Assembly (NCBI GenBank): GCA_965246885.1
Contig: OZ251992.1
Coordinates: 1,984,001-2,048,000, forward strand
Length of the DNA: 64,000 nt
Origin: Abditibacterium sp.
GTDB taxonomy: Bacteria > Armatimonadota > Abditibacteriia > Abditibacteriales > Abditibacteriaceae
Direction: 5' to 3'
Position numbers and translations under genes: made by a program. Below the pieces are notes generated by a model that saw nothing but the letters and a program-made list of their open reading frames with translations, was not told where the DNA came from and ran no database searches. How positions within the stretch are numbered: the first letter of the stretch is position 1; each line of letters starts with the position of its first letter. Below are positions 1 through 64,000 of the stretch, in pieces.

Positions 1-1697
1 GAATAACCGACCATCACTTGCTGCGTGGGCTTTTGCCCGCGCGCCTGTTTTTCGAGGCTCATGCGCGCGACGGGATGCTCCAAAAACGCGCGCAGGATAT
101 CGGCGCTGCCTTCCAAGTCTTCGACCGTCTCAAAGAGCGGCACGACGGGCAGGGCGCACACCAACCCCGCTTCGGTCATGCGCATCAGCCCCGCTTCGCG
201 CGCGAGGACGAATACGACGAGCAGGTCGGACAACGAGCGCGTCATCGAAACAATCAGCGCGCCGACGCCTGAGGCGCCGTAGGTTTCGAGGTGCGTTGCC
301 AAGACACGCAAGCAGTCCAGCGCCGCGCCCGCCTCATTTTCGACGCGCGCGCCGGGGTGCAAAAACGGGCGCGGCGACTTGAGTTCCGCGTTGAGGAAGC
401 GCAGCCGCTCCGCTTCGCTCCACGCGCCGAAACCCTCGCCGTCCAAGCCTGCCGCGCTCATCAGTTGCGAGAGGGCGCGGTCGTGGAAGGCGGAGTTTTG
501 GCGCACATCGAGCGCCGCCAAATGGAAGCCGAAGGTGTCGAGCGCGCGGTAGATGAGCGTCAAGTCCGTTTCGACCAATCGCTGTGCGCCGACGGCTTCA
601 AGGCTCGCGCGCAAAACGTCCAAGTCGGCGCGCAGTTCGTCGGGGAAGCGGTAAAAGCCCGCCTCGTCGCGCAAGACGGGTTGCTCGGCGCGCGTGTCGA
701 GCGGCAAGCGCGCGCCGATAAGCTGCGCCAACTGCCGCCAAGGTTCCTCCTCGTTGTGTTCCAAAATCGCGGGCGCCCGCTCGCCCACGAGCGGCGAAAG
801 TTCGCGGATGCGGTCGAGCAGAAACTGCGGCGGGGTTTGGCCATACACCGACAAGCTCATCTTTTCCGCGAGGCGCTCCAAGCGCCTGTCCAGCACGACA
901 AGCGCGTTCAGGCGCAAGTCGAGCAGGGTTTCGCGCGTCACGTCGGCTGTTACGAGCGCGTGCCCGTCGCGGTCGCCGCCGACCCATGTTCCAAAGCGCA
1001 GCAAGGGAAAGTGCCCGGTTAGCTCGCCCATCGAAAAGCCCGCGTCGCTCCACGCCGACTTGAGCCGCGAGTCCAGCCGAATCAGGGCGTCGGGGAAAAT
1101 CTCGCGCAGGTAATGGTTCACTTGCCGCCGCTCATCGGCGACTTCTGGCTTGGCCAGCAAGATTTCGCCCGTGCGCCACAGCCTCTCCAAAATGGCCTTG
1201 ATGCGACGCCGGATAGAAGCGAGTTCCGATGCCGTGAGAAGCGGGTTTTCGCGCTCGACGAGCGAGCGGAACAGTTCGCGGTGCTGCTCCAACACGGTCA
1301 GCCGCTTCGCTTCGGTCGGGTGCGCCGTCAAGACCGGTTCCACGCGAATAAGGGGCAACTGCCGCGCGATGTCCGACGACGAAAAGCCGTCCCCTTTAAG
1401 CCGCTCGAACGCTTCGCCCCACAAGCCGCGCTCGGCGCTCATGCCTTCCTCGCGCTCGCGCTTGCGCCGCGTTTGTTCGGCAACGTTCTCCTCGACCAAG
1501 TTGAGCAGCTGAAACGCGACCGAAAACGCCTGCCCCAACTTGGGCGGCAAGCAGTCGGGCGAGGGAATCTCGTCCCAAGGCAGCGAGGCCGCGAGTTCTC
1601 CTTGCCCCAAATCGTCCAGCACCTCGCGGAAGCACTGGATAAGGAAGCCAAGATCGTCTTGGATTTTGGAAAACGCGAATGTGGTGAGATCGGACAT
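1..1697 (-). CDS. ppc: Phosphoenolpyruvate carboxylase, 5' part (continues beyond left edge)
   Basis: Not in the ORF track. Manual minus-strand translation from ATG 1697 (MSDLTTFAFSKIQDDLGFL...) contains the PEPC motifs EPVLTAHPTEAKR and LRFGTWVGGDRDG. Confidence 0.93.
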   Translation of the reverse strand, partial: MSDLTTFAFSKIQDDLGFLIQCFREVLDDLGQGELAASLPWDEIPSPDCLPPKLGQAFSVAFQLLNLVEENVAEQTRRKREREEGMSAERGLWGEAFERLKGDGFSSSDIARQLPLIRVEPVLTAHPTEAKRLTVLEQHRELFRSLVERENPLLTASELASIRRRIKAILERLWRTGEILLAKPEVADERRQVNHYLREIFPDALIRLDSRLKSAWSDAGFSMGELTGHFPLLRFGTWVGGDRDGHALVTADVTRETLLDLRLNALVVLDRRLERLAEKMSLSVYGQTPPQFLLDRIRELSPLVGERAPAILEHNEEEPWRQLAQLIGARLPLDTRAEQPVLRDEAGFYRFPDELRADLDVLRASLEAVGAQRLVETDLTLIYRALDTFGFHLAALDVRQNSAFHDRALSQLMSAAGLDGEGFGAWSEAERLRFLNAELKSPRPFLHPGARVENEAGAALDCLRVLATHLETYGASGVGALIVSMTRSLSDLLVVFVLAREAGLMRMTEAGLVCALPVVPLFETVEDLEGSADILRAFLEHPVARMSLEKQARGQKPTQQVMVGY

Positions 1698-1751
1698 AAA
1701 AGCGCGGAAGTGGGGTTTAGCAACCGCGCGTTTCAAGTGGGTTTCGCGGCC

Positions 1752-2216
1752 TCAACCGCGCAACTCGTCGCGCCGGAAGTCGCCCGATTTGCCGCCGGTC
1801 TTTTCTATCAAGACGATGCTTTGGATTTTGAGGGTGTCGTCCACGCCTTTGGTCATGTCGTAGATGGTGAGCAGGGCGGCGGCGACGGCGGTGAGGGCTT
1901 CCATTTCGACGCCGGTTTGTCCGGTGCATTTCACCGTCGCGGTCGCCGTAACGGTGCCACTCTCGGTGTTGCATTGGAAGTCGCAACTCGCGCCGCTAAT
2001 GGAAAGCGGGTGGCAGAGCGGAATGATGGCGGGCGTGTTTTTGGCGGCCATGATGGCGGCGACGCGCGCGGTTTCGAGGGCGTTGCCTTTGGGCAGGGTG
2101 GACTGCGCGACCATGCGCGCGGTCGCGGGCAACATCTGGATGCTACCGCGCGCCGTTGCTTCGCGTTTGGTGAGCGGCTTGTCGCCGACATCCACCATGT
2201 GAGTTTGGGTGTTCAT
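1752..2216 (-). CDS. moaC: Cyclic pyranopterin monophosphate synthase MoaC
   Basis: MVDVGDK, IIPLCHP, TGVEMEAL, IYDMTKG and KTGGKSG motifs. Confidence 0.96.
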   Translation of the reverse strand: MNTQTHMVDVGDKPLTKREATARGSIQMLPATARMVAQSTLPKGNALETARVAAIMAAKNTPAIIPLCHPLSISGASCDFQCNTESGTVTATATVKCTGQTGVEMEALTAVAAALLTIYDMTKGVDDTLKIQSIVLIEKTGGKSGDFRRDELRG

Positions 2217-2219
2217 TTA

Positions 2220-3626
2220 TTACCCGCCCCCGCCGCCAGAACCTTTGATGCCGCCTTTGGTCATCTCTTTGGCATCAAGCAGCGTTTCGAGTTCTTCGGC
2301 GGACAGGTCGGTGTGTTCGAGCGCCACATCTTTGAGGCGGCGACCTTCTTTGTAGGCTTGCTTGGCGAGCGCGGCGCCCTTTTCGTAGCCGATAAGCGGG
2401 TTCAAGACCGTCACCATGATGGGGTTTTTGTCCACGAGGTCGAGCAGCTTGGCGTCTTGGACGGAAAAGCCCGCGATGGCTTTGTCGGCGAGTATCTTCG
2501 AGACGTTGCCAAGCAGGGTGATGGATTGGAGCAGGTTATAGGCGGCGACGGGGAGCATCACGTTGAGTTGGAAGTTGCCACTCGCGTTGCACAGGGCGAT
2601 GGTGGCGTCGTTGCCAATTACCTGCGCGGCGACTTGCATCGTCGCTTCGGGGATGACGGGGTTGATTTTTCCCGGCATGATGCTCGACCCCGGCTGAAGA
2701 GAGGGCAGCACAATTTCGCCCAAGCCCGCCTGCGGGCCGGAGTTCATCCAGCGCAGGTCGTTGGCGATTTTGAAAAGGGCGGTGGCGAGCGTCTTGAGTT
2801 GCCCGCTCATTTCCGTTGCGGCGTCGAGTGTGGCCTGTGCCGCGAAGTGGTTGCGCGCTTCGCGGAAGGGGATGTGCGTCATCTCTTCCAACTGGCGCGC
2901 GACGCGGTGGCCGAACTCCGGGTGCGCGTTGATGCCCGTGCCGACAGCCGTGCCGCCGATGGCGAGTTCTTGCAAACGCGGCAACGACGTAAGGATGCGC
3001 TCGATGCTTTGCTCAACCTGAGCTTTCCACGCGCCGATTTCTTGGCCAAGCGTGATGGGCATCGCGTCCATCAGGTGCGTGCGCCCCGTTTTGACGACGC
3101 CACCCAACTCCCCTTCGCGCTTGGACAGTTCGCCCACCAAATGGCGTAGGGCGGGAATGAGGTTGTCCGCCAACTCCATGCATGCCGCGACGTGGATGGC
3201 GGTGGGAATCACGTCGTTGCTCGATTGGCCCGCGTTCACGTCGTCGTTGGGGTGCACCCGCTCGCCGCTGCCCTCGTTGCCCTGCGAAGCAAGAGCCGCG
3301 ATGACCTCGTTGGCGTTCATGTTCGTCGAAGTGCCGCTTCCGGTTTGGAAAACGTCAACCGGGAACTGTCCGTCGAACTCGCCGCTTGCCACGCGCAGGG
3401 CGGCGCTGGAAATAGCCTCTCCCTTGGCGGGCGCGAGCAGTTCCAGTTCGACGTTGACGCGCGCGCACGCCGCCTTGATGGTCGCCAAAGCGCGGATGAA
3501 CGGGCGCGGAAACGGGATGCCGGACACGGGGAAGTTCTCGACCGCGCGCTGTGTTTGCGCGCCGTAGTGGGCATCGGCGGGCACTTGCATCTCGCCCATC
3601 GAGTCTTTTTCAATGCGGAAGTTCAT
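2220..3626 (-). CDS. fumC: Class II fumarate hydratase
   Basis: RIEKDSMGE start, QTGSGTSTNMN, GRTHLMDA and the GSSIMPGKINP signature; start set at ATG 3626. Confidence 0.95.
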   Translation of the reverse strand: MNFRIEKDSMGEMQVPADAHYGAQTQRAVENFPVSGIPFPRPFIRALATIKAACARVNVELELLAPAKGEAISSAALRVASGEFDGQFPVDVFQTGSGTSTNMNANEVIAALASQGNEGSGERVHPNDDVNAGQSSNDVIPTAIHVAACMELADNLIPALRHLVGELSKREGELGGVVKTGRTHLMDAMPITLGQEIGAWKAQVEQSIERILTSLPRLQELAIGGTAVGTGINAHPEFGHRVARQLEEMTHIPFREARNHFAAQATLDAATEMSGQLKTLATALFKIANDLRWMNSGPQAGLGEIVLPSLQPGSSIMPGKINPVIPEATMQVAAQVIGNDATIALCNASGNFQLNVMLPVAAYNLLQSITLLGNVSKILADKAIAGFSVQDAKLLDLVDKNPIMVTVLNPLIGYEKGAALAKQAYKEGRRLKDVALEHTDLSAEELETLLDAKEMTKGGIKGSGGGGG

Positions 3627-3677
3627 GGTGGTGGTTGGCCCACCGATGAACACGAGCGGTTCGTCTGTGGGCGATGA

Positions 3678-5258
3678 TTACCGGAGCAGTTTGGCGGGTT
3701 TGGGCGCGAGGAGCTTCCAAACCCCTCCGCCTGCGCCCGCGCCGAGGGCGACGACGAGGGCGCGGGCGAGCAAACGCGGCACTTGGTGGGTGGCGTCGGT
3801 ATCGAAGGGCGCGGCGAAATGGGCGGCGAAATGAGCGACTGTCCACGACAACACGCCCGCCGTCGTCGCCAAAATGAGCGAGCGCACAAGGCTCTGGCCC
3901 AAGTTCTTCGCGCCCAGAGTTCCCCACTGCACTTGCAAGCGGCGAGCGAGCAGGGCGGAAAGAATCGTGGTCGTCAAGGCCGCCGCCAGCGCGAGTCCGC
4001 CGCCTCCCGGTAGGCCCAACTGCGCGCCCGCAAAGCCGAGCGGGAAGAACAGCGCGAGCGCAAAGGCGCCTATGCCCACCACGTCGCGGCCCCGATTCGT
4101 CGCGTAAAAGCCGCGCGCGAGCAGTTGTTGCGCGCCCAACGAGGGCAAGCACAGCGCGTAGCAACGCAAGACGAACGCCGTGTCGTGCGCATCCGCCGTT
4201 TTGAACTTGCCGTGCTGCAACACGAGGCGCACGAGCGGGTTCGAGAGCGCGAGTAGCATCGCCGTCGCCCACAGCATCCAGCGCAGGTTGCGCTTGAGCG
4301 CCAAACCGAACTCGCGGCGCATCTGCCCCGCGTCGTTGTCTATCCACAGCCGCGACAGCGTCGGGAGGAGCGCCACTGCCGCGCTCGACGCCAGCAGGTC
4401 GAGCGGCACCTGCATCAGGATGTTGGCGTTATCCAAAGATGTCGTTGCCCCCACGCCGACCAATTTTCCAAATGCGCGCGGCAAGTTGAGCGCAATTATC
4501 TGCCCGCTCGCCAAGCCCAGCACCACCGGCCCCAACGCGCCCAAGACGCGGCGCACGCCTTCCTTTTGCGGCGCCCAGAGCGGCTTGAGGCTCAGCCCAT
4601 TGCGGAGCGCGGCGGGCACCATCACGCCCACCGTCCCCGCCAGCGCCCCGGCCAGCGCGCCCCACGCTTGGAACTCAATATCCTGCCGGTGCCGATGGAA
4701 GGCAATCCCAAAGACGACTATGCCCACATTGAATAGCACCGGTTGGATAGAAAACAGCAGAAAGCGCCGTAGTGCGTTGAAGGTGCCCGCGAACACCCCG
4801 CCCACCACGAACACCCACTGCGCGACCAGCAGAATCCGCAGCGTGTGGAGATACAGCGCCACGTCCCCGGCGTCTTTCCCCGGCGCCAATAAACGGCCTA
4901 TTGGCGTCCACGTTAGCGCAAGAAGCACTAAAGATAACGCGCCAAAGCCAACGGTAATCAGCGTCAAGAGCGCCCGAAACGTTTCGCGCGCTTCCTCTTC
5001 CTCGCCGCCTTGCAAGAGAGAAGTAAAGACAGGCACGAAACCCGTCGCCAACAGTCCGCCCGATATGAGGATGGCGAGGGTGTTGGGAATGTTGAAAGCG
5101 GCATTGTAAGCGTCCGTACTGGGGCCGCGCCCGAAGAAATAGGACGTGACGACGACGCGCGCGAACCCTGTCAGGCGCGACACGAGAATCATCGCCGCCA
5201 CGAGCGCCCCCGCGCGGCCCAAGGACGTTGTTTGATTGATCGAAAGCGTTCGCGTCAT
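3678..5258 (-). CDS. murJ: Lipid II flippase MurJ (MviN)
   Basis: LVSRLTGFARVVV...FG...DAYNAAFNIPN...GFVPVF N-terminus, LLARGFYA, many TM segments; start at MTRTLS (5258) inferred. Confidence 0.88.
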   Translation of the reverse strand: MTRTLSINQTTSLGRAGALVAAMILVSRLTGFARVVVTSYFFGRGPSTDAYNAAFNIPNTLAILISGGLLATGFVPVFTSLLQGGEEEEARETFRALLTLITVGFGALSLVLLALTWTPIGRLLAPGKDAGDVALYLHTLRILLVAQWVFVVGGVFAGTFNALRRFLLFSIQPVLFNVGIVVFGIAFHRHRQDIEFQAWGALAGALAGTVGVMVPAALRNGLSLKPLWAPQKEGVRRVLGALGPVVLGLASGQIIALNLPRAFGKLVGVGATTSLDNANILMQVPLDLLASSAAVALLPTLSRLWIDNDAGQMRREFGLALKRNLRWMLWATAMLLALSNPLVRLVLQHGKFKTADAHDTAFVLRCYALCLPSLGAQQLLARGFYATNRGRDVVGIGAFALALFFPLGFAGAQLGLPGGGGLALAAALTTTILSALLARRLQVQWGTLGAKNLGQSLVRSLILATTAGVLSWTVAHFAAHFAAPFDTDATHQVPRLLARALVVALGAGAGGGVWKLLAPKPAKLLR

Positions 5259-5367
5259 GAATTGGAGGTCTTGAAAAGATACCGCGTTTACCCGAATCGG
5301 GGGAAGCCGGGGCGAAAGCGGCGCTCTTTCCCTTTGCGCGCAAGAGTGATAACATTCCCTCCATTCC

Positions 5368-5655
5368 ATGCAACAATCCCCAACCGCCGACACGCGGCGC
5401 GACCCGGAACTGCTCGCCCTCATTGCGCGCAAAGCCGCCATCTCGCGCGCTGGGGTGCTCCTCATGTTCGCCGTCTACTTCGGCTACATGGGCCTGCTCG
5501 CTTTCGCGCCCCAAGTGTTAGCCGCGCGCGTTGGTCATGCCACCATCGGCATTCCGCTTGGCATCGGCGTCCTCGTTTTCACGTGGCTCCTGACGGGCGC
5601 CTACGTGCGCTGGGCGAACGGCGCCTACGACGCGGTAGTTGCGCGCCAAAAGTAG
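5368..5655 (+). CDS. DUF485 (YjcH-like) small inner-membrane protein, usual partner of ActP
   Basis: Two TM helices, YFGYMGLLAF...TIGIPLGIGV...LTGAYVRWAN..YD pattern. Confidence 0.85.
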   Translation: MQQSPTADTRRDPELLALIARKAAISRAGVLLMFAVYFGYMGLLAFAPQVLAARVGHATIGIPLGIGVLVFTWLLTGAYVRWANGAYDAVVARQK

Positions 5656-5827
5656 CCAAGAGGGGTTTTAGGAAAAAATTTCCGAAATTTCGCCTGAGAG
5701 TGTTTAAAGGGCCGCCGAAATGGGTATAACTCATTCGTCCAGATGGCTCAACGACGGCGGCTCTTCTCCGCACTTACACGAGTCAGTAAGGCTGTGACCA
5801 ACCCCCTCTGCCTCTGGACGCACAGCC

Positions 5828-6619
5828 ATGAATAACCAATTCGTATCGTCAAAGCGTTCCGCGTTTACGCTCATAGAGATTCTCGTGGTCATCGCCATCA
5901 TCGCCATCCTCGCAGCGATTCTCTTCCCCGCTTTCGCCCGCGCCCGTGAGAACGCGCGCCGCGCCTCCTGCCAATCGAACCTCAAGCAAATCGGCCTCGG
6001 TTTGCTCCAATACTCGCAGGACTACGACGAGAAGCTGGTGCCCAGCCAAATCAACATGGCGGGTCAGACGCCCACCGATCCATACCCCTACTGGGTCTAT
6101 CTCATCCAGCCCTACGTCAAGAGTCGCCAGTTGTTCAAGTGCCCTTCTAACCCTTCGCAGCAACCAGCATACTACGACGGCCACTCGACCAACGGCCAAT
6201 CCAACGACAACATTTCCAACAACTACTGCATCAACGAAAGCAGCAGTGACCCCGCCCAACAAGTGACGCACAAATTCGGAACTGGCCCGGCGCTCACCTC
6301 CTTCGTGTCAACGGCCACCACCATCGTGGTCACCGAGAAGGTTGCCACCTCGACACCCAACGACGAGGAGGCCGTGATCCGCATGCAGGAAACTCCCGGC
6401 ATCCGCTCCGGCGACAACCTCTTTGCCGGCCACTTGGCCACCACCAACTACTTGTTCTGCGACGGGCACGTCAAGGCGCTCAAGCCGTTTGCGACCGTTG
6501 ATTCCTCTGTCGGTGGCTCGTCGCCCGTGAATATGTGGACGATAGACAACTCGGTGTTCAACTCCACCGACGCCCCTCAAGTGAAAACCAACTTGGCCGC
6601 CGTCGCCGCCCGCTACTAA
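5828..6619 (+). CDS. Prepilin-type N-terminal cleavage/methylation protein with DUF1559 and H-X9-DG C-terminal motif
   Basis: [47 protein letters not shown] and [15 protein letters not shown]. Confidence 0.93.
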
Positions 6620-6640
6620 ACTTGGCTTCCGGTCGAACCC

Positions 6641-6672
6641 AAAGCGGTGGGGCTTTTGCCCCGCCGCTTTTT
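6641..6672 (+). terminator. Intrinsic terminator after the DUF1559 gene
   Basis: aaagcggtggggc-tttt-gccccgccgcttt hairpin ending in a T run. Confidence 0.8.
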
Positions 6673-6775
6673 GCTGTTTGGTGTATCTCGGCAAACTGTC
6701 TCCTTCCTGCTGAACTCAGTTGCTCCGAAGCGTGCGTCAGCCCGTCGCGCCGTCGCGCCAACAAATCAACAAGCC

Positions 6776-8332
6776 ATGCCCACCCAACTCGGCCATTTAT
6801 CGCCCGTCGCTGTCACGTTCTTCTTCTTGTTTATCGGCGTGACGCTGGGCATCACCTATTGGGCCGCGCGGCGCACCAAGACCACCGCCGAGTTCTACGC
6901 GGCGGGCGGCGGGTTGTCCGGCTTTCAAAACGGCCTCGCCTTGGCGGGCGATTATATGAGCGCGGCCAGTTTCTTGGGCATTGCCGGACTGGTTGCAACC
7001 GGTGGGTACGATGGCTTGGTGTACAGCGTCGGCTACCTTGTCGGCTGGCCCGTCGTCATGTTCCTTATCGCGGAGCCGCTCCGCAATCTGGGCAAATACA
7101 CCTTCGCCGATGTCGTCGCCTACCGCTTGCAGCCCCGACCCGTCAAGACAATGGCCGCCATCGGCTCCGTCACCACCGTCGTCATTTACCTGACCGCCCA
7201 GATGGTGGGCGCCGGGAAGCTCATCGAACTGATGTTCGGCCTCTCCTACGAGTCCGCGCTGCTCGGCGTGGGTGCCCTGATGATCGCCTACGTTCTGTTC
7301 GGCGGCATGCTGGCGACGACGTGGGTACAAATCATCAAGGCCGTTCTGCTTATTGGCGGCGCGACGATGCTGGTGCTTCTCGTCTTGAACCACTTTGGCT
7401 GGAGCTACGGCAACTTGTTCGACGCCGTTGCGCGCGTTCCCGGTGGCGATAAGCTCCTCACTCCGGGGCACCTGAAAGTGGCGACCTCGCCCTTCGATCT
7501 TATCTCCCTCGCCGTCGGGCTAATGTTCGGGACGGCGGGCTTGCCGCATATCCTGATGCGCTTTTACACTGTTCCCGATGCGCGCGAAGCGCGCAAGTCG
7601 GTGTGGGTGGCGACGGGGTTCATCGGCTACTTTTACATCCTCACCTTTACCATCGGCTACGGCGCGGCAGCTTTGGTGGCGGCCAAATTTCTCGCCAAGC
7701 CCAAGCCCGGCACGCCCGGCATGGGCACCAACGTTGCGGCGCCCATGCTCGCGGAAATTCTGGGCGGCGGGCCGTTTCTGGGCTTCTTGTGCGCCGTCGC
7801 TTTCGCCACCATCTTGGCAGTTGTGGCGGGCCTCACGCTCGCGGGCGCGTCCGCCATTTCGCACGACCTGTATGCGGGCGTCGTCCGAGGCGGCGCGAGC
7901 GACGAGAAGGCCGAAGTGCGCGTCGCCAAAATCGCCACCGTTGCCCTTGGCGTCGTCGCCGTTGTGTGCGGGTGGCTGTTCAAGGAAGTCAACGTCGCCT
8001 TTATGGTCGGCCTCGCCTTTGCCGTCGCCGCAAGTGCCAACTTCCCGGCGCTCTTCCTGTCGGTCTTTTGGAAGCGATTCACCACACAAGCCGCCGTCGC
8101 CTCAATGGTTGTTGGCCTCACCTCCGCCGTTTTGCTCATCGTCTTGTCGCCCACCGTCTGGACGGATGTCTTGCACCTGACCTCCAAGCCACCCGTGTCG
8201 CTCAAGAACCCCGCGCTGATTTCAATGTCCCTCTCGTTCCTGACCGGTTGGCTCGTGTCGCTCTTTACCCGCGACGAGGCGGCGAGCGCCGGTTTCGAGG
8301 AGCAGCAAATCCGCGCCACTTTCGGCTCCTGA
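6776..8332 (+). CDS. actP: Cation/acetate symporter ActP (sodium:solute symporter family)
   Basis: ITYWAARRTKT..EFYAAGG, NGLALAGDYMSAASFLG, GTAGLPHILMRFYTVPDA; start ATG 6776. Confidence 0.92.
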   Translation: MPTQLGHLSPVAVTFFFLFIGVTLGITYWAARRTKTTAEFYAAGGGLSGFQNGLALAGDYMSAASFLGIAGLVATGGYDGLVYSVGYLVGWPVVMFLIAEPLRNLGKYTFADVVAYRLQPRPVKTMAAIGSVTTVVIYLTAQMVGAGKLIELMFGLSYESALLGVGALMIAYVLFGGMLATTWVQIIKAVLLIGGATMLVLLVLNHFGWSYGNLFDAVARVPGGDKLLTPGHLKVATSPFDLISLAVGLMFGTAGLPHILMRFYTVPDAREARKSVWVATGFIGYFYILTFTIGYGAAALVAAKFLAKPKPGTPGMGTNVAAPMLAEILGGGPFLGFLCAVAFATILAVVAGLTLAGASAISHDLYAGVVRGGASDEKAEVRVAKIATVALGVVAVVCGWLFKEVNVAFMVGLAFAVAASANFPALFLSVFWKRFTTQAAVASMVVGLTSAVLLIVLSPTVWTDVLHLTSKPPVSLKNPALISMSLSFLTGWLVSLFTRDEAASAGFEEQQIRATFGS

Positions 8333-8389
8333 TAAATAATTCCTCGGATAGGGAACATTGCGCGGCGGGTCGCGGTCGAGGGCGGCGTA

Positions 8390-9253
8390 ATGAAACGCAA
8401 AACCTTTGACGCCTCGAAAGCTCCGGCTTGGATCCCGCTCGACAGCGTGCGGGTCGCCTCGCCCTGCCATGCCGACTGGGACGCCATGCGCGGCGACGAC
8501 CGCGCCCGCTTTTGCCCGTCGTGCGCCAAGAACGTCTACAACCTGTCCGCCATGACCGCGCCCGAAGCGCAGGCGCTCCTCGCCGACAAAGCGGGGAGCT
8601 TGTGCGTGCGCTTTTACCAGCGCGAAGACGGCACCATGCTCACGCAAGACTGCCCCGTCGGAGTCGCCGCCCTCAAGGAGCGCTCGCCCTCCTTCGCGCT
8701 GTGGGCGGGCGTCGCCTCGCTTCTCGCAGTAGTCGCTGCCCTCGCGTCGCCCTCCTTCTTGACAGGCGCGCACGCCCAACCGGAAAGCGGCGCCGACCCT
8801 GCGCCTACCGCAACTGCCACACCTCTCTCTGGCCCCGCCATCGTCATGGGCGACGTCGCCGGTGTCGTCTTGCCTACCGCGACCCCGCAACCGCCCACCA
8901 CCGTCACGATGGGCGCGCCCATCCCCCCAACCCCCCCCCCGTTGCCCCCACCGCCCCCCGCTGCAACTCCCGTTGCGCCGCGCGTCTCCATCACCGGCAA
9001 CGTCGCCGTCGCGCCAGTGCCGAGTGCGACACCCGCGCCGGTCAAGCACGTCAGGATGGGCAAGTTCGCCGCGCCCACCCCCAAGCCTGTGCCCACTCCG
9101 ACGCCGTCCGATGCTGTCGCTGTGATGGGAGGCATGAGGCCACCGGTTCCCACCCCCGCCCCCTTAATGGGCCGGATGGTTCGCCCGCATACTCCCAAAG
9201 CGCACGTCCATACTCCCTTCAAAGCGAAGAAGCCGCGCCGCAAGCACGGTTAA
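8390..9253 (+). CDS. Hypothetical membrane protein: Cys-rich N-terminal domain, one TM, Pro-rich tail with repeated MG motifs
   Basis: VASPCHADW...RFCPSCAKNVYNLS...LCVRFYQREDGT..TQDCP, a hydrophobic segment, then P/T-rich repeats. Confidence 0.75.
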   Translation: MKRKTFDASKAPAWIPLDSVRVASPCHADWDAMRGDDRARFCPSCAKNVYNLSAMTAPEAQALLADKAGSLCVRFYQREDGTMLTQDCPVGVAALKERSPSFALWAGVASLLAVVAALASPSFLTGAHAQPESGADPAPTATATPLSGPAIVMGDVAGVVLPTATPQPPTTVTMGAPIPPTPPPLPPPPPAATPVAPRVSITGNVAVAPVPSATPAPVKHVRMGKFAAPTPKPVPTPTPSDAVAVMGGMRPPVPTPAPLMGRMVRPHTPKAHVHTPFKAKKPRRKHG

Positions 9254-9256
9254 AAG

Positions 9257-9362
9257 CAAGCGGCTAAAGTCGCAGCCAGCGAGATTGTCGGCCTTCGCCG
9301 ACAAGCATGCCCATTCGTCAACGACGGTTGACGATCCCACTGGCTGCGACTTTAGCCGCTTG
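9257..9362. repeat. REPIN/MITE-like palindromic element, family A copy 1
   Basis: 23-bp perfect inverted repeat caagcggctaaagtcgcagccag (9257-9279 / 9340-9362) enclosing two small hairpins; second copy at 21028-21137. Confidence 0.88.
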
Positions 9363-11790
9363 TCATAGCGGGTGGGCACTCCCACAGCGTCCACCCCGGC
9401 GCCGTTTCGCGGACTCGGACGGGAATGGGCAGGGAAGGGAGCGGGAGGGTGTCGGGCGCGAGGATGAGAGTGCCCCGTCCGTTCAGCACCACTTTGCGGA
9501 GTGTGGTTTCATCATTCGTGTTGGTGATCTGCGCCGGGTGCCCCAAAACGAACCGCACGCTGGGGCGCCCCGGCTTGAGGCGATAAAGCACCAACTGCCG
9601 CCCCGCGTCCAAGTCGGGCAGCGTTCGGCGGGCCAAACCGTGCAGGGGCGCGATGTCGTGCCGGTTCCAGATGGGTAGCCCTATGCCTGCCAGCACCACT
9701 GTTAGCAGGGCGTTCATCAACACTCCGCCCATGACAACCGAAGCCGCGCGCTTCCAACCCCACAGCATCGCGGCGGTGCCGAGCACTAACAGGGTGCCCA
9801 TAAGCGTCGTCGCCGGGGCGAGCAGGACTATGGGAACGGCGGTCTTGGCCGCTACGTCGTGACCTGCTAAGGTCACGACTGTCGCCCCCCGCCACGTCCA
9901 CCCCAGCGCGCCAACTGCTAACAGTAGCGCCCCCAGTAGCGCGCCGACCAGCCCCACTCCCCACGCTTCCCCCTTCGCTATGGCGCCCCGCGATGCCCAA
10001 GCCGCATCCAAACGCGCCGCCACCAACACGCACAGCGCAGGCACGGCGGGCGCCACATAAGACGGCAACTTCGAGCGCGACACCGAAAAGAAGACCAGCA
10101 CCGTCGCCGCCCACACCGCCCATCCGAACAGCGCGCGCTCGAACGGCTCCTGCGCCAGCCGCGCCCGCCACCCGCGCCACCACGCGAGCGGCGCCAGCAG
10201 GCTCCAAGGGAACATCCCGACCAACATCACCGGCACATACGCCCAAGGCGGCGCGTTGTGGCCAAAGTCCCGCCCCAGAAAGCGCTCGATATGATTGTGG
10301 ACGATGTATTCCTGAACGAACTCCGCCCCCGTCGCGCGCCACATGGCGATGTGCCAAGGCGCCACCACCACCACAAACACCAGCGCCATCCACCCCCAAG
10401 GCACCCCGCGCCACGCCGCGCGGTCGCGGCGCAATGACCAAAGCAGCGCGAGCGTCACGGCGGGAAGCAGCAGCCCTACCACGCCCTTGGTCATCACCGC
10501 GAGGGCGACGGCGAGCGCCATTAGGAGATACGCGCGGCGCCTCATGTTTTCCTGCAAAGCGTGCGGGGAAAGTCTCGCTCTGTCATTGCGAGGGGAGCCT
10601 TGGCGACCAGAGGAATCTAATGACTGCGGCCCGTTCGGGACTGACGACGAACCGGGAGTAGATTCCTCTGGTCGCCAAGGCTCCCCTCGCAATGACAGAG
10701 CGGAGCGGTTCTGGCCTGCTTCGGGCTTGCCATACTCCCCCACTGCGTCGGCTTCCAGAATCGCCATGACTGCGAGGGTTTGGAACAGCGTCAGGAGGGC
10801 GTCCAACACCGCCTCGTGCGACAGGGTGAACGTGAGCGGGCAAAACAGAAACAGCGCGGCGGCGATCCAGCCCATCCGCTCGCGGCCCATCCGCTTGCAC
10901 CACCACCACAGCGCCATCGCCGTCAAAGCCGTCGCTATAGCCGACGGCAAGCGCGCCGCAGTTGGGATGAAACCCATCAAGCGCATGGCGAGCGCCTCGC
11001 ACCAATAAAAGAGCGGCGGCTTATCGTAAAAGACGTCCAGCCCCACGCGCGGCACGATCCAGTTGCCCGACTCGACCATGCCCCGCGCCACTGTTCCGTA
11101 GTACCCCTCGTCCAAGTCGAACAACCCCGCCCCGCTAAGGCCGAAAAAGCAGCCGAAGTAGAGCGCGATGCCCGCCCCGGCGACGCGCAAAGTCCGTTCG
11201 CGCGGCGCCGTCCACAAGCGCGGCACGAGCACCCCGCCTTCTTGCCGCGCCACCGTGTGCGCCACGAGTAGCCCCATCACCGCGCCCATGAACACCTGAT
11301 ACGGATAATGCGCCTGCACTTCGACGCGCGACCAGCCAATCCCCAGCGCAAAGGCGAACCAAAACGGCGCGAGGCGGGGCCGCGCTTGCAACACCAGCCA
11401 CGACAGCGCAAAAGCGAACGACGTATGACCACTCGGAAAGCCGCTCGGACTGCCACTGGGCCGTGTGAGTTGGGTGAACACCTTCAGCGCTTGCACGAGC
11501 AGCGTATTACACAGGATGATGTCCAGCCACCACCACTGGGCACGGCGCTCCGGATGGCGCCAGCCCCACCATAGCAGGAACACGAGGCTGACACCGATGA
11601 AAGTGCTGTTGCCGATGCCACTGAACAATTGACCAACTCGCTCGACGCCCTTGTCCGGTGTGTAAAGCAGGGACATCGGCCCGATGAGCGAGAGCGCCAC
11701 CCACGCGGGCCACAGCGCCCGCGAAGGCGCCGGGGGCATCTGTTTGGTGGGCGTCGGGGCGGACGGGCGGAGAGGGGTCACATCGTTCAT
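9352..11790 (-). CDS. PAP2 phosphatase fused to an ArnT/PMT-like (GT-C) glycosyltransferase
   Basis: PAP2 motifs K..TRP, SGFPSGH, SRVEVQAHYP; ArnT motifs DLDEGYY, DKPPLFYW, ARLPSA, MTKG, SKLPSYVAP. Confidence 0.88.
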   Translation of the reverse strand: MNDVTPLRPSAPTPTKQMPPAPSRALWPAWVALSLIGPMSLLYTPDKGVERVGQLFSGIGNSTFIGVSLVFLLWWGWRHPERRAQWWWLDIILCNTLLVQALKVFTQLTRPSGSPSGFPSGHTSFAFALSWLVLQARPRLAPFWFAFALGIGWSRVEVQAHYPYQVFMGAVMGLLVAHTVARQEGGVLVPRLWTAPRERTLRVAGAGIALYFGCFFGLSGAGLFDLDEGYYGTVARGMVESGNWIVPRVGLDVFYDKPPLFYWCEALAMRLMGFIPTAARLPSAIATALTAMALWWWCKRMGRERMGWIAAALFLFCPLTFTLSHEAVLDALLTLFQTLAVMAILEADAVGEYGKPEAGQNRSALSLRGEPWRPEESTPGSSSVPNGPQSLDSSGRQGSPRNDRARLSPHALQENMRRRAYLLMALAVALAVMTKGVVGLLLPAVTLALLWSLRRDRAAWRGVPWGWMALVFVVVVAPWHIAMWRATGAEFVQEYIVHNHIERFLGRDFGHNAPPWAYVPVMLVGMFPWSLLAPLAWWRGWRARLAQEPFERALFGWAVWAATVLVFFSVSRSKLPSYVAPAVPALCVLVAARLDAAWASRGAIAKGEAWGVGLVGALLGALLLAVGALGWTWRGATVVTLAGHDVAAKTAVPIVLLAPATTLMGTLLVLGTAAMLWGWKRAASVVMGGVLMNALLTVVLAGIGLPIWNRHDIAPLHGLARRTLPDLDAGRQLVLYRLKPGRPSVRFVLGHPAQITNTNDETTLRKVVLNGRGTLILAPDTLPLPSLPIPVRVRETAPGWTLWECPPAMTSG
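10576..10702. repeat. GTCATTGCGAG-type palindromic element inside the ArnT-like CDS
   Basis: 44-bp perfect inverted repeat (10576-10619 / 10659-10702) with a 39-bp spacer; host reading frame stays open. Confidence 0.9.
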
Positions 11791-11835
11791 CGGTAGGGTC
11801 GAGTATGCGAAGAGGAACGGCTTCCCGGAACGAAA

Positions 11836-11919
11836 GACAGACGTCTGTCACCGCGTCGCCCATGCGCGCCATTGCGTCGCCCATGCGCGCCACTGCGTCG
11901 CCGGGGTCTGTCATTGCGT
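11836..11919. repeat. 21-bp tandem repeat array (family T, locus 1, ~4 units)
   Basis: gacagacgtctgtcaccgcgt / cgcccatgcgcgccattgcgt / cgcccatgcgcgccactgcgt / cgccggggtctgtcattgcgt. Confidence 0.75.
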
Positions 11920-11956
11920 CTGGGGAGGCGTTCCCCGCGCGGCGGACGCCAGTTTC

Positions 11957-13642
11957 TCACTTGCCGATTTTGTCGGCGGTCGTCAGGAGCCAGTCGAGGT
12001 TTTGCACGCCTTGTTCCGCCGACAAAATGAGGTCGTCTTCTTTCCAGCAGGTGCGCACGAAGTTGCCGACGAGGTAATCCACCGGGTCGGGGTAGTGCGA
12101 AATGTAGCCATCGGGCGCGACGTACTGGGCGATGTAGGAGTTGCCTTCGCCCTTGACGCCCGCGTACTGCACGACGCGCCCGTTGAACGAGAAGCGGCGG
12201 CGCGGCGGACGGTTATCCACAATTTTGTCGAACCAACGCACGATGGCGCGGCACATCAACAAGCGCCCGCCCTCACATTGCACGCCAAAGCGCGCGAAGA
12301 TCTCCGTCGTGACTCCGGTTTGGGAAGCGGACATTTGCACGCTGTCTTTGAGTATCTGCGCGCCCTCGCCCGCCAAATACTGCGCGACGGAAAGCGGATG
12401 CGAGGCGAGTTCGATCCACAACTCCTTGGGGTCGCGCGGCGATTTGACGTTGAGGGTTTCGATTTCCATTGCGAAATCGCCCACTTCCAAAGGCGACACG
12501 CCCGCCAAACGGCAGACGATGGGCGTAGCGGCGCCATATTGCAACTGGGTCGCTAAGACAAGCTCGCGCTTGGCGGCGGCGCGCAGCAGTTCTTTGGCGC
12601 CGTCCATGTTTTCGCGTTTGGAGCGTCCCGGCGAATACACGAGCGGCTTTTCGCATAAGACATGGACGCCCGCTTCCAAGCACTGCATCGCTTGGGCGTA
12701 GTGGAAGGGCGACGGCGACGCGATTACGGCGGCTTGGGGTTGGACTTTGGCGAGGAGTTCGCCCAAATCGCTGTACCCTTCGCCCGCGAAACCGATGCTT
12801 CCGGCCAAGTGCGCGCGGGTGCGCTCGATGCTGTCCTCGCTTGTGCCCAAAAACGCTACCACTTCGCCGCCGTTTTTGGTCATCCAACGCGCGTGGTCTT
12901 TGCCGATGCCCGACGCGCCCAAGATTGCCACTCGCAACCGGGGCCGGAGCGGAGCGACGGTGGCGAAGGGGTCATCCGCCGTCACGTATTGCACGCCTTT
13001 ATCCGCTTCGGGGGGTGCGATGAGCGGGGCGGGCGCGGGAGCGGTCGGGGCAGGGGTGAGGAAAACGGCGGGGGTGACGGACGCGCGGACTTCGGGCAAG
13101 TCCGTTAGCTCTTCGTCTCGTTGCGCAAAAGGCGAGGGCGGAGCGACGAACGACGAGGCCGCTTCGGGGCTGGCGGGCGCGGGCGCATCGTCGAGCTTGT
13201 AGCCCGCGAAGCCGGTTTTAGCGGCGGGCTTTTCCGCTTCGGAAGCGGGAGCATTGGCTTCGATGGGCGCGATGTCGAGCGGCAACGGCAGCGCGGGCGG
13301 AGCAAAGGAGATGTCTCCGACATCGGGCGCGGAGCCGGTGTTGGTGGCCCAGTTGGGACGCTCGGCGTCCAGTGGGGACGCGACGTCGAGGCGGAACGCT
13401 TCGTCGGCTTGCGCTGAGGACGAAGCCGACGAAGCGGCGGGCGGGTGGGGCGGCGCGATGGGAGTTGGCTCGTCCGCGAGGAGATGGGGGGCGCTCTCGT
13501 CGTCTATGGGGTCAAAGCCAAAATCGGCGAACGGGTCGTCTTCAAGGGGCGGTTCATGCGCCGCGTCGGACGCCGGGGCGGGGGGAGCGCCCTCGTCCGC
13601 GTGAGGCTTTTCGTCGAAGAAGGAGAAGTTGAACGTGTCCAC
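11957..13642 (-). CDS. Gfo/Idh/MocA-family oxidoreductase-like protein with a ~230-aa acidic/Pro-rich N-terminal extension
   Basis: LRVAILGASGIG Rossmann motif and HVLCEKPL motif; low-complexity N-terminus; GTG start. Confidence 0.8.
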   Translation of the reverse strand: MDTFNFSFFDEKPHADEGAPPAPASDAAHEPPLEDDPFADFGFDPIDDESAPHLLADEPTPIAPPHPPAASSASSSAQADEAFRLDVASPLDAERPNWATNTGSAPDVGDISFAPPALPLPLDIAPIEANAPASEAEKPAAKTGFAGYKLDDAPAPASPEAASSFVAPPSPFAQRDEELTDLPEVRASVTPAVFLTPAPTAPAPAPLIAPPEADKGVQYVTADDPFATVAPLRPRLRVAILGASGIGKDHARWMTKNGGEVVAFLGTSEDSIERTRAHLAGSIGFAGEGYSDLGELLAKVQPQAAVIASPSPFHYAQAMQCLEAGVHVLCEKPLVYSPGRSKRENMDGAKELLRAAAKRELVLATQLQYGAATPIVCRLAGVSPLEVGDFAMEIETLNVKSPRDPKELWIELASHPLSVAQYLAGEGAQILKDSVQMSASQTGVTTEIFARFGVQCEGGRLLMCRAIVRWFDKIVDNRPPRRRFSFNGRVVQYAGVKGEGNSYIAQYVAPDGYISHYPDPVDYLVGNFVRTCWKEDDLILSAEQGVQNLDWLLTTADKIGK

Positions 13643-13687
13643 TGTGGAAAGTGTGCCCTATTTGCGTGTACGCCATGCGCGAAACGC

Positions 13688-13722
13688 AAAAAAGCCGCGC
13701 TTCGGGCAGAAGCGCGGCTTTT
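13688..13722 (-). terminator. Intrinsic terminator (6 U on minus strand; possibly bidirectional)
   Basis: aaaaaa-gccgcgcttc-gggca-gaagcgcggc-tttt. Confidence 0.82.
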
Positions 13723-13895
13723 AGAACGGTGAGCGCGCGGGATTATCCTGAACGGATAGTTCCACCACGCTCTTGAAGGCCGTTACAGAAGGTGGTCTGA
13801 AGGTTCAGACGCGCCCTCAAGAGCGAGTTCAGGACTCGCGCTCACCTCGGCCAAATTGTCTACTACTAATATGGACCACCTCCTTGGTTGGTTGC
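13688..13895 (-). ncRNA. Candidate structured small RNA (~205 nt), family unassigned
   Basis: Bounded by a TTGCCA-N17-TATACT promoter and the terminator. Three nested stems: 13728-37/13837-46, 13746-53/13827-34, 13768-80/13813-25. G-U pairs work only on the minus strand. Confidence 0.65.
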
Positions 13896-13900
13896 CAACC

Positions 13901-13929
13901 AGTATAAATGCAGTCAAGTGCGATGGCAA
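13901..13929 (-). promoter_or_regulatory. Sigma70-type promoter for the candidate sRNA
   Basis: Minus strand TTGCCA (13929-13924), 17-nt spacer, TATACT (13906-13901). Confidence 0.7.
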
Positions 13930-13954
13930 GCCCTTCTGCCACACTATTTCTATC

Positions 13955-15043
13955 ATGCCCGAACTCACCCGTACCCCCAATTTCAACGCTGGCCCCGCCG
14001 CCTTGCCTTTGCCCGTCTTGGAGCGGGTGCGGGCCGAACTGCTCGACCTCGACGGCACCGGCATGTCCGTCATGGAATGGAGCCACCGCTCCAGGGGGTT
14101 CGAGGCCATTAACAACAACGCCCAAAGCGCGCTCAAGCGGTTGCTCGGCTTGAGCGACGACTGGGAAGTGCTGTTCCTTCAAGGCGGCGCCAGTTTGCAG
14201 TTCTCGATGGCGCCGATGAACCTCTTGCAACACGGCGCGCGCGCCGATTACCTCGTGCACGGCTCGTGGGGGCGCAAAGCGCTCGCCGAAGCTAAAAAAG
14301 AAGGCGCCGCGCGTGTTGCCGCTTCTTCCGAAGAGGCCGGGTGGAAGCGCGTGCCAACGCCCGCAGAGTTCGAGTTGGACGCCCATGCCAAATACGTCCA
14401 CTTCACCTCCAACGAGACAATCGAAGGCGTGCAGTGGCCAAGCGAACCCGATGTGGGGAAGGTGCGCTTGGTTTGCGACGCTTCCAGCGACATTTTGTCG
14501 CGCCCCATCAACGCCCAAAAGTATGGCCTCATCTATGGCGGCGCGCAAAAGAACATCGGGCCGTCGGGCGTCACCGTTGTGTGTATTCGCCGCGACTGGA
14601 TTGAGCCGCTTCCCACGCTTCCGACCATGCTCTCCTATGCCACCCACGCCAAAGAGCGTTCGCTGTACAACACCCCCGCGACTTTTGGCATTTATATGGT
14701 CGGCCTCGTGTGCGAGTGGATAGAAGGGCACGGCGGCGTAACAGGCATGGCCGCGCGCAACGCCGCCAAAGCCAAGGCGCTGTATGACGCCATAGACGCC
14801 AGCGCCTTTTATTCTGGCTTCGCCGAACGGGAAAGCCGCTCGCAAATGAACGTGACGTTCCGCTTGTCCGATGCCGCCTTGGAAGCGCGCTTTGCCGAAG
14901 AAGCCGCCCACGCGGGCATGGTCGGGCTGAAGGGGCACCGCAGCGTCGGGGGCTTGCGCGCGTCGTTATATAACGCCGTCGAGATGGAGTGGGTCGAGGC
15001 GCTCGTGCAGTTTATGCGCGAGTTTGAGCGCGTCAACGGCTAA
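13955..15043 (+). CDS. serC: Phosphoserine aminotransferase
   Basis: NFNAGPAALP, SVMEWSHRS, FLQGGASLQF, GAQKNIGPSG, KGHRSVGGLRASLYN; start ATG 13955. Confidence 0.96.
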   Translation: MPELTRTPNFNAGPAALPLPVLERVRAELLDLDGTGMSVMEWSHRSRGFEAINNNAQSALKRLLGLSDDWEVLFLQGGASLQFSMAPMNLLQHGARADYLVHGSWGRKALAEAKKEGAARVAASSEEAGWKRVPTPAEFELDAHAKYVHFTSNETIEGVQWPSEPDVGKVRLVCDASSDILSRPINAQKYGLIYGGAQKNIGPSGVTVVCIRRDWIEPLPTLPTMLSYATHAKERSLYNTPATFGIYMVGLVCEWIEGHGGVTGMAARNAAKAKALYDAIDASAFYSGFAERESRSQMNVTFRLSDAALEARFAEEAAHAGMVGLKGHRSVGGLRASLYNAVEMEWVEALVQFMREFERVNG

Positions 15044-15083
15044 GTCGCGCCCAAAGGAGACATAATCGGTTAAATTATCAATC

Positions 15084-16214
15084 ATGGCACGCAAACCTTT
15101 GGCATACACGACCAAGACGCAGGCGCTTTCGGCGCATTTGATAAAGATGGCACGGCAGGTGGGGCCGGGCGCCCGCCTGCCGACAATGGCGCAACTCGCC
15201 GAAGAAACCGGCACGAGCGTAATGACGCTCAACCGCGCGCTGTCGGAACTCGAAGCGCAGGGCTGGGTGGTGCGCCGCCAAGGTTCGGGCACCTACGTGA
15301 CAGAGCGCGCGGGCCAGAACGCCGTTGGGCTGGTCTACGACCGCGAGGGGTTTGGCGTGGGAGAATCGCCGTTCCGCTCGCTTCTGCTTCACGAGGCCCA
15401 GCGCCGCGCCGAAGAAGGCGGCGAAAAGTTTTCGCTCTTTTTGGCCGACCCGTCGCAAAACACGCCCGTCCATCCCGATTTGGCCGAAGCGATTAAAACG
15501 CGCCGCGTGTCGGGTTTGCTGTACGCCGCCAATTCGCGCTCCAAGTCCTTGGCGTGGCTGCTCAAGCAGAACCTGCCGTTGGTGGCGCTTGCGTACGCGC
15601 CGCTCGCACCCTACCGGGTGCGCTTCAACCACGCCCAAACGGCGGCGATGGGCACGCGCGAACTGATTCGCCAAGGCTGCAAACGCATCGCGCTGTGGAT
15701 GCCGGTGGGCGTCGGTCTTGGCCCCAACGAAGCCGACGGCACCTTTGAGGAACTCGACGCATACAAAGCGGCGCTCAAAGAGGGAGGTCTGAAATACGAC
15801 GAGAAACTGGTCTTTCGCTTGGCGGAAATGGGGCACGAACCCGCCGAAGAGGGGGCGCGCGTGCGCAATCGCGAGCAAGGCCAAGCCGCCGCGCGCGCGG
15901 TTTTCGAGGCACAGGACAAAGCCAATTGGCCCGATGGGGTGGTCTGCTTGGACGACGACATGACGCGCGGCGCGCTGGCGACGTGGCTACATTTAGGCGT
16001 GCGCGTGGGCAAAGAAGCGGAAGCGACGCTCAAGGTGGCCAGTCACACCAACAAAAACTCCGACCTGCTCTGGGGCTTCGAGAGCACTGTAACGCTCGTG
16101 GAGTTCGACCCCGCCGAAGTCGCGGGCGCAATGTTCTCCCTGCTTGAAACCCTGCTCCGCGACGAGGAACCGGCCTCGCCCGTCATTTCCGTCGCGCCGA
16201 GGTTGGTAAGTTGA
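15084..16214 (+). CDS. Transcriptional regulator: GntR-type wHTH plus LacI-like ligand-binding domain
   Basis: GARLPT...LA...TLNRALSELEAQGWVVRRQGSGTYV; C-terminal PDGVVCLDD..RG periplasmic-binding-protein-like fold. Confidence 0.88.
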   Translation: MARKPLAYTTKTQALSAHLIKMARQVGPGARLPTMAQLAEETGTSVMTLNRALSELEAQGWVVRRQGSGTYVTERAGQNAVGLVYDREGFGVGESPFRSLLLHEAQRRAEEGGEKFSLFLADPSQNTPVHPDLAEAIKTRRVSGLLYAANSRSKSLAWLLKQNLPLVALAYAPLAPYRVRFNHAQTAAMGTRELIRQGCKRIALWMPVGVGLGPNEADGTFEELDAYKAALKEGGLKYDEKLVFRLAEMGHEPAEEGARVRNREQGQAAARAVFEAQDKANWPDGVVCLDDDMTRGALATWLHLGVRVGKEAEATLKVASHTNKNSDLLWGFESTVTLVEFDPAEVAGAMFSLLETLLRDEEPASPVISVAPRLVS

Positions 16215-16215
16215 G

Positions 16216-16310
16216 TTCAGCATCCGTAGGGGCAACCCATGTGGTTGCCCTTGTAGCGACATCGAAAACGTAAGAGGGCAACCACATGGGTTGCCCCTAC
16301 GGATGCTGAA
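16216..16310. repeat. GTAG-family REP doublet (REPIN-like)
   Basis: 36-bp perfect inverted repeat ttcagcatccGTAGGGGCAACCcatgtGGTTGCCCt (16216-16251 / 16275-16310); each arm is itself palindromic; between convergent genes. Confidence 0.88.
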
Positions 16311-16318
16311 TGGGAGAC

Positions 16319-16966
16319 TCACCCCACTTCCACTTCCACCCCTGCCGCGCAAAAGCCGCCGTTGGCGGTGATTTTTCCTTCGATTGTCCACAGTCCGGCA
16401 TGCGCGTCGGGCCACTGCGCCTCAAAGCGTAGGGCGCAACCGGAATCCAAGCGGAGCGCGCGCAGAAGGGGCGGGAAGCGGCGCCCGCTCGCCCAGCGCC
16501 AAAAAGGGGCGCTTTCGCCGGGGGCTTTGGCGCAAAAGTCGAAACTTTGGCCCGACCCGAAAGAAAGCGCGATGGGGTGGGAAGCGCAGTTCTCGATTTC
16601 AATGGCGAGTTCGAGGGCGCCGGGCGCGAAATGGGTTTGGGCGACTATCAAGCGGACATCCACGCACGCGGGCGAGGCCGCAACGACGGCGAGGGGGAGC
16701 GCGGGGTCTTCGGCCCGTTTGCTGGTTTGAGTAAGCGACGACAGCGCGAGCAAAACGAGCGAGGGGCCGCAGACGGCCTCGCTCAAAGGAAGGCCGGTGT
16801 CGCCCTCATCAAGGCGCCGCGCGCGAAAGGGGAGGGCGCGCGAGGGGGCGGGAGCATCGCCGCCGTGACGGGCGGGGCGCGCGAGCAAACGGGGCGCGCC
16901 GGGCGTGGGTTTGGCGGAGGGAAAGCCAAGCGCGCCGGGGGCGCGTAAAATGGTTCGGGGCGGCAT
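16319..16966 (-). CDS. Hypothetical protein with a C-terminal BsuPI-like (intracellular proteinase inhibitor) domain; start uncertain
   Basis: IEIENCASHPIALSFGSGQSFDF...FWRWASGRRF pattern. Confidence 0.6.
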   Translation of the reverse strand: MPPRTILRAPGALGFPSAKPTPGAPRLLARPARHGGDAPAPSRALPFRARRLDEGDTGLPLSEAVCGPSLVLLALSSLTQTSKRAEDPALPLAVVAASPACVDVRLIVAQTHFAPGALELAIEIENCASHPIALSFGSGQSFDFCAKAPGESAPFWRWASGRRFPPLLRALRLDSGCALRFEAQWPDAHAGLWTIEGKITANGGFCAAGVEVEVG

Positions 16967-16996
16967 TGAATACTTCGACCTTCCCGCCTTCACACC

Positions 16997-17554
16997 ATGT
17001 CAACTTCCAGCGCCTCCGGGCAGTCGCCCGAAACCATTCTGTCAGTCGAACAAGTCTTCAGCGGGAAAGTGGTTCGGCTGAGCGTATATTCCATTAAATT
17101 GCCATCTGGCAACATCGGCAAGCGCGAAGTCCTCCAACACGGCGGCGCCGTGTGCATCCTGCCCATCCTACCCGACGGTCGCATCGGCCTGATTCGCCAA
17201 TGGCGCACCGCCGCAGGCGAATGGCTCCTCGAACTCCCGGCAGGCGGCATCGAAGCGGGAGAAAACCCCGACGACTGCGCCAAACGTGAGTCCATCGAAG
17301 AAATCGGCATGAAGATAGGCCGCCTGTCGCCGCTCTTCCAGTGCTTCCTCGCGCCGGGCTATTCCAGCGAAATGATGTGGGGCTTTCTCGCCGAAGACCT
17401 CTCCGATGTCGGCGCCCAACCCGAAGAAGACGAGAACTTGGAGTTCGTGCCCGTCACGCTTGAAGAAGCATTGGAAATGTTGGACACGGGCCAAATCCGC
17501 GACGCGAAAACCATATGCGGCCTGCTGGCATACGCGCGGAAGGTGGGGAAATGA
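16997..17554 (+). CDS. NUDIX hydrolase (ADP-ribose pyrophosphatase-like)
   Basis: Nudix box GGIEAGENPDDCAKRESIEEIG; IRQWR, ELPAG, DAKTI. Confidence 0.92.
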   Translation: MSTSSASGQSPETILSVEQVFSGKVVRLSVYSIKLPSGNIGKREVLQHGGAVCILPILPDGRIGLIRQWRTAAGEWLLELPAGGIEAGENPDDCAKRESIEEIGMKIGRLSPLFQCFLAPGYSSEMMWGFLAEDLSDVGAQPEEDENLEFVPVTLEEALEMLDTGQIRDAKTICGLLAYARKVGK

Positions 17555-18228
17555 ACCTCGAATTTTTCCCCGCTCCCGCGCCCAAGGGCGTCGGCGTTTT
17601 GGTCGTCCCCGGCGGCGGTTATGGCCATGTCGCCATAGACCACGAAGGCCACCAAGTCGCGCAGTGGCTGAACGAGCGCGGCTACGATGCGTGGGTGTTG
17701 ACCTATACCGTCGCGTCGGAAAGCACGCCCGCGCCGATTTTCCCGGCTCCGCAAAACGAGGCGCTTCAAGCCGTCGCCGACATTCGCGCGAGTGGGCGCG
17801 TCGAGAAGTTGGGCATCTTCGGCTTTTCGGCGGGCGGGCACCTGAGCGCCGTGACCGCGACGAACCCAGACGCTGACTTGGACTTCGCTGTTTTGGCTTA
17901 TCCGGTTATTGATATGGGCGCAGGTTGGACACATGAAGGTTCGCGGTTCAACTTGCTGGGCGACATCGGCGACCCCAAACAAACCGTCGGACACTCGGCG
18001 CATGAGCGGGTGAACGCGCTGACGCCGCCGACTTTTCTGTTCCATACCGCCAACGATGACGTGGTGCCCGTGCAGAACAGCTTGCTTTTCGCCGTGATGC
18101 TGGCGGAGAACGATGTGCCCTTTCAACTCCTTGTATTACCCGATGGCCCGCACGGAATCGGACTCGCGCTCGACAACCCGCGCCTCAACTGGACGGACGC
18201 TTTGGAGCAATGGCTGGGGGAGCGATAA
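17551..18228 (+). CDS. Alpha/beta hydrolase (esterase)
   Basis: VPGGGY, GFSAGGHL nucleophile, PPTFLFHTANDDVVP, HGIGL; ATGA overlap with the NUDIX gene. Confidence 0.9.
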   Translation: MNLEFFPAPAPKGVGVLVVPGGGYGHVAIDHEGHQVAQWLNERGYDAWVLTYTVASESTPAPIFPAPQNEALQAVADIRASGRVEKLGIFGFSAGGHLSAVTATNPDADLDFAVLAYPVIDMGAGWTHEGSRFNLLGDIGDPKQTVGHSAHERVNALTPPTFLFHTANDDVVPVQNSLLFAVMLAENDVPFQLLVLPDGPHGIGLALDNPRLNWTDALEQWLGER

Positions 18229-18292
18229 GGAACGGGGCCGGGGAAGGGCGCGGGCGCGCCGTTATACTTTTGCCAACCACCAAGGATTCCTC

Positions 18293-19687
18293 GTGCTTCA
18301 AACCAACGGCAACGGCCATTCTTCATCCACCAACACCGTCAACGGCGTTTCGCACGTTGACGACTTCGACATCGCTTCGATTCCCGAAATCAAAATCCCG
18401 CCGCGCGTCTTGATGGGCGCGGGGCCGTCCGCCTCCTACCCCGAAGCGTTGCGCGCGATGGGCGCCAATACGCTCGGCCACCTCGACCCGGAGTTTTTGA
18501 CCATCATGGGCAACGTTGGCACCATGCTCCGCCGCGTCTTCAAGACCAAGAACCCCATCACCGGCGCCGTTCCGGGAACGGGCACGGCGGGCATGGAAGC
18601 GGGACTTTGCAACCTCATCGAACCCGGCGACGAAGTGCTGTGCCTTGTGTTCGGCTACTTTTCCAACCGCATGAAGCAGATGTGCGAGCGCATGGGCGCC
18701 GTCGTCACCCTCTTGGAGCGGCCTTGGGGCACGGCGTTCACGACAGAGGAAGTCAAGGCCGCGCTGGACAAAATGAAAAACCCGCGCGTCGTGACGGTCG
18801 TTCAGGCCGAAACTTCGACGGGCATCTTGCAGCCCGTCGAAGAAATCATCCAACTCGCCCACGACCGCGGCGCGCTCGTCGTGGTGGATGCCGTGACTTC
18901 GCTCGCCGGGTGCCCGCTTTACACCGACGACTGGGACTGCGATGTCGTGTTTTCGGGCACCCAGAAGTGCATCGGAGCGCCTCCGGGTTTGTCGCCGATT
19001 ACCTTTAGTCCGCGCGCAATGGATCGCATCCGCGAGCGCAAAGTGCCCGTGCAAAGCTGGTATTTCGATATGTCCCTCGTCGAAACCTACTGGGGCGACA
19101 CGGGCGGCGGCGGGCGCGCTTACCACTACACGGCGCCCTCGAACGCGCTGTTCGGCCTCCACGAGGCGCTTCGCATGACCTTGATTGAGGGCGTCGAGAA
19201 TCGCTGGGCGCGCCACGAAATGCACTCGCGCGCCCTGATGGGCGGCTTGCAGGCGCTGGGATTGGAGCCGTTCGCGGAGGAGGGCTTTCGCTTGTGGCAG
19301 ATCAACAGCGTCAAAGTGCCGGAGGGCATGGATGACCAAGTGCTCCGCACGCGGCTACTACGCGAATACAACATCGAAATCGGCGCGGGACTTGGCCCCA
19401 TCAAAGGCCAAGTGTGGCGCGTCGGCGTCATGGGCTACTCTGCCAACCGCTCCAACGTCCTGCTCCTCCTCAGCGCGATGGAGGACATCTTGGGCAGCAT
19501 GAAGCACCCCTTCGAGAGTGGCGCCGCTACGGAAGCCGCGACGAGTGTGTATGCGCATTACGACGGGAAAAACGCCGCGCCGTCGCACGACCACATCACG
19601 CTCCAAACCGACGCCCTCGGCGCCCCGTTCATCGGCGAAGCCATCCCCGCCGAATCCGTCGCGCGCGGCGTCGCCCACCAGAATTAG
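18293..19687 (+). CDS. Alanine-glyoxylate / serine-pyruvate aminotransferase (class V PLP)
   Basis: LMGAGPS, GTGTAGME, QAETSTG, VDAVTSL, SGTQKCIGAPPG; GTG 18293 after AAGGA. Confidence 0.9.
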   Translation: MLQTNGNGHSSSTNTVNGVSHVDDFDIASIPEIKIPPRVLMGAGPSASYPEALRAMGANTLGHLDPEFLTIMGNVGTMLRRVFKTKNPITGAVPGTGTAGMEAGLCNLIEPGDEVLCLVFGYFSNRMKQMCERMGAVVTLLERPWGTAFTTEEVKAALDKMKNPRVVTVVQAETSTGILQPVEEIIQLAHDRGALVVVDAVTSLAGCPLYTDDWDCDVVFSGTQKCIGAPPGLSPITFSPRAMDRIRERKVPVQSWYFDMSLVETYWGDTGGGGRAYHYTAPSNALFGLHEALRMTLIEGVENRWARHEMHSRALMGGLQALGLEPFAEEGFRLWQINSVKVPEGMDDQVLRTRLLREYNIEIGAGLGPIKGQVWRVGVMGYSANRSNVLLLLSAMEDILGSMKHPFESGAATEAATSVYAHYDGKNAAPSHDHITLQTDALGAPFIGEAIPAESVARGVAHQN

Positions 19688-19705
19688 GCTTTACTTGCCC
19701 CGTCC

Positions 19706-19736
19706 AAGCGCCGCGAACGGGGTTCGCGGCGCTTTT
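19706..19736 (+). terminator. Intrinsic terminator
   Basis: aagcgccgcgaac-ggg-gttcgcggcgctt-tt. Confidence 0.75.
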
Positions 19737-19744
19737 CGTGTTTT

Positions 19745-21028
19745 ATGAACTCTCCTCAACCTCAATCGAACGAACGAACATGGCGCGACGAGGCGATGAA
19801 CGAATCGCTGCGCGGCTTCAACTACTCCGAGAACGAGGAGGCGCTGCTTGTTGGCATCCGCCGCGCGCAGCCGCAACTTCACACAAATCTGTTCTGGGCC
19901 AATCGCGCGCGCATCCTCGACTTTCTCCGAGAGCGTTGCTTGCAAGTGACTTGGATGCTTGCGGGCGAGCATCATGCGTCTTGGGACGAAATCGTCTCGC
20001 CTTACATCGGCTGGTATGGTTTCATCTGGCAAGGACACCCCTTGGAAGTGGCGCTTGTTCCCGGTTCTTCTACAGGACAGGCTTTTTGCGTTGGTCAAGA
20101 CCCGGACGCTTTGAGAGCTTTCGCCCATGCTATCGACGTTTTCGGGGATTTCCCTAAAGGACGCGCGTTGCGTTATTCCGAGGGTTGGGACAGCGCATCA
20201 GATTTAGACGCTGAATTGGGCAGAATCAATTGGAGTGATCTCGTTCTCCCTCCGAAAATACTTTCCAGCCTGAGACAATCCGTCGAGACATTCGTTAGTT
20301 CCAAGGAAGTTTTCGCGTCTTTTGGCTTTCCTTGGAAGCGCGGGATTTTGCTCGTCGGGCCACCCGGAACCGGGAAAACGATGGTGTGCAAAGCTGCCGC
20401 AACTGCGCTGCCCGATTTGCCATTCCTTTACGTGCGCGACCTGCGCGAAGATGACCGCAAAGAATCCATCGAGATTATCTTCAAACGGGCGCGCCGCGTC
20501 GCACCGTGTATTTTAGTTTTTGAGGATTTGGACAGCCTCATCAACGACCACAACCGCACCGTCTTTCTCAACGAGATGGATGGCTTCGCGTCCAACGATG
20601 GGCTGCTCATCATCGCGTCGAGCAATCACCCGGGCAAGATAGATGAGGCGCTACTGAAGCGGCCCTCGCGCTTTGACCGCGTGTTTCACTTGGGCTTGCC
20701 GGAACTGGCCGAGCGCCGCGCGTTTTGCGAGAAGATACTGACGCGCGAGGCGCTCGCCGCCAAACTGTCGCCCGACTTCGATGTCGCGGGATTGTGCGAC
20801 CAAGTCGCCGCCAAGTCGGACGGCTTCACGCCCGCCTATCTCAAAGAAGCGTTCGTGTCGGCGGCCCTCTCGCGCGCCCAAGACGGCGCCACGACGCTCG
20901 ACGACCGCTTCGCCGCCGCCGTGATGGAGCAGTTGGGCGAACTCAAGGCGCACCTCAAGAAAGTCAAAAACCCCGACGCCTTAGCCGAGATGCGCTCAGG
21001 GGATGATGTGGTGGGCTTTCGGCGGTAG
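19745..21028 (+). CDS. AAA+ ATPase, paralog 1
   Basis: Walker A GPPGTGKT, Walker B ILVFEDLD, FLNEMDG, second region of homology KRPSRFDR. Confidence 0.9.
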   Translation: MNSPQPQSNERTWRDEAMNESLRGFNYSENEEALLVGIRRAQPQLHTNLFWANRARILDFLRERCLQVTWMLAGEHHASWDEIVSPYIGWYGFIWQGHPLEVALVPGSSTGQAFCVGQDPDALRAFAHAIDVFGDFPKGRALRYSEGWDSASDLDAELGRINWSDLVLPPKILSSLRQSVETFVSSKEVFASFGFPWKRGILLVGPPGTGKTMVCKAAATALPDLPFLYVRDLREDDRKESIEIIFKRARRVAPCILVFEDLDSLINDHNRTVFLNEMDGFASNDGLLIIASSNHPGKIDEALLKRPSRFDRVFHLGLPELAERRAFCEKILTREALAAKLSPDFDVAGLCDQVAAKSDGFTPAYLKEAFVSAALSRAQDGATTLDDRFAAAVMEQLGELKAHLKKVKNPDALAEMRSGDDVVGFRR

Positions 21029-21137
21029 CGGCAAGCGACTGAAGTCGCAGCCAGCGGAATCATCGGCCTTCGCCGATGGGGTAGCACGTCAACAAAGGTT
21101 GACGTTTTCGCTGGCTGCGACTTCAGTCGCTTGCCGC
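21028..21137. repeat. REPIN/MITE-like palindromic element, family A copy 2
   Basis: 29-bp perfect inverted repeat (21028-21056 / 21109-21137) with the same internal hairpins as 9257-9362. Confidence 0.88.
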
Positions 21138-21149
21138 AAAATACAAATC

Positions 21150-22418
21150 ATGCTCTCTCAACAATCCACACAGCGCACTTGGCGCGACGAGGCGATGGAC
21201 GAATCGCTGCGCGGGTTCGGCTACGGCGAGAACCGCGAGGCGCTCTTGTATGCCATCCGCCAACTGCAACCCGGCCTGTGCACCCACGTGTTCTGGGCCG
21301 AAAAGGAGCGCGTTCTCGACTTCTTGGGGGCGCATTGCGAGGGCGCGCGGTCGCTCTTGTGCGGCACGCACTCGGCGACTTCCGATGAAAAGCCCGTCCC
21401 CGACATGGCGTGGATGGAGGTCGTGTGGGAAGGGCAAGCCGTCGAAGTCGTCTTTCCGGTTGGGCCGAGCGAGCGCACGACGCTGTGCTTGGGGCGCGAC
21501 CCGGCGTTTTTGGAGCGGTTCGCGCGCGCTGCCGAGGAGTTCGCCGACGCACCTTCGGGACGCTGCCTCATCTTCGACGGCTGCTGGGACGACGCGCCGG
21601 AGTTGGACGCCGAAATCGCGCGCGTGTCGTGGAACGATGTCGTCTTGCCTGAAGCCGTTTTGCGCGATTTGCGCGCGGCGGTCGAGGGCTTCTTCGCGCA
21701 CAAGGAAGTCGTGCGCCGTTTCGGGTTCGCGTGGAAGCGCGGCATCCTCATGGTTGGCCCGCCCGGAACCGGCAAAACGATGGTCTGCAAAGCCGTCGCG
21801 TCCGCCACGCCGCAGTTCCCCTTCCTGTATGTGCGCTCGTTTTCCGGCCACAACCCCATCCCCGTCGTCTTCGCCCGCGCCCGCCAATTGGCGCCGTGCA
21901 TCCTCGCGTTCGAGGACATAGACGGCTTGCTCGATGGCTCCAACCGCACCATGTTCCTCAACGAAATGGACGGCTTCGCCTCGAACGATGGGCTGCTCGT
22001 CATCGCCAGTTCCAACCACCCAGGCAAAATAGACGAAGCCCTGCTCAAGCGCCCGTCGCGCTTCGACCGCGTGTTTCATTTGGGATTGCCCGAAGCGCCC
22101 GAACGCCAGATGTTCTGCGAACGCTTGCTGGGCCGCTCCAGCTTGGCCGAACACATAGCGCCCGATTTGGACGTGCCCGCTCTGGCCGAAAAGGTCGCCG
22201 CCAAAACCGACGGCTTCACGCCCGCCTATCTCAAGGAAGCCTTCACCGCCGCCGCCCTCCACTGCGCTCAGGAGGGTTTCGAGTCGCTCGACGCCCGCTT
22301 CGCCGAAGCCGTCCTCTCGCAAGTGGACGAACTGCGCGCGCACCTGAAAAAGGTGAAAAACCCCGACGCCCTCGCCGAAATGCGAAGCGGCGACGACGCT
22401 ATCGGCTTCCGGCGGTGA
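21150..22418 (+). CDS. AAA+ ATPase, paralog 2
   Basis: GPPGTGKT, ILAFEDID, KRPSRFDR; N- and C-termini near-identical to paralog 1; start ATG 21150. Confidence 0.9.
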   Translation: MLSQQSTQRTWRDEAMDESLRGFGYGENREALLYAIRQLQPGLCTHVFWAEKERVLDFLGAHCEGARSLLCGTHSATSDEKPVPDMAWMEVVWEGQAVEVVFPVGPSERTTLCLGRDPAFLERFARAAEEFADAPSGRCLIFDGCWDDAPELDAEIARVSWNDVVLPEAVLRDLRAAVEGFFAHKEVVRRFGFAWKRGILMVGPPGTGKTMVCKAVASATPQFPFLYVRSFSGHNPIPVVFARARQLAPCILAFEDIDGLLDGSNRTMFLNEMDGFASNDGLLVIASSNHPGKIDEALLKRPSRFDRVFHLGLPEAPERQMFCERLLGRSSLAEHIAPDLDVPALAEKVAAKTDGFTPAYLKEAFTAAALHCAQEGFESLDARFAEAVLSQVDELRAHLKKVKNPDALAEMRSGDDAIGFRR

Positions 22419-22419
22419 G

Positions 22420-22485
22420 GTTTGGAGTGCGCCCGTAAGGGCGTCCGCCTGTGGCGCTCACCGCCCTCACGGGCGCACTCCAAAC
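22420..22485. repeat. TTTGGAGTGCG-type palindromic (REP-like) element
   Basis: gtttggagtgcgcccgtaagggcg ... cgccctcacgggcgcactccaaac: 24-bp inverted repeat with one mismatch. Confidence 0.75.
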
Positions 22486-22519
22486 AACGGCCCCCGTTTA
22501 TGATAAACACTGCCCCGCA

Positions 22520-23497
22520 ATGAAACGTGTTCTTCTTTTGGCGGTGTGCGGCGGCGCTTTGCTCGCCGCGAGTGGTTGTGGCGGCGGCGGGGGTGGCCCA
22601 ACAGTTCCGGGCGCTCTCTCAGATGCGGTGGTCTTCGTCTCCACGCGCGACGGGCACGCGCAAATCTACAGCATGAACTCCGATGGCTCGAACCAAACGC
22701 GCCTTTCCAATACGGTGGCTACTTTCAACGATAACGCCCCGCAACTCTCGCGCGACGGCTCCACCATCGTCTTTTCGAGCGACCGCGACGGCAACTCGGA
22801 AATCTACAAAATGAACGCCGACGGCACGAACGTCGTGCGCCTCACCAACGACTCCGGCCCCAACGCCCCCGCCGATGTTGCGCCCGCCATTTCCCCTGAC
22901 GGCACCACCATCGCTTGGACAACGACGCGCGGCGGGGGAAGCTCTATTTACCTGATGAATAGCGACGGCACTAATCAACGCGCTGTGGCAAACACCGGCA
23001 CAGCGGGCGGCCCCCGCTTTTCTCCCGATGGCACGCGGCTGGTTTACACCAAGGTGTCTTCCACAAACGTATCGCCCACAAACTTTCAAACGGTGGACAT
23101 GGTGGTCGTGCGCACACTTTCGACGGGTAGCGAAAAAGTCGTCTCTTCCCACACCAACACCAGTAATCCGTCCGCCGGTAACGGTGGCAACATCGGCTTC
23201 TCGTTTGTCTCTCCGCGCTTCTCGCTCGATGGCAAGAACGTCATCTATAGCATCGCCACTCGCGGCGCGAACCCTCATCAGATCGTCGCAGCGGACGGCT
23301 CACAAGCCACTCCCACGCAATACGGGCCAGACGGAAGCCACCCCTTCGCCTTCTCGTCGCAGGGCAACCGAGTGGCGTTCGATTCGTTCGTTTCGAGCAT
23401 CGGCAACAACCAAATTTTCGTGGCCAACGCCGACTTCGCCAATCCGCGACAACTCACGACTCTGGGCAGTAACTCCCAACCCGCGACGGCGGAATGA
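22520..23497 (+). CDS. TolB-like/PD40 beta-propeller lipoprotein
   Basis: Lipobox LAASG-C then a Gly run; repeated SxDG..IxF.S.RDG..EIY.MN.DG units. Confidence 0.85.
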   Translation: MKRVLLLAVCGGALLAASGCGGGGGGPTVPGALSDAVVFVSTRDGHAQIYSMNSDGSNQTRLSNTVATFNDNAPQLSRDGSTIVFSSDRDGNSEIYKMNADGTNVVRLTNDSGPNAPADVAPAISPDGTTIAWTTTRGGGSSIYLMNSDGTNQRAVANTGTAGGPRFSPDGTRLVYTKVSSTNVSPTNFQTVDMVVVRTLSTGSEKVVSSHTNTSNPSAGNGGNIGFSFVSPRFSLDGKNVIYSIATRGANPHQIVAADGSQATPTQYGPDGSHPFAFSSQGNRVAFDSFVSSIGNNQIFVANADFANPRQLTTLGSNSQPATAE

Positions 23498-23560
23498 GGG
23501 TGCGGTGGCGGAACGGCGTTTGATTTGCGCCCCGGTGACGCGGCTCCAAGCCGCACCACC

Positions 23561-24427
23561 ATGAGCGACCTCAAAGAGCGTCCGAGTTCGGACGACATCA
23601 AAGGGCAGAAACTGCCGTTCCCCGCTTCCCAAGAGGATATGAAACAAGCGCCGCAAAGCGATTTCTCCGCTTATCGCGCCGCCAACAAACTGAAAGGCAA
23701 AGTCGCGCTGATTACGGGCGGCGATTCGGGCATTGGCCGGGCCGTTGCCCAAGCGTTCGCCCTCGAAGGCGCGCGCGTCGCCATTTTCTACAATGAACAC
23801 GACGACGATGCCGCGACGACGCGCACGTGGATCGAGGGGCACGGCGGACAATGCTTGACCATCAAGGGCGACGTGCGCGACTCGCAAACCTGCCGCGACG
23901 CCGTCGCCCAGACTGTCGCTCACTACGGCGCCCTCAATATCCTCGTCAACAACGCCGCCTTTCAAAAGGCGCAAGAAAAGTTCGAGGACATCACCGAAGA
24001 ACAACTGCGCCGCACCTTCGACACCAACATCCTCGGCTACTTCTTTATGGCTCAGGCCGCGCTTCCGCACCTTGGCAAGGGCGACGCCATCATCAACACC
24101 GGCTCCATCGTCGGCATCTCCGGCCTTACTATCTTGATTGACTACGCCTCGACCAAAGGCGCCATTCACGCTTTCACCAAAAGCCTCGCGGCGTCGCTGG
24201 GCGAGCGCGGCATCCGCGTGAACGCCGTCGTTCCCGGCCCGGTCTGGACGCCCGCCATCCCCTCGACCATGCCGCAAAGCGAGGTCGAACACTTCGGCCA
24301 CGAGGTCGCCCTCGCGCGCCCCGGACAGCCCGAAGAACTCGCGCCTGCTTACGTCTTACTCGCTTCGCAGGACGGCAGTTTTATGACGGGCGCTCTTGTC
24401 GAAGTGACCGGCGGACGCTCCGCGTAA
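23561..24427 (+). CDS. Short-chain dehydrogenase/reductase (general-stress YdaD/YhdF type)
   Basis: ITGGDSGIGRA, LVNNAA, YASTK, PGPVWTP, RPGQPEE. Confidence 0.92.
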   Translation: MSDLKERPSSDDIKGQKLPFPASQEDMKQAPQSDFSAYRAANKLKGKVALITGGDSGIGRAVAQAFALEGARVAIFYNEHDDDAATTRTWIEGHGGQCLTIKGDVRDSQTCRDAVAQTVAHYGALNILVNNAAFQKAQEKFEDITEEQLRRTFDTNILGYFFMAQAALPHLGKGDAIINTGSIVGISGLTILIDYASTKGAIHAFTKSLAASLGERGIRVNAVVPGPVWTPAIPSTMPQSEVEHFGHEVALARPGQPEELAPAYVLLASQDGSFMTGALVEVTGGRSA

Positions 24428-24445
24428 GCGGGAAATCAGGGCGAA

Positions 24446-25789
24446 ATGGCCGAAAACTTCCTTCAAATCATCGAAAAGCGGCTCGGTTCGTCGGACTATT
24501 CCGGCGACCAGTTTGGCGGCGCGAGCGGCGCGACCGGGGGCGGGCTACCGTCCGCGTCGCCGCGCAACTTTCTCTTTGCAACCGGCATCGAGTGTTCGTA
24601 TCCCACCATTCAACAAGACGGAAAAACCGTCCGCCGCGACTTGTTAGAAGAGTGCGGACATTATAAACACTGGCGCCGCGACTTGGAATTAGTGCGCGAA
24701 TTGGGATTGCGGGTACTGCGCTACGGATTGCCCTACTACGCCATCCAAACCGGGCCGGACACGTATGATTGGAGCTTCGCCGACCAAGTGATGAACGAGA
24801 TGAAGCGGCTGGAGATAACGCCCATACTCGACCTGATGCACTTTGGCGTGCCGGATTTTATCGGCGACTATCAAAATACGGAACTGCCGCTTCATTTTGC
24901 CAACTTCTGCGAACAAGTGGCGCAGCGCTATCCTTGGGTGCGCTACTTTACTCCAGTAAACGAGATATACGTGACGGCGCGCTTTTCAGGGAAAGACGGG
25001 GTTTGGAATGAATCACTAAAAACAGACAAGGGTTTCGTCACGGCGCTCAAGCATTGCGTAGCAGCGAGTATCTTGGGGAATCACGCCATCGCGCGGCATC
25101 GGCCAGACTGTATCATCGTTCAATCGGAAAGCGCTGAGTATCTGCACGAAGCCCGCGCCGTTCCGACGCCGGAAGTAACCCTTCACAACAAGCTGCGCTT
25201 CTTGTCGCTGGATTTGTTGTATGCGCACGTGCCCGACGCCGACATTTGTTTATATATGATGGACAACGGCTTAGAGCGGGAGGAGTTCGCGTGGTTTATG
25301 AAAGGTGATCCGCCGGGTTATCAGGTGATGGGCAACGATTATTACGGGCGCAACGAGGGAATCCTAACGCCGAGCGGGATGATGCTGGAAGCCGAAGATG
25401 TGTTTGGCTGGTACTCCATCACGAGAGAATACTTCGATCGTTACAAGAAGCCGGTGATGCACACGGAAACGAATCACTTCGACCCGCAAGAAGCGCCGAA
25501 GTGGTTATGGAAACAGTGGCTCAATATCCTACGGATGCGCGCCGACGGTGTTCCTGTCTTGGGTTTCACATGGTACTCCCTCATTGATCAAGTGGATTGG
25601 GACAGTGGATTGGCAAAAAAGCTGGGTATAGTCAACAAGTGCGGTTTGTATGACCTCAAGCGCAAGTCGCGCCCCGTCGCGGCGGCGTACCGGGAACTGC
25701 TCCAAGAATTCGGGCAGATTACTGTCGTGCCACACGGAGAGATGTTCGAGATTACCGACGGCCCCGCCCGACTCAAAGTCGAAGTCTGA
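24446..25789 (+). CDS. Glycoside hydrolase family 1-like protein
   Basis: FATGIECS, LDLMHFG, TPVNE acid/base, HTETN nucleophile region, GFTWYSLIDQVDW. Confidence 0.82.
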   Translation: MAENFLQIIEKRLGSSDYSGDQFGGASGATGGGLPSASPRNFLFATGIECSYPTIQQDGKTVRRDLLEECGHYKHWRRDLELVRELGLRVLRYGLPYYAIQTGPDTYDWSFADQVMNEMKRLEITPILDLMHFGVPDFIGDYQNTELPLHFANFCEQVAQRYPWVRYFTPVNEIYVTARFSGKDGVWNESLKTDKGFVTALKHCVAASILGNHAIARHRPDCIIVQSESAEYLHEARAVPTPEVTLHNKLRFLSLDLLYAHVPDADICLYMMDNGLEREEFAWFMKGDPPGYQVMGNDYYGRNEGILTPSGMMLEAEDVFGWYSITREYFDRYKKPVMHTETNHFDPQEAPKWLWKQWLNILRMRADGVPVLGFTWYSLIDQVDWDSGLAKKLGIVNKCGLYDLKRKSRPVAAAYRELLQEFGQITVVPHGEMFEITDGPARLKVEV

Positions 25790-25795
25790 CGCGAG

Positions 25796-25963
25796 GAGAG
25801 GCGTCCGTCACGCAGTCGCCGCCCTCTGGGAGTAGCTGACAGACCCGCGCCATTCGGCGACAGACCCGCGCCATTCGGCGACAGGCCCGCGCCATTCGCC
25901 CGCCGACGTCTGGGAGTCACCGACAGACCTCTGGGAGTGAGTGGCGGGCGTCCGGGAAAAGCT
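25796..25963. repeat. 21-bp tandem repeat array (family T, locus 2, ~8 units)
   Basis: gacagacccgcgccattcggc twice, then gacaggcccgcgccattcgcc, cgccgacgtctgggagtcacc, gacagacctctgggagtgagt in 21-nt register. Confidence 0.82.
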
Positions 25964-26048
25964 GGTTTCCGTCTGCGCTTGGCGGAGCGTGGCCCAAGTG
26001 CGCTAAAATGGTGGCGTCGTATATTCCCACGAAAAGGAGGTTCAACCA

Positions 26049-26201
26049 ATGGAAGCCTACTGTGTAAAATGCAAGACCAAGCGCGAGATGAAAGACCCGA
26101 AGCAGATCGAGATGAAGAATGGCAAGCCCGCCGTTCAAGGCACTTGCCCCGAATGCGGCACCAAAATGACGAAAATCGGCGCCTCAATGCCCGCGAAATA
26201 A
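26049..26201 (+). CDS. Small zinc-ribbon protein (DUF5679-like), 50 aa
   Basis: Not in the ORF track: MEAYCVKCKTKREMKDPKQIEMKNGKPAVQGTCPECGTKMTKIGASMPAK; AAGGAGG SD at 26034-26040. Confidence 0.9.
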   Translation: MEAYCVKCKTKREMKDPKQIEMKNGKPAVQGTCPECGTKMTKIGASMPAK

Positions 26202-26221
26202 GCCGCGAAATGGACTGTTTT

Positions 26222-26253
26222 CCCGAACGAAGTAACGCTCGTTCGGGTTTTTT
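26222..26253 (+). terminator. Intrinsic terminator
   Basis: cccgaacga-loop-tcgttcggg-tttttt. Confidence 0.8.
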
Positions 26254-26268
26254 GTTGGACTTAAGGCC

Positions 26269-27345
26269 ATGAAATATCGCGCTTTGCCGGGAACGGAGTT
26301 AACGCTATCGGAAGTGGGGTTCGGTGTGTGGACGCTGGCAACCGATTGGTGGGGGGCGCACACCGATGAGGAGGCCGTCGTCATGCTGCGCCGTGCCCGC
26401 GACTTGGGCGTCACCTTTTTCGACACCGCCGACACCTACGCCAACGGGCGCGGCGAAACCTTGTTGCGCGACGCCTTCGGTTCCAACCCAACGGATGTGG
26501 TGTATGCGACCAAGTTCGGCTACGACATCTACTTTACCGACCCCGAAACGCGGCGCGGTCAGCAAGAATTGCCGCATCGCTTCGACCGCGAGTTCGTGCG
26601 CTACGCTTGCGAGCAATCGCTTTCGCGCTTGGGCGTCGAGCAGATACCGCTTTGGCAAATTCACAACGCCCGCATGAACGGGGTGATGGAGGACGAGATT
26701 TGGGAGGTCTTGGACGAGCTAAAGCAGGAAGGCAAAATCGCGCACTACGGCGTCGCGCTTGGCCCCGCGAACGGCTGGATTCACGAAGGCATCGGCTTTT
26801 TACGCCATCGCCCGATTGACTCGATGCAGATAATCTACAACCTCTTCGAGCAGTGGCCGGGCAACGAGTTCTTTCCCGACGCGCGGGCGCAGGACGTGGG
26901 GCTATTAGTGCGTGTGCCGCACTCGTCGGGGATATTGGAAGGGCATTACACGGCAGAAACGGTCTTCGAGGCGAACGATCACCGCCGCCACCGCCCGCGC
27001 TCGTGGCTCCTCAACGGGATAGAAAAGCTCAAGGCGCTGGACTGGCTAACGGAAGGGCGACAGGCGACGATTGGTCAACAGGCGCTCAAGTTCATCCTCG
27101 CCGAAGCCCAAGTTACGACGGTGTTGCCGAACATTTACAACGTGGCGCAGTTGGAAGAGTTTGCGCGCGCGTCCGACTTGCCCGATTTGACGGACGACGA
27201 CTTGGCGCGCTTGGCGCGGCTGACAGAGGAGAACTTCGGCGTGCCAGAAGCGCGCATGAAGGTGAAAGGGGAAGGAGCGGAAGTGTTGGAAGCGTGGGAG
27301 CGGGAGCGCGCCGGGCGGGTCGAGCAAGCGGCGGCGAACCCGTAA
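26269..27345 (+). CDS. Aldo/keto reductase
   Basis: SEVGFGVW, GVTFFDTADTY..G, ATKFGYD, SLSRLG, QIHN. Confidence 0.92.
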   Translation: MKYRALPGTELTLSEVGFGVWTLATDWWGAHTDEEAVVMLRRARDLGVTFFDTADTYANGRGETLLRDAFGSNPTDVVYATKFGYDIYFTDPETRRGQQELPHRFDREFVRYACEQSLSRLGVEQIPLWQIHNARMNGVMEDEIWEVLDELKQEGKIAHYGVALGPANGWIHEGIGFLRHRPIDSMQIIYNLFEQWPGNEFFPDARAQDVGLLVRVPHSSGILEGHYTAETVFEANDHRRHRPRSWLLNGIEKLKALDWLTEGRQATIGQQALKFILAEAQVTTVLPNIYNVAQLEEFARASDLPDLTDDDLARLARLTEENFGVPEARMKVKGEGAEVLEAWERERAGRVEQAAANP

Positions 27346-27363
27346 TGCTTCCCGGCGTCCACC

Positions 27364-27870
27364 GTGCTTGTGAAAATCCCCTTTCGCAAACTCCCGGCGC
27401 CGCAGCGCACAGGGCACGTCGAGGAGCAGATAACCGAAGCGATGGCGCGCGGCGACTTCTCGAATCTCAAAGGGCGTGGCAAGCCGTTGCCCCCGATGCG
27501 CGACCTGTCGAAATTGGACGCGATGCGCGAAAAGTTGCGCGGTGATGCGGGCTACGGCGTGCCTTGGGAGGAAGTCGGGCGCGAAGTGGAAGTCTTGGCA
27601 CGTCGGGCTGAAGCGGAGTTGCGCCGCGCGTTGGAGTTCCGCGCGGCGGGGTTGGCCTCCTCTAAAGCTGACCGAGCCAAAATCGAGCGGGATTTCAGCG
27701 AGCACATGGCTCGCGTCGAGGATGCTATCCGCGCCGTAAACTCCGTTGTGCTTAAGCACAACTTGCTCCTGCCTCCGGCGCTTCCACACTTGTATCGGGC
27801 GCGGCTCACGCTGGAGATGCTGGTCGAACGCACCGCGCCCGACGCGCGCGCTCTGCTTTTTCCGGTCTAA
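27364..27870 (+). CDS. DUF1992 (DnaJ-family-related) domain protein
   Basis: VEEQITEAMARGDFSNLKGRGKPL motif. Confidence 0.82.
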   Translation: MLVKIPFRKLPAPQRTGHVEEQITEAMARGDFSNLKGRGKPLPPMRDLSKLDAMREKLRGDAGYGVPWEEVGREVEVLARRAEAELRRALEFRAAGLASSKADRAKIERDFSEHMARVEDAIRAVNSVVLKHNLLLPPALPHLYRARLTLEMLVERTAPDARALLFPV

Positions 27871-27921
27871 GCGGCGAAAAACTTGCTTTACCCCCCGTCA
27901 GAAGCGATTAACTGAGAAGTC

Positions 27922-28341
27922 ATGGCGCCTTTACGGAAAATTTTGATGGTGGAGGACGACCCGGACATCCAAACCGTCGCTGCGATGGCTCTCGAAATGG
28001 TGGGCGGGTTCGAGGTCGCGGTGTGTCCAGGGGGCGCCGAAGCGCTCGCGCGCGTCGAGGGGTTCGCTCCTGACCTCATCCTGCTGGATGTGATGATGCC
28101 CGACCTTGATGGGCCAGCCGTGTTGCTGCGTTTGCGCGCGAATCCGGCGACGGCGCACTTTCCCGTCGTGTTTATGACCGCTAAAGCGCGCAACGAGGAA
28201 GTGTCGGCGTACTCGAATCTGGGCGCCTTGGCTGTTGTGACGAAGCCCTTCGACCCGATGACGCTGTCGCAGACTTTATCCGCTATTTGGGAACGCGCGC
28301 AAGGCGCGACCGAGGCCGCTTCTACCCTATCCGCGCCATGA
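27922..28341 (+). CDS. Single-domain response regulator (CheY-like)
   Basis: ILMVEDD, DLILLDVMMPDLDG, FMTA, KPF. Confidence 0.92.
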   Translation: MAPLRKILMVEDDPDIQTVAAMALEMVGGFEVAVCPGGAEALARVEGFAPDLILLDVMMPDLDGPAVLLRLRANPATAHFPVVFMTAKARNEEVSAYSNLGALAVVTKPFDPMTLSQTLSAIWERAQGATEAASTLSAP

Positions 28342-29984
28342 ACAACTCCCTTTCCCCGGCTTTGCAAGACCAACTGCGCGTGTTGCGCGAAGGTTACGCC
28401 GCCAAGCTCCCCGATAAATTAGCGGGTATCGAAGCCCATTGGCACATCGTGCGCGACACGCCCCCGGACGAGTGGCCCGACGACGCCCTGGCCGCGCTTC
28501 ACCGCTCCGTCCACTCGCTCGTCGGGAGCGGCGCCACTTTTGGCTTTCCCGACTTGTCTTTCCACGCCCGCCGCGCCGAAGCCGAAATCAAGCCTCTCGT
28601 GGAAATGGGAGCCGCACCCGACGCCGCGCAAACGCAGCTAATTAACGCGGCTCTGCTCAATCTGCGCGCGTGCGCGATTAACCCCGTGCGCGAAACCGAG
28701 GTGGACTTGGTGGCTCCCAATCCCGCGCGCGGGGGCCGTAACCTCGTGTTGCTGTGCGATGATGGCGTCGCGCCCTCGTGGGCAGGTGCCATCGAGACGT
28801 TTGGCTACAACCTGCGCATCTGTTTGTCGGCGCGAGAGTTTTTGGATGCCCTCGACCCGCTTCCGGTGGGCCTCATCGTTAACTGCGAGGCGGCGCCCTT
28901 GGAAGCGCGCATCGGCGGCGTGCCGCTATCGTCTTTAATTGCCACTTCGGGAGCGGGGGACAGCTTTCCGCTTGTTTGGACGGCGCGCGGGGGCGACTTG
29001 CGCACGCGTTTACAGGCCGTTCGCATGGGCGGTGCCGCGTTCTTCCCGCATCCGGTGGACGTGGACTCGCTTCTTGTCAAGCTCGATGACCTGACCGACC
29101 CTCAGTCTCCCGAACCGTTCCGCGTGCTTATTGTCGATGACGAACCCTCGCTGGCGCGCTTGTTCAGTCTCGTTTTGCGCCAAGCCGGGATGCAGACCCG
29201 CGAAGTCACTGACCCGCTTGCGATGATGACGCCACTTGTGGATTTTCGGCCCGATCTCATCCTAATGGATGTGTATATGCCCTCGTGCAAGGGGACGGAA
29301 CTGGCGGCGGTCATTCGCCAGCAAGAAGCGTTCATCGGCATCCCCATTATTTTCCTGAGCGTGGAATCGGACGCGGGCAAGCAGCAAGAAGCGATGCGGC
29401 ACGGCGGCGACGACTTTCTGCTCAAGCCCGTTGAGCCGCGCAACCTTGTCGCCGCCGTTTCGACGCGCGCCACCCGGTCGCGCGTTCTGCGCCAGTTGAT
29501 GGTGCGCGACTCTCTGACGGGTCTGCTCAATCACACGCATTGGAAGGAACAGTTAGAAATCGAGGTTTCGCGCGCTTTGCGGCAAAAGCAAGACATCGCG
29601 CTCGCCATGCTCGACCTCGACTGCTTTAAAACCGTCAACGATACCTACGGCCACGCGACCGGCGACCGCGTACTGCGCTCCCTGTCGCGCTTGCTTGTGC
29701 AGCGCCTGCGCGCCACTGATGTCGTCGGACGCTACGGCGGCGAAGAGTTCGCGGTCATCATGACCGGTGCCAACGCCGTCGAAGCCGCCAAGCGTTTGGA
29801 CGAAGTCCGCGACGCTTTTTCCCATCTCGCGCACTTTGCCGATGGTCAAGAGTTCCGCGTCACCTTTTCCGCCGGAGTCGCCGGCGCGCCCCCGAACGGC
29901 GAAAGCGCGGGCCTATCCGACGCCGCCGACAAAGCCCTCTACTCCGCCAAACGCGCGGGGCGCAACCAAATTGTTTGTGCTTAA
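28338..29984 (+). CDS. Hpt-(pseudo)REC-REC-GGDEF diguanylate cyclase
   Basis: HSLVGSGATFG (Hpt), LIVDDE/LMDVYMP (REC), DSLTGLLN, RATD I-site and GGEEF; ATGA overlap with the upstream regulator. Confidence 0.92.
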   Translation: MNNSLSPALQDQLRVLREGYAAKLPDKLAGIEAHWHIVRDTPPDEWPDDALAALHRSVHSLVGSGATFGFPDLSFHARRAEAEIKPLVEMGAAPDAAQTQLINAALLNLRACAINPVRETEVDLVAPNPARGGRNLVLLCDDGVAPSWAGAIETFGYNLRICLSAREFLDALDPLPVGLIVNCEAAPLEARIGGVPLSSLIATSGAGDSFPLVWTARGGDLRTRLQAVRMGGAAFFPHPVDVDSLLVKLDDLTDPQSPEPFRVLIVDDEPSLARLFSLVLRQAGMQTREVTDPLAMMTPLVDFRPDLILMDVYMPSCKGTELAAVIRQQEAFIGIPIIFLSVESDAGKQQEAMRHGGDDFLLKPVEPRNLVAAVSTRATRSRVLRQLMVRDSLTGLLNHTHWKEQLEIEVSRALRQKQDIALAMLDLDCFKTVNDTYGHATGDRVLRSLSRLLVQRLRATDVVGRYGGEEFAVIMTGANAVEAAKRLDEVRDAFSHLAHFADGQEFRVTFSAGVAGAPPNGESAGLSDAADKALYSAKRAGRNQIVCA

Positions 29985-30011
29985 GTTCGGCGCTGGGCAA
30001 ACTGTGCCGAC

Positions 30012-30665
30012 ATGAAAAAGCTCTACGCCGAAGCCTTCGGCACCTACGCGCTCGTCTTCGCGGGCACGGGCGCCATCGTCGTGAACGCGCAATCCGGCGG
30101 GCAGATAACGCACTTGGGCGTCGCGCTGACGTTCGGCTTGGTCGTAATGGCGATGATTTCCGCAATGGGGGACGTATCGGGCGCGCATTTTAACCCCGCC
30201 GTCACGCTTGGGTTTTGGCTCGCTCGTCGCTTTGACGCGCGTCTCGTGTGGCCCTATATCGCCGCGCAACTGCTGGGCGCCGTAGGCGCCAGTCTAACAC
30301 TGCGCGTCTTGTTTCCCCATTCTCTCACCCTTGGCGCCACGCTCCCAAGCGGGAGTGACACGCAGTCGTTCCTCCTCGAAACCCTGCTGACGTGCGGGCT
30401 GATGTTCGTGATTCTGGGCGTGTCAAGCGGCGCCAAAGAGAAGGGCATCACCGCCGCGCTCGCCATCGGCGCAACAGTCGCGCTGGAGGCCCTCTTCGCT
30501 GGCCCCATTTGCGGCGCTTCAATGAACCCGGCCCGCTCCCTCGCGCCCGCGCTCGTCTCGCTCCAATTCTCGGCGCTGTGGATTTATGTGTTGGCGCCCA
30601 TTCTCGGCGCTGCCTTTGCCGTTGGCGGTTGCCGCTTGGTGCGGGAGGAGGGGTGTTGCGGATAG
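30012..30665 (+). CDS. MIP-family aquaporin/aquaglyceroporin
   Basis: SGAHFNPAVT and GASMNPARS; C-terminal GCCG. Confidence 0.93.
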   Translation: MKKLYAEAFGTYALVFAGTGAIVVNAQSGGQITHLGVALTFGLVVMAMISAMGDVSGAHFNPAVTLGFWLARRFDARLVWPYIAAQLLGAVGASLTLRVLFPHSLTLGATLPSGSDTQSFLLETLLTCGLMFVILGVSSGAKEKGITAALAIGATVALEALFAGPICGASMNPARSLAPALVSLQFSALWIYVLAPILGAAFAVGGCRLVREEGCCG

Positions 30666-30929
30666 ATGAAACCCTCTTGGCGCTCGATTGCGGGTGTGTC
30701 GCTCGTTTCCGCCTTGGCGATAGCGCCGCTTCTGGTGCTCTCTTTGGCGCACCGCGCACCAATCATCCGGCGCCCCGCGCCGTCCGTCTCAACGTCAGTC
30801 TGGGCCGACATGCTTGCGGTGGGCGGCTTCTACTTCGCGGTCTCGTTCGGCGGCGTTTTTGTGGTAGTGGCCTTCTTCGTTTATTTGCGCGCGGCCTTGG
30901 ATAAGGTGGATTCGCCGTTTCCAAGTTAG
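30666..30929 (+). CDS. Hypothetical small membrane protein
   Basis: 87-aa ORF directly after the aquaporin stop, two hydrophobic segments, no recognised motif. Confidence 0.45.
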   Translation: MKPSWRSIAGVSLVSALAIAPLLVLSLAHRAPIIRRPAPSVSTSVWADMLAVGGFYFAVSFGGVFVVVAFFVYLRAALDKVDSPFPS

Positions 30930-30947
30930 AGGGCAACAGAAAGTGTA

Positions 30948-30979
30948 AAGGGCGCCGCAACGGTCGTTGCGGCGCCCTT
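30948..30979. terminator. Hairpin/terminator between convergent genes (sdhB end)
   Basis: aagggcgccgcaacg-gt-cgttgcggcgccctt inverted repeat. Confidence 0.7.
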
Positions 30980-31000
30980 GGCGCAGGTGGTGGCAGTCGT

Positions 31001-31783
31001 TTACTTCTTGCCCATGAGGATGGCGCGCTCGTATTCGCGGTTCATTAGGGAGATGTTGACCATTCCGATTTCCTTGGGGCAGACGGCCTCGCACTCGCCC
31101 TCGTTGGAGCAGGAGCCGAAGCCCTCCTCGTCCATCTGGGCGACCATGCGCAGGGCACGCTCGGCGCGTTCGGGGTCGCCTTGGGGCAAGAGGCGTAGGT
31201 GTCCGATTTTGGCGCTGGTGAACAGGGCCGCGCTCGCGTTCTTGCACTGCGCGACGCACGCGCCACAACCGATGCAGGCGGCGGAGTCCATCGCGTCGTT
31301 CGCGGCTTCTTTGGGGATGGGGATGGCGTTGCCGTCGGGCGCTTGGCCAGTGTTGACGGACACGTAGCCGCCCGCCGCGATGATGCGGTCGAAGGCCGAG
31401 CGGTCAACGACCAAGTCCTTGATGACGGGAAAAGCCCGCGCGCGCCAAGGCTCGATGACGAGGGTGTCGCCGTCCTTGAAGGAGCGCATGTGGAGTTGGC
31501 AGGCAGTCGTGCCTTCGTCCGGCCCGTGCGCGACGCCGTTGATCATCACGCCGCACGAGCCGCAAATCCCCTCGCGGCAGTCGTGCTCAAAGGCGATGGG
31601 TTCTCCCCCGGCATGGATGATGTCCTCGTTGACGACATCGAGCATTTCCAAGAACGACATATCGGGCGACACGTCGCGGGCCTCGTAGGTCGTCATGGCG
31701 CCCTTAGCCTTGCCGTTCTTTTGGCGCCACACGAGGAGCTTGAGGGTCATCAGCTTTTTCGAGGCGGTGTTGGTGTTGGTCAT
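31001..31783 (-). CDS. sdhB: Succinate dehydrogenase/fumarate reductase Fe-S subunit
   Basis: [16 protein letters not shown]...[13 protein letters not shown]. Confidence 0.95.
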
Positions 31784-31798
31784 GGTGGTGTTCTCCAG

Positions 31799-33793
<1,995 letters not shown>

Positions 33794-33802
33794 GGTCGTT
33801 GG

Positions 33803-34621
33803 TTATCTCCCGATGGGGGCGCGCGCGACTTGATTGGCGGCGGGCGCGGCGGCTTGCAGCGTGCGGGCGGGGTCTATAAGGTGGCTGAGAATGAGCGCGG
33901 GGATAAGCAGGAAGCCGCCCGCGATAATGAGGGTAAACGCGTTGCCGCCCCACATGATGAGCTTCTGGTAGCGGGGGTGGTTGGCGCCAACGGTGGTGAG
34001 GGCGCTCGAAATCGCGTGATACATGTGGAAGCCGAGCACAATCATCGAGATGATATAAATGGCGGCGACGAGGGGCGACTTGAACTCGTTGGTAACGAGC
34101 AGGGCGAGGTTGGCGACATCTTGCCCAGTTGCCCCATTCGCGGCGCCCACTCCGGCGCCGCCGACTCCCACGACGGTGGACGGCTCGTGGCTCGCCATCG
34201 CAGGGGAAGCGATGGGGTGGTGGTATTTGAAGTGCCAGATATGGAAGGGCACGAAGAACAGAATAAAGATGCCCGACCACATCATCAAGGTCGAGGCCCA
34301 TGTCTTTTTGGAGCGCTTGGACTTGGTGCGGCCCCACGTTTTGGAATGGTAGGCGACGGGACGGGCGGAGTAATTTTTGTTGAGCAGGATGATGGCATCC
34401 CCTGCGTGAATGAGAAAAATGGCGAGCAAACCCAGTTCAATGAGGATGACAACGGGTTGGGCGGTGAGGAAGCGGGCGTAGCCGTTGAACTGGGCGCCGC
34501 TCCACAAGAGTTGAAGGTTGCCCGCGAGGTGCCCGATGAGGAAGCCGACCATTGCCAAGCCGGTGATGGCCAACAGAATCTTCTTGCCGACGACAGTATT
34601 GAAGCGCAATTTGGAGAACAT
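33803..34621 (-). CDS. sdhC: Succinate dehydrogenase cytochrome b subunit
   Basis: VGKKILLAITGL, HLAGNL, conserved His residues in 5 TM; upstream of sdhAB. Confidence 0.9.
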   Translation of the reverse strand: MFSKLRFNTVVGKKILLAITGLAMVGFLIGHLAGNLQLLWSGAQFNGYARFLTAQPVVILIELGLLAIFLIHAGDAIILLNKNYSARPVAYHSKTWGRTKSKRSKKTWASTLMMWSGIFILFFVPFHIWHFKYHHPIASPAMASHEPSTVVGVGGAGVGAANGATGQDVANLALLVTNEFKSPLVAAIYIISMIVLGFHMYHAISSALTTVGANHPRYQKLIMWGGNAFTLIIAGGFLLIPALILSHLIDPARTLQAAAPAANQVARAPIGR

Positions 34622-34833
34622 AGGTGAAGCGAAAACGCCCGCCCCTTCGGACGAAAAGGGCGCGCGCGAAAACCGGGAAAGGGGTAGGAAGAAAGAGTAG
34701 CAAACGGAGCCTTTATCCAGACGGTTTCGGGCGCGCGCGCGCGGAGTTTTTGCTAATCGCTGTGCGGGGACAAGGGCGCGCGGCGCGCGGCCATTTCGTT
34801 GCTTGCATAAGGCGCGTTTGCTCTTTTGCCGCT

Positions 34834-36345
34834 ATGGTTGCTCGTCCGTTTTCTTGTTTCCGGCTGCTTGCGCCCCCTCGTGCGCGGCGGCGCGGCGTTT
34901 CGATGTGGCTGTTCGTCCTGTCGCTTCCGATCATCTTCGGCGTGTGCGGCCTCGTCATTGACATGGGCCAACTGCACGCCAAGCGCGCCCAAGTCCAGCG
35001 CGCTGGTGATGCGGCGGCTCTGGCGGGCGCGCAGCAATCGGGCATTGACAACACCCACGCCCAGCAGGACGGCCTTAAATACGCCGACATCAACGGCTTT
35101 AGCGCCAAGCGTGGCGACGAAGTGACCGTCACCGCCAACTACGAGTCCGCCGCCGCCGAAAACGCCGCCAACATCAACACGGTGCGCGTTCAAATCAAGC
35201 ACACCGAACCCGTCTACTTCGCGCCCGTCGCCGAAACTCTGCTCACCTTTTTGGGATGGGACAGTGGAGCGGCGCAGTTTTCGCGTGTCATTGGCACCAA
35301 GTCCGTCGCGCGCAAGTTCGTGTACTTGCCCATGAAAACCGGTGGCAACTACGGTATCGCTTCCGGCTCGCAGGCCATTGTCAACAACATCATCAACGGC
35401 CCTTATTCCGCCTACGACGACGCCGACCCCTATTCGGGCAAATATCTTCTCGACGGTAGCCCCAACCCGCGTTACTCCCAGTTCGGCGGCTACCAGAACT
35501 TCACTTTCCACGTGACCGAGGCCGCGAAAAAGGCCTCGTCCGACGGCAAGATTTATCTGCAAATCTACAGCCCCGGCCCCGGTGACAGTGGCTACGACTC
35601 AGGGATACGTCAAACGCCCGTCTTTCCCACTGGCACCACCCCGCCGCCTTGGGCGCTGACGACAACCAAATACGAAATCCTCAAAGATGGCAAAGTCATC
35701 GCTTCAGCGACGTATGACGCCAATAGTCCGTCCACCCTCAGTTGGATTACGCCCGATGGCTTTGCCCTCGACATCGGCACCTACGGAATAGGAGATTACC
35801 AAGTGCGCGTTTCCACGTCCGATGGCAACACAGGCAACGCTTACGCTCTGCGCGCGGGGCCAGCGCAAGGCGTCGGCATGGACGATGCGACATGGAACGA
35901 CCAATTCGGTGACAAGCTGGGAGCGGCTCCCGATAACGTGCTCGTGCCCATGAACGCGGATGGCCGCATGACCATCGGGTTCCAAACCAACGGCACTGCC
36001 ACGCTGACCTTGGGGCATCTCGGCCCGCAATGGGCTGGCAAGACGGTGCAAGTTGCGCACTACGATTTGGACATCGGCGCCACCAACCTTGTCTACACGG
36101 TAGACACTTTGCCCGACACCACCTTTCCCGGCACCTTGCCGCAGAACTCCATTCAAGGCAATGCCCCGCAACGGCCCGGCAACGGCATCTGGGCGACCGA
36201 TACCATCACCCTTCCCGCCGACTTTCAAGGCGGCAACCTATCCGCCAAATACACGGCGGGCGTGAGCGACCTCGGCAAAGATGGATCGGCGTGGGAACTG
36301 TTTGGCGCGGGCGACGGCGACGGCTTCGTGCGTTTGATTGAGTAA
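34834..36345 (+). CDS. TadG-like Flp pilus assembly protein (Tad N-terminal domain) with a large extracellular region
   Basis: RRRGVS-hydrophobic-GLVIDMG...QVQRAGDAAALAGA. Confidence 0.8.
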   Translation: MVARPFSCFRLLAPPRARRRGVSMWLFVLSLPIIFGVCGLVIDMGQLHAKRAQVQRAGDAAALAGAQQSGIDNTHAQQDGLKYADINGFSAKRGDEVTVTANYESAAAENAANINTVRVQIKHTEPVYFAPVAETLLTFLGWDSGAAQFSRVIGTKSVARKFVYLPMKTGGNYGIASGSQAIVNNIINGPYSAYDDADPYSGKYLLDGSPNPRYSQFGGYQNFTFHVTEAAKKASSDGKIYLQIYSPGPGDSGYDSGIRQTPVFPTGTTPPPWALTTTKYEILKDGKVIASATYDANSPSTLSWITPDGFALDIGTYGIGDYQVRVSTSDGNTGNAYALRAGPAQGVGMDDATWNDQFGDKLGAAPDNVLVPMNADGRMTIGFQTNGTATLTLGHLGPQWAGKTVQVAHYDLDIGATNLVYTVDTLPDTTFPGTLPQNSIQGNAPQRPGNGIWATDTITLPADFQGGNLSAKYTAGVSDLGKDGSAWELFGAGDGDGFVRLIE

Positions 36346-36355
36346 GGCGCGCCGT

Positions 36356-36916
36356 TTAGCGAGCGCCGCCAAACAGTTCGTTCCATCCCGGCGCCGCCTC
36401 GTCTTTACGAGACAGAATCGGCGCGATGCCCAACGCTTCGAGGGGCCACTTCACCCCGACGTGCGGGTCGTCGTAGCGCAGTTCGCCTTGGTCGGAGGGG
36501 TAATAAAAGTCGTCGCACTTATACAGAAAGTCGGCCTCGTCGCTGAGAACGAGGAAGCCGTGCGCCATGCCGCGCGGCACGAGGAGCATCAGTCCGTTTT
36601 CGTCGCTCAGTTCGAGGCCGACGTGCTTTCCAAAGGTGGGGGAGCCGGGCCGAATGTCTACCGCGACATCCCACACGCGCCCGCGCGCCACGCGGCACAG
36701 CTTGGCTTGGGGATGATCACGCTGAAAATGCAAACCGCGCAGCGTCCCCTTTTGCGAGCGGGAGTGGTTGTCCTGCACCCAGTCGTTTTCGAGGCCCAAC
36801 TCGCGGAAGTCGCGCCGCGAAAACGATTCCACGAAGAACCCGCGCGCGTCGGCGAACACGCGCGGCTCCAAAATCACGACGCCTTCGATGTCCGTCAGGT
36901 GCAGTTGCAAATTCAT
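36356..36916 (-). CDS. rmlC: dTDP-4-dehydrorhamnose 3,5-epimerase
   Basis: DARGFFVE, QDNHSRS.KGTLRGLHFQ, DVAVDIRPGSPTFG, AHGF, YKCD; start ATG 36916. Confidence 0.95.
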   Translation of the reverse strand: MNLQLHLTDIEGVVILEPRVFADARGFFVESFSRRDFRELGLENDWVQDNHSRSQKGTLRGLHFQRDHPQAKLCRVARGRVWDVAVDIRPGSPTFGKHVGLELSDENGLMLLVPRGMAHGFLVLSDEADFLYKCDDFYYPSDQGELRYDDPHVGVKWPLEALGIAPILSRKDEAAPGWNELFGGAR

Positions 36917-36945
36917 CGGGCGCAGTTTGGCGAATTTCCAAGAGC

Positions 36946-37113
36946 GAGCGACTCCTGTCAACGACTCACCCATGCCCCGGACGTGTCAACACGGGCCAGT
37001 GAACGGATGGCGGGCCTGTGTCATTCGTTCGCCCATGTTTGTGGCCGCTTCGCCCATGTCTGTGGCTCGTTGACCGGCCTGTGTTATTTGTCCGCCCATG
37101 CCGGTCATTCATC
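36946..37113. repeat. 21-bp tandem repeat array (family T, locus 3, ~8 degenerate units)
   Basis: ggcgggcctgtgtcattcgtt / cgcccatgtttgtggccgctt / cgcccatgtctgtggctcgtt / gaccggcctgtgttatttgtc / cgcccatgccggtcattcatc. Confidence 0.72.
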
Positions 37114-37120
37114 CGCCGAC

Positions 37121-38104
37121 CTATAGCGGCGCTTCCCAGACGGGCTTTTCGCGGGAAAAGTCGAAGTAAATTCGGCGCGGCATGGCGGCGAAGACGCGGC
37201 CCACGAACCCCGCTTCTTTGGCGTTGTGGGCGATGCCTTCACGGATTTCTTGGTCGGAGTAACGGGTGGAGATGTGGTAGAGAATGACGTCCGTCACCCC
37301 CGCTTCGCGCGCGACGCGCAGGGCATCGAAGACGGTCGAGTGCATGTGTCCGACATCCTCGCCCGCCGCGTCCGCGTCGTAATCGTCGGGGGCTAAAAAC
37401 GTCGCTTCGTGCAATAAAATCTGTGTTCCCGCGACTTCTTCGGGATGGAGCGGTTTGCCGTCGCCGCCGACGGTAATCCATTTCTCGTCTACGGGCGAGG
37501 TGATGGCCGCGCGGCCCGCTTCGGCTTGCAGTTGCTCGACTTCGCGCTCCGACTTGCCCGCGACTTCCGAGGGGGACATGGCGCGCGCGCCCAACTCGCG
37601 GCGCACGTTGTCCAGTTCGCGTTGCGACAGCGCGGCGTATTCGGGGCGCACCTTTTGCTTGCGCCAGATAAGGTGGTAGCCCAAGGAGCGCGGCGCGGCG
37701 CGCGGGTCGTCGTCGAGGTAGTGCCGGGTGCGAAAAGCGCGCACCAGCCGTCCGGCCACGCCTGTATCGATCGAGTCGCCCTCTTCGAGCGCGCGCCAGA
37801 CGGCAGCGCGCGAGGAGCCGGGGTTGAAACGGAGGGAAAACTGCTCGACTTCGCGCCACGAGCGCCCATTGGCGGGGTGGGCGAGGGTGAACGGCCCCGC
37901 TTCGCCGCGCTGATTGATGACTTGCAGGAGGCCGCCGATGTGGTCGCGGTGCGAGTGGGTCAAAAGCACCGTGTCTATTTTGCGGATTTTGTAGCCCAGT
38001 TGCTGCGAGGCGCCATCGCCCGCGTCTATGAGCAGCTTCCAGTCGTTGAACCAGAGCCAAGTCGAGAAGCGGGGCGAAGAATGAAGGGCGAGTTGGAGTT
38101 GCAT
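37121..38104 (-). CDS. rnz: Ribonuclease Z-like metallo-beta-lactamase
   Basis: FSTW, IDAGDG, THSHRDHIGG, HEATF, HST, YHISTRY. Confidence 0.8.
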   Translation of the reverse strand: MQLQLALHSSPRFSTWLWFNDWKLLIDAGDGASQQLGYKIRKIDTVLLTHSHRDHIGGLLQVINQRGEAGPFTLAHPANGRSWREVEQFSLRFNPGSSRAAVWRALEEGDSIDTGVAGRLVRAFRTRHYLDDDPRAAPRSLGYHLIWRKQKVRPEYAALSQRELDNVRRELGARAMSPSEVAGKSEREVEQLQAEAGRAAITSPVDEKWITVGGDGKPLHPEEVAGTQILLHEATFLAPDDYDADAAGEDVGHMHSTVFDALRVAREAGVTDVILYHISTRYSDQEIREGIAHNAKEAGFVGRVFAAMPRRIYFDFSREKPVWEAPL

Positions 38105-38128
38105 GGAAACGGGCGGGCAGTGTGGGGG

Positions 38129-41100
38129 TTATGGCTTGTGGAGCAATCCGGCAACCGTTTCGACCAATTCCAACGCGCCGACGGGCTTGGATAAGTGCCG
38201 CTCAAAGCCCGCTTCGAGGGCGCGGGTTTGGTCTTCGCCCGATGCATACGCGGTGAGGGCGACGGCGGGCAGGGTGAAGCCGCGCGCGAGCAGTTCGCGG
38301 CGCAGTTCCAAGCCGTCCATATCCGGCATCCCGATGTCGGAAACCAGCGCATCGGGCGCGAACTGCGCGACGATCTCAAGGGCGGCCTTCCCCGTTCCGG
38401 CCAAGCGGATGTTCGCTCCGGCTTCTTCCAACAGACGCGCGAGCATTTCGCGCGTGTCCGGTTCGTCGTCCACCACGAGCAATCGCACGCCCTTCAAGCG
38501 GCCTTCCAACGGGCGCAGTTGTTCCATGAGCGGCGGTGCATCGGGCGCTTCTCCCTCGGCCAACAGGGGGATTTCGACCCAGACGGTCGCGCCTTGGCCG
38601 CGTCCGGCGCTGTCGGCGCCCGCGTGCCCACCGTGCAGTTGAACAATGTGTTTGACAATGGATAGCCCCAATCCCAAGCCGCCGGTTTTGCGGGTCGAAC
38701 TGGAGTCGCCTTGACGGAACCGCTCGAACAAATGGGACAAAAGTTCGGCGTCTATGCCCGTTCCGGTATCGCGCACTTCGAGGCGCGCTTGGCCGTTCTC
38801 CTGCGCGAGCACGACGCGGATGTGCCCGCCCGCCGGAGTGAACTTAATGGCGTTTTGAAGCAGGTTCCACACGACCTGTCCCAAGCGGGCGGCGTCGCCA
38901 CGCACCCACGTTTCGGGTTGCGCTTCGACTTCGACGGCTAACCGCTTATCACTCCACACGGTGCGCAACGACTCGACTTGGCGGCGCACGAGTTCGTCGA
39001 AGGAGATGTTGGCCAGTTCGAGACGCAGTTTGCCCGTTGTGATGCGCGAGACGTCGAGGATGTCGTTGACGAGTTGGGCCTGCGCGAGGGCGTTGCGCTC
39101 GATGACGTCGTAGGCTTGGGTGCGCAGTTTTTCGTCGGCTTCGGCGGAGCGGAGCAGTTCGAGCCAGCCCAGAATGGGGGTTAGGGGCGTGCGCAGTTCG
39201 TGCGACACGACGGCGAGGAACTCGTCCTTGGCGCGGTTGGCGGCTTGCGCATCGTCGCGGGCGCGGCGCGCGAGGTCGCGGGCGTCTTCGGCTTCTTCCA
39301 AGGACTGTTGGGCTTGGTCGCGGGCGATTTGGGCTTCTTGCAAGAGGCGCGCGTTGTCGGCGGTGAGGGCAAGGCGGCGCCCAAGCTCTTCGGCGAGTTC
39401 GAGGGTGTCGCCGTCAAAGGGCAGTTTGGGGTTGCAGGCGAGCCAAAGCATGACGCCCACCACGCGTTCGCGCGCGGCAAGCGGGGCGACGATGGCACTT
39501 TGGACGTCCATTTCGGCGATCAGCGCGCGGTAAGCGGCGCTCACGGGCAGGGCGTCGGGGGCACCGAGGTAGCCGGATGGATAAAGCGTTGCCCGGCCCG
39601 CCGCGAGGGTGGCGGACACGTTCCAAGGCAGCTGGGGGTCGCTTTGGAGCAGTTCGCGCAAACGCGCGGCGAGGTCGGCTTGCGCGGTCTCTTGGGGATG
39701 GGCGATGGCGACATGCTGCAACAACCCGTCCGCGTCAGGAACGGCGATGATGCACCAATCGGCGAAGCGCGGCACACATTTTTGCGCGACGGCGTTGAAA
39801 ATCTCGTCCTCGTCGAGCGCGGCAACCAACACGGAGCCGACTTCGGCGAGCAAACGCTGCGCTTCGGCGGCCCGCGCGCGGCCCGTCACGTTGTCAAAGA
39901 CCGCGACGGCGGCGGTGATATGGCCATCGCTGTCCCGGATGGGCGCGGCGTTGATGCGAATGACGCCCAAATCGCCGCCGCCGCGTTCTATGACGAACTC
40001 TTCGCCGCGCACGACTTCGCCGCTTTGCACCGCGCGCGCGAGCGGCCACTCATGACCTTCCAAGGGGCGACCGTCGAGGTGGAAACCGCGATACGCGGGG
40101 GAGTACTCTTCGGTGCTTTGCACGCTGCGGTACGGGTGGCCCCAAACCTGCGCGACTTGATCGTTGCCAAGAATCAGGCGGCCCGACGGCGCTTCGGCGA
40201 TGACCACTCCCGACGGCATTTGTTGCAAGATGGCCTCGAAGCGGGCGCGCTCGGTTTCCAACTGGGCGAACAGCCGCTCGCGCTCGACTTGGCCGCGCAC
40301 GCGGTCGGTCTGCTCGATGAGTATGGCGCCCACCCCCATCATGTCGCCGCTATCCGTGCCGCCCACGCGGACTGGATACAGGCCCATCGTGCAGTGCCGA
40401 AAGGTAGCGGGATTGTCGGGCGTGCCTTCGGTGAAGTCCTGCAAGTGCGAGGGGACGCCGCTTTGCCAGACCTCTTCCAGCATCACTTCGACGGTTGGCC
40501 CCAGTGTGGGAAACAGGTCGGACGTGCTTCTGCCAAGGTGCGCTGTGACGGTCAAGGAGTTGATGCGCGCCATTTCCGCGTTGACGAGCACGTAGCGGTG
40601 CGCGCGGTCGAACAGCCCAAAACCAACGGGCGCCGAGTCGAGCAGGGTGTTGAGCAGGGCGAGCGATTCGCGTTGGCGCTGGGCTAATTCGCGGCTTGCT
40701 TCGTCCAAGCGCGTGCGCTCCAGCGCTTGGGCGCAACTCGCGGCGAGGGTTTCCAAAAAGGTGCGCTTGACGGGGTCGAAGTCGCGCGCTGCATCGAACG
40801 ATAAGCCCATGACGCCCAACACTCGTCCATCCAAGCGCAGCGGTAGTGCTACGAGCGCCTTCGATCCCGATGCCGCCGCGCCGCGCAAAACCGGGAAACG
40901 CGCGATGGCTTCCTCCTCGCTGACGTCGCCCACCCAGACCGGCTCCTCGGTGCGAAACGCCTGCGCAATGGGGGTTTTGTCTTCGACGTTCATGCGCTCC
41001 CACCCCTGCGACGATTCGGGGGGATAGCCGCGCGTTTGCGACAAATGCAGATAGGTCGCTCCGTCCTCGTCGCGCGGCACCACGAAGATACCCGCAAAAG

Positions 41101-41677
41101 CCCCCGACGATTCGAGGCAGCTTTCCAACCCCACAGCCGCCACGTCATCGGGGGTAGCCGCCGCAGACAGGGCGCGCGACAACTCTTGCAAGCGCAACGC
41201 GAAGCGGCTGGTGCGTTGCTCGCGCTCCAAGAGCGCGCCAATCTCGTCGCGGGCGCGGCGCTCTTGCGACAAATCGAAGGCAAACGAAATGACCGCGTCG
41301 CCATCGGGAAGCGCAATGGGCGCCACTTCGACCCGAATGGGCACGCGCTCGCCATCGGCGCGCAGTACCGCCGCTTCGTAGGTGGTGGGGCGCGAGTAGA
41401 ACCCTCCCGTTGCGCGGCCTTGCGCGTGGCGCGCGATCTCTTCGCGCGCGGCGGGCGCCAAGAAGTCGTTCGCCACTCGCCCAACAACGTCATTTACGCC
41501 CACAAGCGCAGTGAGAGCCGGGTTGCCATAAATGATCACGCCGCCGCGCGTGATGGCAACCGCAAGAGGCGCGGCATCGAACAGCGAGCGGAACCGCTTT
41601 TCCGAAGCCGCCAACACGCGCTTTTCGGCCTCGGTCGTTTCTACCGGGGATCGTTCGGGAGAATTGGAGGTAGGCAC
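38129..41677 (-). CDS. Hybrid sensor histidine kinase (PAS-GAF-PAS-PAS-GAF-HisKA-HATPase-REC)
   Basis: FLAVVSHELRTPL, NLLQNAIKFT, DTGTGI, GGLGLGL, C-terminal VVDDE...DIGMP; GTG 41677 start inferred. Confidence 0.92.
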   Translation of the reverse strand: MPTSNSPERSPVETTEAEKRVLAASEKRFRSLFDAAPLAVAITRGGVIIYGNPALTALVGVNDVVGRVANDFLAPAAREEIARHAQGRATGGFYSRPTTYEAAVLRADGERVPIRVEVAPIALPDGDAVISFAFDLSQERRARDEIGALLEREQRTSRFALRLQELSRALSAAATPDDVAAVGLESCLESSGAFAGIFVVPRDEDGATYLHLSQTRGYPPESSQGWERMNVEDKTPIAQAFRTEEPVWVGDVSEEEAIARFPVLRGAAASGSKALVALPLRLDGRVLGVMGLSFDAARDFDPVKRTFLETLAASCAQALERTRLDEASRELAQRQRESLALLNTLLDSAPVGFGLFDRAHRYVLVNAEMARINSLTVTAHLGRSTSDLFPTLGPTVEVMLEEVWQSGVPSHLQDFTEGTPDNPATFRHCTMGLYPVRVGGTDSGDMMGVGAILIEQTDRVRGQVERERLFAQLETERARFEAILQQMPSGVVIAEAPSGRLILGNDQVAQVWGHPYRSVQSTEEYSPAYRGFHLDGRPLEGHEWPLARAVQSGEVVRGEEFVIERGGGDLGVIRINAAPIRDSDGHITAAVAVFDNVTGRARAAEAQRLLAEVGSVLVAALDEDEIFNAVAQKCVPRFADWCIIAVPDADGLLQHVAIAHPQETAQADLAARLRELLQSDPQLPWNVSATLAAGRATLYPSGYLGAPDALPVSAAYRALIAEMDVQSAIVAPLAARERVVGVMLWLACNPKLPFDGDTLELAEELGRRLALTADNARLLQEAQIARDQAQQSLEEAEDARDLARRARDDAQAANRAKDEFLAVVSHELRTPLTPILGWLELLRSAEADEKLRTQAYDVIERNALAQAQLVNDILDVSRITTGKLRLELANISFDELVRRQVESLRTVWSDKRLAVEVEAQPETWVRGDAARLGQVVWNLLQNAIKFTPAGGHIRVVLAQENGQARLEVRDTGTGIDAELLSHLFERFRQGDSSSTRKTGGLGLGLSIVKHIVQLHGGHAGADSAGRGQGATVWVEIPLLAEGEAPDAPPLMEQLRPLEGRLKGVRLLVVDDEPDTREMLARLLEEAGANIRLAGTGKAALEIVAQFAPDALVSDIGMPDMDGLELRRELLARGFTLPAVALTAYASGEDQTRALEAGFERHLSKPVGALELVETVAGLLHKP

Positions 41678-41765
41678 GGGAGTTAAGTCTGCAGGGAACG
41701 GCAGTTTTTCGCCGACAAAGTTCTCGCGGGGCGCGCTTGGCGGGGCGCGCGGGCAAACTCCCGGC

Positions 41766-42686
41766 GTGCTTGCTATTTTGTGGGAGGTCATTGCGCCCAT
41801 CTTTGCCCTTGTCGGGTTGGGCTATGCGGTGCAAAAGCGGGTGGGACTCGATTTGCCCACGCTCACACGGCTGAACTTTTGGATGTTCGTCCCCGCTTTT
41901 CTGTGGGTGCACATCTTCGAGTCCACGCTCGACTGGCTCCAATTGCGCGCTATTTTGCTCCATTTTGCCATCTTCTTCCCACTATTGGGCGCCATCGGGT
42001 GGTGGGGGGCGCGCTTCGTCCAGCCGTCCGATCGCCTCCGCCGGGCCATCACCGCCTCGGTGCTATTTTACAATTCCGGCAACTACGGCATCCCCGTCGC
42101 TCAATTGGCCTTTCCCGGCCAACTGTTGCCGCTCCAAATCCAAGCGGCGATCGTAATGCTGCAAAACACCGCGAATTTTTCGGTTGGCTTAGTATTGCTG
42201 GCGGGCGGACGCGGTGGCAGACGGCGCGACACGCTTGGCGCCATCTTCAAACTGCCGATGGTGTACGTCTTGGTCGGGGCGTGGACGCTCCGCGCGCTCC
42301 ATTTGGCGCCGCCGCGTCCGGTCACTACGGCATTGCACTGGCTCGCGGACGCGCTTGTGCCGGTTGCGGTTTGCACTCTGGGCGCGCAAATGGCGGGGCT
42401 AAAGGTGCCCCGCCTGAACGCGCCTTTGTGTCTGTCCTTGGGGTTGCGTCTGCTCGTGGCGCCCCTGCTGGGCTTTGCGGTTGTGCGCGGCTTGGGCTTG
42501 CACGGGACACTGGCGCAATCGCTCACGCTTTCGACGGCGTTTCCGACGGCTGTCAACTCGGCCCTGCTCGCGTTGGAGTTCGATAACGAGCCGGAGTTTG
42601 CGGCGGCGGCGGTGTTTTATTCGACGCTGTTCTCGACGCTCAGCGTGTCGTTCGTGATTTGGGCGCTCCGGGCGGCGGCGATTTAA
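41766..42686 (+). CDS. AEC-family (auxin efflux carrier-like) transporter
   Basis: YNSGNYGIP, LGAQ, LRLLVAP, PTAVN motifs, ~10 TM; GTG start. Confidence 0.88.
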   Translation: MLAILWEVIAPIFALVGLGYAVQKRVGLDLPTLTRLNFWMFVPAFLWVHIFESTLDWLQLRAILLHFAIFFPLLGAIGWWGARFVQPSDRLRRAITASVLFYNSGNYGIPVAQLAFPGQLLPLQIQAAIVMLQNTANFSVGLVLLAGGRGGRRRDTLGAIFKLPMVYVLVGAWTLRALHLAPPRPVTTALHWLADALVPVAVCTLGAQMAGLKVPRLNAPLCLSLGLRLLVAPLLGFAVVRGLGLHGTLAQSLTLSTAFPTAVNSALLALEFDNEPEFAAAAVFYSTLFSTLSVSFVIWALRAAAI

Positions 42687-43024
42687 AGGAGGTGTTTGAC
42701 GATGTAAACACCAAGGTAAAACGCCGCACCTATAGCAGACGCGCCGGCGCACTGCATTGCGGCCAACGGCGAATGGCTGCGCAGAAGGGCCGCATAAACG
42801 AACCCAAACGGCGGCGCGACGAGCGCGGCGACGCGAAGCGCGGAGGAAAGAGGACGATTCGCGGGACGGTTGCATTTCAGGCAGACGGCCTCGCGCGGCG
42901 CGGCGTAAAAGGTATTGCCGCAGAACGAGCACTTGACTCCCACCAAGCGCTCTGCAGCGCGAGAGCGAGATGCACGAGCGGAAGAACGGGAGGAGCGTTG
43001 AGACGTAGAAAAGGGTGAGTTCAT
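42683..43024 (-). CDS. Hypothetical zinc-ribbon membrane protein
   Basis: CSFC...CLKC followed by two hydrophobic helices; TTGTCA-N18-GATAAT upstream. Confidence 0.6.
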   Translation of the reverse strand: MNSPFSTSQRSSRSSARASRSRAAERLVGVKCSFCGNTFYAAPREAVCLKCNRPANRPLSSALRVAALVAPPFGFVYAALLRSHSPLAAMQCAGASAIGAAFYLGVYIVKHLL

Positions 43025-43186
43025 CGGGTGGGGCGAAAGCGGTAGGGGATGATGCGAAAAGGGTAGCTCTTCAACGACTGCTTGATAAACGAGTTGCGCG
43101 CTACCATTAATGGCATTATCCCACGATGGTAGTCCTTCTGACAAGGCAATTTATGAAGGGTTGCGCTATGACCGTTTGTTCCCTGC

Positions 43187-43930
43187 TCACAACGGGCCTT
43201 GTCCGTCCTGCCCTTGGAGTTTGTGCCACTCTTCCTCGTTGACGCCCAAGGAAGTCAGCAGGGCGTGGTTGTGTTCTTCGCGCGCCAGATTTCTCATCTC
43301 CCCCGTCTCCACATAATATACCTGCTCAGCGATGTTGGTGGCGTGATCGGCGACCCGTTCAAGCGCGCGCGCCACAAGCAGAAAGCGCGTAGCGGATTCG
43401 ACGCGACTCGAATCCGCGCGCATCAGGTTGATCATGTCGCGCTGTGTTACGTCGCAGAGGTCGTCAACGGCGTCGTCGTCGCGGGCAACTTGCACCGCCA
43501 TCTGCGTATCGTGCTGCACGAACGCTTGCAGGGAATCGCACACCATCTTGCGCGCCAATTCGGACAGTTCGCGCAAGGCGGCGGGGGGGCGGCGTTGCCC
43601 GGCCAAGGCACGCGTGACTTTGGCGATGTCGCTCGCATGGTCGCCGATGCGCTCCAAGTCAATGACGATCTTTAGGCACGAGGCGATAAAGCGTAGGTCG
43701 CGCGCCATTGGTTGCTGCAATGCCAAAAGCTGCGTCGCGCGCGCTTGGATGCCAAAGGTCATGTCGTCGGCGAAGTCGTCGTCGGCAATAACTTGCTTGG
43801 CGAGGGGCAGGTCGCCTCGCACGAGCGAGTCCATCGCTTTGCCGTGCGCTTCCTCGACGAAGCGGCCCAAGCGCAACAAATCCTCTTGGAGTTCAGAGAG
43901 TTGCTCTTCAAAGTTGCGGCGGATAATCAT
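43187..43930 (-). CDS. phoU: Phosphate signalling protein PhoU
   Basis: QPMARDLR, DLERIGDH, LERVADHATNIAE. Confidence 0.95.
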   Translation of the reverse strand: MIIRRNFEEQLSELQEDLLRLGRFVEEAHGKAMDSLVRGDLPLAKQVIADDDFADDMTFGIQARATQLLALQQPMARDLRFIASCLKIVIDLERIGDHASDIAKVTRALAGQRRPPAALRELSELARKMVCDSLQAFVQHDTQMAVQVARDDDAVDDLCDVTQRDMINLMRADSSRVESATRFLLVARALERVADHATNIAEQVYYVETGEMRNLAREEHNHALLTSLGVNEEEWHKLQGQDGQGPL

Positions 43931-43963
43931 GGAGGGGAGTCTGACACTGCAAGCCGAGAGCGT

Positions 43964-44884
43964 TTACCCAAAACGGCCCGTGATGTAATCCTCGGTGCGC
44001 TTATCCGAGGGATCGGTGAACATCTTGGAACTGGAATCCATCTCCACCAGTTCGCCGAGCAGGAAGAAGGCGGTCTTGTCGGAGCAACGCGCGGCCTGCT
44101 GCATGTTGTGCGTCACGATGACGATGGTGTACTGCGAGCGCAGTTCGCGCATTAGCTCCTCAATTTTCAGCGTGGAGATGGGGTCGAGCGCGGAGCACGG
44201 CTCGTCCATCAGCACGACTTCGGGCTTGGTAGCCAAGGCGCGCGCGATGCACAAGCGCTGCTGCTGGCCGCCCGACAAGCCGAGCGCGGATTTCTTCAGG
44301 TCGTCCTTGACTTCGCCCCACAGTGCCGCGCCCACGAGCGACTCTTCGATGATGTCCACGAGCGCCGAATGGTTGCGGATGCCGCGCAAGCGCGGGCCAT
44401 ACGCGATGTTGTCCCAGATGCTCATCGAGAACGGGTTGGGCTTTTGGAACACCATGCCGACGCGCTGGCGCAGTTGCACCACGTCCACACCGCGCGCGTA
44501 GATGTCCTCGTTCTCAAGCCGGATGTCGCCGGTAATTTTGCAATTCTCGATGAGGTCGTTCATCCGGTTGAGGCACCGCAAAAACGTGGACTTGCCACAC
44601 CCGGAGGGGCCAATCAGCGCGGTGATGGTCTTTTCGGGAAACACGGCGCTGACGTTTTTGAGCGCCTGCTTGGGGCCATAGTGCAGGTTGACGGTGGTCG
44701 CCGTCATTTTTGTAGCGGCATTGGTGGGCGCTTGTCCGGCGTTTTCGCGGGCGCTCACGGCGACCGATTGGTTCATGGCGCGGTCGGCGGCAGTTCCATT
44801 TTGCACGCCCGCCGCGATGTTGGGTTTAGGTTCGGCCACAGGTTGTTCCCCTTGGGTTTTGTTGGATTTTGTCGAAGCCAGCAT
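43964..44884 (-). CDS. pstB: Phosphate ABC transporter ATP-binding protein
   Basis: [36 protein letters not shown]. Confidence 0.96.
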
Positions 44885-44947
44885 CGGGTTCCTCCCAAGC
44901 GCCTTCCCGCGCCCGGTTGTTCCTTGAGTTAACCGCTTTTTGGCAAC

Positions 44948-45865
44948 TCACGGGTTTCGTGCGCGCGTGGCATAGCGGGCCAGAACGGACAACACGAAGA
45001 TCATCGCCACGAGGACGAACGCGCCGCCCCACGCCAACGCCTGCCAGCGCGTGTCCGGCGAGGCGTATGAGATGTAAATCCGATACGGCAGCGAGTCCGT
45101 CTGCTTGTTTGGGTTGAGATTAAAATACAGCGAGCTGCCCGCCGTAAAGAGGAGCGGCGCCGTTTCGCCGGAAATGCGCGCAATGGCCAGCAACACGCCC
45201 GTCACCACGCCGCCTTTGGCCGTGCCCAGCACGATTTTAAGCGTCGAATGCCAGCGCGTGTCGCCCAGCGCCAGCGCCCCTTCGCGCAGCGACTGCGGCA
45301 CCAAGCGCACGATCTCCTCGGTGGTGCGCATCACCGTAGGAATCATCATGATCCCCAACGCGAGGCCCCCCGCCCACGCCGAAAAGCGAATTGGCTCCGG
45401 CCAGTTTTCCGTCGCTTTGGCGACGGGCAGAACCGCGATGGTGTACACGAACACGCCGATAATGATGGACGGCACCCCATTGAGCACGTCGGTCGCAAAA
45501 CGCACCCAAAAGCCAAAACGGTTCTGCCCGAACTCCGACAGGTAAATGCCGCCCAAAATCCCGACCGGAAGCCCGATGCACGACGCGAGGGCCACGATCA
45601 TCATCGTCCCGACGATGGACTGCTTCAGTCCGCCGCCCGGATCGCCCGCCGGACGCTGAACTTGCGTGAAGAACTCCAGATTCATCACCTGTAAGCCCCG
45701 TACCGTCACGTAGTACAACACCAAAAACAGCGGAATGACCGCCATCAGCGTCGCCAAACCGCACATCACGCGCATGGTCAGGTCTTTCGACTTGCGCCAC
45801 GCTTTGAACCCGCTCGACATCGCTGGCAAAGGGCGCACGTGGCTTTGGGGAAAAGTAGGGTTCAT
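44948..45865 (-). CDS. pstA: Phosphate ABC transporter permease
   Basis: GVPSIIIG, LREGALALG, ARISGETAPL. Confidence 0.94.
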   Translation of the reverse strand: MNPTFPQSHVRPLPAMSSGFKAWRKSKDLTMRVMCGLATLMAVIPLFLVLYYVTVRGLQVMNLEFFTQVQRPAGDPGGGLKQSIVGTMMIVALASCIGLPVGILGGIYLSEFGQNRFGFWVRFATDVLNGVPSIIIGVFVYTIAVLPVAKATENWPEPIRFSAWAGGLALGIMMIPTVMRTTEEIVRLVPQSLREGALALGDTRWHSTLKIVLGTAKGGVVTGVLLAIARISGETAPLLFTAGSSLYFNLNPNKQTDSLPYRIYISYASPDTRWQALAWGGAFVLVAMIFVLSVLARYATRARNP

Positions 45866-45874
45866 GGGTGGGGC

Positions 45875-46873
45875 CTAAGCGCGCACGCTCCCTTGCACTT
45901 GACGGCTCATGTTCCAAATCAACAAGCGCGCGACCGCGTTCACGACGATGGTGATGCCGAACAGCACAAGCGCCAGATACATCAGCGCCGATTGCTGCCC
46001 GCCCGACGCTTCGGCGAACTCGTTGGCCAGCTTGGAGCTAAGCGTCGCGCCCGCTTCCAGAAGCGACATGTTGGCGACGTTGGAGTTGCCAATCACCATC
46101 GTGATCGCCATCGTTTCGCCCAGCGCGCGCGCCAAGCCCAAAATGACCGCGCCGATGATGCCCGACCGCGCGGTGCGAAAGATGGGGCCGCGAATCGCTT
46201 CCCAGTGCGTCGAACCCAAGCCAAAGGCCGCTTCGCGCTGCGTGGCCGGGACGGCCCGAATGACTTCGCGCGACACCGCCGAAATGAACGGCAATATCAT
46301 GATCGCCAACACTAAGCCCCCCGCCATCATCGAGTAACCGTGCGGCGTTCCGGTAAAAAAACCACCCACGACGGGCAACTTCGACCAATGGGCGCCCATC
46401 CACTCCTGCGCCGGTTGCAACGCCGGGATCAAGACGAAACGCCCCCACAAACCGTAGACAACCGACGGCACCGCCGCCAGCAAATCCACCATGAAGCCGA
46501 GCGGCGTGCGAATCCACTTGGGCGCCAACTCCGCCAAAAACACGGCGGTGCCTACGCCAATGGGAACAGCCAACAAAAGCGCCAGAAACGACGACATCAG
46601 CGTGCCATAAATGTAAGGCCACGCGCCGTAGGTGTTGGGATTGATGGCCGCATCCTCGCTGTTCCACAGCGAAGACGTGAGGAAGTTGGCGCCGAACTGC
46701 GCGATGGAAGGCCGGGCCTGCGCGTAAAGTTGCACGCCCAGCCACAGCACCAGCCCCAGCACCAGCGCGGAAAAAGCAAGCGTTGACCAGTAGAAAATCC
46801 CGTCAGCCACGCGCGAATCAAAGGCGCGTTCGCGCTTAAACAACGAGCGGTGGGGCGGCAGTGGAGCAGTCAT
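45875..46873 (-). CDS. pstC: Phosphate ABC transporter permease
   Basis: LAAVPSVVYGLWG, REAAFGLGST.WE, RALGETMA. Confidence 0.94.
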   Translation of the reverse strand: MTAPLPPHRSLFKRERAFDSRVADGIFYWSTLAFSALVLGLVLWLGVQLYAQARPSIAQFGANFLTSSLWNSEDAAINPNTYGAWPYIYGTLMSSFLALLLAVPIGVGTAVFLAELAPKWIRTPLGFMVDLLAAVPSVVYGLWGRFVLIPALQPAQEWMGAHWSKLPVVGGFFTGTPHGYSMMAGGLVLAIMILPFISAVSREVIRAVPATQREAAFGLGSTHWEAIRGPIFRTARSGIIGAVILGLARALGETMAITMVIGNSNVANMSLLEAGATLSSKLANEFAEASGGQQSALMYLALVLFGITIVVNAVARLLIWNMSRQVQGSVRA

Positions 46874-46899
46874 GGCAAAAGACAAAGATGGAAAGGAGT

Positions 46900-46928
46900 G
46901 GTGGGGCGGACACCGTGTCCGCCCTACC
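46900..46928 (-). repeat. Single GTAG-type REP-like hairpin between pstS and pstC
   Basis: Minus strand GGTAGGGCGGACAC-G-GTGTCCGCCCCACC. Confidence 0.65.
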
Positions 46929-46940
46929 AGTTGGCGGCGC

Positions 46941-48077
46941 TTATTTCAAGCCGTCAATGACTTTCAAGTTGGCGTCGGCGACGGCTTTGGGAAGCGGGGC
47001 GTAGTTGAGCGCGGTCGCGTCCTTTTGGCCGTCGGTCATGGCCCACTTCAAGAACTCCTTGAGCGCGGCGCCTTTGGTCGGGTTCTTGGCGTTTTGATAC
47101 GCCAGAACGTAAGTGAAGCCCGACACGGGATAGGATTTGGCCCCTGCCGCGTTGACAATCAGCGCGGTCGGGCTTTTCAACAGGGCATCGCTGGAGCCTT
47201 CGGCAGCAGCAGCAGCACCGTCCACGCTTGGCCCGACGAATTGCCCGTCCTTGTTTTTGACGGCAAGGGTCGAGAGCTTGGCTTTGGTGGCATATGCGAG
47301 TTCGATATAGCCGATGCAGCCGGGGGTGCTGCTGATGGTGGTGGTCACGGCGTCCGAACCTTTGCCCGCCAAGCCTTGAACGGGCCAAGTGACGGACTTA
47401 CCGGCGCCGACCTTGGTCTTCCATTCCGGAGACACTGCCGCGAGGAAGTTGGTGAAAATGTAGCTCGTGCCCGAACCGTCGGAGCGGTGCGCGATGGTGA
47501 TAGGCGTGGCGGGAAGGGTGGCGCCGGGGTTAGCGGCAGCGATCTTGGGGTCGTTCCACTTGGTGACTTTGCCCAAGAAGACGTCGGCGAGGGTGTCGCC
47601 ACTCATCTTCAGGTCTTTGGGCGCGCCGGGCACATTGTAAGCGAGGGCGACGGGGCCGCCGACGGTGGGGATGACCACGATGGGGCCGGGCATCTTCGCG
47701 GTTTCGTCGGGCTTGGGAGGAGCGTCGGAAGCGCCGAAGTCAACGGTTTGGGCCGTCAACGCTTTGATGCCCGCGCCGGAACCAACGGCTTGATAGTCAA
47801 TCTGGGTGCCTTTGGCCGTCTTGTATTCGTCGAACCAGCGCGTATAAAGGAGCGCCGGGAACGTCGCGCCGCTTCCGGTGAGGGCTGCGCCCGAACCCGC
47901 CGAAGTGGTGGTTGAAGCCGTGTTGCCGGTCGTAGCGGAGGTGTTTCCGGTCGCGGGTTTGGGCGCTGCTGTATTGGAATCGGTGGCTGTGTTGGTGTCG
48001 CCGCCGTTGCCGCAACCAGCCAAAGCCGCCGCGAAGCACAAGGTGGTGCCGGTGAAAAGGAGTCGTTGGAATTTCAT
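46941..48077 (-). CDS. pstS: Phosphate-binding lipoprotein PstS (copy 1)
   Basis: Lipobox LAG-C, Thr-rich linker, GSGATFP, GSGAG, DFGASD, HRSDGSGT. Confidence 0.95.
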   Translation of the reverse strand: MKFQRLLFTGTTLCFAAALAGCGNGGDTNTATDSNTAAPKPATGNTSATTGNTASTTTSAGSGAALTGSGATFPALLYTRWFDEYKTAKGTQIDYQAVGSGAGIKALTAQTVDFGASDAPPKPDETAKMPGPIVVIPTVGGPVALAYNVPGAPKDLKMSGDTLADVFLGKVTKWNDPKIAAANPGATLPATPITIAHRSDGSGTSYIFTNFLAAVSPEWKTKVGAGKSVTWPVQGLAGKGSDAVTTTISSTPGCIGYIELAYATKAKLSTLAVKNKDGQFVGPSVDGAAAAAEGSSDALLKSPTALIVNAAGAKSYPVSGFTYVLAYQNAKNPTKGAALKEFLKWAMTDGQKDATALNYAPLPKAVADANLKVIDGLK

Positions 48078-48124
48078 AATCGGGTCGTGTGGTGCCGAAC
48101 TCGCGTCCAGTGTCGGCGCTTCAA

Positions 48125-48142
48125 TGTTAAGAGGGTGTTAAC
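48125..48142 (-). promoter_or_regulatory. Pho-box-like direct repeats upstream of pstS copy 1
   Basis: Two TTAACA units at 11-bp spacing (ttaa at 48127 and 48138). Confidence 0.7.
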
Positions 48143-48148
48143 AGCCAC

Positions 48149-48246
48149 AAAAAAAGCCAGAAGAGCAGGCGAAAAGAAGCCAAAAGGAGAAGGGCACTGC
48201 GAGCCAGTTTCCTCTTCCTCACCTCTTTTCGCCGCGTCTTCTGGCC
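48149..48246 (-). terminator. Long hairpin/terminator after pstS copy 2
   Basis: gccagaaga..ggcgaaaaga pairs with tcttttcgcc..tcttctggc; A run at 48149-48156 gives a U tract on the minus strand. Confidence 0.6.
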
Positions 48247-48259
48247 TATTAAACTCCGG

Positions 48260-49270
48260 TTACCGGAGTTTGAGCTTGTTGTTGGTAATCACAGCACGGG
48301 GAAGCGGCGCATAATAAAGCGGCGCGGCCAATTTCTGACCCGGCCCCATCGCCCAGTTGAGGAACTTCACAAGCGCCTTGCCTTTGGGCGTGTTCTTGGC
48401 GTTGGCGTAATACATGATGAACGTGTAGCCCACGATGGGATACGCGTTGCCGCCCTGATTCACCAGCGGCGAGCGCACATCGCGCGCCGTCGCCATCGAA
48501 GCGCCCTGCGCCGCCGCCATTGCCCCCGCGACCGAAGGCAACACGAACTTGCCCGAACGGTTCTTCAGCGCCGCGTAGTGCATGTGGTTGTTGATGGCAT
48601 ACGCCAACTCCACGTAACCGATGGAGCCGGGGGTTTGCTTGACCAAGTCCGCCACGCCGTCGTTGCCCTTGCCGCCCAAGCCGACGGGCCACGACACCGA
48701 CTTGCCCGCGCCATAGGTGGACTTCCACGACGGCGACACGCTCGACAAATACGTGGTGAAGATGTTGGTGGTGCCCGAACCGTCGGAGCGGTGCGCGACC
48801 GTAATAGCTTTGCCCGGCAAGCGCGCGCCGGGGTTGAGGCCCGCGATTTCCGGCGCGTTCCAACGGGTGATGCGGCCCGCGAAAATTTCGGCCAACACTG
48901 GCCCGGACAACTTCACGCCTTGCGGCGCACCATTGACGACAACGGCAACGGCACCCGCAACGGTCGGGACTTGAATGACTTTGCCCGGCATCGTCGTCAG
49001 GTCGGCGTTAGAAAGCGGAGCGTCGGACGCGCCAAAGTCCACCGTTTTGTTGCGCAGTTGCGAAATGCCGCCGCCCGAACCGATGGCCTGATAGTTGATT
49101 TGCACACCAGCCGCGCGGCCATAGGTGCTGAACCACTTCGTATAAAGCGGGTAGGGAAACGTCGCGCCCGCGCCCGACAGCGACTGCGCCGAAGCGAGCG
49201 AGGGAACCAGCGATGTGGCCGTCAACAAACCAAGCGCCAACGCGCGGCGCGAAAGAGATTTCGTGATCAT
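48260..49270 (-). CDS. pstS: Phosphate-binding protein PstS (copy 2, non-lipoprotein signal peptide with RR)
   Basis: MITKSLSRRALALG...ASA signal, GAGATFP, GSGGG, DFGASD, HRSDGSGTT. Confidence 0.94.
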   Translation of the reverse strand: MITKSLSRRALALGLLTATSLVPSLASAQSLSGAGATFPYPLYTKWFSTYGRAAGVQINYQAIGSGGGISQLRNKTVDFGASDAPLSNADLTTMPGKVIQVPTVAGAVAVVVNGAPQGVKLSGPVLAEIFAGRITRWNAPEIAGLNPGARLPGKAITVAHRSDGSGTTNIFTTYLSSVSPSWKSTYGAGKSVSWPVGLGGKGNDGVADLVKQTPGSIGYVELAYAINNHMHYAALKNRSGKFVLPSVAGAMAAAQGASMATARDVRSPLVNQGGNAYPIVGYTFIMYYANAKNTPKGKALVKFLNWAMGPGQKLAAPLYYAPLPRAVITNNKLKLR

Positions 49271-49341
49271 AGGTGTAGGTGTCCGGCCCAAGAGCCGAAG
49301 GAGTTGCGCCAGACACTTTGGCGGCGCCCCTTTATCATTGT

Positions 49342-49369
49342 ATTAAAAGGAGGTTAACAAAGGATTAAG
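49342..49369 (-). promoter_or_regulatory. Pho-box-like direct repeats upstream of pstS copy 2
   Basis: Three TTAA(C/T) units at exact 11-bp spacing (49343, 49354, 49365). Confidence 0.72.
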
Positions 49370-49445
49370 AATCTCGTCCGCCGCCGTCTGGAACGCGCCA
49401 AGGTTGTTGGCTAATCCGATGCTAAAGGGAAGCCGTTCTACCCTT

Positions 49446-50210
49446 ATGTCGTCTGCGCAAGCCCTTATTCGTCATCTCGAAGACAACTCGCTTCCTTTGC
49501 TGCAAGATGTGCTATGCGATGTTCGCGCCACCGGCGGGGCGTCGCTAAGCGGCGTTTCCGATGGCGATTTGCAAGTCGCCCTTTACACCGTTCTCCTCAA
49601 AGTCGTGGACGTTTTGCGCGACAAGGCCGGAAAAAACGACGCTATCCGCCCTGACCTGCGCGCCATCTACTTGCGCTCCGTCCGCGACATGATGAACCTG
49701 ATTGACAATCAAAGCGCTTATACCACCGGTCACACCGAGGCCGTCGTGTCGCACGTGGGCAGTATCGGTGGCATGATGGGGTTGCCCGACGCCGAAATCG
49801 AAGAGTTGGAAGTCGCGGCGTGGATACACGACCTCGGTCTTATCAACCAAAGTCCCCGGTTGGCCTCCCTTCCGCGCACCCTCACCCAGAACGAACTCAA
49901 TGGCGCCCGCCGACACACAACAGTTGGCGCCGAAATGATTCGCCCCGTCGAGTTCTTAGCCCATCTCGTGCCCGTCGTGCGCTACCACCACACCCGCTAC
50001 GACGGCCAGAACACCCCCGGCGAACCCAAAGGCGACGAACTGCCGCTTGGCGCCCGCCTCATCAACCTCGCCGACGCCTACCAAGCGATGCTGGAGCCGC
50101 GCGCTTATCGCCGCGCCCTCACTCGTACTGAAGCCCTTTCCGAACTCGAAAAAGGCGCGGGCGCCCAGTTCGACCCCAACCTCGTCCCCTTCGCCCACAA
50201 CTTAAGCTAA
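49446..50210 (+). CDS. HD-GYP-like domain protein (degenerate GYP)
   Basis: YTTGH, IHDLG, HHTRYDGQNTP, ARLINLADAY, RAYR, QFDP. Confidence 0.85.
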   Translation: MSSAQALIRHLEDNSLPLLQDVLCDVRATGGASLSGVSDGDLQVALYTVLLKVVDVLRDKAGKNDAIRPDLRAIYLRSVRDMMNLIDNQSAYTTGHTEAVVSHVGSIGGMMGLPDAEIEELEVAAWIHDLGLINQSPRLASLPRTLTQNELNGARRHTTVGAEMIRPVEFLAHLVPVVRYHHTRYDGQNTPGEPKGDELPLGARLINLADAYQAMLEPRAYRRALTRTEALSELEKGAGAQFDPNLVPFAHNLS

Positions 50211-50218
50211 CGGGCGCC

Positions 50219-50396
50219 GACGGACGTCTGGGAATCGGTGACAGAGTTCTGGCGCTCGAAGACGGACGTCTGAGAACCGGTGACGGACATGCGGGAATAG
50301 CTGACAGAGACGCGGGAATGGATGACAGAGGCGCGGGAATCGCTGACAGACATGCGAGAATCGGTGACAGAGGCGTGGGAATGGGTGACAGACGTC
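50219..50396. repeat. 21-bp tandem repeat array (family T, locus 4, 8.5 units)
   Basis: Units start at 50219, 50240, 50261, 50282, 50303, 50324, 50345, 50366, 50387; consensus approximately GACAGACGTCTGGGAATCGGT. Confidence 0.9.
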
Positions 50397-50444
50397 CCGC
50401 ACCGCAAGAATCTCCTCTGCCGTTGCCCGTCACACTTGTCCGGC

Positions 50445-51731
50445 ATGAAAACAGTTGGCATCGGGATTTTAGGATTGGGCACTGTGGGCGGCGGCACCTT
50501 TCAGGTGCTCCATCGCAACCGCGCTTTGATAGAAAAACGCTTGGGCGCACACTTGGAACTGCGCGCCGTCGCCACGCGCACCCCCGCGCGCGCCGATAGT
50601 TGGGGTTGCCCCCCGGAACTTGTCTCGAACGACCCGGACAAGGTGTTGAACGACCCAAACATTGAGATCGTTTGTGAACTCATCGGCGGCATCGAACCGG
50701 CGCGCGAGTATGTTTTGCGCGCGCTCAAAGCGGGCAAGTCGGTCGTTACGGCCAACAAGGAACTCCTCGCCAAACACGGCCCCGAACTGCGCGCCGCCGC
50801 CGACCAAGCCGGGGTAGATCTCCTTTTTGAAGGCGCCGTTGGAGGCGGCATCCCCTTAATTAAACCACTGCGCGAGTCCTTGGCGGGCAACCAAATTGAG
50901 GAAGTCATGGCCATACTCAACGGCACGACGAATTTCATCCTCTCGAAAATGACGCGCGAGAGTGCCGACTATGGCGCCGTCCTCGCCGAAGCGCAGAGCT
51001 TGGGCTACGCCGAAGCCGAGCCGTCCAGCGACGTGGACGGCTACGACACGCAATACAAATTAGCCATCGTTGCTGGCATTGCCTTCGACTCGCCCATTGA
51101 ATTAGACGACATTTACCGCGAGGGCATCACAAAGGTAAGCGCGCGCGACATCGAATACGCGGCGGAGTTGGGCTACGCCATCAAACTCTTGGCCTTGGCG
51201 CGGCGAAACGAGGCGGGCGCGCTCGAACTGCGCGTGCATCCCGCGCTTTTGCCCCACTCGCACCCCCTCGCCAGCGTGAATGAAGCGTTCAACGCCGTTT
51301 GGGTGCGCGGCGACGCGGTCGGCGAAACGATGTTCTACGGGCGCGGCGCGGGTGCCCATCCCACCGGCTCCGCCGTTGTGGGCGACTTAATCGAAGCCGC
51401 CAAAAACCGCTTGCGCGGCGTGCGAAATCTCGACCACGCCCCCATAAATAAAGCCCCGATGCTGCCCTTTGCCCAAGCCGTTACCCGCTTTTGCGTGCGG
51501 ATGCAAGTCAAGGACAAACCCGGCGCCATCGCCCAAATCGCGGGCGTCTTGGGCGACTGCGGCGTTTCCATCGAGTCCATCGTGCAGCGCAAAACCGAAG
51601 GCGGCGAAGCCGAAATTTTCTGGATGACCCACCACACGAATCAACGCGCCATGACCGAATCGCTGTCGGGTTTTGCGGGCTTGGAAGTCGTGCGCGAGGT
51701 CAGTTCGGTGTTGCGGGTGGAGGGGGAATGA
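50445..51731 (+). CDS. hom: Homoserine dehydrogenase with C-terminal ACT domain
   Basis: GLGTVGGG, VVTANK, AVGGGIP, LNGTTNFIL, LGYAEAEP, G.GAG..PT; start ATG 50445. Confidence 0.96.
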   Translation: MKTVGIGILGLGTVGGGTFQVLHRNRALIEKRLGAHLELRAVATRTPARADSWGCPPELVSNDPDKVLNDPNIEIVCELIGGIEPAREYVLRALKAGKSVVTANKELLAKHGPELRAAADQAGVDLLFEGAVGGGIPLIKPLRESLAGNQIEEVMAILNGTTNFILSKMTRESADYGAVLAEAQSLGYAEAEPSSDVDGYDTQYKLAIVAGIAFDSPIELDDIYREGITKVSARDIEYAAELGYAIKLLALARRNEAGALELRVHPALLPHSHPLASVNEAFNAVWVRGDAVGETMFYGRGAGAHPTGSAVVGDLIEAAKNRLRGVRNLDHAPINKAPMLPFAQAVTRFCVRMQVKDKPGAIAQIAGVLGDCGVSIESIVQRKTEGGEAEIFWMTHHTNQRAMTESLSGFAGLEVVREVSSVLRVEGE

Positions 51732-51734
51732 TCT

Positions 51735-52157
51735 ATGGGCTTTGAGTTTCGCGGCGCCTTCTCTCTCGATGCTCCTGACCTACTTGAACGGGCGGTGCAG
51801 AAGTGGCCCGACGCGTGCGTTAAGCGCATCCGCGCGCCGTTCTACGGTGTGGCGATTCGGTTTGGCGACTACGAGTCCGACAATGAATGCGTCTACGAGT
51901 CCGATCTTGAACGCGTCGCCGCGTTCGAGGAGGAACTGCCGAAATGGACGGCGCAGTTCCCCGACGTGCCATTTGTGTTTGTGAAGACATCATGCTTCGG
52001 TGGCACCTGCACCAATCGCGGTTTCGTTGCTTGCAACGGTGTAGTTGTGTGCCGAGAGGAGGGGCGTAAAGCACTAACGCGCTTGGTCAGGGCTTTGGGC
52101 GCGAGGCTCAACTACCGCGAGCGTTTCGCGCCGCTTGAACGCGGATGGTGGACATGA
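51735..52157 (+). CDS. Hypothetical protein
   Basis: 140-aa ORF directly after hom with plausible composition (CFGGTC motif); no family recognised. Confidence 0.6.
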   Translation: MGFEFRGAFSLDAPDLLERAVQKWPDACVKRIRAPFYGVAIRFGDYESDNECVYESDLERVAAFEEELPKWTAQFPDVPFVFVKTSCFGGTCTNRGFVACNGVVVCREEGRKALTRLVRALGARLNYRERFAPLERGWWT

Positions 52158-52550
52158 TCAGGTGTCCAAACCCGCGAGCGCGTTCAACACGCGGTTGGCG
52201 CGAAGCAGATTGCGGCGCGTAAGTTTTCCGAGTTCATCCACCCGTGTTCGATAATCCACTTGATTGCGTGTGGCGCGCATCGTGGTGAGTTGCTCGCCGA
52301 TTTCGCGCTATTGCTCTTCCCGGTGGAACACGAAAAAGTCGGCGACGGCTTGATGGGCTTCGCCATGTGGAGGGATTTGATGGGATGGGTGACGTTGGCG
52401 GAGCCACTGTGCAGCAACGTTAAAAGTGGCGTAGTAGGAGCGGCTTGCGGCTGAGCGCAACAGTGCCTCGCGTTTTTGGCCGCGCTCCCCCGACGCTTGC
52501 TCCTGAAGTTCGTTGGCCAAGTCGAGCAGTTCCTCCCAGTTGAAGTTCAT
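52158..52550 (-). pseudogene. HEPN-domain toxin-like gene interrupted by an in-frame TAG at codon 81
   Basis: MNFNWEELLDLA...RSAASRSYYATF...H, then TAG (52310-52308), then in frame REIGEQLTTMRATRNQVDY... to TGA at 52158. Confidence 0.8.
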
Positions 52551-52903
52551 TGCTCTGCCCCCAGAAACTCGAAATCTACTGCGAGGTGGCGGCGCACTGG
52601 AAGACTGTGAGCGAACCACCAGTCGTGGCGAAAGCGGTCAAGAGCCTCGACGGGTTGCATCCAATCTTCATCCGCGCCGCGCCAACCCGCCAGCGCCCAC
52701 AACTCCATTTCGCGTCCCGTTTCGGGGTCGCGCTCCAACCGCAACCGAAGCGGCGCGTCGGGAAAGTAGTGGTGTAGCACGGGCGCCATGTCGTGCAAAA
52801 TCGGAATCAATCCGAGACGCTCGGCCAAAAATGACAGCGCGCCGACCTCGATCTCATACTCCGCGCCCAGCGCCTCGATTTCCTTTAGAATGGTGATGCC
52901 CAT
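52547..52903 (-). CDS. Hypothetical protein, probable antitoxin partner of the HEPN gene
   Basis: 118 aa with YFP...LERDPE...DRF..DWW; ATGA overlap with the HEPN start. Confidence 0.7.
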   Translation of the reverse strand: MGITILKEIEALGAEYEIEVGALSFLAERLGLIPILHDMAPVLHHYFPDAPLRLRLERDPETGREMELWALAGWRGADEDWMQPVEALDRFRHDWWFAHSLPVRRHLAVDFEFLGAEQ

Positions 52904-52924
52904 AAACAGAGTTTATGGGCATCA
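52894..52924. promoter_or_regulatory. Palindrome over the start of the putative TA operon (operator or terminator hairpin)
   Basis: tgatgcccataaac-aga-gtttatgggcatca, a 14-bp perfect inverted repeat covering TAAACT and the ATG. Confidence 0.55.
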
Positions 52925-52928
52925 GGCG

Positions 52929-54533
52929 CTACTTGCCGCGCGGATTGGCGGTGTTCCAATCGAGGGTGGCGTGGTATTTCGGGGTGTCGTCGTCGTTGGT
53001 TTCCATCAGGCCCCAGCTACCCCATTTGCTCCACTTGCCCACCGAGGCGAAGTTGCAAAATAGGTCGCCGCCATTGGCTTTCCATGAGTCGAAGTAGCGC
53101 GTGTAAAGGGCGCCCATGCGCGCGTCGCGGTTGATGCCGGTGAAGAGGGCTGTGATTTTGTCGTTGTTTTCGGCGCCCATCGCGCCGACGGCATGCTGTC
53201 CGCCCTCGTAGGCGACAAGTTTTAGGCCGTATTTGTCGGCGACGGCTTTCTGGCCTTTGACCCAGCCCGCTTGTTCGGGGAGCGCCGTGTTTTCCAGATA
53301 AGCGAAGGCTTGGTCGGGCGTCCAGCTTTGCACGTCTTCGGCGGCGAGTTTGGTGTTCGGGTCGTTCGCTTTGGGCACGCTAATCATGGTGAGATAGGGC
53401 GCGATGGCGAGGGCATCGGCGGATTTGCCCACGTCCTCGAAGCCCAAAATCTGCTCGGACACGTAGGGGACGGCGCTCTGCGAGCCAATGACGCGCACGA
53501 TCCGCTTGGCCGCCGCGTCGCGCCCGCCGTAAACCTCGTCGAAGATGGCGAAGATTTGCTTGGAGCGGCGCCCTGTGTAGTGCCAGCCCGCGTCCCAAGG
53601 CTTGTCGCCAATCTTGAGTGCCAAACCCTGCGTGCCCGCGTAGTGGTTCTGCTCGAATTGGCTGTTCCACACTTCGTTTGAGTACTCGATATACGCTTTA
53701 AGTCCCGGCTTGAGGCCATCGCGCAGTTGCTGCGCGAAGTGGCGCACGTAGTCGTCGTCGGCGTGCGCGGGAATGTTGAACCAGCCGTTCTGGTCTTGGG
53801 CGTTGCACAGCGCGATCATCATTTCAAGCGGCACGCCCTTGGTTGTCCACACGGCGTCGGTGAGTTTGGGGCGGTCGTCCCAGTGAGCGACGAGGGAGCC
53901 GTTGGTCATCATCCAGTCCATGAAGCGCATGGTGTTGAAGCCCCTCCAGCGCGCCAAGAAGACGGGGTTGAACGGTTGTCCCTTGTAGGTTTTCTCGCTT
54001 CCCGGCAAGAGGACGCGGATGTTGTGAATGGGGTTTTTGGGGTCAACGACTTTGAGGCGCAGGAACAGGCCGTAAGCGCCCGGCTCGAACACGATGCGGT
54101 GCGGCTCGCTGGACACGATCTTCGAGGTGCCCTGTATTTCGATTTGACCATCGCCCTCCCACAGCGCGACATAATCGCCTTGGGGTACGTGCGCGCCCAT
54201 GTCGGTGAGCATGGGCGTTTCGGCGGTGCAACCGGGTTCGAGCGCCTTCACGTTGCCGTCGGCGTCCAGCGACAGGGCCGGGCCTTGACCCCATCCGGCG
54301 CCCTCTTTTTGCGAAATCCACGCGCGGGCGAAGTGGAAGATGTCGTTGAACGGTAGTTCGGAGTTCCAATCGGCGGGGCCGTTCAGGTTCATGCCCATCA
54401 TAGAACGGGCGGGCAACGGGTTGGTCGGGGATGCGGGGACAGGCGCCGCGACGGGGCGCGGCTGCGCTTGGGCGCACGAAGCCAGAGACGCGCCAAGCGC
54501 GAGCAGGGCCAAGGAGTGACGGAGTTTCAGCAT
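52929..54533 (-). CDS. Secreted putative glycoside hydrolase / 'cellulose-binding'-type protein
   Basis: Signal peptide MLKLRHSLALLAL; RFMDW, YIEYSNEVWN, IAPY, AYEGGQH, WGSWG motifs. Confidence 0.72.
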   Translation of the reverse strand: MLKLRHSLALLALGASLASCAQAQPRPVAAPVPASPTNPLPARSMMGMNLNGPADWNSELPFNDIFHFARAWISQKEGAGWGQGPALSLDADGNVKALEPGCTAETPMLTDMGAHVPQGDYVALWEGDGQIEIQGTSKIVSSEPHRIVFEPGAYGLFLRLKVVDPKNPIHNIRVLLPGSEKTYKGQPFNPVFLARWRGFNTMRFMDWMMTNGSLVAHWDDRPKLTDAVWTTKGVPLEMMIALCNAQDQNGWFNIPAHADDDYVRHFAQQLRDGLKPGLKAYIEYSNEVWNSQFEQNHYAGTQGLALKIGDKPWDAGWHYTGRRSKQIFAIFDEVYGGRDAAAKRIVRVIGSQSAVPYVSEQILGFEDVGKSADALAIAPYLTMISVPKANDPNTKLAAEDVQSWTPDQAFAYLENTALPEQAGWVKGQKAVADKYGLKLVAYEGGQHAVGAMGAENNDKITALFTGINRDARMGALYTRYFDSWKANGGDLFCNFASVGKWSKWGSWGLMETNDDDTPKYHATLDWNTANPRGK

Positions 54534-54617
54534 GGTTGGGAGAGAGTTGGACACGCCTTGGCGCCCTGAGTTCCAGAACTGACGGAAGAACAGGACGGGG
54601 TAAAATAGGTGTTCGCT

Positions 54618-55085
54618 ATGGTTTCTTGTAATCGCGCGGCGGCAGTGGGAATAGGCGGCTTGTCGCTCTTTTTCGCGTGGTCGGCGGCGCGTCTCTTCTA
54701 TGGCATCGCTACTGGCCACCTGAGCGAGAATGGACTGTTTGGAGTGGCGACGTGTTGCGACATCCCCCAGTCCGAGATAGTGTCCAACGCGACTTCAACC
54801 GCGATCCCTCTGGCAATTGCGGCCTACTTGGGGCGCTGGCTGGCGGTGGGAGTATGGCGGGAAAGACCTTATATGGCGCGAGGCACTTTTGTGTGGCTGG
54901 CCCTCGTCCTCGGAAGTCAAATAGGCATGGCTTCTGGTATGGTGCCGGAAGTGCAGGGCCAGCATTACGCATTGGCGTTTCTGTCTGCGATGGTGGGCGC
55001 TCTGACGTTGCCGCTCGCGTTGTCCAAACCCGTCAAGGTGCCCCCTTCCCCAGATGACGCGCCGATTGCTTCGCCGCACGGGTGA
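54618..55085 (+). CDS. Hypothetical membrane protein
   Basis: About 4 hydrophobic segments; TAAAAT upstream; fills the gap between divergent genes. Confidence 0.5.
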   Translation: MVSCNRAAAVGIGGLSLFFAWSAARLFYGIATGHLSENGLFGVATCCDIPQSEIVSNATSTAIPLAIAAYLGRWLAVGVWRERPYMARGTFVWLALVLGSQIGMASGMVPEVQGQHYALAFLSAMVGALTLPLALSKPVKVPPSPDDAPIASPHG

Positions 55086-55140
55086 GCGGGGCGGGCGGGT
55101 TCAACCGCTTCGGCGGCAAACGCGCTAAACCTTAAGGACA

Positions 55141-56238
55141 ATGACTTCCGTTCAAAGCGGCATGATGTGGCGCGGCCTCATCGAGAGCTACCGCGCCCAC
55201 TTGCCCGTTTCCGACGCCACGCCCATCGTTACGCTGTGCGAAGGCAACACGCCGCTCATCCACGCGCCGCGTTTGGCGAGGGCCATTGCGCCCGATTGCG
55301 AGCTATATCTCAAGTTCGAGGGCGCCAACCCGACTGGCAGCTTCAAAGACCGGGGCATGACGATGGCCGTTTCCAAAGCCGCCGAGGACGGCGCCAAGGT
55401 CGCCATTTGCGCTTCGACCGGCAACACCTCAGCCGCCGCCGCCGCGTATTGCGCCGTCGCGGGCATCAAGTGCGTCGTGCTTATCCCGAACAACAACATC
55501 GCGCTGGGCAAGTTAGCACAAGCAATGGTGTCGGGCGCGACCGTGTTGGCCATTGAGGGCAACTTCGACGACGGGCTGCGCATCGTCAAAGACCTGACGC
55601 GCGATTATCCCATCGCCATGCTCAACAGCCTCAACCCCTACCGTTTGGAAGGGCAGAAGACCGGCGCCTTCGAGATATGCGATTTTCTGGGATACGCGCC
55701 CGATTACCACTGCGTGCCCGTCGGCAACGCGGGCAACATCACCGCCTATTGGAAGGGCTACCGCGAGTATCACGAACAGGGCCGCATCGAATCGCTTCCG
55801 AAAATGTGCGGCTTTCAAGCGGCTGGTGCCGCTCCGCTTGTGTTGGGGCACGGCGTGGACAACCCCGAAACCGTCGCTACTGCGATTCGCATCGGCCACC
55901 CCGCGCGCGCCGTCGAAGCCATCGCCGCGCGCGACGATTCGGGCGGGCTGATTCACTCCGTCACCGACGACGAAATCCTCGCCGCCCAGCGCCAAACCGC
56001 CGCCTTGAGCGGCGTCTTTGGCGAACCCGCGTGCGCCGCGCCCCTCGCCGGGATTAAAAACCTGTCCGCGTCCGGCTACTTCCAACAGGCCCGCGAGGAA
56101 TTGGGTCGCAAGCCCGTCGTCGTCGCCGTCGTCACCGGGCACGGCCTCAAAGACCCCAACACCGCCATCCGCATTTCCGGCTCCCCCCAAGTCGTCCCCG
56201 CCAAAAACGACGCCGTGTTGCGCGCGATTGGGTTTTGA
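55141..56238 (+). CDS. thrC: Threonine synthase
   Basis: EGNTPL, NPTGSFKDRG, CASTGNTS, PVGNAGN, TGHGLKDP. Confidence 0.96.
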   Translation: MTSVQSGMMWRGLIESYRAHLPVSDATPIVTLCEGNTPLIHAPRLARAIAPDCELYLKFEGANPTGSFKDRGMTMAVSKAAEDGAKVAICASTGNTSAAAAAYCAVAGIKCVVLIPNNNIALGKLAQAMVSGATVLAIEGNFDDGLRIVKDLTRDYPIAMLNSLNPYRLEGQKTGAFEICDFLGYAPDYHCVPVGNAGNITAYWKGYREYHEQGRIESLPKMCGFQAAGAAPLVLGHGVDNPETVATAIRIGHPARAVEAIAARDDSGGLIHSVTDDEILAAQRQTAALSGVFGEPACAAPLAGIKNLSASGYFQQAREELGRKPVVVAVVTGHGLKDPNTAIRISGSPQVVPAKNDAVLRAIGF

Positions 56239-56248
56239 TTGGACTCCG

Positions 56249-57091
56249 ATGCTCTCCTTCCTCTTTGTCATTCTGGTCGTGCTCCTGACGCCAATCGCGT
56301 GGCTGGCGTGGACGGGCATCTATCTCTTGACGTTGCGCTCCGCCATCGCGGGGCAACGCGACCGCTACCATGAGGTCGTGCCGTGTTCGCCGCAAGACGT
56401 GCCGGGGTTGAACCCGGTGTTGCTCGACACGGCGACGCGCGAGTTACAGGGGTTGGGATTCGAGTGGCTGGAAGACCACACATTGCGCCGCGTGGGTGAG
56501 TCGGCCAACGCGACGCCTTGGGTCGCGCCCATCGCCGCGCCTTCTACCCCACCGCCGTCGGAGAAGTTCGTGCCCCGTAGCATGGCGCGGGTGATGGTGC
56601 ATCGCGGGCACGGCTGCTTAGCGAAGATAATGAACGTCACGGTTATCAAAACGGCGGACTCCACCATCGCCAACAACTCCTTTTCGGTCGCGTTTGTTTC
56701 GTCGTGCGAGGCGGGGGACAAAGTGTGGCAATATAGCACCTCGAACCGCGCCGCCGACGCCACCAACGACGCCCTAATGATGCTCACGCGGCGCCCGCAT
56801 TACCTGTCCACGCGACTCCCCTACGCCTCGGTGCCCGAAACGCTGCGGGTGCATCTATCGCGGCGGGCGGACATCGCTCGCGCCTTGGGGCTGACATGGA
56901 AGCGCGAGCCAACGGCTGCCGACGACGCGGCATCCGAAATGCGGTCTGGCGAGAACATTCGCCGCGTCTATAGCGGGTTGACGCCGCTCTCGATGGCGTG
57001 GAAGATTTTCCGCAACAAGCAGGCGCCGCTTTCCAACCGCTTGGAGTGGCTCGGCGAGTTGGCGGGCAAACTTCCGCCGCTTGCGCCATGA
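56249..57091 (+). CDS. Hypothetical protein with N-terminal TM helix
   Basis: ATG 56249 (MLSFLFVILVVLL...); coding-like composition. Confidence 0.65.
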   Translation: MLSFLFVILVVLLTPIAWLAWTGIYLLTLRSAIAGQRDRYHEVVPCSPQDVPGLNPVLLDTATRELQGLGFEWLEDHTLRRVGESANATPWVAPIAAPSTPPPSEKFVPRSMARVMVHRGHGCLAKIMNVTVIKTADSTIANNSFSVAFVSSCEAGDKVWQYSTSNRAADATNDALMMLTRRPHYLSTRLPYASVPETLRVHLSRRADIARALGLTWKREPTAADDAASEMRSGENIRRVYSGLTPLSMAWKIFRNKQAPLSNRLEWLGELAGKLPPLAP

Positions 57092-57558
57092 CTTTCCGCT
57101 TTCTCCCTCCTTCGGCCCAAGACGAACGGGCCGCGCGGTTTTTGCTCGTTGGGACGGTGTTGGCGCTGATGGTCATTGGCGCGCTGTTGCCGCTACCGCT
57201 TGCGCGCGGGCCGTTTGGGGCGGTATTGGGCGGCGCGGGCGCGGCGCTCGCGTGGGGGTTGTGGCGGGCGCAGCACGGACTCGACGGGCAGCGCAGACGG
57301 GCGGCGCGCGGCGGGATTCGCTTGGCGCGCACGGGCGTCTTCATCGCCGACTTGCAGCCGCAAGAGCGCGACATTCCCTTCGAGACCATTGACCGCCTCG
57401 CCGTTGGCCCCGGCAAATTGGAGATATTCCACGCGGGCGGCGTCGAAACCCTCGCCACGCGCGAAATCGAGAATGCCGAACTGCTGGTCGCCGAACTCAA
57501 GCGCCGCGTCCGCTTGGGCGCGGGCGCCTCAGACTTCATCCCGCTCTCGCCGATGTAA
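57088..57558 (+). CDS. Hypothetical membrane protein (2 TM plus small beta-rich domain)
   Basis: ATGA overlap with the upstream gene; MTFRFLPP start. Confidence 0.65.
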   Translation: MTFRFLPPSAQDERAARFLLVGTVLALMVIGALLPLPLARGPFGAVLGGAGAALAWGLWRAQHGLDGQRRRAARGGIRLARTGVFIADLQPQERDIPFETIDRLAVGPGKLEIFHAGGVETLATREIENAELLVAELKRRVRLGAGASDFIPLSPM

Positions 57559-57884
57559 GCCGCCCTTGATATGACCACGCCGACACCGCCACCTTTGGCG
57601 ACCCAACGGCAAACTCGCTTTCTTGGAGGCGATGGTCTTGCAAGGCCAAACTTCGGTCACGACCCCCATCAAGCAACCAAGCGTCTTCCAAAAGAGCGGC
57701 TACTATCCGACGCAATACAGCATTCGCTACGACCCCATCGCCAAGGAATACACGGTCGCGCTGGAGAACCGGGAGAAGCACTGAGGGACTTTTCTAAGGA
57801 GGTTTCGCCGACATCATGAACACGTATTGAGAGTGTTTCTCTTGCCACTTCGCGCATAGGGGACAGGAGGTCAAACTTCTTGCT

Positions 57885-58823
57885 ATGAACTCCGACCTTG
57901 CGCACGCCCTGCGAGTCATGCTGCTCATTCGCCGCTTCGAGGAGAAGTTGGACGACCTGTTCTCTTCGGGTGTTATCAAAGGCACCTCGCACCTTTACGC
58001 CGGACAGGAAGCGGTCGCGGTCGGGGTGTGCGCGGCGCTACGCCCCACTGACTTGATGACTTCGACGCATCGGGGGCACGGGCACTTTCTGGCCAAGGGT
58101 GGAAGCGCGAACGCGCTCATGGCCGAACTGTGGGGGCGGGCGGACGGCCCCAGCAAAGGGCGCGGCGGCTCGCAACACGTCGCGGACTACTCCATTGGCT
58201 TCTTAGGCTCGAACGGCATCACGGCCGGGGGCCTTCCCATTGCAACCGGTGCCGCGCTCGCCGCCAAGATGAAAGGAACGGGCCAAGTCGTCGTCGCGTT
58301 CTTCGGCGAGGGAGGCGCCAATCAGGGCACCTTTCACGAGTCGCTCAACATGGCCGCCGTGTGGAAGTTGCCCGTCCTGTTCGTTTGCGAGAATAATCAG
58401 TACGCCATGTCCACGCGCTACGACGAGATTTTCGCCACCCCCACCATCGCCGCGCGCGGGGCGGGCTATGGCATCCCCGGCGAAGTCGTGGATGGGACGG
58501 ACTTCTTCGCTGTTTGTAACACCGTCGAACAACTGGCCGCCCGCGCCCGCAAGGGCGATGGCCCCGCGCTCATCGAGGCCAAGGTTTACCGCTACTATGG
58601 CCACTCCAAAAGCGACAAGTGCGACTACCGCACCCGCGAAGAAGAAGCGCAGTGGCGTGCCCAAGACCCCATCGGCAAGCTGCAAGCGCGCATGGGCCTG
58701 CCCAATGACGCTTACCGGACGGTCTTGGAAGAGGTAGACCGCGAAGTCGAGGCCGCCGTCGCGTTCGCGCGCGCTTCGCCCGAACCGGTCATCGAGGACT
58801 TGGAAAGCGCGCTGTATGCGTGA
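57885..58823 (+). CDS. TPP-dependent dehydrogenase E1 alpha subunit (pyruvate/acetoin type)
   Basis: HLYAGQEAV, STHRGHGH, GRGGSQH, FFGEGG...CENNQY, YRYYGHS. Confidence 0.92.
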   Translation: MNSDLAHALRVMLLIRRFEEKLDDLFSSGVIKGTSHLYAGQEAVAVGVCAALRPTDLMTSTHRGHGHFLAKGGSANALMAELWGRADGPSKGRGGSQHVADYSIGFLGSNGITAGGLPIATGAALAAKMKGTGQVVVAFFGEGGANQGTFHESLNMAAVWKLPVLFVCENNQYAMSTRYDEIFATPTIAARGAGYGIPGEVVDGTDFFAVCNTVEQLAARARKGDGPALIEAKVYRYYGHSKSDKCDYRTREEEAQWRAQDPIGKLQARMGLPNDAYRTVLEEVDREVEAAVAFARASPEPVIEDLESALYA

Positions 58824-58851
58824 GAGGGCCGTCGCGCTACAATTTCCCTTC

Positions 58852-59841
58852 ATGCCGACCCGCTTTTTGCTGCCCGCGTTGTTCCTGTTGTGCCTTGGCG
58901 CGGCGCTGTTTTCGCTTGTGTGGGGGGCGCCGGTTTCTCCTTGGGAACTGCGGGCGGGGGCGCCGGAGCACGACGTGGCGCGGGCGATATTTTTGTCGCT
59001 GCGCCCGACGCGCACCCTTGCGGCGCTGTTAGTGGGCGCGAGTTTGAGCGTCGCGGGCGCGGGGTTGCAAACCCTGTTTCGCAACCCGCTCGCCGAGCCG
59101 TATCTATTGGGGATTTCGGCGGGCGGAGCGCTGGGAGCGACGCTTGCGCTTGCGCTCCATTTGCCACTTGCATTGGGCTTCGATGCGACGCTCCCGCTTG
59201 CGTGGGGCGGGGCGATTGCGGCGGGGTTTGCCGTGTTCGCGTTGGGGCGGGGCAAGGAAGCGGGCTTTGATTCGGGGGCGCGGCGGGCGCGTTTGTTGTT
59301 GGTGGGCGTGGCGCTGTCGGCGTTGTTGTCGGCGCTGATGTCGCTTGTGGTGGCGCTGTCGGGAAGCGCGGAGTTGGCGCAACAGAGCGCATTTTGGCTG
59401 TTGGGCGGTTTGTCACGGGCGAGCGCGGCGCAGAACTGGATGCTGGCGCTGTCGCTGGCGGGCGGCTTTGCGCTGCTGCGGGGCGGGGCGCGCGATTTGG
59501 ACGCGCTTCATGCGGGCGACGAGGACGCGCTCGCGCTGGGCGTGCATTACGGCGCGTTGCAAAAGCGGGTGCTGCTGGCGGCGGGTCTGCTCGCAGCCTC
59601 AAGCGTGGCCGTCGCGGGGTTGATTGGCTTTGTGGGCTTGCTGGCGCCGCATCTCGTGCGCTTACTGGGCGGGCGCCAAAACCGGACGCTGCTTCCCGGT
59701 GCAGCCTTGTGCGGGGCGGCGCTCTTGTGCGGTTGCGATGCGCTCGCGCGCGGGGCGTTTGCGCCGGTTGAAGTGCCTGTCGGCATCTTCACCGCCATCT
59801 TGGGCGTGCCGCTATTCTTAATGCTGGCGCGGCGGATGTGA
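58852..59841 (+). CDS. FecCD/BtuC-family ABC transporter permease
   Basis: GAGLQTLFRNPLAEPYLLGISAGG, GLIGFVGLLAPH, EVPVGIFTAILGVPLF; start ATG 58852 inferred. Confidence 0.92.
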   Translation: MPTRFLLPALFLLCLGAALFSLVWGAPVSPWELRAGAPEHDVARAIFLSLRPTRTLAALLVGASLSVAGAGLQTLFRNPLAEPYLLGISAGGALGATLALALHLPLALGFDATLPLAWGGAIAAGFAVFALGRGKEAGFDSGARRARLLLVGVALSALLSALMSLVVALSGSAELAQQSAFWLLGGLSRASAAQNWMLALSLAGGFALLRGGARDLDALHAGDEDALALGVHYGALQKRVLLAAGLLAASSVAVAGLIGFVGLLAPHLVRLLGGRQNRTLLPGAALCGAALLCGCDALARGAFAPVEVPVGIFTAILGVPLFLMLARRM

Positions 59842-59884
59842 GAGGGCGGCGCATGCTCATACTGCGCCTTCCTGCGCCATCGCT

Positions 59885-61219
59885 ATGGAACCCTTTCTTC
59901 ACCGCTCCTACTTGGGCTGGGTGCGCGACCTCGCCACGCATCCCAAGCCAACACACCCCTCGCCTGCCGACAAGTGGCCCAACGTCGCTATTGATGACGA
60001 CCTGCTGGCCGACTACGAGCAGACCTTTGCGGTGTTGCAAAAGGCGGGCTTCAACGAGATCGTGTTGTGGGGCCTGTTCACCAGCCGCAACTGGCTGCCC
60101 GATGTCGAGCACACCATTGACGAGGCGCGCGCTGGTCAGGTGCGTCACCTCATCGCGCAAGGGCACGCGCACGGACTCAAGGTGCTCTACGGTGGCGGAC
60201 TGTATTCGTGGGGCTTCGAGAACATCATCGCCGCGCACCGGGAAGTCGCGGGCGGCACCAGCGAGACGGTCATGCGCCCATTGCACCCGCTCGCGTGGGA
60301 GTTCCAACGCCGCATCTTCGACTTTGTCCTTTCCTTTCCATTCGACGGCATCTCCATGCAAAGCGGCGATCTGGGGCGCAACGACTCGCCCGAAACCGCC
60401 GTTTGGAGCGACATCCAATACCATGCCTTCCTGACCGACAAAGCCGCGCGCTACCTCAAAGCGAACTACCCCGACAAGATGCTCGCCGTGTCAGGTTGGG
60501 GTCTCAACTTCGGCGACCCCGCCGACTTGCCCTTCATCCTGCAAATGACGCGCGACCTGACATACCTCGTGGACGTGCAGGACAGCGCGGCCCCTTGGCG
60601 CCCGCAAATGATCGAAGCCATCCGCCCATGCTGTTACGGCTCGACCGGTAGCCCAAACGTCGAGCCGCCGCTTCACTGGGCGCGCGACCGGTGGTTTTTG
60701 CCAATTCTCAAGCGCATGGTCATCCAGATGCAAACCATCCACGCGCAGGGCGCGCGGGCTGTCGAAACTTACATGCGCGTCTTGGCCAACCCCGGCGAAG
60801 AAGCGGCCTTGCGCGTGGCGGGTGCCGTCGAACTCCAGCCCGACCGCGCGTGGGACGACATCACCCGCGAAGTGCTGAACGACATCTACCGTCCCAAGAC
60901 CCCACCTGCCCACGCCCGTTTGCTCGGTTTATTCGAGCGCGCCGAGGACTCTTATTACGACAACTCGGACGTGGCCCCGGCGGACATCGTGCGCGTCGAG
61001 CCGCTCGTGGGCGACCGCATCGGCCACGCCACCTACCTCGTTGACCACATGGCCGCCGCGCAACTGGCCGCCTATGGAAACGAACTGCGCGCCCTACGCG
61101 CCGAGGCCGCCGCCCTCGAACCCCTCGTCGAAAACGCCGCCCAAATGCAACTCATCGGGCGTTGCATCGAGAATTCCCTCTTGGATGTGGGGCGCGCTCA
61201 ACGCGGTTCTTCGTTCTGA
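59885..61219 (+). CDS. Hypothetical protein (possible TIM-barrel hydrolase-like fold)
   Basis: 444-aa ORF with coding-like bias; AGFNEIVLWG, AHAHGLKVLYG, FDGISMQSGD resemble barrel strands. Confidence 0.7.
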   Translation: MEPFLHRSYLGWVRDLATHPKPTHPSPADKWPNVAIDDDLLADYEQTFAVLQKAGFNEIVLWGLFTSRNWLPDVEHTIDEARAGQVRHLIAQGHAHGLKVLYGGGLYSWGFENIIAAHREVAGGTSETVMRPLHPLAWEFQRRIFDFVLSFPFDGISMQSGDLGRNDSPETAVWSDIQYHAFLTDKAARYLKANYPDKMLAVSGWGLNFGDPADLPFILQMTRDLTYLVDVQDSAAPWRPQMIEAIRPCCYGSTGSPNVEPPLHWARDRWFLPILKRMVIQMQTIHAQGARAVETYMRVLANPGEEAALRVAGAVELQPDRAWDDITREVLNDIYRPKTPPAHARLLGLFERAEDSYYDNSDVAPADIVRVEPLVGDRIGHATYLVDHMAAAQLAAYGNELRALRAEAAALEPLVENAAQMQLIGRCIENSLLDVGRAQRGSSF

Positions 61220-61304
61220 CGCGGCGGTTGTGAAGCCAAATCCCGTCTCCCTCCCTTGCGCGGCAGGGGAAAGGGCCTTATACCCTTAGCTTGCTCTTTC
61301 GAGG

Positions 61305-61387
61305 GCCGATGTGGCGAAATGGCAGACGCACCGGACTTAAAATCCGTTGCCCGCAAGGGCGTGCCGGTTCGAGTCCGGCCATCGGTA
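61305..61387 (+). tRNA. tRNA-Leu (anticodon TAA), CCA not encoded
   Basis: GCCGATG/CATCGGT acceptor stem, TGGC-GAAATGGCAGAC D arm, CT-TAA-AA loop, long variable arm GCCCGCAAGGGC, GGTTCGAGTCC T arm. Confidence 0.95.
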
Positions 61388-61450
61388 GTGACTAATTGGG
61401 GCGCGGATACCCTCGCGGTGTTCGCGCTTCCGTGTGTTTGGGCCGCCTTT

Positions 61451-62047
61451 ATGCTTCCCCTTGTTTTGGCGTCGGCGTCGCCGCGCCGCTCGCAACTCTT
61501 GCGCGAGCTTGGCCTCGCGTTTTCGCTCGCGCCCACCCACGCTCCTGAACCCGCGCCCTCGCTTATCGACGCTGCCACCCCCGGTGCTTATGTCGAGCGG
61601 TTGGCCCGCTTGAAGGCCGAAGCGTGCGCGGAGCCGGGCCTCGTCATCGCCGCCGATACCGTCGTGGTCTTCGAGGGCGCCATCCTCAACAAGCCGCGCG
61701 ACGCCGAGGACGCCTTCGCCATGCTGTCCCGCCTACGCGGGCAAACGCACCGCGTTCTGACGGGCGTGTGCTTGCGGCAGGGCGACGACTACTGGGCCGA
61801 ACACGAGGAAACGCGCGTGACGTTTGGCGCCGTCTCGGACGAGTGGTTGCGAGCGTACATAGCGATGGGCGAGCCGCTCGACAAGGCGGGCGCCTATGGC
61901 GCGCAGGGGCGCGGCGCGCTGCTCGTGGAGCGCATCGAGGGAGACTACTTCAACGTCGTGGGGCTGCCACTTTTTCGCTTGGCGCGGATGTTGAACGAGC
62001 GCGGTTATGCCATCGAGCGGGCGTGGGAGACTGCGGGGCAATCGTGA
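61451..62047 (+). CDS. maf: Maf-family nucleoside triphosphate pyrophosphatase
   Basis: LVLASASPRR, IAADTVV, KP, DKAGAYG, NVVGLP. Confidence 0.94.
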   Translation: MLPLVLASASPRRSQLLRELGLAFSLAPTHAPEPAPSLIDAATPGAYVERLARLKAEACAEPGLVIAADTVVVFEGAILNKPRDAEDAFAMLSRLRGQTHRVLTGVCLRQGDDYWAEHEETRVTFGAVSDEWLRAYIAMGEPLDKAGAYGAQGRGALLVERIEGDYFNVVGLPLFRLARMLNERGYAIERAWETAGQS

Positions 62048-63045
62048 GCAAATTCTGGCAACGGTCGGGGGATGTCGGCATTGACTTGGGGACGGCGAAC
62101 ACGCTCATCGCCATGCAGGGGCGTGGCATCGTGCTCGAAGAGCCGTCCGTCGTGGCGGTAGACCGCGTGCGCGGCGCCATCTGCGCCGTCGGAACCGACG
62201 CCAAAGCGATGATGGGCCGCACCCCCGCGCACCTCACGGTCGTGCGGCCCATGCAAGACGGCGTGGTCGCCGACCTCAACGTCACGCGGCAAATGCTGGA
62301 ACACTTCGTTGGGCGCGTTTATCGGGGGCGCGGGCTGATTTCCCCGCGCGTGATGGTGGGCGTTCCGACCGGCATCACCGACGTCGAGCGCCGCGCCGTC
62401 GAAAGCGCCGCCGAAACCGCGACCGGCGCGCGCCAAGCCCACACCGTCGAAGAGCCGATGGCCGCCGCTTTGGGCGCCGGATTGCCCGTTGATGACGCCG
62501 CCGCTTCGATGATCGTGGACATCGGCGGCGGCACGACCGAGGTCGCCGTTATCTCGCTTGGCGGCATCGTGACCGCGCGCTCCATCCGCGTCGCTGGCGA
62601 CGAAATCAGCGAGGCGCTGCGCTCCTACATCCGGCACGAGCACAATATCCTCGTGGGCGACCTCACCGTCGAAAAGCTCAAAACCGACGCGGCGTCGGCG
62701 TACTCCGTTGTGCCCGATTCCAAGGTCTGGATACGCGGGCGCTCGCTCATTACTGGTCTGCCCGGTGCCATCGAAATATCGAGCGCCGAACTGCGCGCCG
62801 CCATCCGCGAACCCGTCACCGCCATCATCGAAGTGGTGCGCGCGACGCTCGAAGTCGCGCCGCCCGAACTGTGCGCCGACATTATGGAGCGCGGCCTCAC
62901 TCTCGCGGGCGGCGGCGCCCTGTTGCGCGGCTTGGCTTTGGCCATCGAGCGCTCCGTCGGCTCGCCCGTCCACGTCTGCGATTCCCCCTTGGCTGCCGTC
63001 GCGCTGGGAACTGTCCTCGCCTTGGAGCGGCAGGGAAAGGAGTAG
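62044..63045 (+). CDS. mreB: Rod shape-determining protein MreB
   Basis: GIDLGTANT, EPSVVA, EEPMAAALGAGL, VDIGGGTTE, LAGGGALL; GTG 62044 overlaps the maf stop. Confidence 0.94.
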   Translation: MSKFWQRSGDVGIDLGTANTLIAMQGRGIVLEEPSVVAVDRVRGAICAVGTDAKAMMGRTPAHLTVVRPMQDGVVADLNVTRQMLEHFVGRVYRGRGLISPRVMVGVPTGITDVERRAVESAAETATGARQAHTVEEPMAAALGAGLPVDDAAASMIVDIGGGTTEVAVISLGGIVTARSIRVAGDEISEALRSYIRHEHNILVGDLTVEKLKTDAASAYSVVPDSKVWIRGRSLITGLPGAIEISSAELRAAIREPVTAIIEVVRATLEVAPPELCADIMERGLTLAGGGALLRGLALAIERSVGSPVHVCDSPLAAVALGTVLALERQGKE

Positions 63046-63069
63046 GGCGCCAAACTCATTCCCGCTTCC

Positions 63070-63897
63070 ATGCCTCGTTTCTCTCGTTTATGGCCGCTCG
63101 CGTTGGGCGGCGCCGTCTGTTTATCGCTTGTGCTATTACAAAACGCCGCGAGTGGGCGCGGGCGCCTCGACCCCGTCGCGGGCGCGGGCACGGCGCTGCT
63201 TAGCCCGTTACAAAGCGGCCTGAACGGGCTGGGCAGTTACCTGTCCGATGTCGGGCGCGTCATGGCGCGGCGCGACGACTTGGCGAGCGAGAACAACCGG
63301 CTGCGCGCGCGCGTCGCCGACTTGGAAGGCCAAACCGCGCGCTTGTCGCGCTTCCAACGCGAAAACGTCGAACTGCGCGCCCTCCTCAAAATGCCCGCTC
63401 CGCTACCGGGGCGTAACCTCGCCGCCAACGTGGTCGCTGCGACGCGCGGCGACACCGCGCGCCGCCTCACGCTGGGCGCCGGAACGGACGCGGGCGTTTC
63501 GGCCAAAGATGTCGTTTACGCGGCGCAGGGATTGGTCGGGCAGGTCTCGCAAGTCGGGCGCTGGACGTGCGTGGTGACGCCGCTCGTTGACCGCGAAGGC
63601 GGCGCGGGCGCGTTCGACTCGCGCTCCGGCGCGCAGGGGTTGGTCGTCGGCACCGGCACCGACGTTTCCAAAATGCTTTACCTGCCCTTTGACGCGGACG
63701 TGCGTACCGGTGACTTGTTGCTCACGAGCGGCGCCGGAAGCACCGAGGGCGCCATCTACCCGCGCGGTATCGTCGTCGGGCGCGTGTTGAAGATCGAAAA
63801 AGACCGCGCTTACTCCCGCCAAACCGCCTTTGTCGCCCCCGCCATCATCCCCGACAACCTCGGCGCCGTCTGGATTCACACCACCGACGCGCGTTAA
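63070..63897 (+). CDS. mreC: Rod shape-determining protein MreC
   Basis: TM plus coiled coil (ENNRLR, EN.ELR.LL), GLVGQV, GDLLLTSG, YPRGIVVGRV; follows mreB. Confidence 0.9.
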   Translation: MPRFSRLWPLALGGAVCLSLVLLQNAASGRGRLDPVAGAGTALLSPLQSGLNGLGSYLSDVGRVMARRDDLASENNRLRARVADLEGQTARLSRFQRENVELRALLKMPAPLPGRNLAANVVAATRGDTARRLTLGAGTDAGVSAKDVVYAAQGLVGQVSQVGRWTCVVTPLVDREGGAGAFDSRSGAQGLVVGTGTDVSKMLYLPFDADVRTGDLLLTSGAGSTEGAIYPRGIVVGRVLKIEKDRAYSRQTAFVAPAIIPDNLGAVWIHTTDAR

Positions 63898-64000
63898 ACT
63901 GCGCTCGACAAGTCGAGCGCAGCGCGCAGCGCCAGTTCATAGCTCGTTACCCCAAAGCCCGCAATAGAACCGACGCAGGCGTCAGCGATGACCGAATGGT

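Follow-up and report, generated by a model that had tools for sequence, protein, structure and literature searches.

The window, the whole stretch of 64,000 nucleotides of Abditibacterium sp. DNA analysed here (positions are counted from its first letter), carries a small-RNA gene on its minus strand, in the gap that separates a Gfo/Idh/MocA gene from a serC-like gene of divergent orientation (Table 1). An earlier reading made from the letters alone (hereafter the sequence-only reading) had proposed a TTGCCA-N17-TATACT promoter here, and indeed we found it to be the only promoter-like site in the 800 bases of 13400-14200, where 0.2 were expected. The rod (13846-13728) and the U6 terminator (13722-13688) drawn by the same reading are both part of the MFE fold, which has a z of -6.95 and was equalled in stability by 0 of 200 shuffles; the coordinates given in that reading are correct. 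Its assignment to the minus strand also holds, by promoter, terminator, ORF and G-U-type one-sided changes in homologues, but not by folding energy alone, which is nearly equal for the two strands (plus -97.3, minus -99.7) and does not decide between them. A search for sigma-70-type promoters of the plus strand, from which an antisense RNA might start, returned none within 13400-14200.

Table 1. Features of the element and its neighbours, in window positions, listed in the direction of transcription of the minus strand.
Feature	Position	Strand	Remark
Divergent class-V aminotransferase (serC-like)	13958..15043	+	adjoins 26/40 copies
-35 hexamer TTGCCA	13924..13929	-	TTGCCA-N17-TATACT spans 13929-13901
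-10 hexamer TATACT	13901..13906	-	transcription start inferred near 13894
Predicted stand-alone transcript, ~207 nt	13688..13894	-	fold, promoter; full-length model match in 24/27 family genomes
Helix P1, leader strand CCAA	13888..13891	-	pairs with UUGG 13854-13851; predicted to enclose SD and start codon
Extended Shine-Dalgarno AAGGAGGUGGUCCA (AAGGAGGTGGTCCA)	13872..13885	-	14 pairs, one G-U, with 16S 3' tail
13-codon ORF, ATT start, TGA stop, (M)SSRQFGRGERES	13829..13870	-	frame, start and stop conserved in 40/40 copies
Rod basal stem, 5' strand (ORF codons 8-11)	13837..13846	-	partner 13737-13728
Alternative hairpin GCGAGU/ACUCGC, stop codon in loop	13823..13839	-	mutually exclusive with rod
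Apical hairpin GUCUGA/UCAGAC	13795..13810	-	overlaps anti-SD
Internal anti-SD GACCACCUUCU	13787..13797	-	subclade-specific
Rod basal stem, 3' strand	13728..13737	-	partner of 13837..13846
Intrinsic terminator, 14-bp stem and U6	13688..13722	-	in MFE fold
Downstream Gfo/Idh/MocA oxidoreductase	11957..13642	-	downstream of 18/40 copies; other genes elsewhere

For the frame analysis we assembled 40 copies from the family, corresponding to 31 distinct 5' cores; the copies are related, and counts therefore overstate their independence. A TTG-N-TAnnnT promoter lies at the same distance upstream in 27 of the 40 copies and a further 10 have TTG together with a -10 close to consensus (judged by eye), while the remaining three have an ECF-like GGAAC promoter, a type that we take to belong to the ECF class. 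In the terminator 99% of the cells are paired and 11 of 12 pairs show two-sided change, as read from an alignment fitted to the same structure.

The Shine-Dalgarno sequence (SD) had been thought to pair over about 13 nt with the 16S 3' end, and with the 3' tail taken from the same genome 14 positions pair, including the single G-U. Its energy of -20.5 kcal/mol compares with a best value of -16.2 among 1492 predicted gene starts, and among 22,312 genome-wide seeds better scores were found only for 16S antisense and two G+C-rich sites. Sixteen pairs are reached by two of the 31 distinct cores only (G011 and G004). In one copy, from genome G009 (L084:1501-1707), the SD has decayed to AGGAATTGATCC and the rod is weakened while the 13-codon frame is intact, which makes this copy a natural test of SD versus peptide function. 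The 16S spacer starts with UUUCUGGAG in 21 of the 21 family loci examined (L031-L050, L060) and with UUUCUA(A/C/G)GG in most other families, and the leader of the element is partly complementary to the family spacer. We rejected a longer mature 16S tail specific to the family, there being no enrichment upstream of 80 AGGAG-led starts. Also rejected was the GTG inside the SD as the start codon; it is in frame in most copies, is out of frame in G011 and G004, and would leave no SD.

The ATT-initiated frame at 13870-13829 described by the sequence-only reading is confirmed, but it is not the sole frame after the SD, as had been stated, because an ATA at 13872 opens a second, non-conserved one. 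Across the family the ORF has 12-15 codons. The distance from SD to stop is 53, 56, 59 or 62 in 36 of the 40 copies, with the other four deviating only between SD and start, and by eye we count about eight separate in-frame length changes on the tree, all multiples of three. All 16 metagenome copies are likewise in frame; the pattern that selected them left a gap of 22-44 nt unconstrained. TAA (17), TGA (14) and TAG (9) all serve as stop codons in the 40 copies, and TGG, which the pattern permitted at that position, occurs in none. Internal stops are absent from the 31 distinct frames, although 12.9 would be expected when the AT-rich half is shuffled, and the two other frames contain stops in 10 and 28 of the 31. 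The start is ATT in 32, ATA in 5 and ATG in 3 of the 40 copies, and the triplet preceding ATT is free (15 kinds). ATT or ATA is lost or displaced solely where an in-frame ATG is present (L158, G017), and all three ATG-start copies (L079 of G017, L144, L158) have the ECF-like GGAAC-N16/17 promoter and not the sigma-70 type. G017 and L158 lie apart on the tree, with the caveat that each forms a long branch.

The encoded peptides are hydrophilic, and their N-terminal half is unconstrained in both length and sequence, although the start Ile is followed by Ser in 21 of 31 cores, encoded as TCA, TCT, AGT or AGC. The end is conserved as G-x-G-(G/E)-x-E-S. Selection on the amino acids is weaker than that on the frame. 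In the last eight codons, pN/pS is 0.60 and frame +2 gives 0.59; because the two score alike, amino-acid selection there is indistinguishable from stem constraint. From its conservation across copies, we conclude that the element is a predicted mini-mRNA whose 12-15-codon frame is selected for translation from AUU or AUA.

Helix P1, a short covarying helix predicted between the leader and the middle of the ORF, has 4-6 bp in all 31 distinct cores, with a cognate mean of 4.61 versus 4.23 for shuffled combinations, a value reached in 1 of 5000 shuffles. All three distant homologues have a GACUG/CAGUC counterpart. In a fixed alignment register the signal of P1 is modest, with 75.5% of its cells paired and two-sided changes not above shuffles. 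For the basal stem of the rod, which overlaps the last ORF codons, the alignment, fitted to the same structure, gives 97% paired cells and two-sided change in 4 of 10 pairs. The comparison thus establishes a predicted leader helix enclosing the SD and the start, and a predicted rod base overlapping the last codons.

The hairpin around the stop codon reaches -6 kcal/mol or lower in 32 of 39 family copies and in one of three distant ones, and is weak in the other 7 and 2. In 29 of 37 copies this hairpin can be imposed for 5 kcal/mol or less, with the SD then often paired downstream, a figure computed for the native sequences only. The stop codon is thus predicted by folding to lie in a two-state fold. 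A switchable sORF mRNA, which the sequence-only reading had named as one option, fits this picture well, since the frame is clearly selected to be translated and folding predicts two states of nearly equal energy around the stop. The internal anti-SD, also proposed there, is real in the source copy, but it is strong in one subclade only and is not a family feature: only 7 of 39 copies, which belong without exception to the clade of the source copy, form an SD:anti-SD duplex of -17 to -20.5 kcal/mol. Forced in the full RNA, this pairing costs 5.9 kcal/mol, and in the same clade it is the MFE state of a nascent chain of 115-130 nt. In the source copy the SD and start are predicted to be partly sequestered in a hairpin with the ORF, and among copies the predicted accessibility of the start codon ranges from 0.01 to 0.96.

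The sequence-only reading had proposed searching related genomes for homologues. A covariance model built from 13 copies matched 24 of the 27 Abditibacteriaceae genomes once each over its full length, at 75 bits or more (13 of the matched genomes being training rows), with the next matches below 39 bits. A complete genome that carries the element is record AP024152.1 (L142). The element was not found in the other three family genomes, which are 79-92% complete, and the full-length model had no match in the four other genomes of the class. A pattern of SD and ORF end matched 21 of 185,579 species genomes, of which 17 bear the name Abditibacterium, Abditibacteriaceae, Abditibacteriales or Abditibacteriota and the remaining 4 have looser or phylum-level labels; none of the matched genomes is from the Alphaproteobacteria. 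The same pattern matched 16 metagenome contigs and no viral contigs.

To reach more distant relatives, a core model built on sequence alone was run along with a looser pattern, over 151 and 401 genomes of the phylum, and three homologues (G112, G321, G198) came to light, which belong to two additional families. Each has a TTGAC-type promoter, AGGAGGTGGTC and ATT or ATA at the same offset, followed by a frame of 13 codons that ends in S-R-G-G-C-x-(S/G)-stop and has a 9-10-bp stem partner downstream. The 16S 3' end was not found in these three genomes. Twenty non-family genomes matched the looser pattern, of which six were viewed in context (three homologues, three not) and 14 were judged from the matched string. 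Several candidates were discarded: the weak core-model matches in G015, G021, G023, G025 and G063 are antisense 16S or unrelated; 28 non-family loci from another phylum pattern, which itself missed members with ATT right after the spacer, have the appearance of coding-sequence noise; and a 16-nt complement in G321, although perfect, is embedded in a long frame and was dismissed as a chance match.

No Rfam family could be assigned at gathering level. For the element itself the Rfam search returned merely terminator-driven matches far below the gathering score, and eight homologue loci gave no match at gathering level. The sequence-only reading was right in setting the element apart from 6S RNA and tmRNA: a 6S model finds a 54.9-bit gene at C1:1171810-1172018 and nothing at the element, whose 5' end is not paired with its 3' end in the predicted fold, unlike the closed rod of 6S RNA (RF00013), and ARAGORN places the single tmRNA of the genome at another site. 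ARAGORN also lists a tRNA-SeC and two 'tRNA-Stop (tta)', possibly intron-bearing or false (G000:C1:351206-351281, 1435707-1435791, 3354297-3354378). An uncharacterised ncRNA, as the sequence-only reading had it, is not the best label, since RNAs of this kind have been described as rreB/rreR (Hahn et al., RNA Biol, PMC5711450), the nearest system known. The available text of that paper reports them for Alphaproteobacteria only and leaves their function open; rreB has 165 nt, a 17-nt SD, a GUG start and 14 codons, and is 30S-bound and weakly translated. With a predicted promoter and terminator of its own and an SD far above that of any other predicted start, the element stands out as a stand-alone rre-like mini-mRNA.

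The host makes little use of SD sites. By a crude in-house start caller, an SD of -8.4 kcal/mol or lower precedes 6.3% of the 1492 predicted starts of the source genome (G000) versus 4.8% of control windows, and its ribosomal-protein genes mostly have weak SD sites. No bS21 protein was detected in any of the 29 genomes of the class (29 of 29), whereas 10 of 12 other genomes of the phylum have it. The picture is that of a Bacteroidia-like SD-poor lineage which, given the lack of a detected bS21, would be unable to hide its anti-SD by means of that protein. A tie between the element and bS21 loss was rejected as not one-to-one: one homologue genome has bS21, and four class genomes show neither. 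As to infC, GAGGTG(A/G) with an in-frame ATA or ATC was seen in 17 of the 17 family loci fetched (G000:C1:2416800-2416880, L198 and others, 16 in addition to the first), with the start picked by best SD energy and a downstream ATG existing in some loci. The apparent start lies about 17-21 codons upstream of the first ATG, the likely choice of an annotator. Since infC combines an SD with ATA or ATC, the start of the element appears to be the predicted IF3 start of the host in a strengthened form. A strong SD next to a near-cognate start is again seen in G015:C30 (L221:1500-1670), from a genome that lacks the element, where AAGGAGGTGATCACC precedes an ATA-started frame, followed by a hairpin; this frame encodes a small Cys-rich protein with a signal-peptide-like start.

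Taking SD and frame together, the element is very probably a translated mini-mRNA that docks on the 30S subunit. In the mechanism that we propose, a 30S subunit would dock tightly via the long SD duplex and IF3 would mostly reject the AUU, as for infC in other bacteria; because of these frequent rejections, the RNA would mostly sit on the 30S subunit and would seldom be translated. If start-codon proofreading is slack, as with little IF3 per 30S or with immature subunits, a 70S ribosome would run through the 13 codons and open the rod base at the stop codon, after which the RNA could switch to the alternative fold, with the stop hairpin formed and the SD often hidden, or be degraded. The fidelity of initiation would then set how much of the tiny peptide, or of the intact RNA, is present. 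The published work available to us describes that IF3 represses near-cognate starts and autoregulates infC (PMC7797042), that in S. aureus an extended SD combined with AUU or AUA yields about 10% of the output obtained with AUG (PMC13009471), and that immature 30S subunits evade IF3 scrutiny (PMC6868393, PMC7145577). We judge it an even call whether IF3 or the state of the 30S subunit is the gating signal, and the whole account, a 30S-docking and weakly translated mRNA gated by IF3 proofreading, to be just about probable.

The RNA may accordingly report on the accuracy of start-site selection by the ribosome, but the AUU may also simply hold output low, with no sensing role. The three ATG copies and the G009 copy, whose frame outlasts its SD, likewise count against the proposed account. 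A dedicated ribosome-fidelity sensor, which would trap 30S subunits and flip its fold or release its peptide upon AUU initiation by proofreading-deficient or immature subunits, is a tentative idea that we would not bet on. Similarly doubtful is its corollary, that a near SD-free lineage lacking bS21 has retained its anti-SD for a few IF3-gated starts. The readings that stand opposed are an IF3-gated sensor, a low-dose peptide gene and a 30S decoy.

The peptide would be the product if the element were an ordinary small-protein gene, whose long SD and AUU set a low and constant dose of a 12-14-residue peptide and whose rod and terminator stabilise the message. The retention of Ser2 across TCN and AGY codons would fit such a gene, as would the conserved peptide end, the R-G-G-C-x-(S/G) motif recurring in the three distant homologues, the persistence of the ORF in G009 despite its weakened SD, and the existence of ATG variants. 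Against it, the N-terminal half is free in length and sequence, the conserved end doubles as a stem strand, and the RreB and RreR peptides lacked structure when made synthetically and caused no phenotype when overproduced (available text of PMC5711450). We therefore regard a plain peptide gene as unlikely, though a serious competitor.

In a 30S decoy or storage RNA, also named by the sequence-only reading, the SD duplex would park small subunits, and translation of the ORF would only release or destroy the RNA. This is less likely still, and it stays among the rivals. The strongest SD among the predicted starts would then occur precisely where mRNAs leave the anti-SD almost unused and where bS21 was not found in any class genome, and the consensus-like promoter, with an ECF-type promoter in three copies, would suit this role too. 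However, the available text on rreB, which binds 30S subunits, reports that 20-fold overexpression leaves growth unaffected and that ribosomes far outnumber rreB (PMC5711450), and the homologue genome with bS21 and the four class genomes with neither bS21 nor the RNA do not fit a simple decoy.

We consider it improbable that the element is a guide or sensor for 16S 3'-end maturation, with leader and SD pairing across the pre-16S 3' junction. Such pairing would draw on the uniform spacer start of the family 16S loci, and in most cores the leader UCCAG adds 5-14 kcal/mol to a duplex with the precursor, which is continuous in L144 and L158; in Flavobacterium, ablation of the anti-SD impairs rRNA processing, as described in the available text of PMC13000453. 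On the other hand, the clade of the source copy gains just 2.4 kcal/mol, changes in the leader are matched by changes in the ORF (P1), and the distant homologues use GACUG/CAGUC.

A leader or attenuator of the downstream oxidoreductase gene has very little to recommend it. The Gfo-family gene has the same orientation and, besides the copies in Table 1, lies downstream of two of the three distant ones, but the distant Gfo genes are just 30-34% identical and paralogue-like. Elsewhere other genes lie downstream (glycoside-hydrolase-like, thrS, phosphotriesterase-like, LRV-repeat), and modelled ribosome occupancy left the terminator probability unaltered in 36 of 36 scorable copies. Given this variety of genes downstream and a terminator that does not respond to the modelled ribosome, we conclude that the element is not an attenuator. 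Serine attenuation via serC was likewise rejected, as serC is divergent and not downstream, and was unseen beside 14 of 40 copies (some contigs being short). In G014 (L265, C6:2115600-2120200) the element is immediately followed by thrS, a hypothetical gene, infC and rpmI, probably as a result of rearrangement, since a congener has another gene there. The Gfo gene of the window may be leaderless, with CACACT 7 nt before its GTG start (13655-13642, minus strand) and GCACACT recurring there in close relatives, and the N-terminal ~230 residues of its product are rich in Pro, Ala and Asp and match no Pfam family. Type I toxin mRNAs and 6S RNA are known for metastable SD sequestration and a long rod, features that the element shares, but a type I toxin-like message, as the sequence-only reading had floated, or a second 6S RNA can be practically dismissed, as the peptides are hydrophilic and variable, the 6S gene lies elsewhere and Rfam gives no match at gathering level.

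In summary, the element is real and conserved, and it is a variant of a known, unexplained kind, that of rre. Like rreB/rreR as presented in the available text of PMC5711450, it is a stand-alone transcript with its own promoter and terminator (predicted here), its SD extends to the start codon, and a non-AUG start follows GGAGGU by about 12-14 nt. In rre the SD is partly hidden in a hairpin with the ORF, an arrangement predicted here for the source copy but variable among copies. The ORF is short and clade-conserved in both (14-18 codons in rre, 12-15 here), and the neighbours are not conserved across lineages. However, rre RNAs are defined there by at least 16 nt of 16S complement, 16-17 nt being perfect, whereas the source copy has 14 pairs; and their GTG start (ATG in Azospirillum), the first base of which ends the complementarity, is replaced here by ATT or ATA. 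By eye there is no peptide likeness to RreB, the only one compared (MSYLKRCHLAGIAR, read from an oligonucleotide in Table S2 of the same paper). Because the 16-nt and GUG hallmarks fail and no likeness of the peptides was seen, we call the element rre-like and not a member. It further differs in its leader helix P1, in an ORF end that lies within a long rod with an alternative stop hairpin, and in its occurrence in another phylum, in an SD-poor host without detectable bS21. The rreB RNA decays faster when its start codon is present (PMC5711450). In the open-access articles covered by our searches, we found no follow-up on rreB/rreR and no report of an Abditibacteriaceae RNA, and Abditibacteria go unmentioned in the available text of PMC10783764 and PMC11109978.

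The combination of a strong SD with a near-cognate AUU or AUA is shared with the autoregulatory start of infC (IF3) and with S. aureus cvfC1 and ccpN (PMC7797042, PMC13009471; available text), but those starts head functional protein genes, unlike the 13-codon frame on a terminated small RNA with a longer SD found here. The AUU/AUA start is held across two classes of the phylum and has the same design as the host's predicted infC start. With the AUU start, the infC parallel, the SD-poor host and the promoter-linked ATG variants, the question of rre function becomes testable, and the sensor reading, if true, would give rre-type RNAs a common job. There is also a resemblance to the autoregulation of rpsU (bS21) in Bacteroidia, where one very strong SD in an SD-avoiding genome reads the state of the ribosome (PMC13000453, PMC9976891; available text), though no bS21 was found in the class here and the element does not precede a ribosomal-protein gene. 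The comparison suggests that Bacteroidia are joined by a second bacterial lineage in setting the anti-SD aside for regulation, here without detectable bS21.
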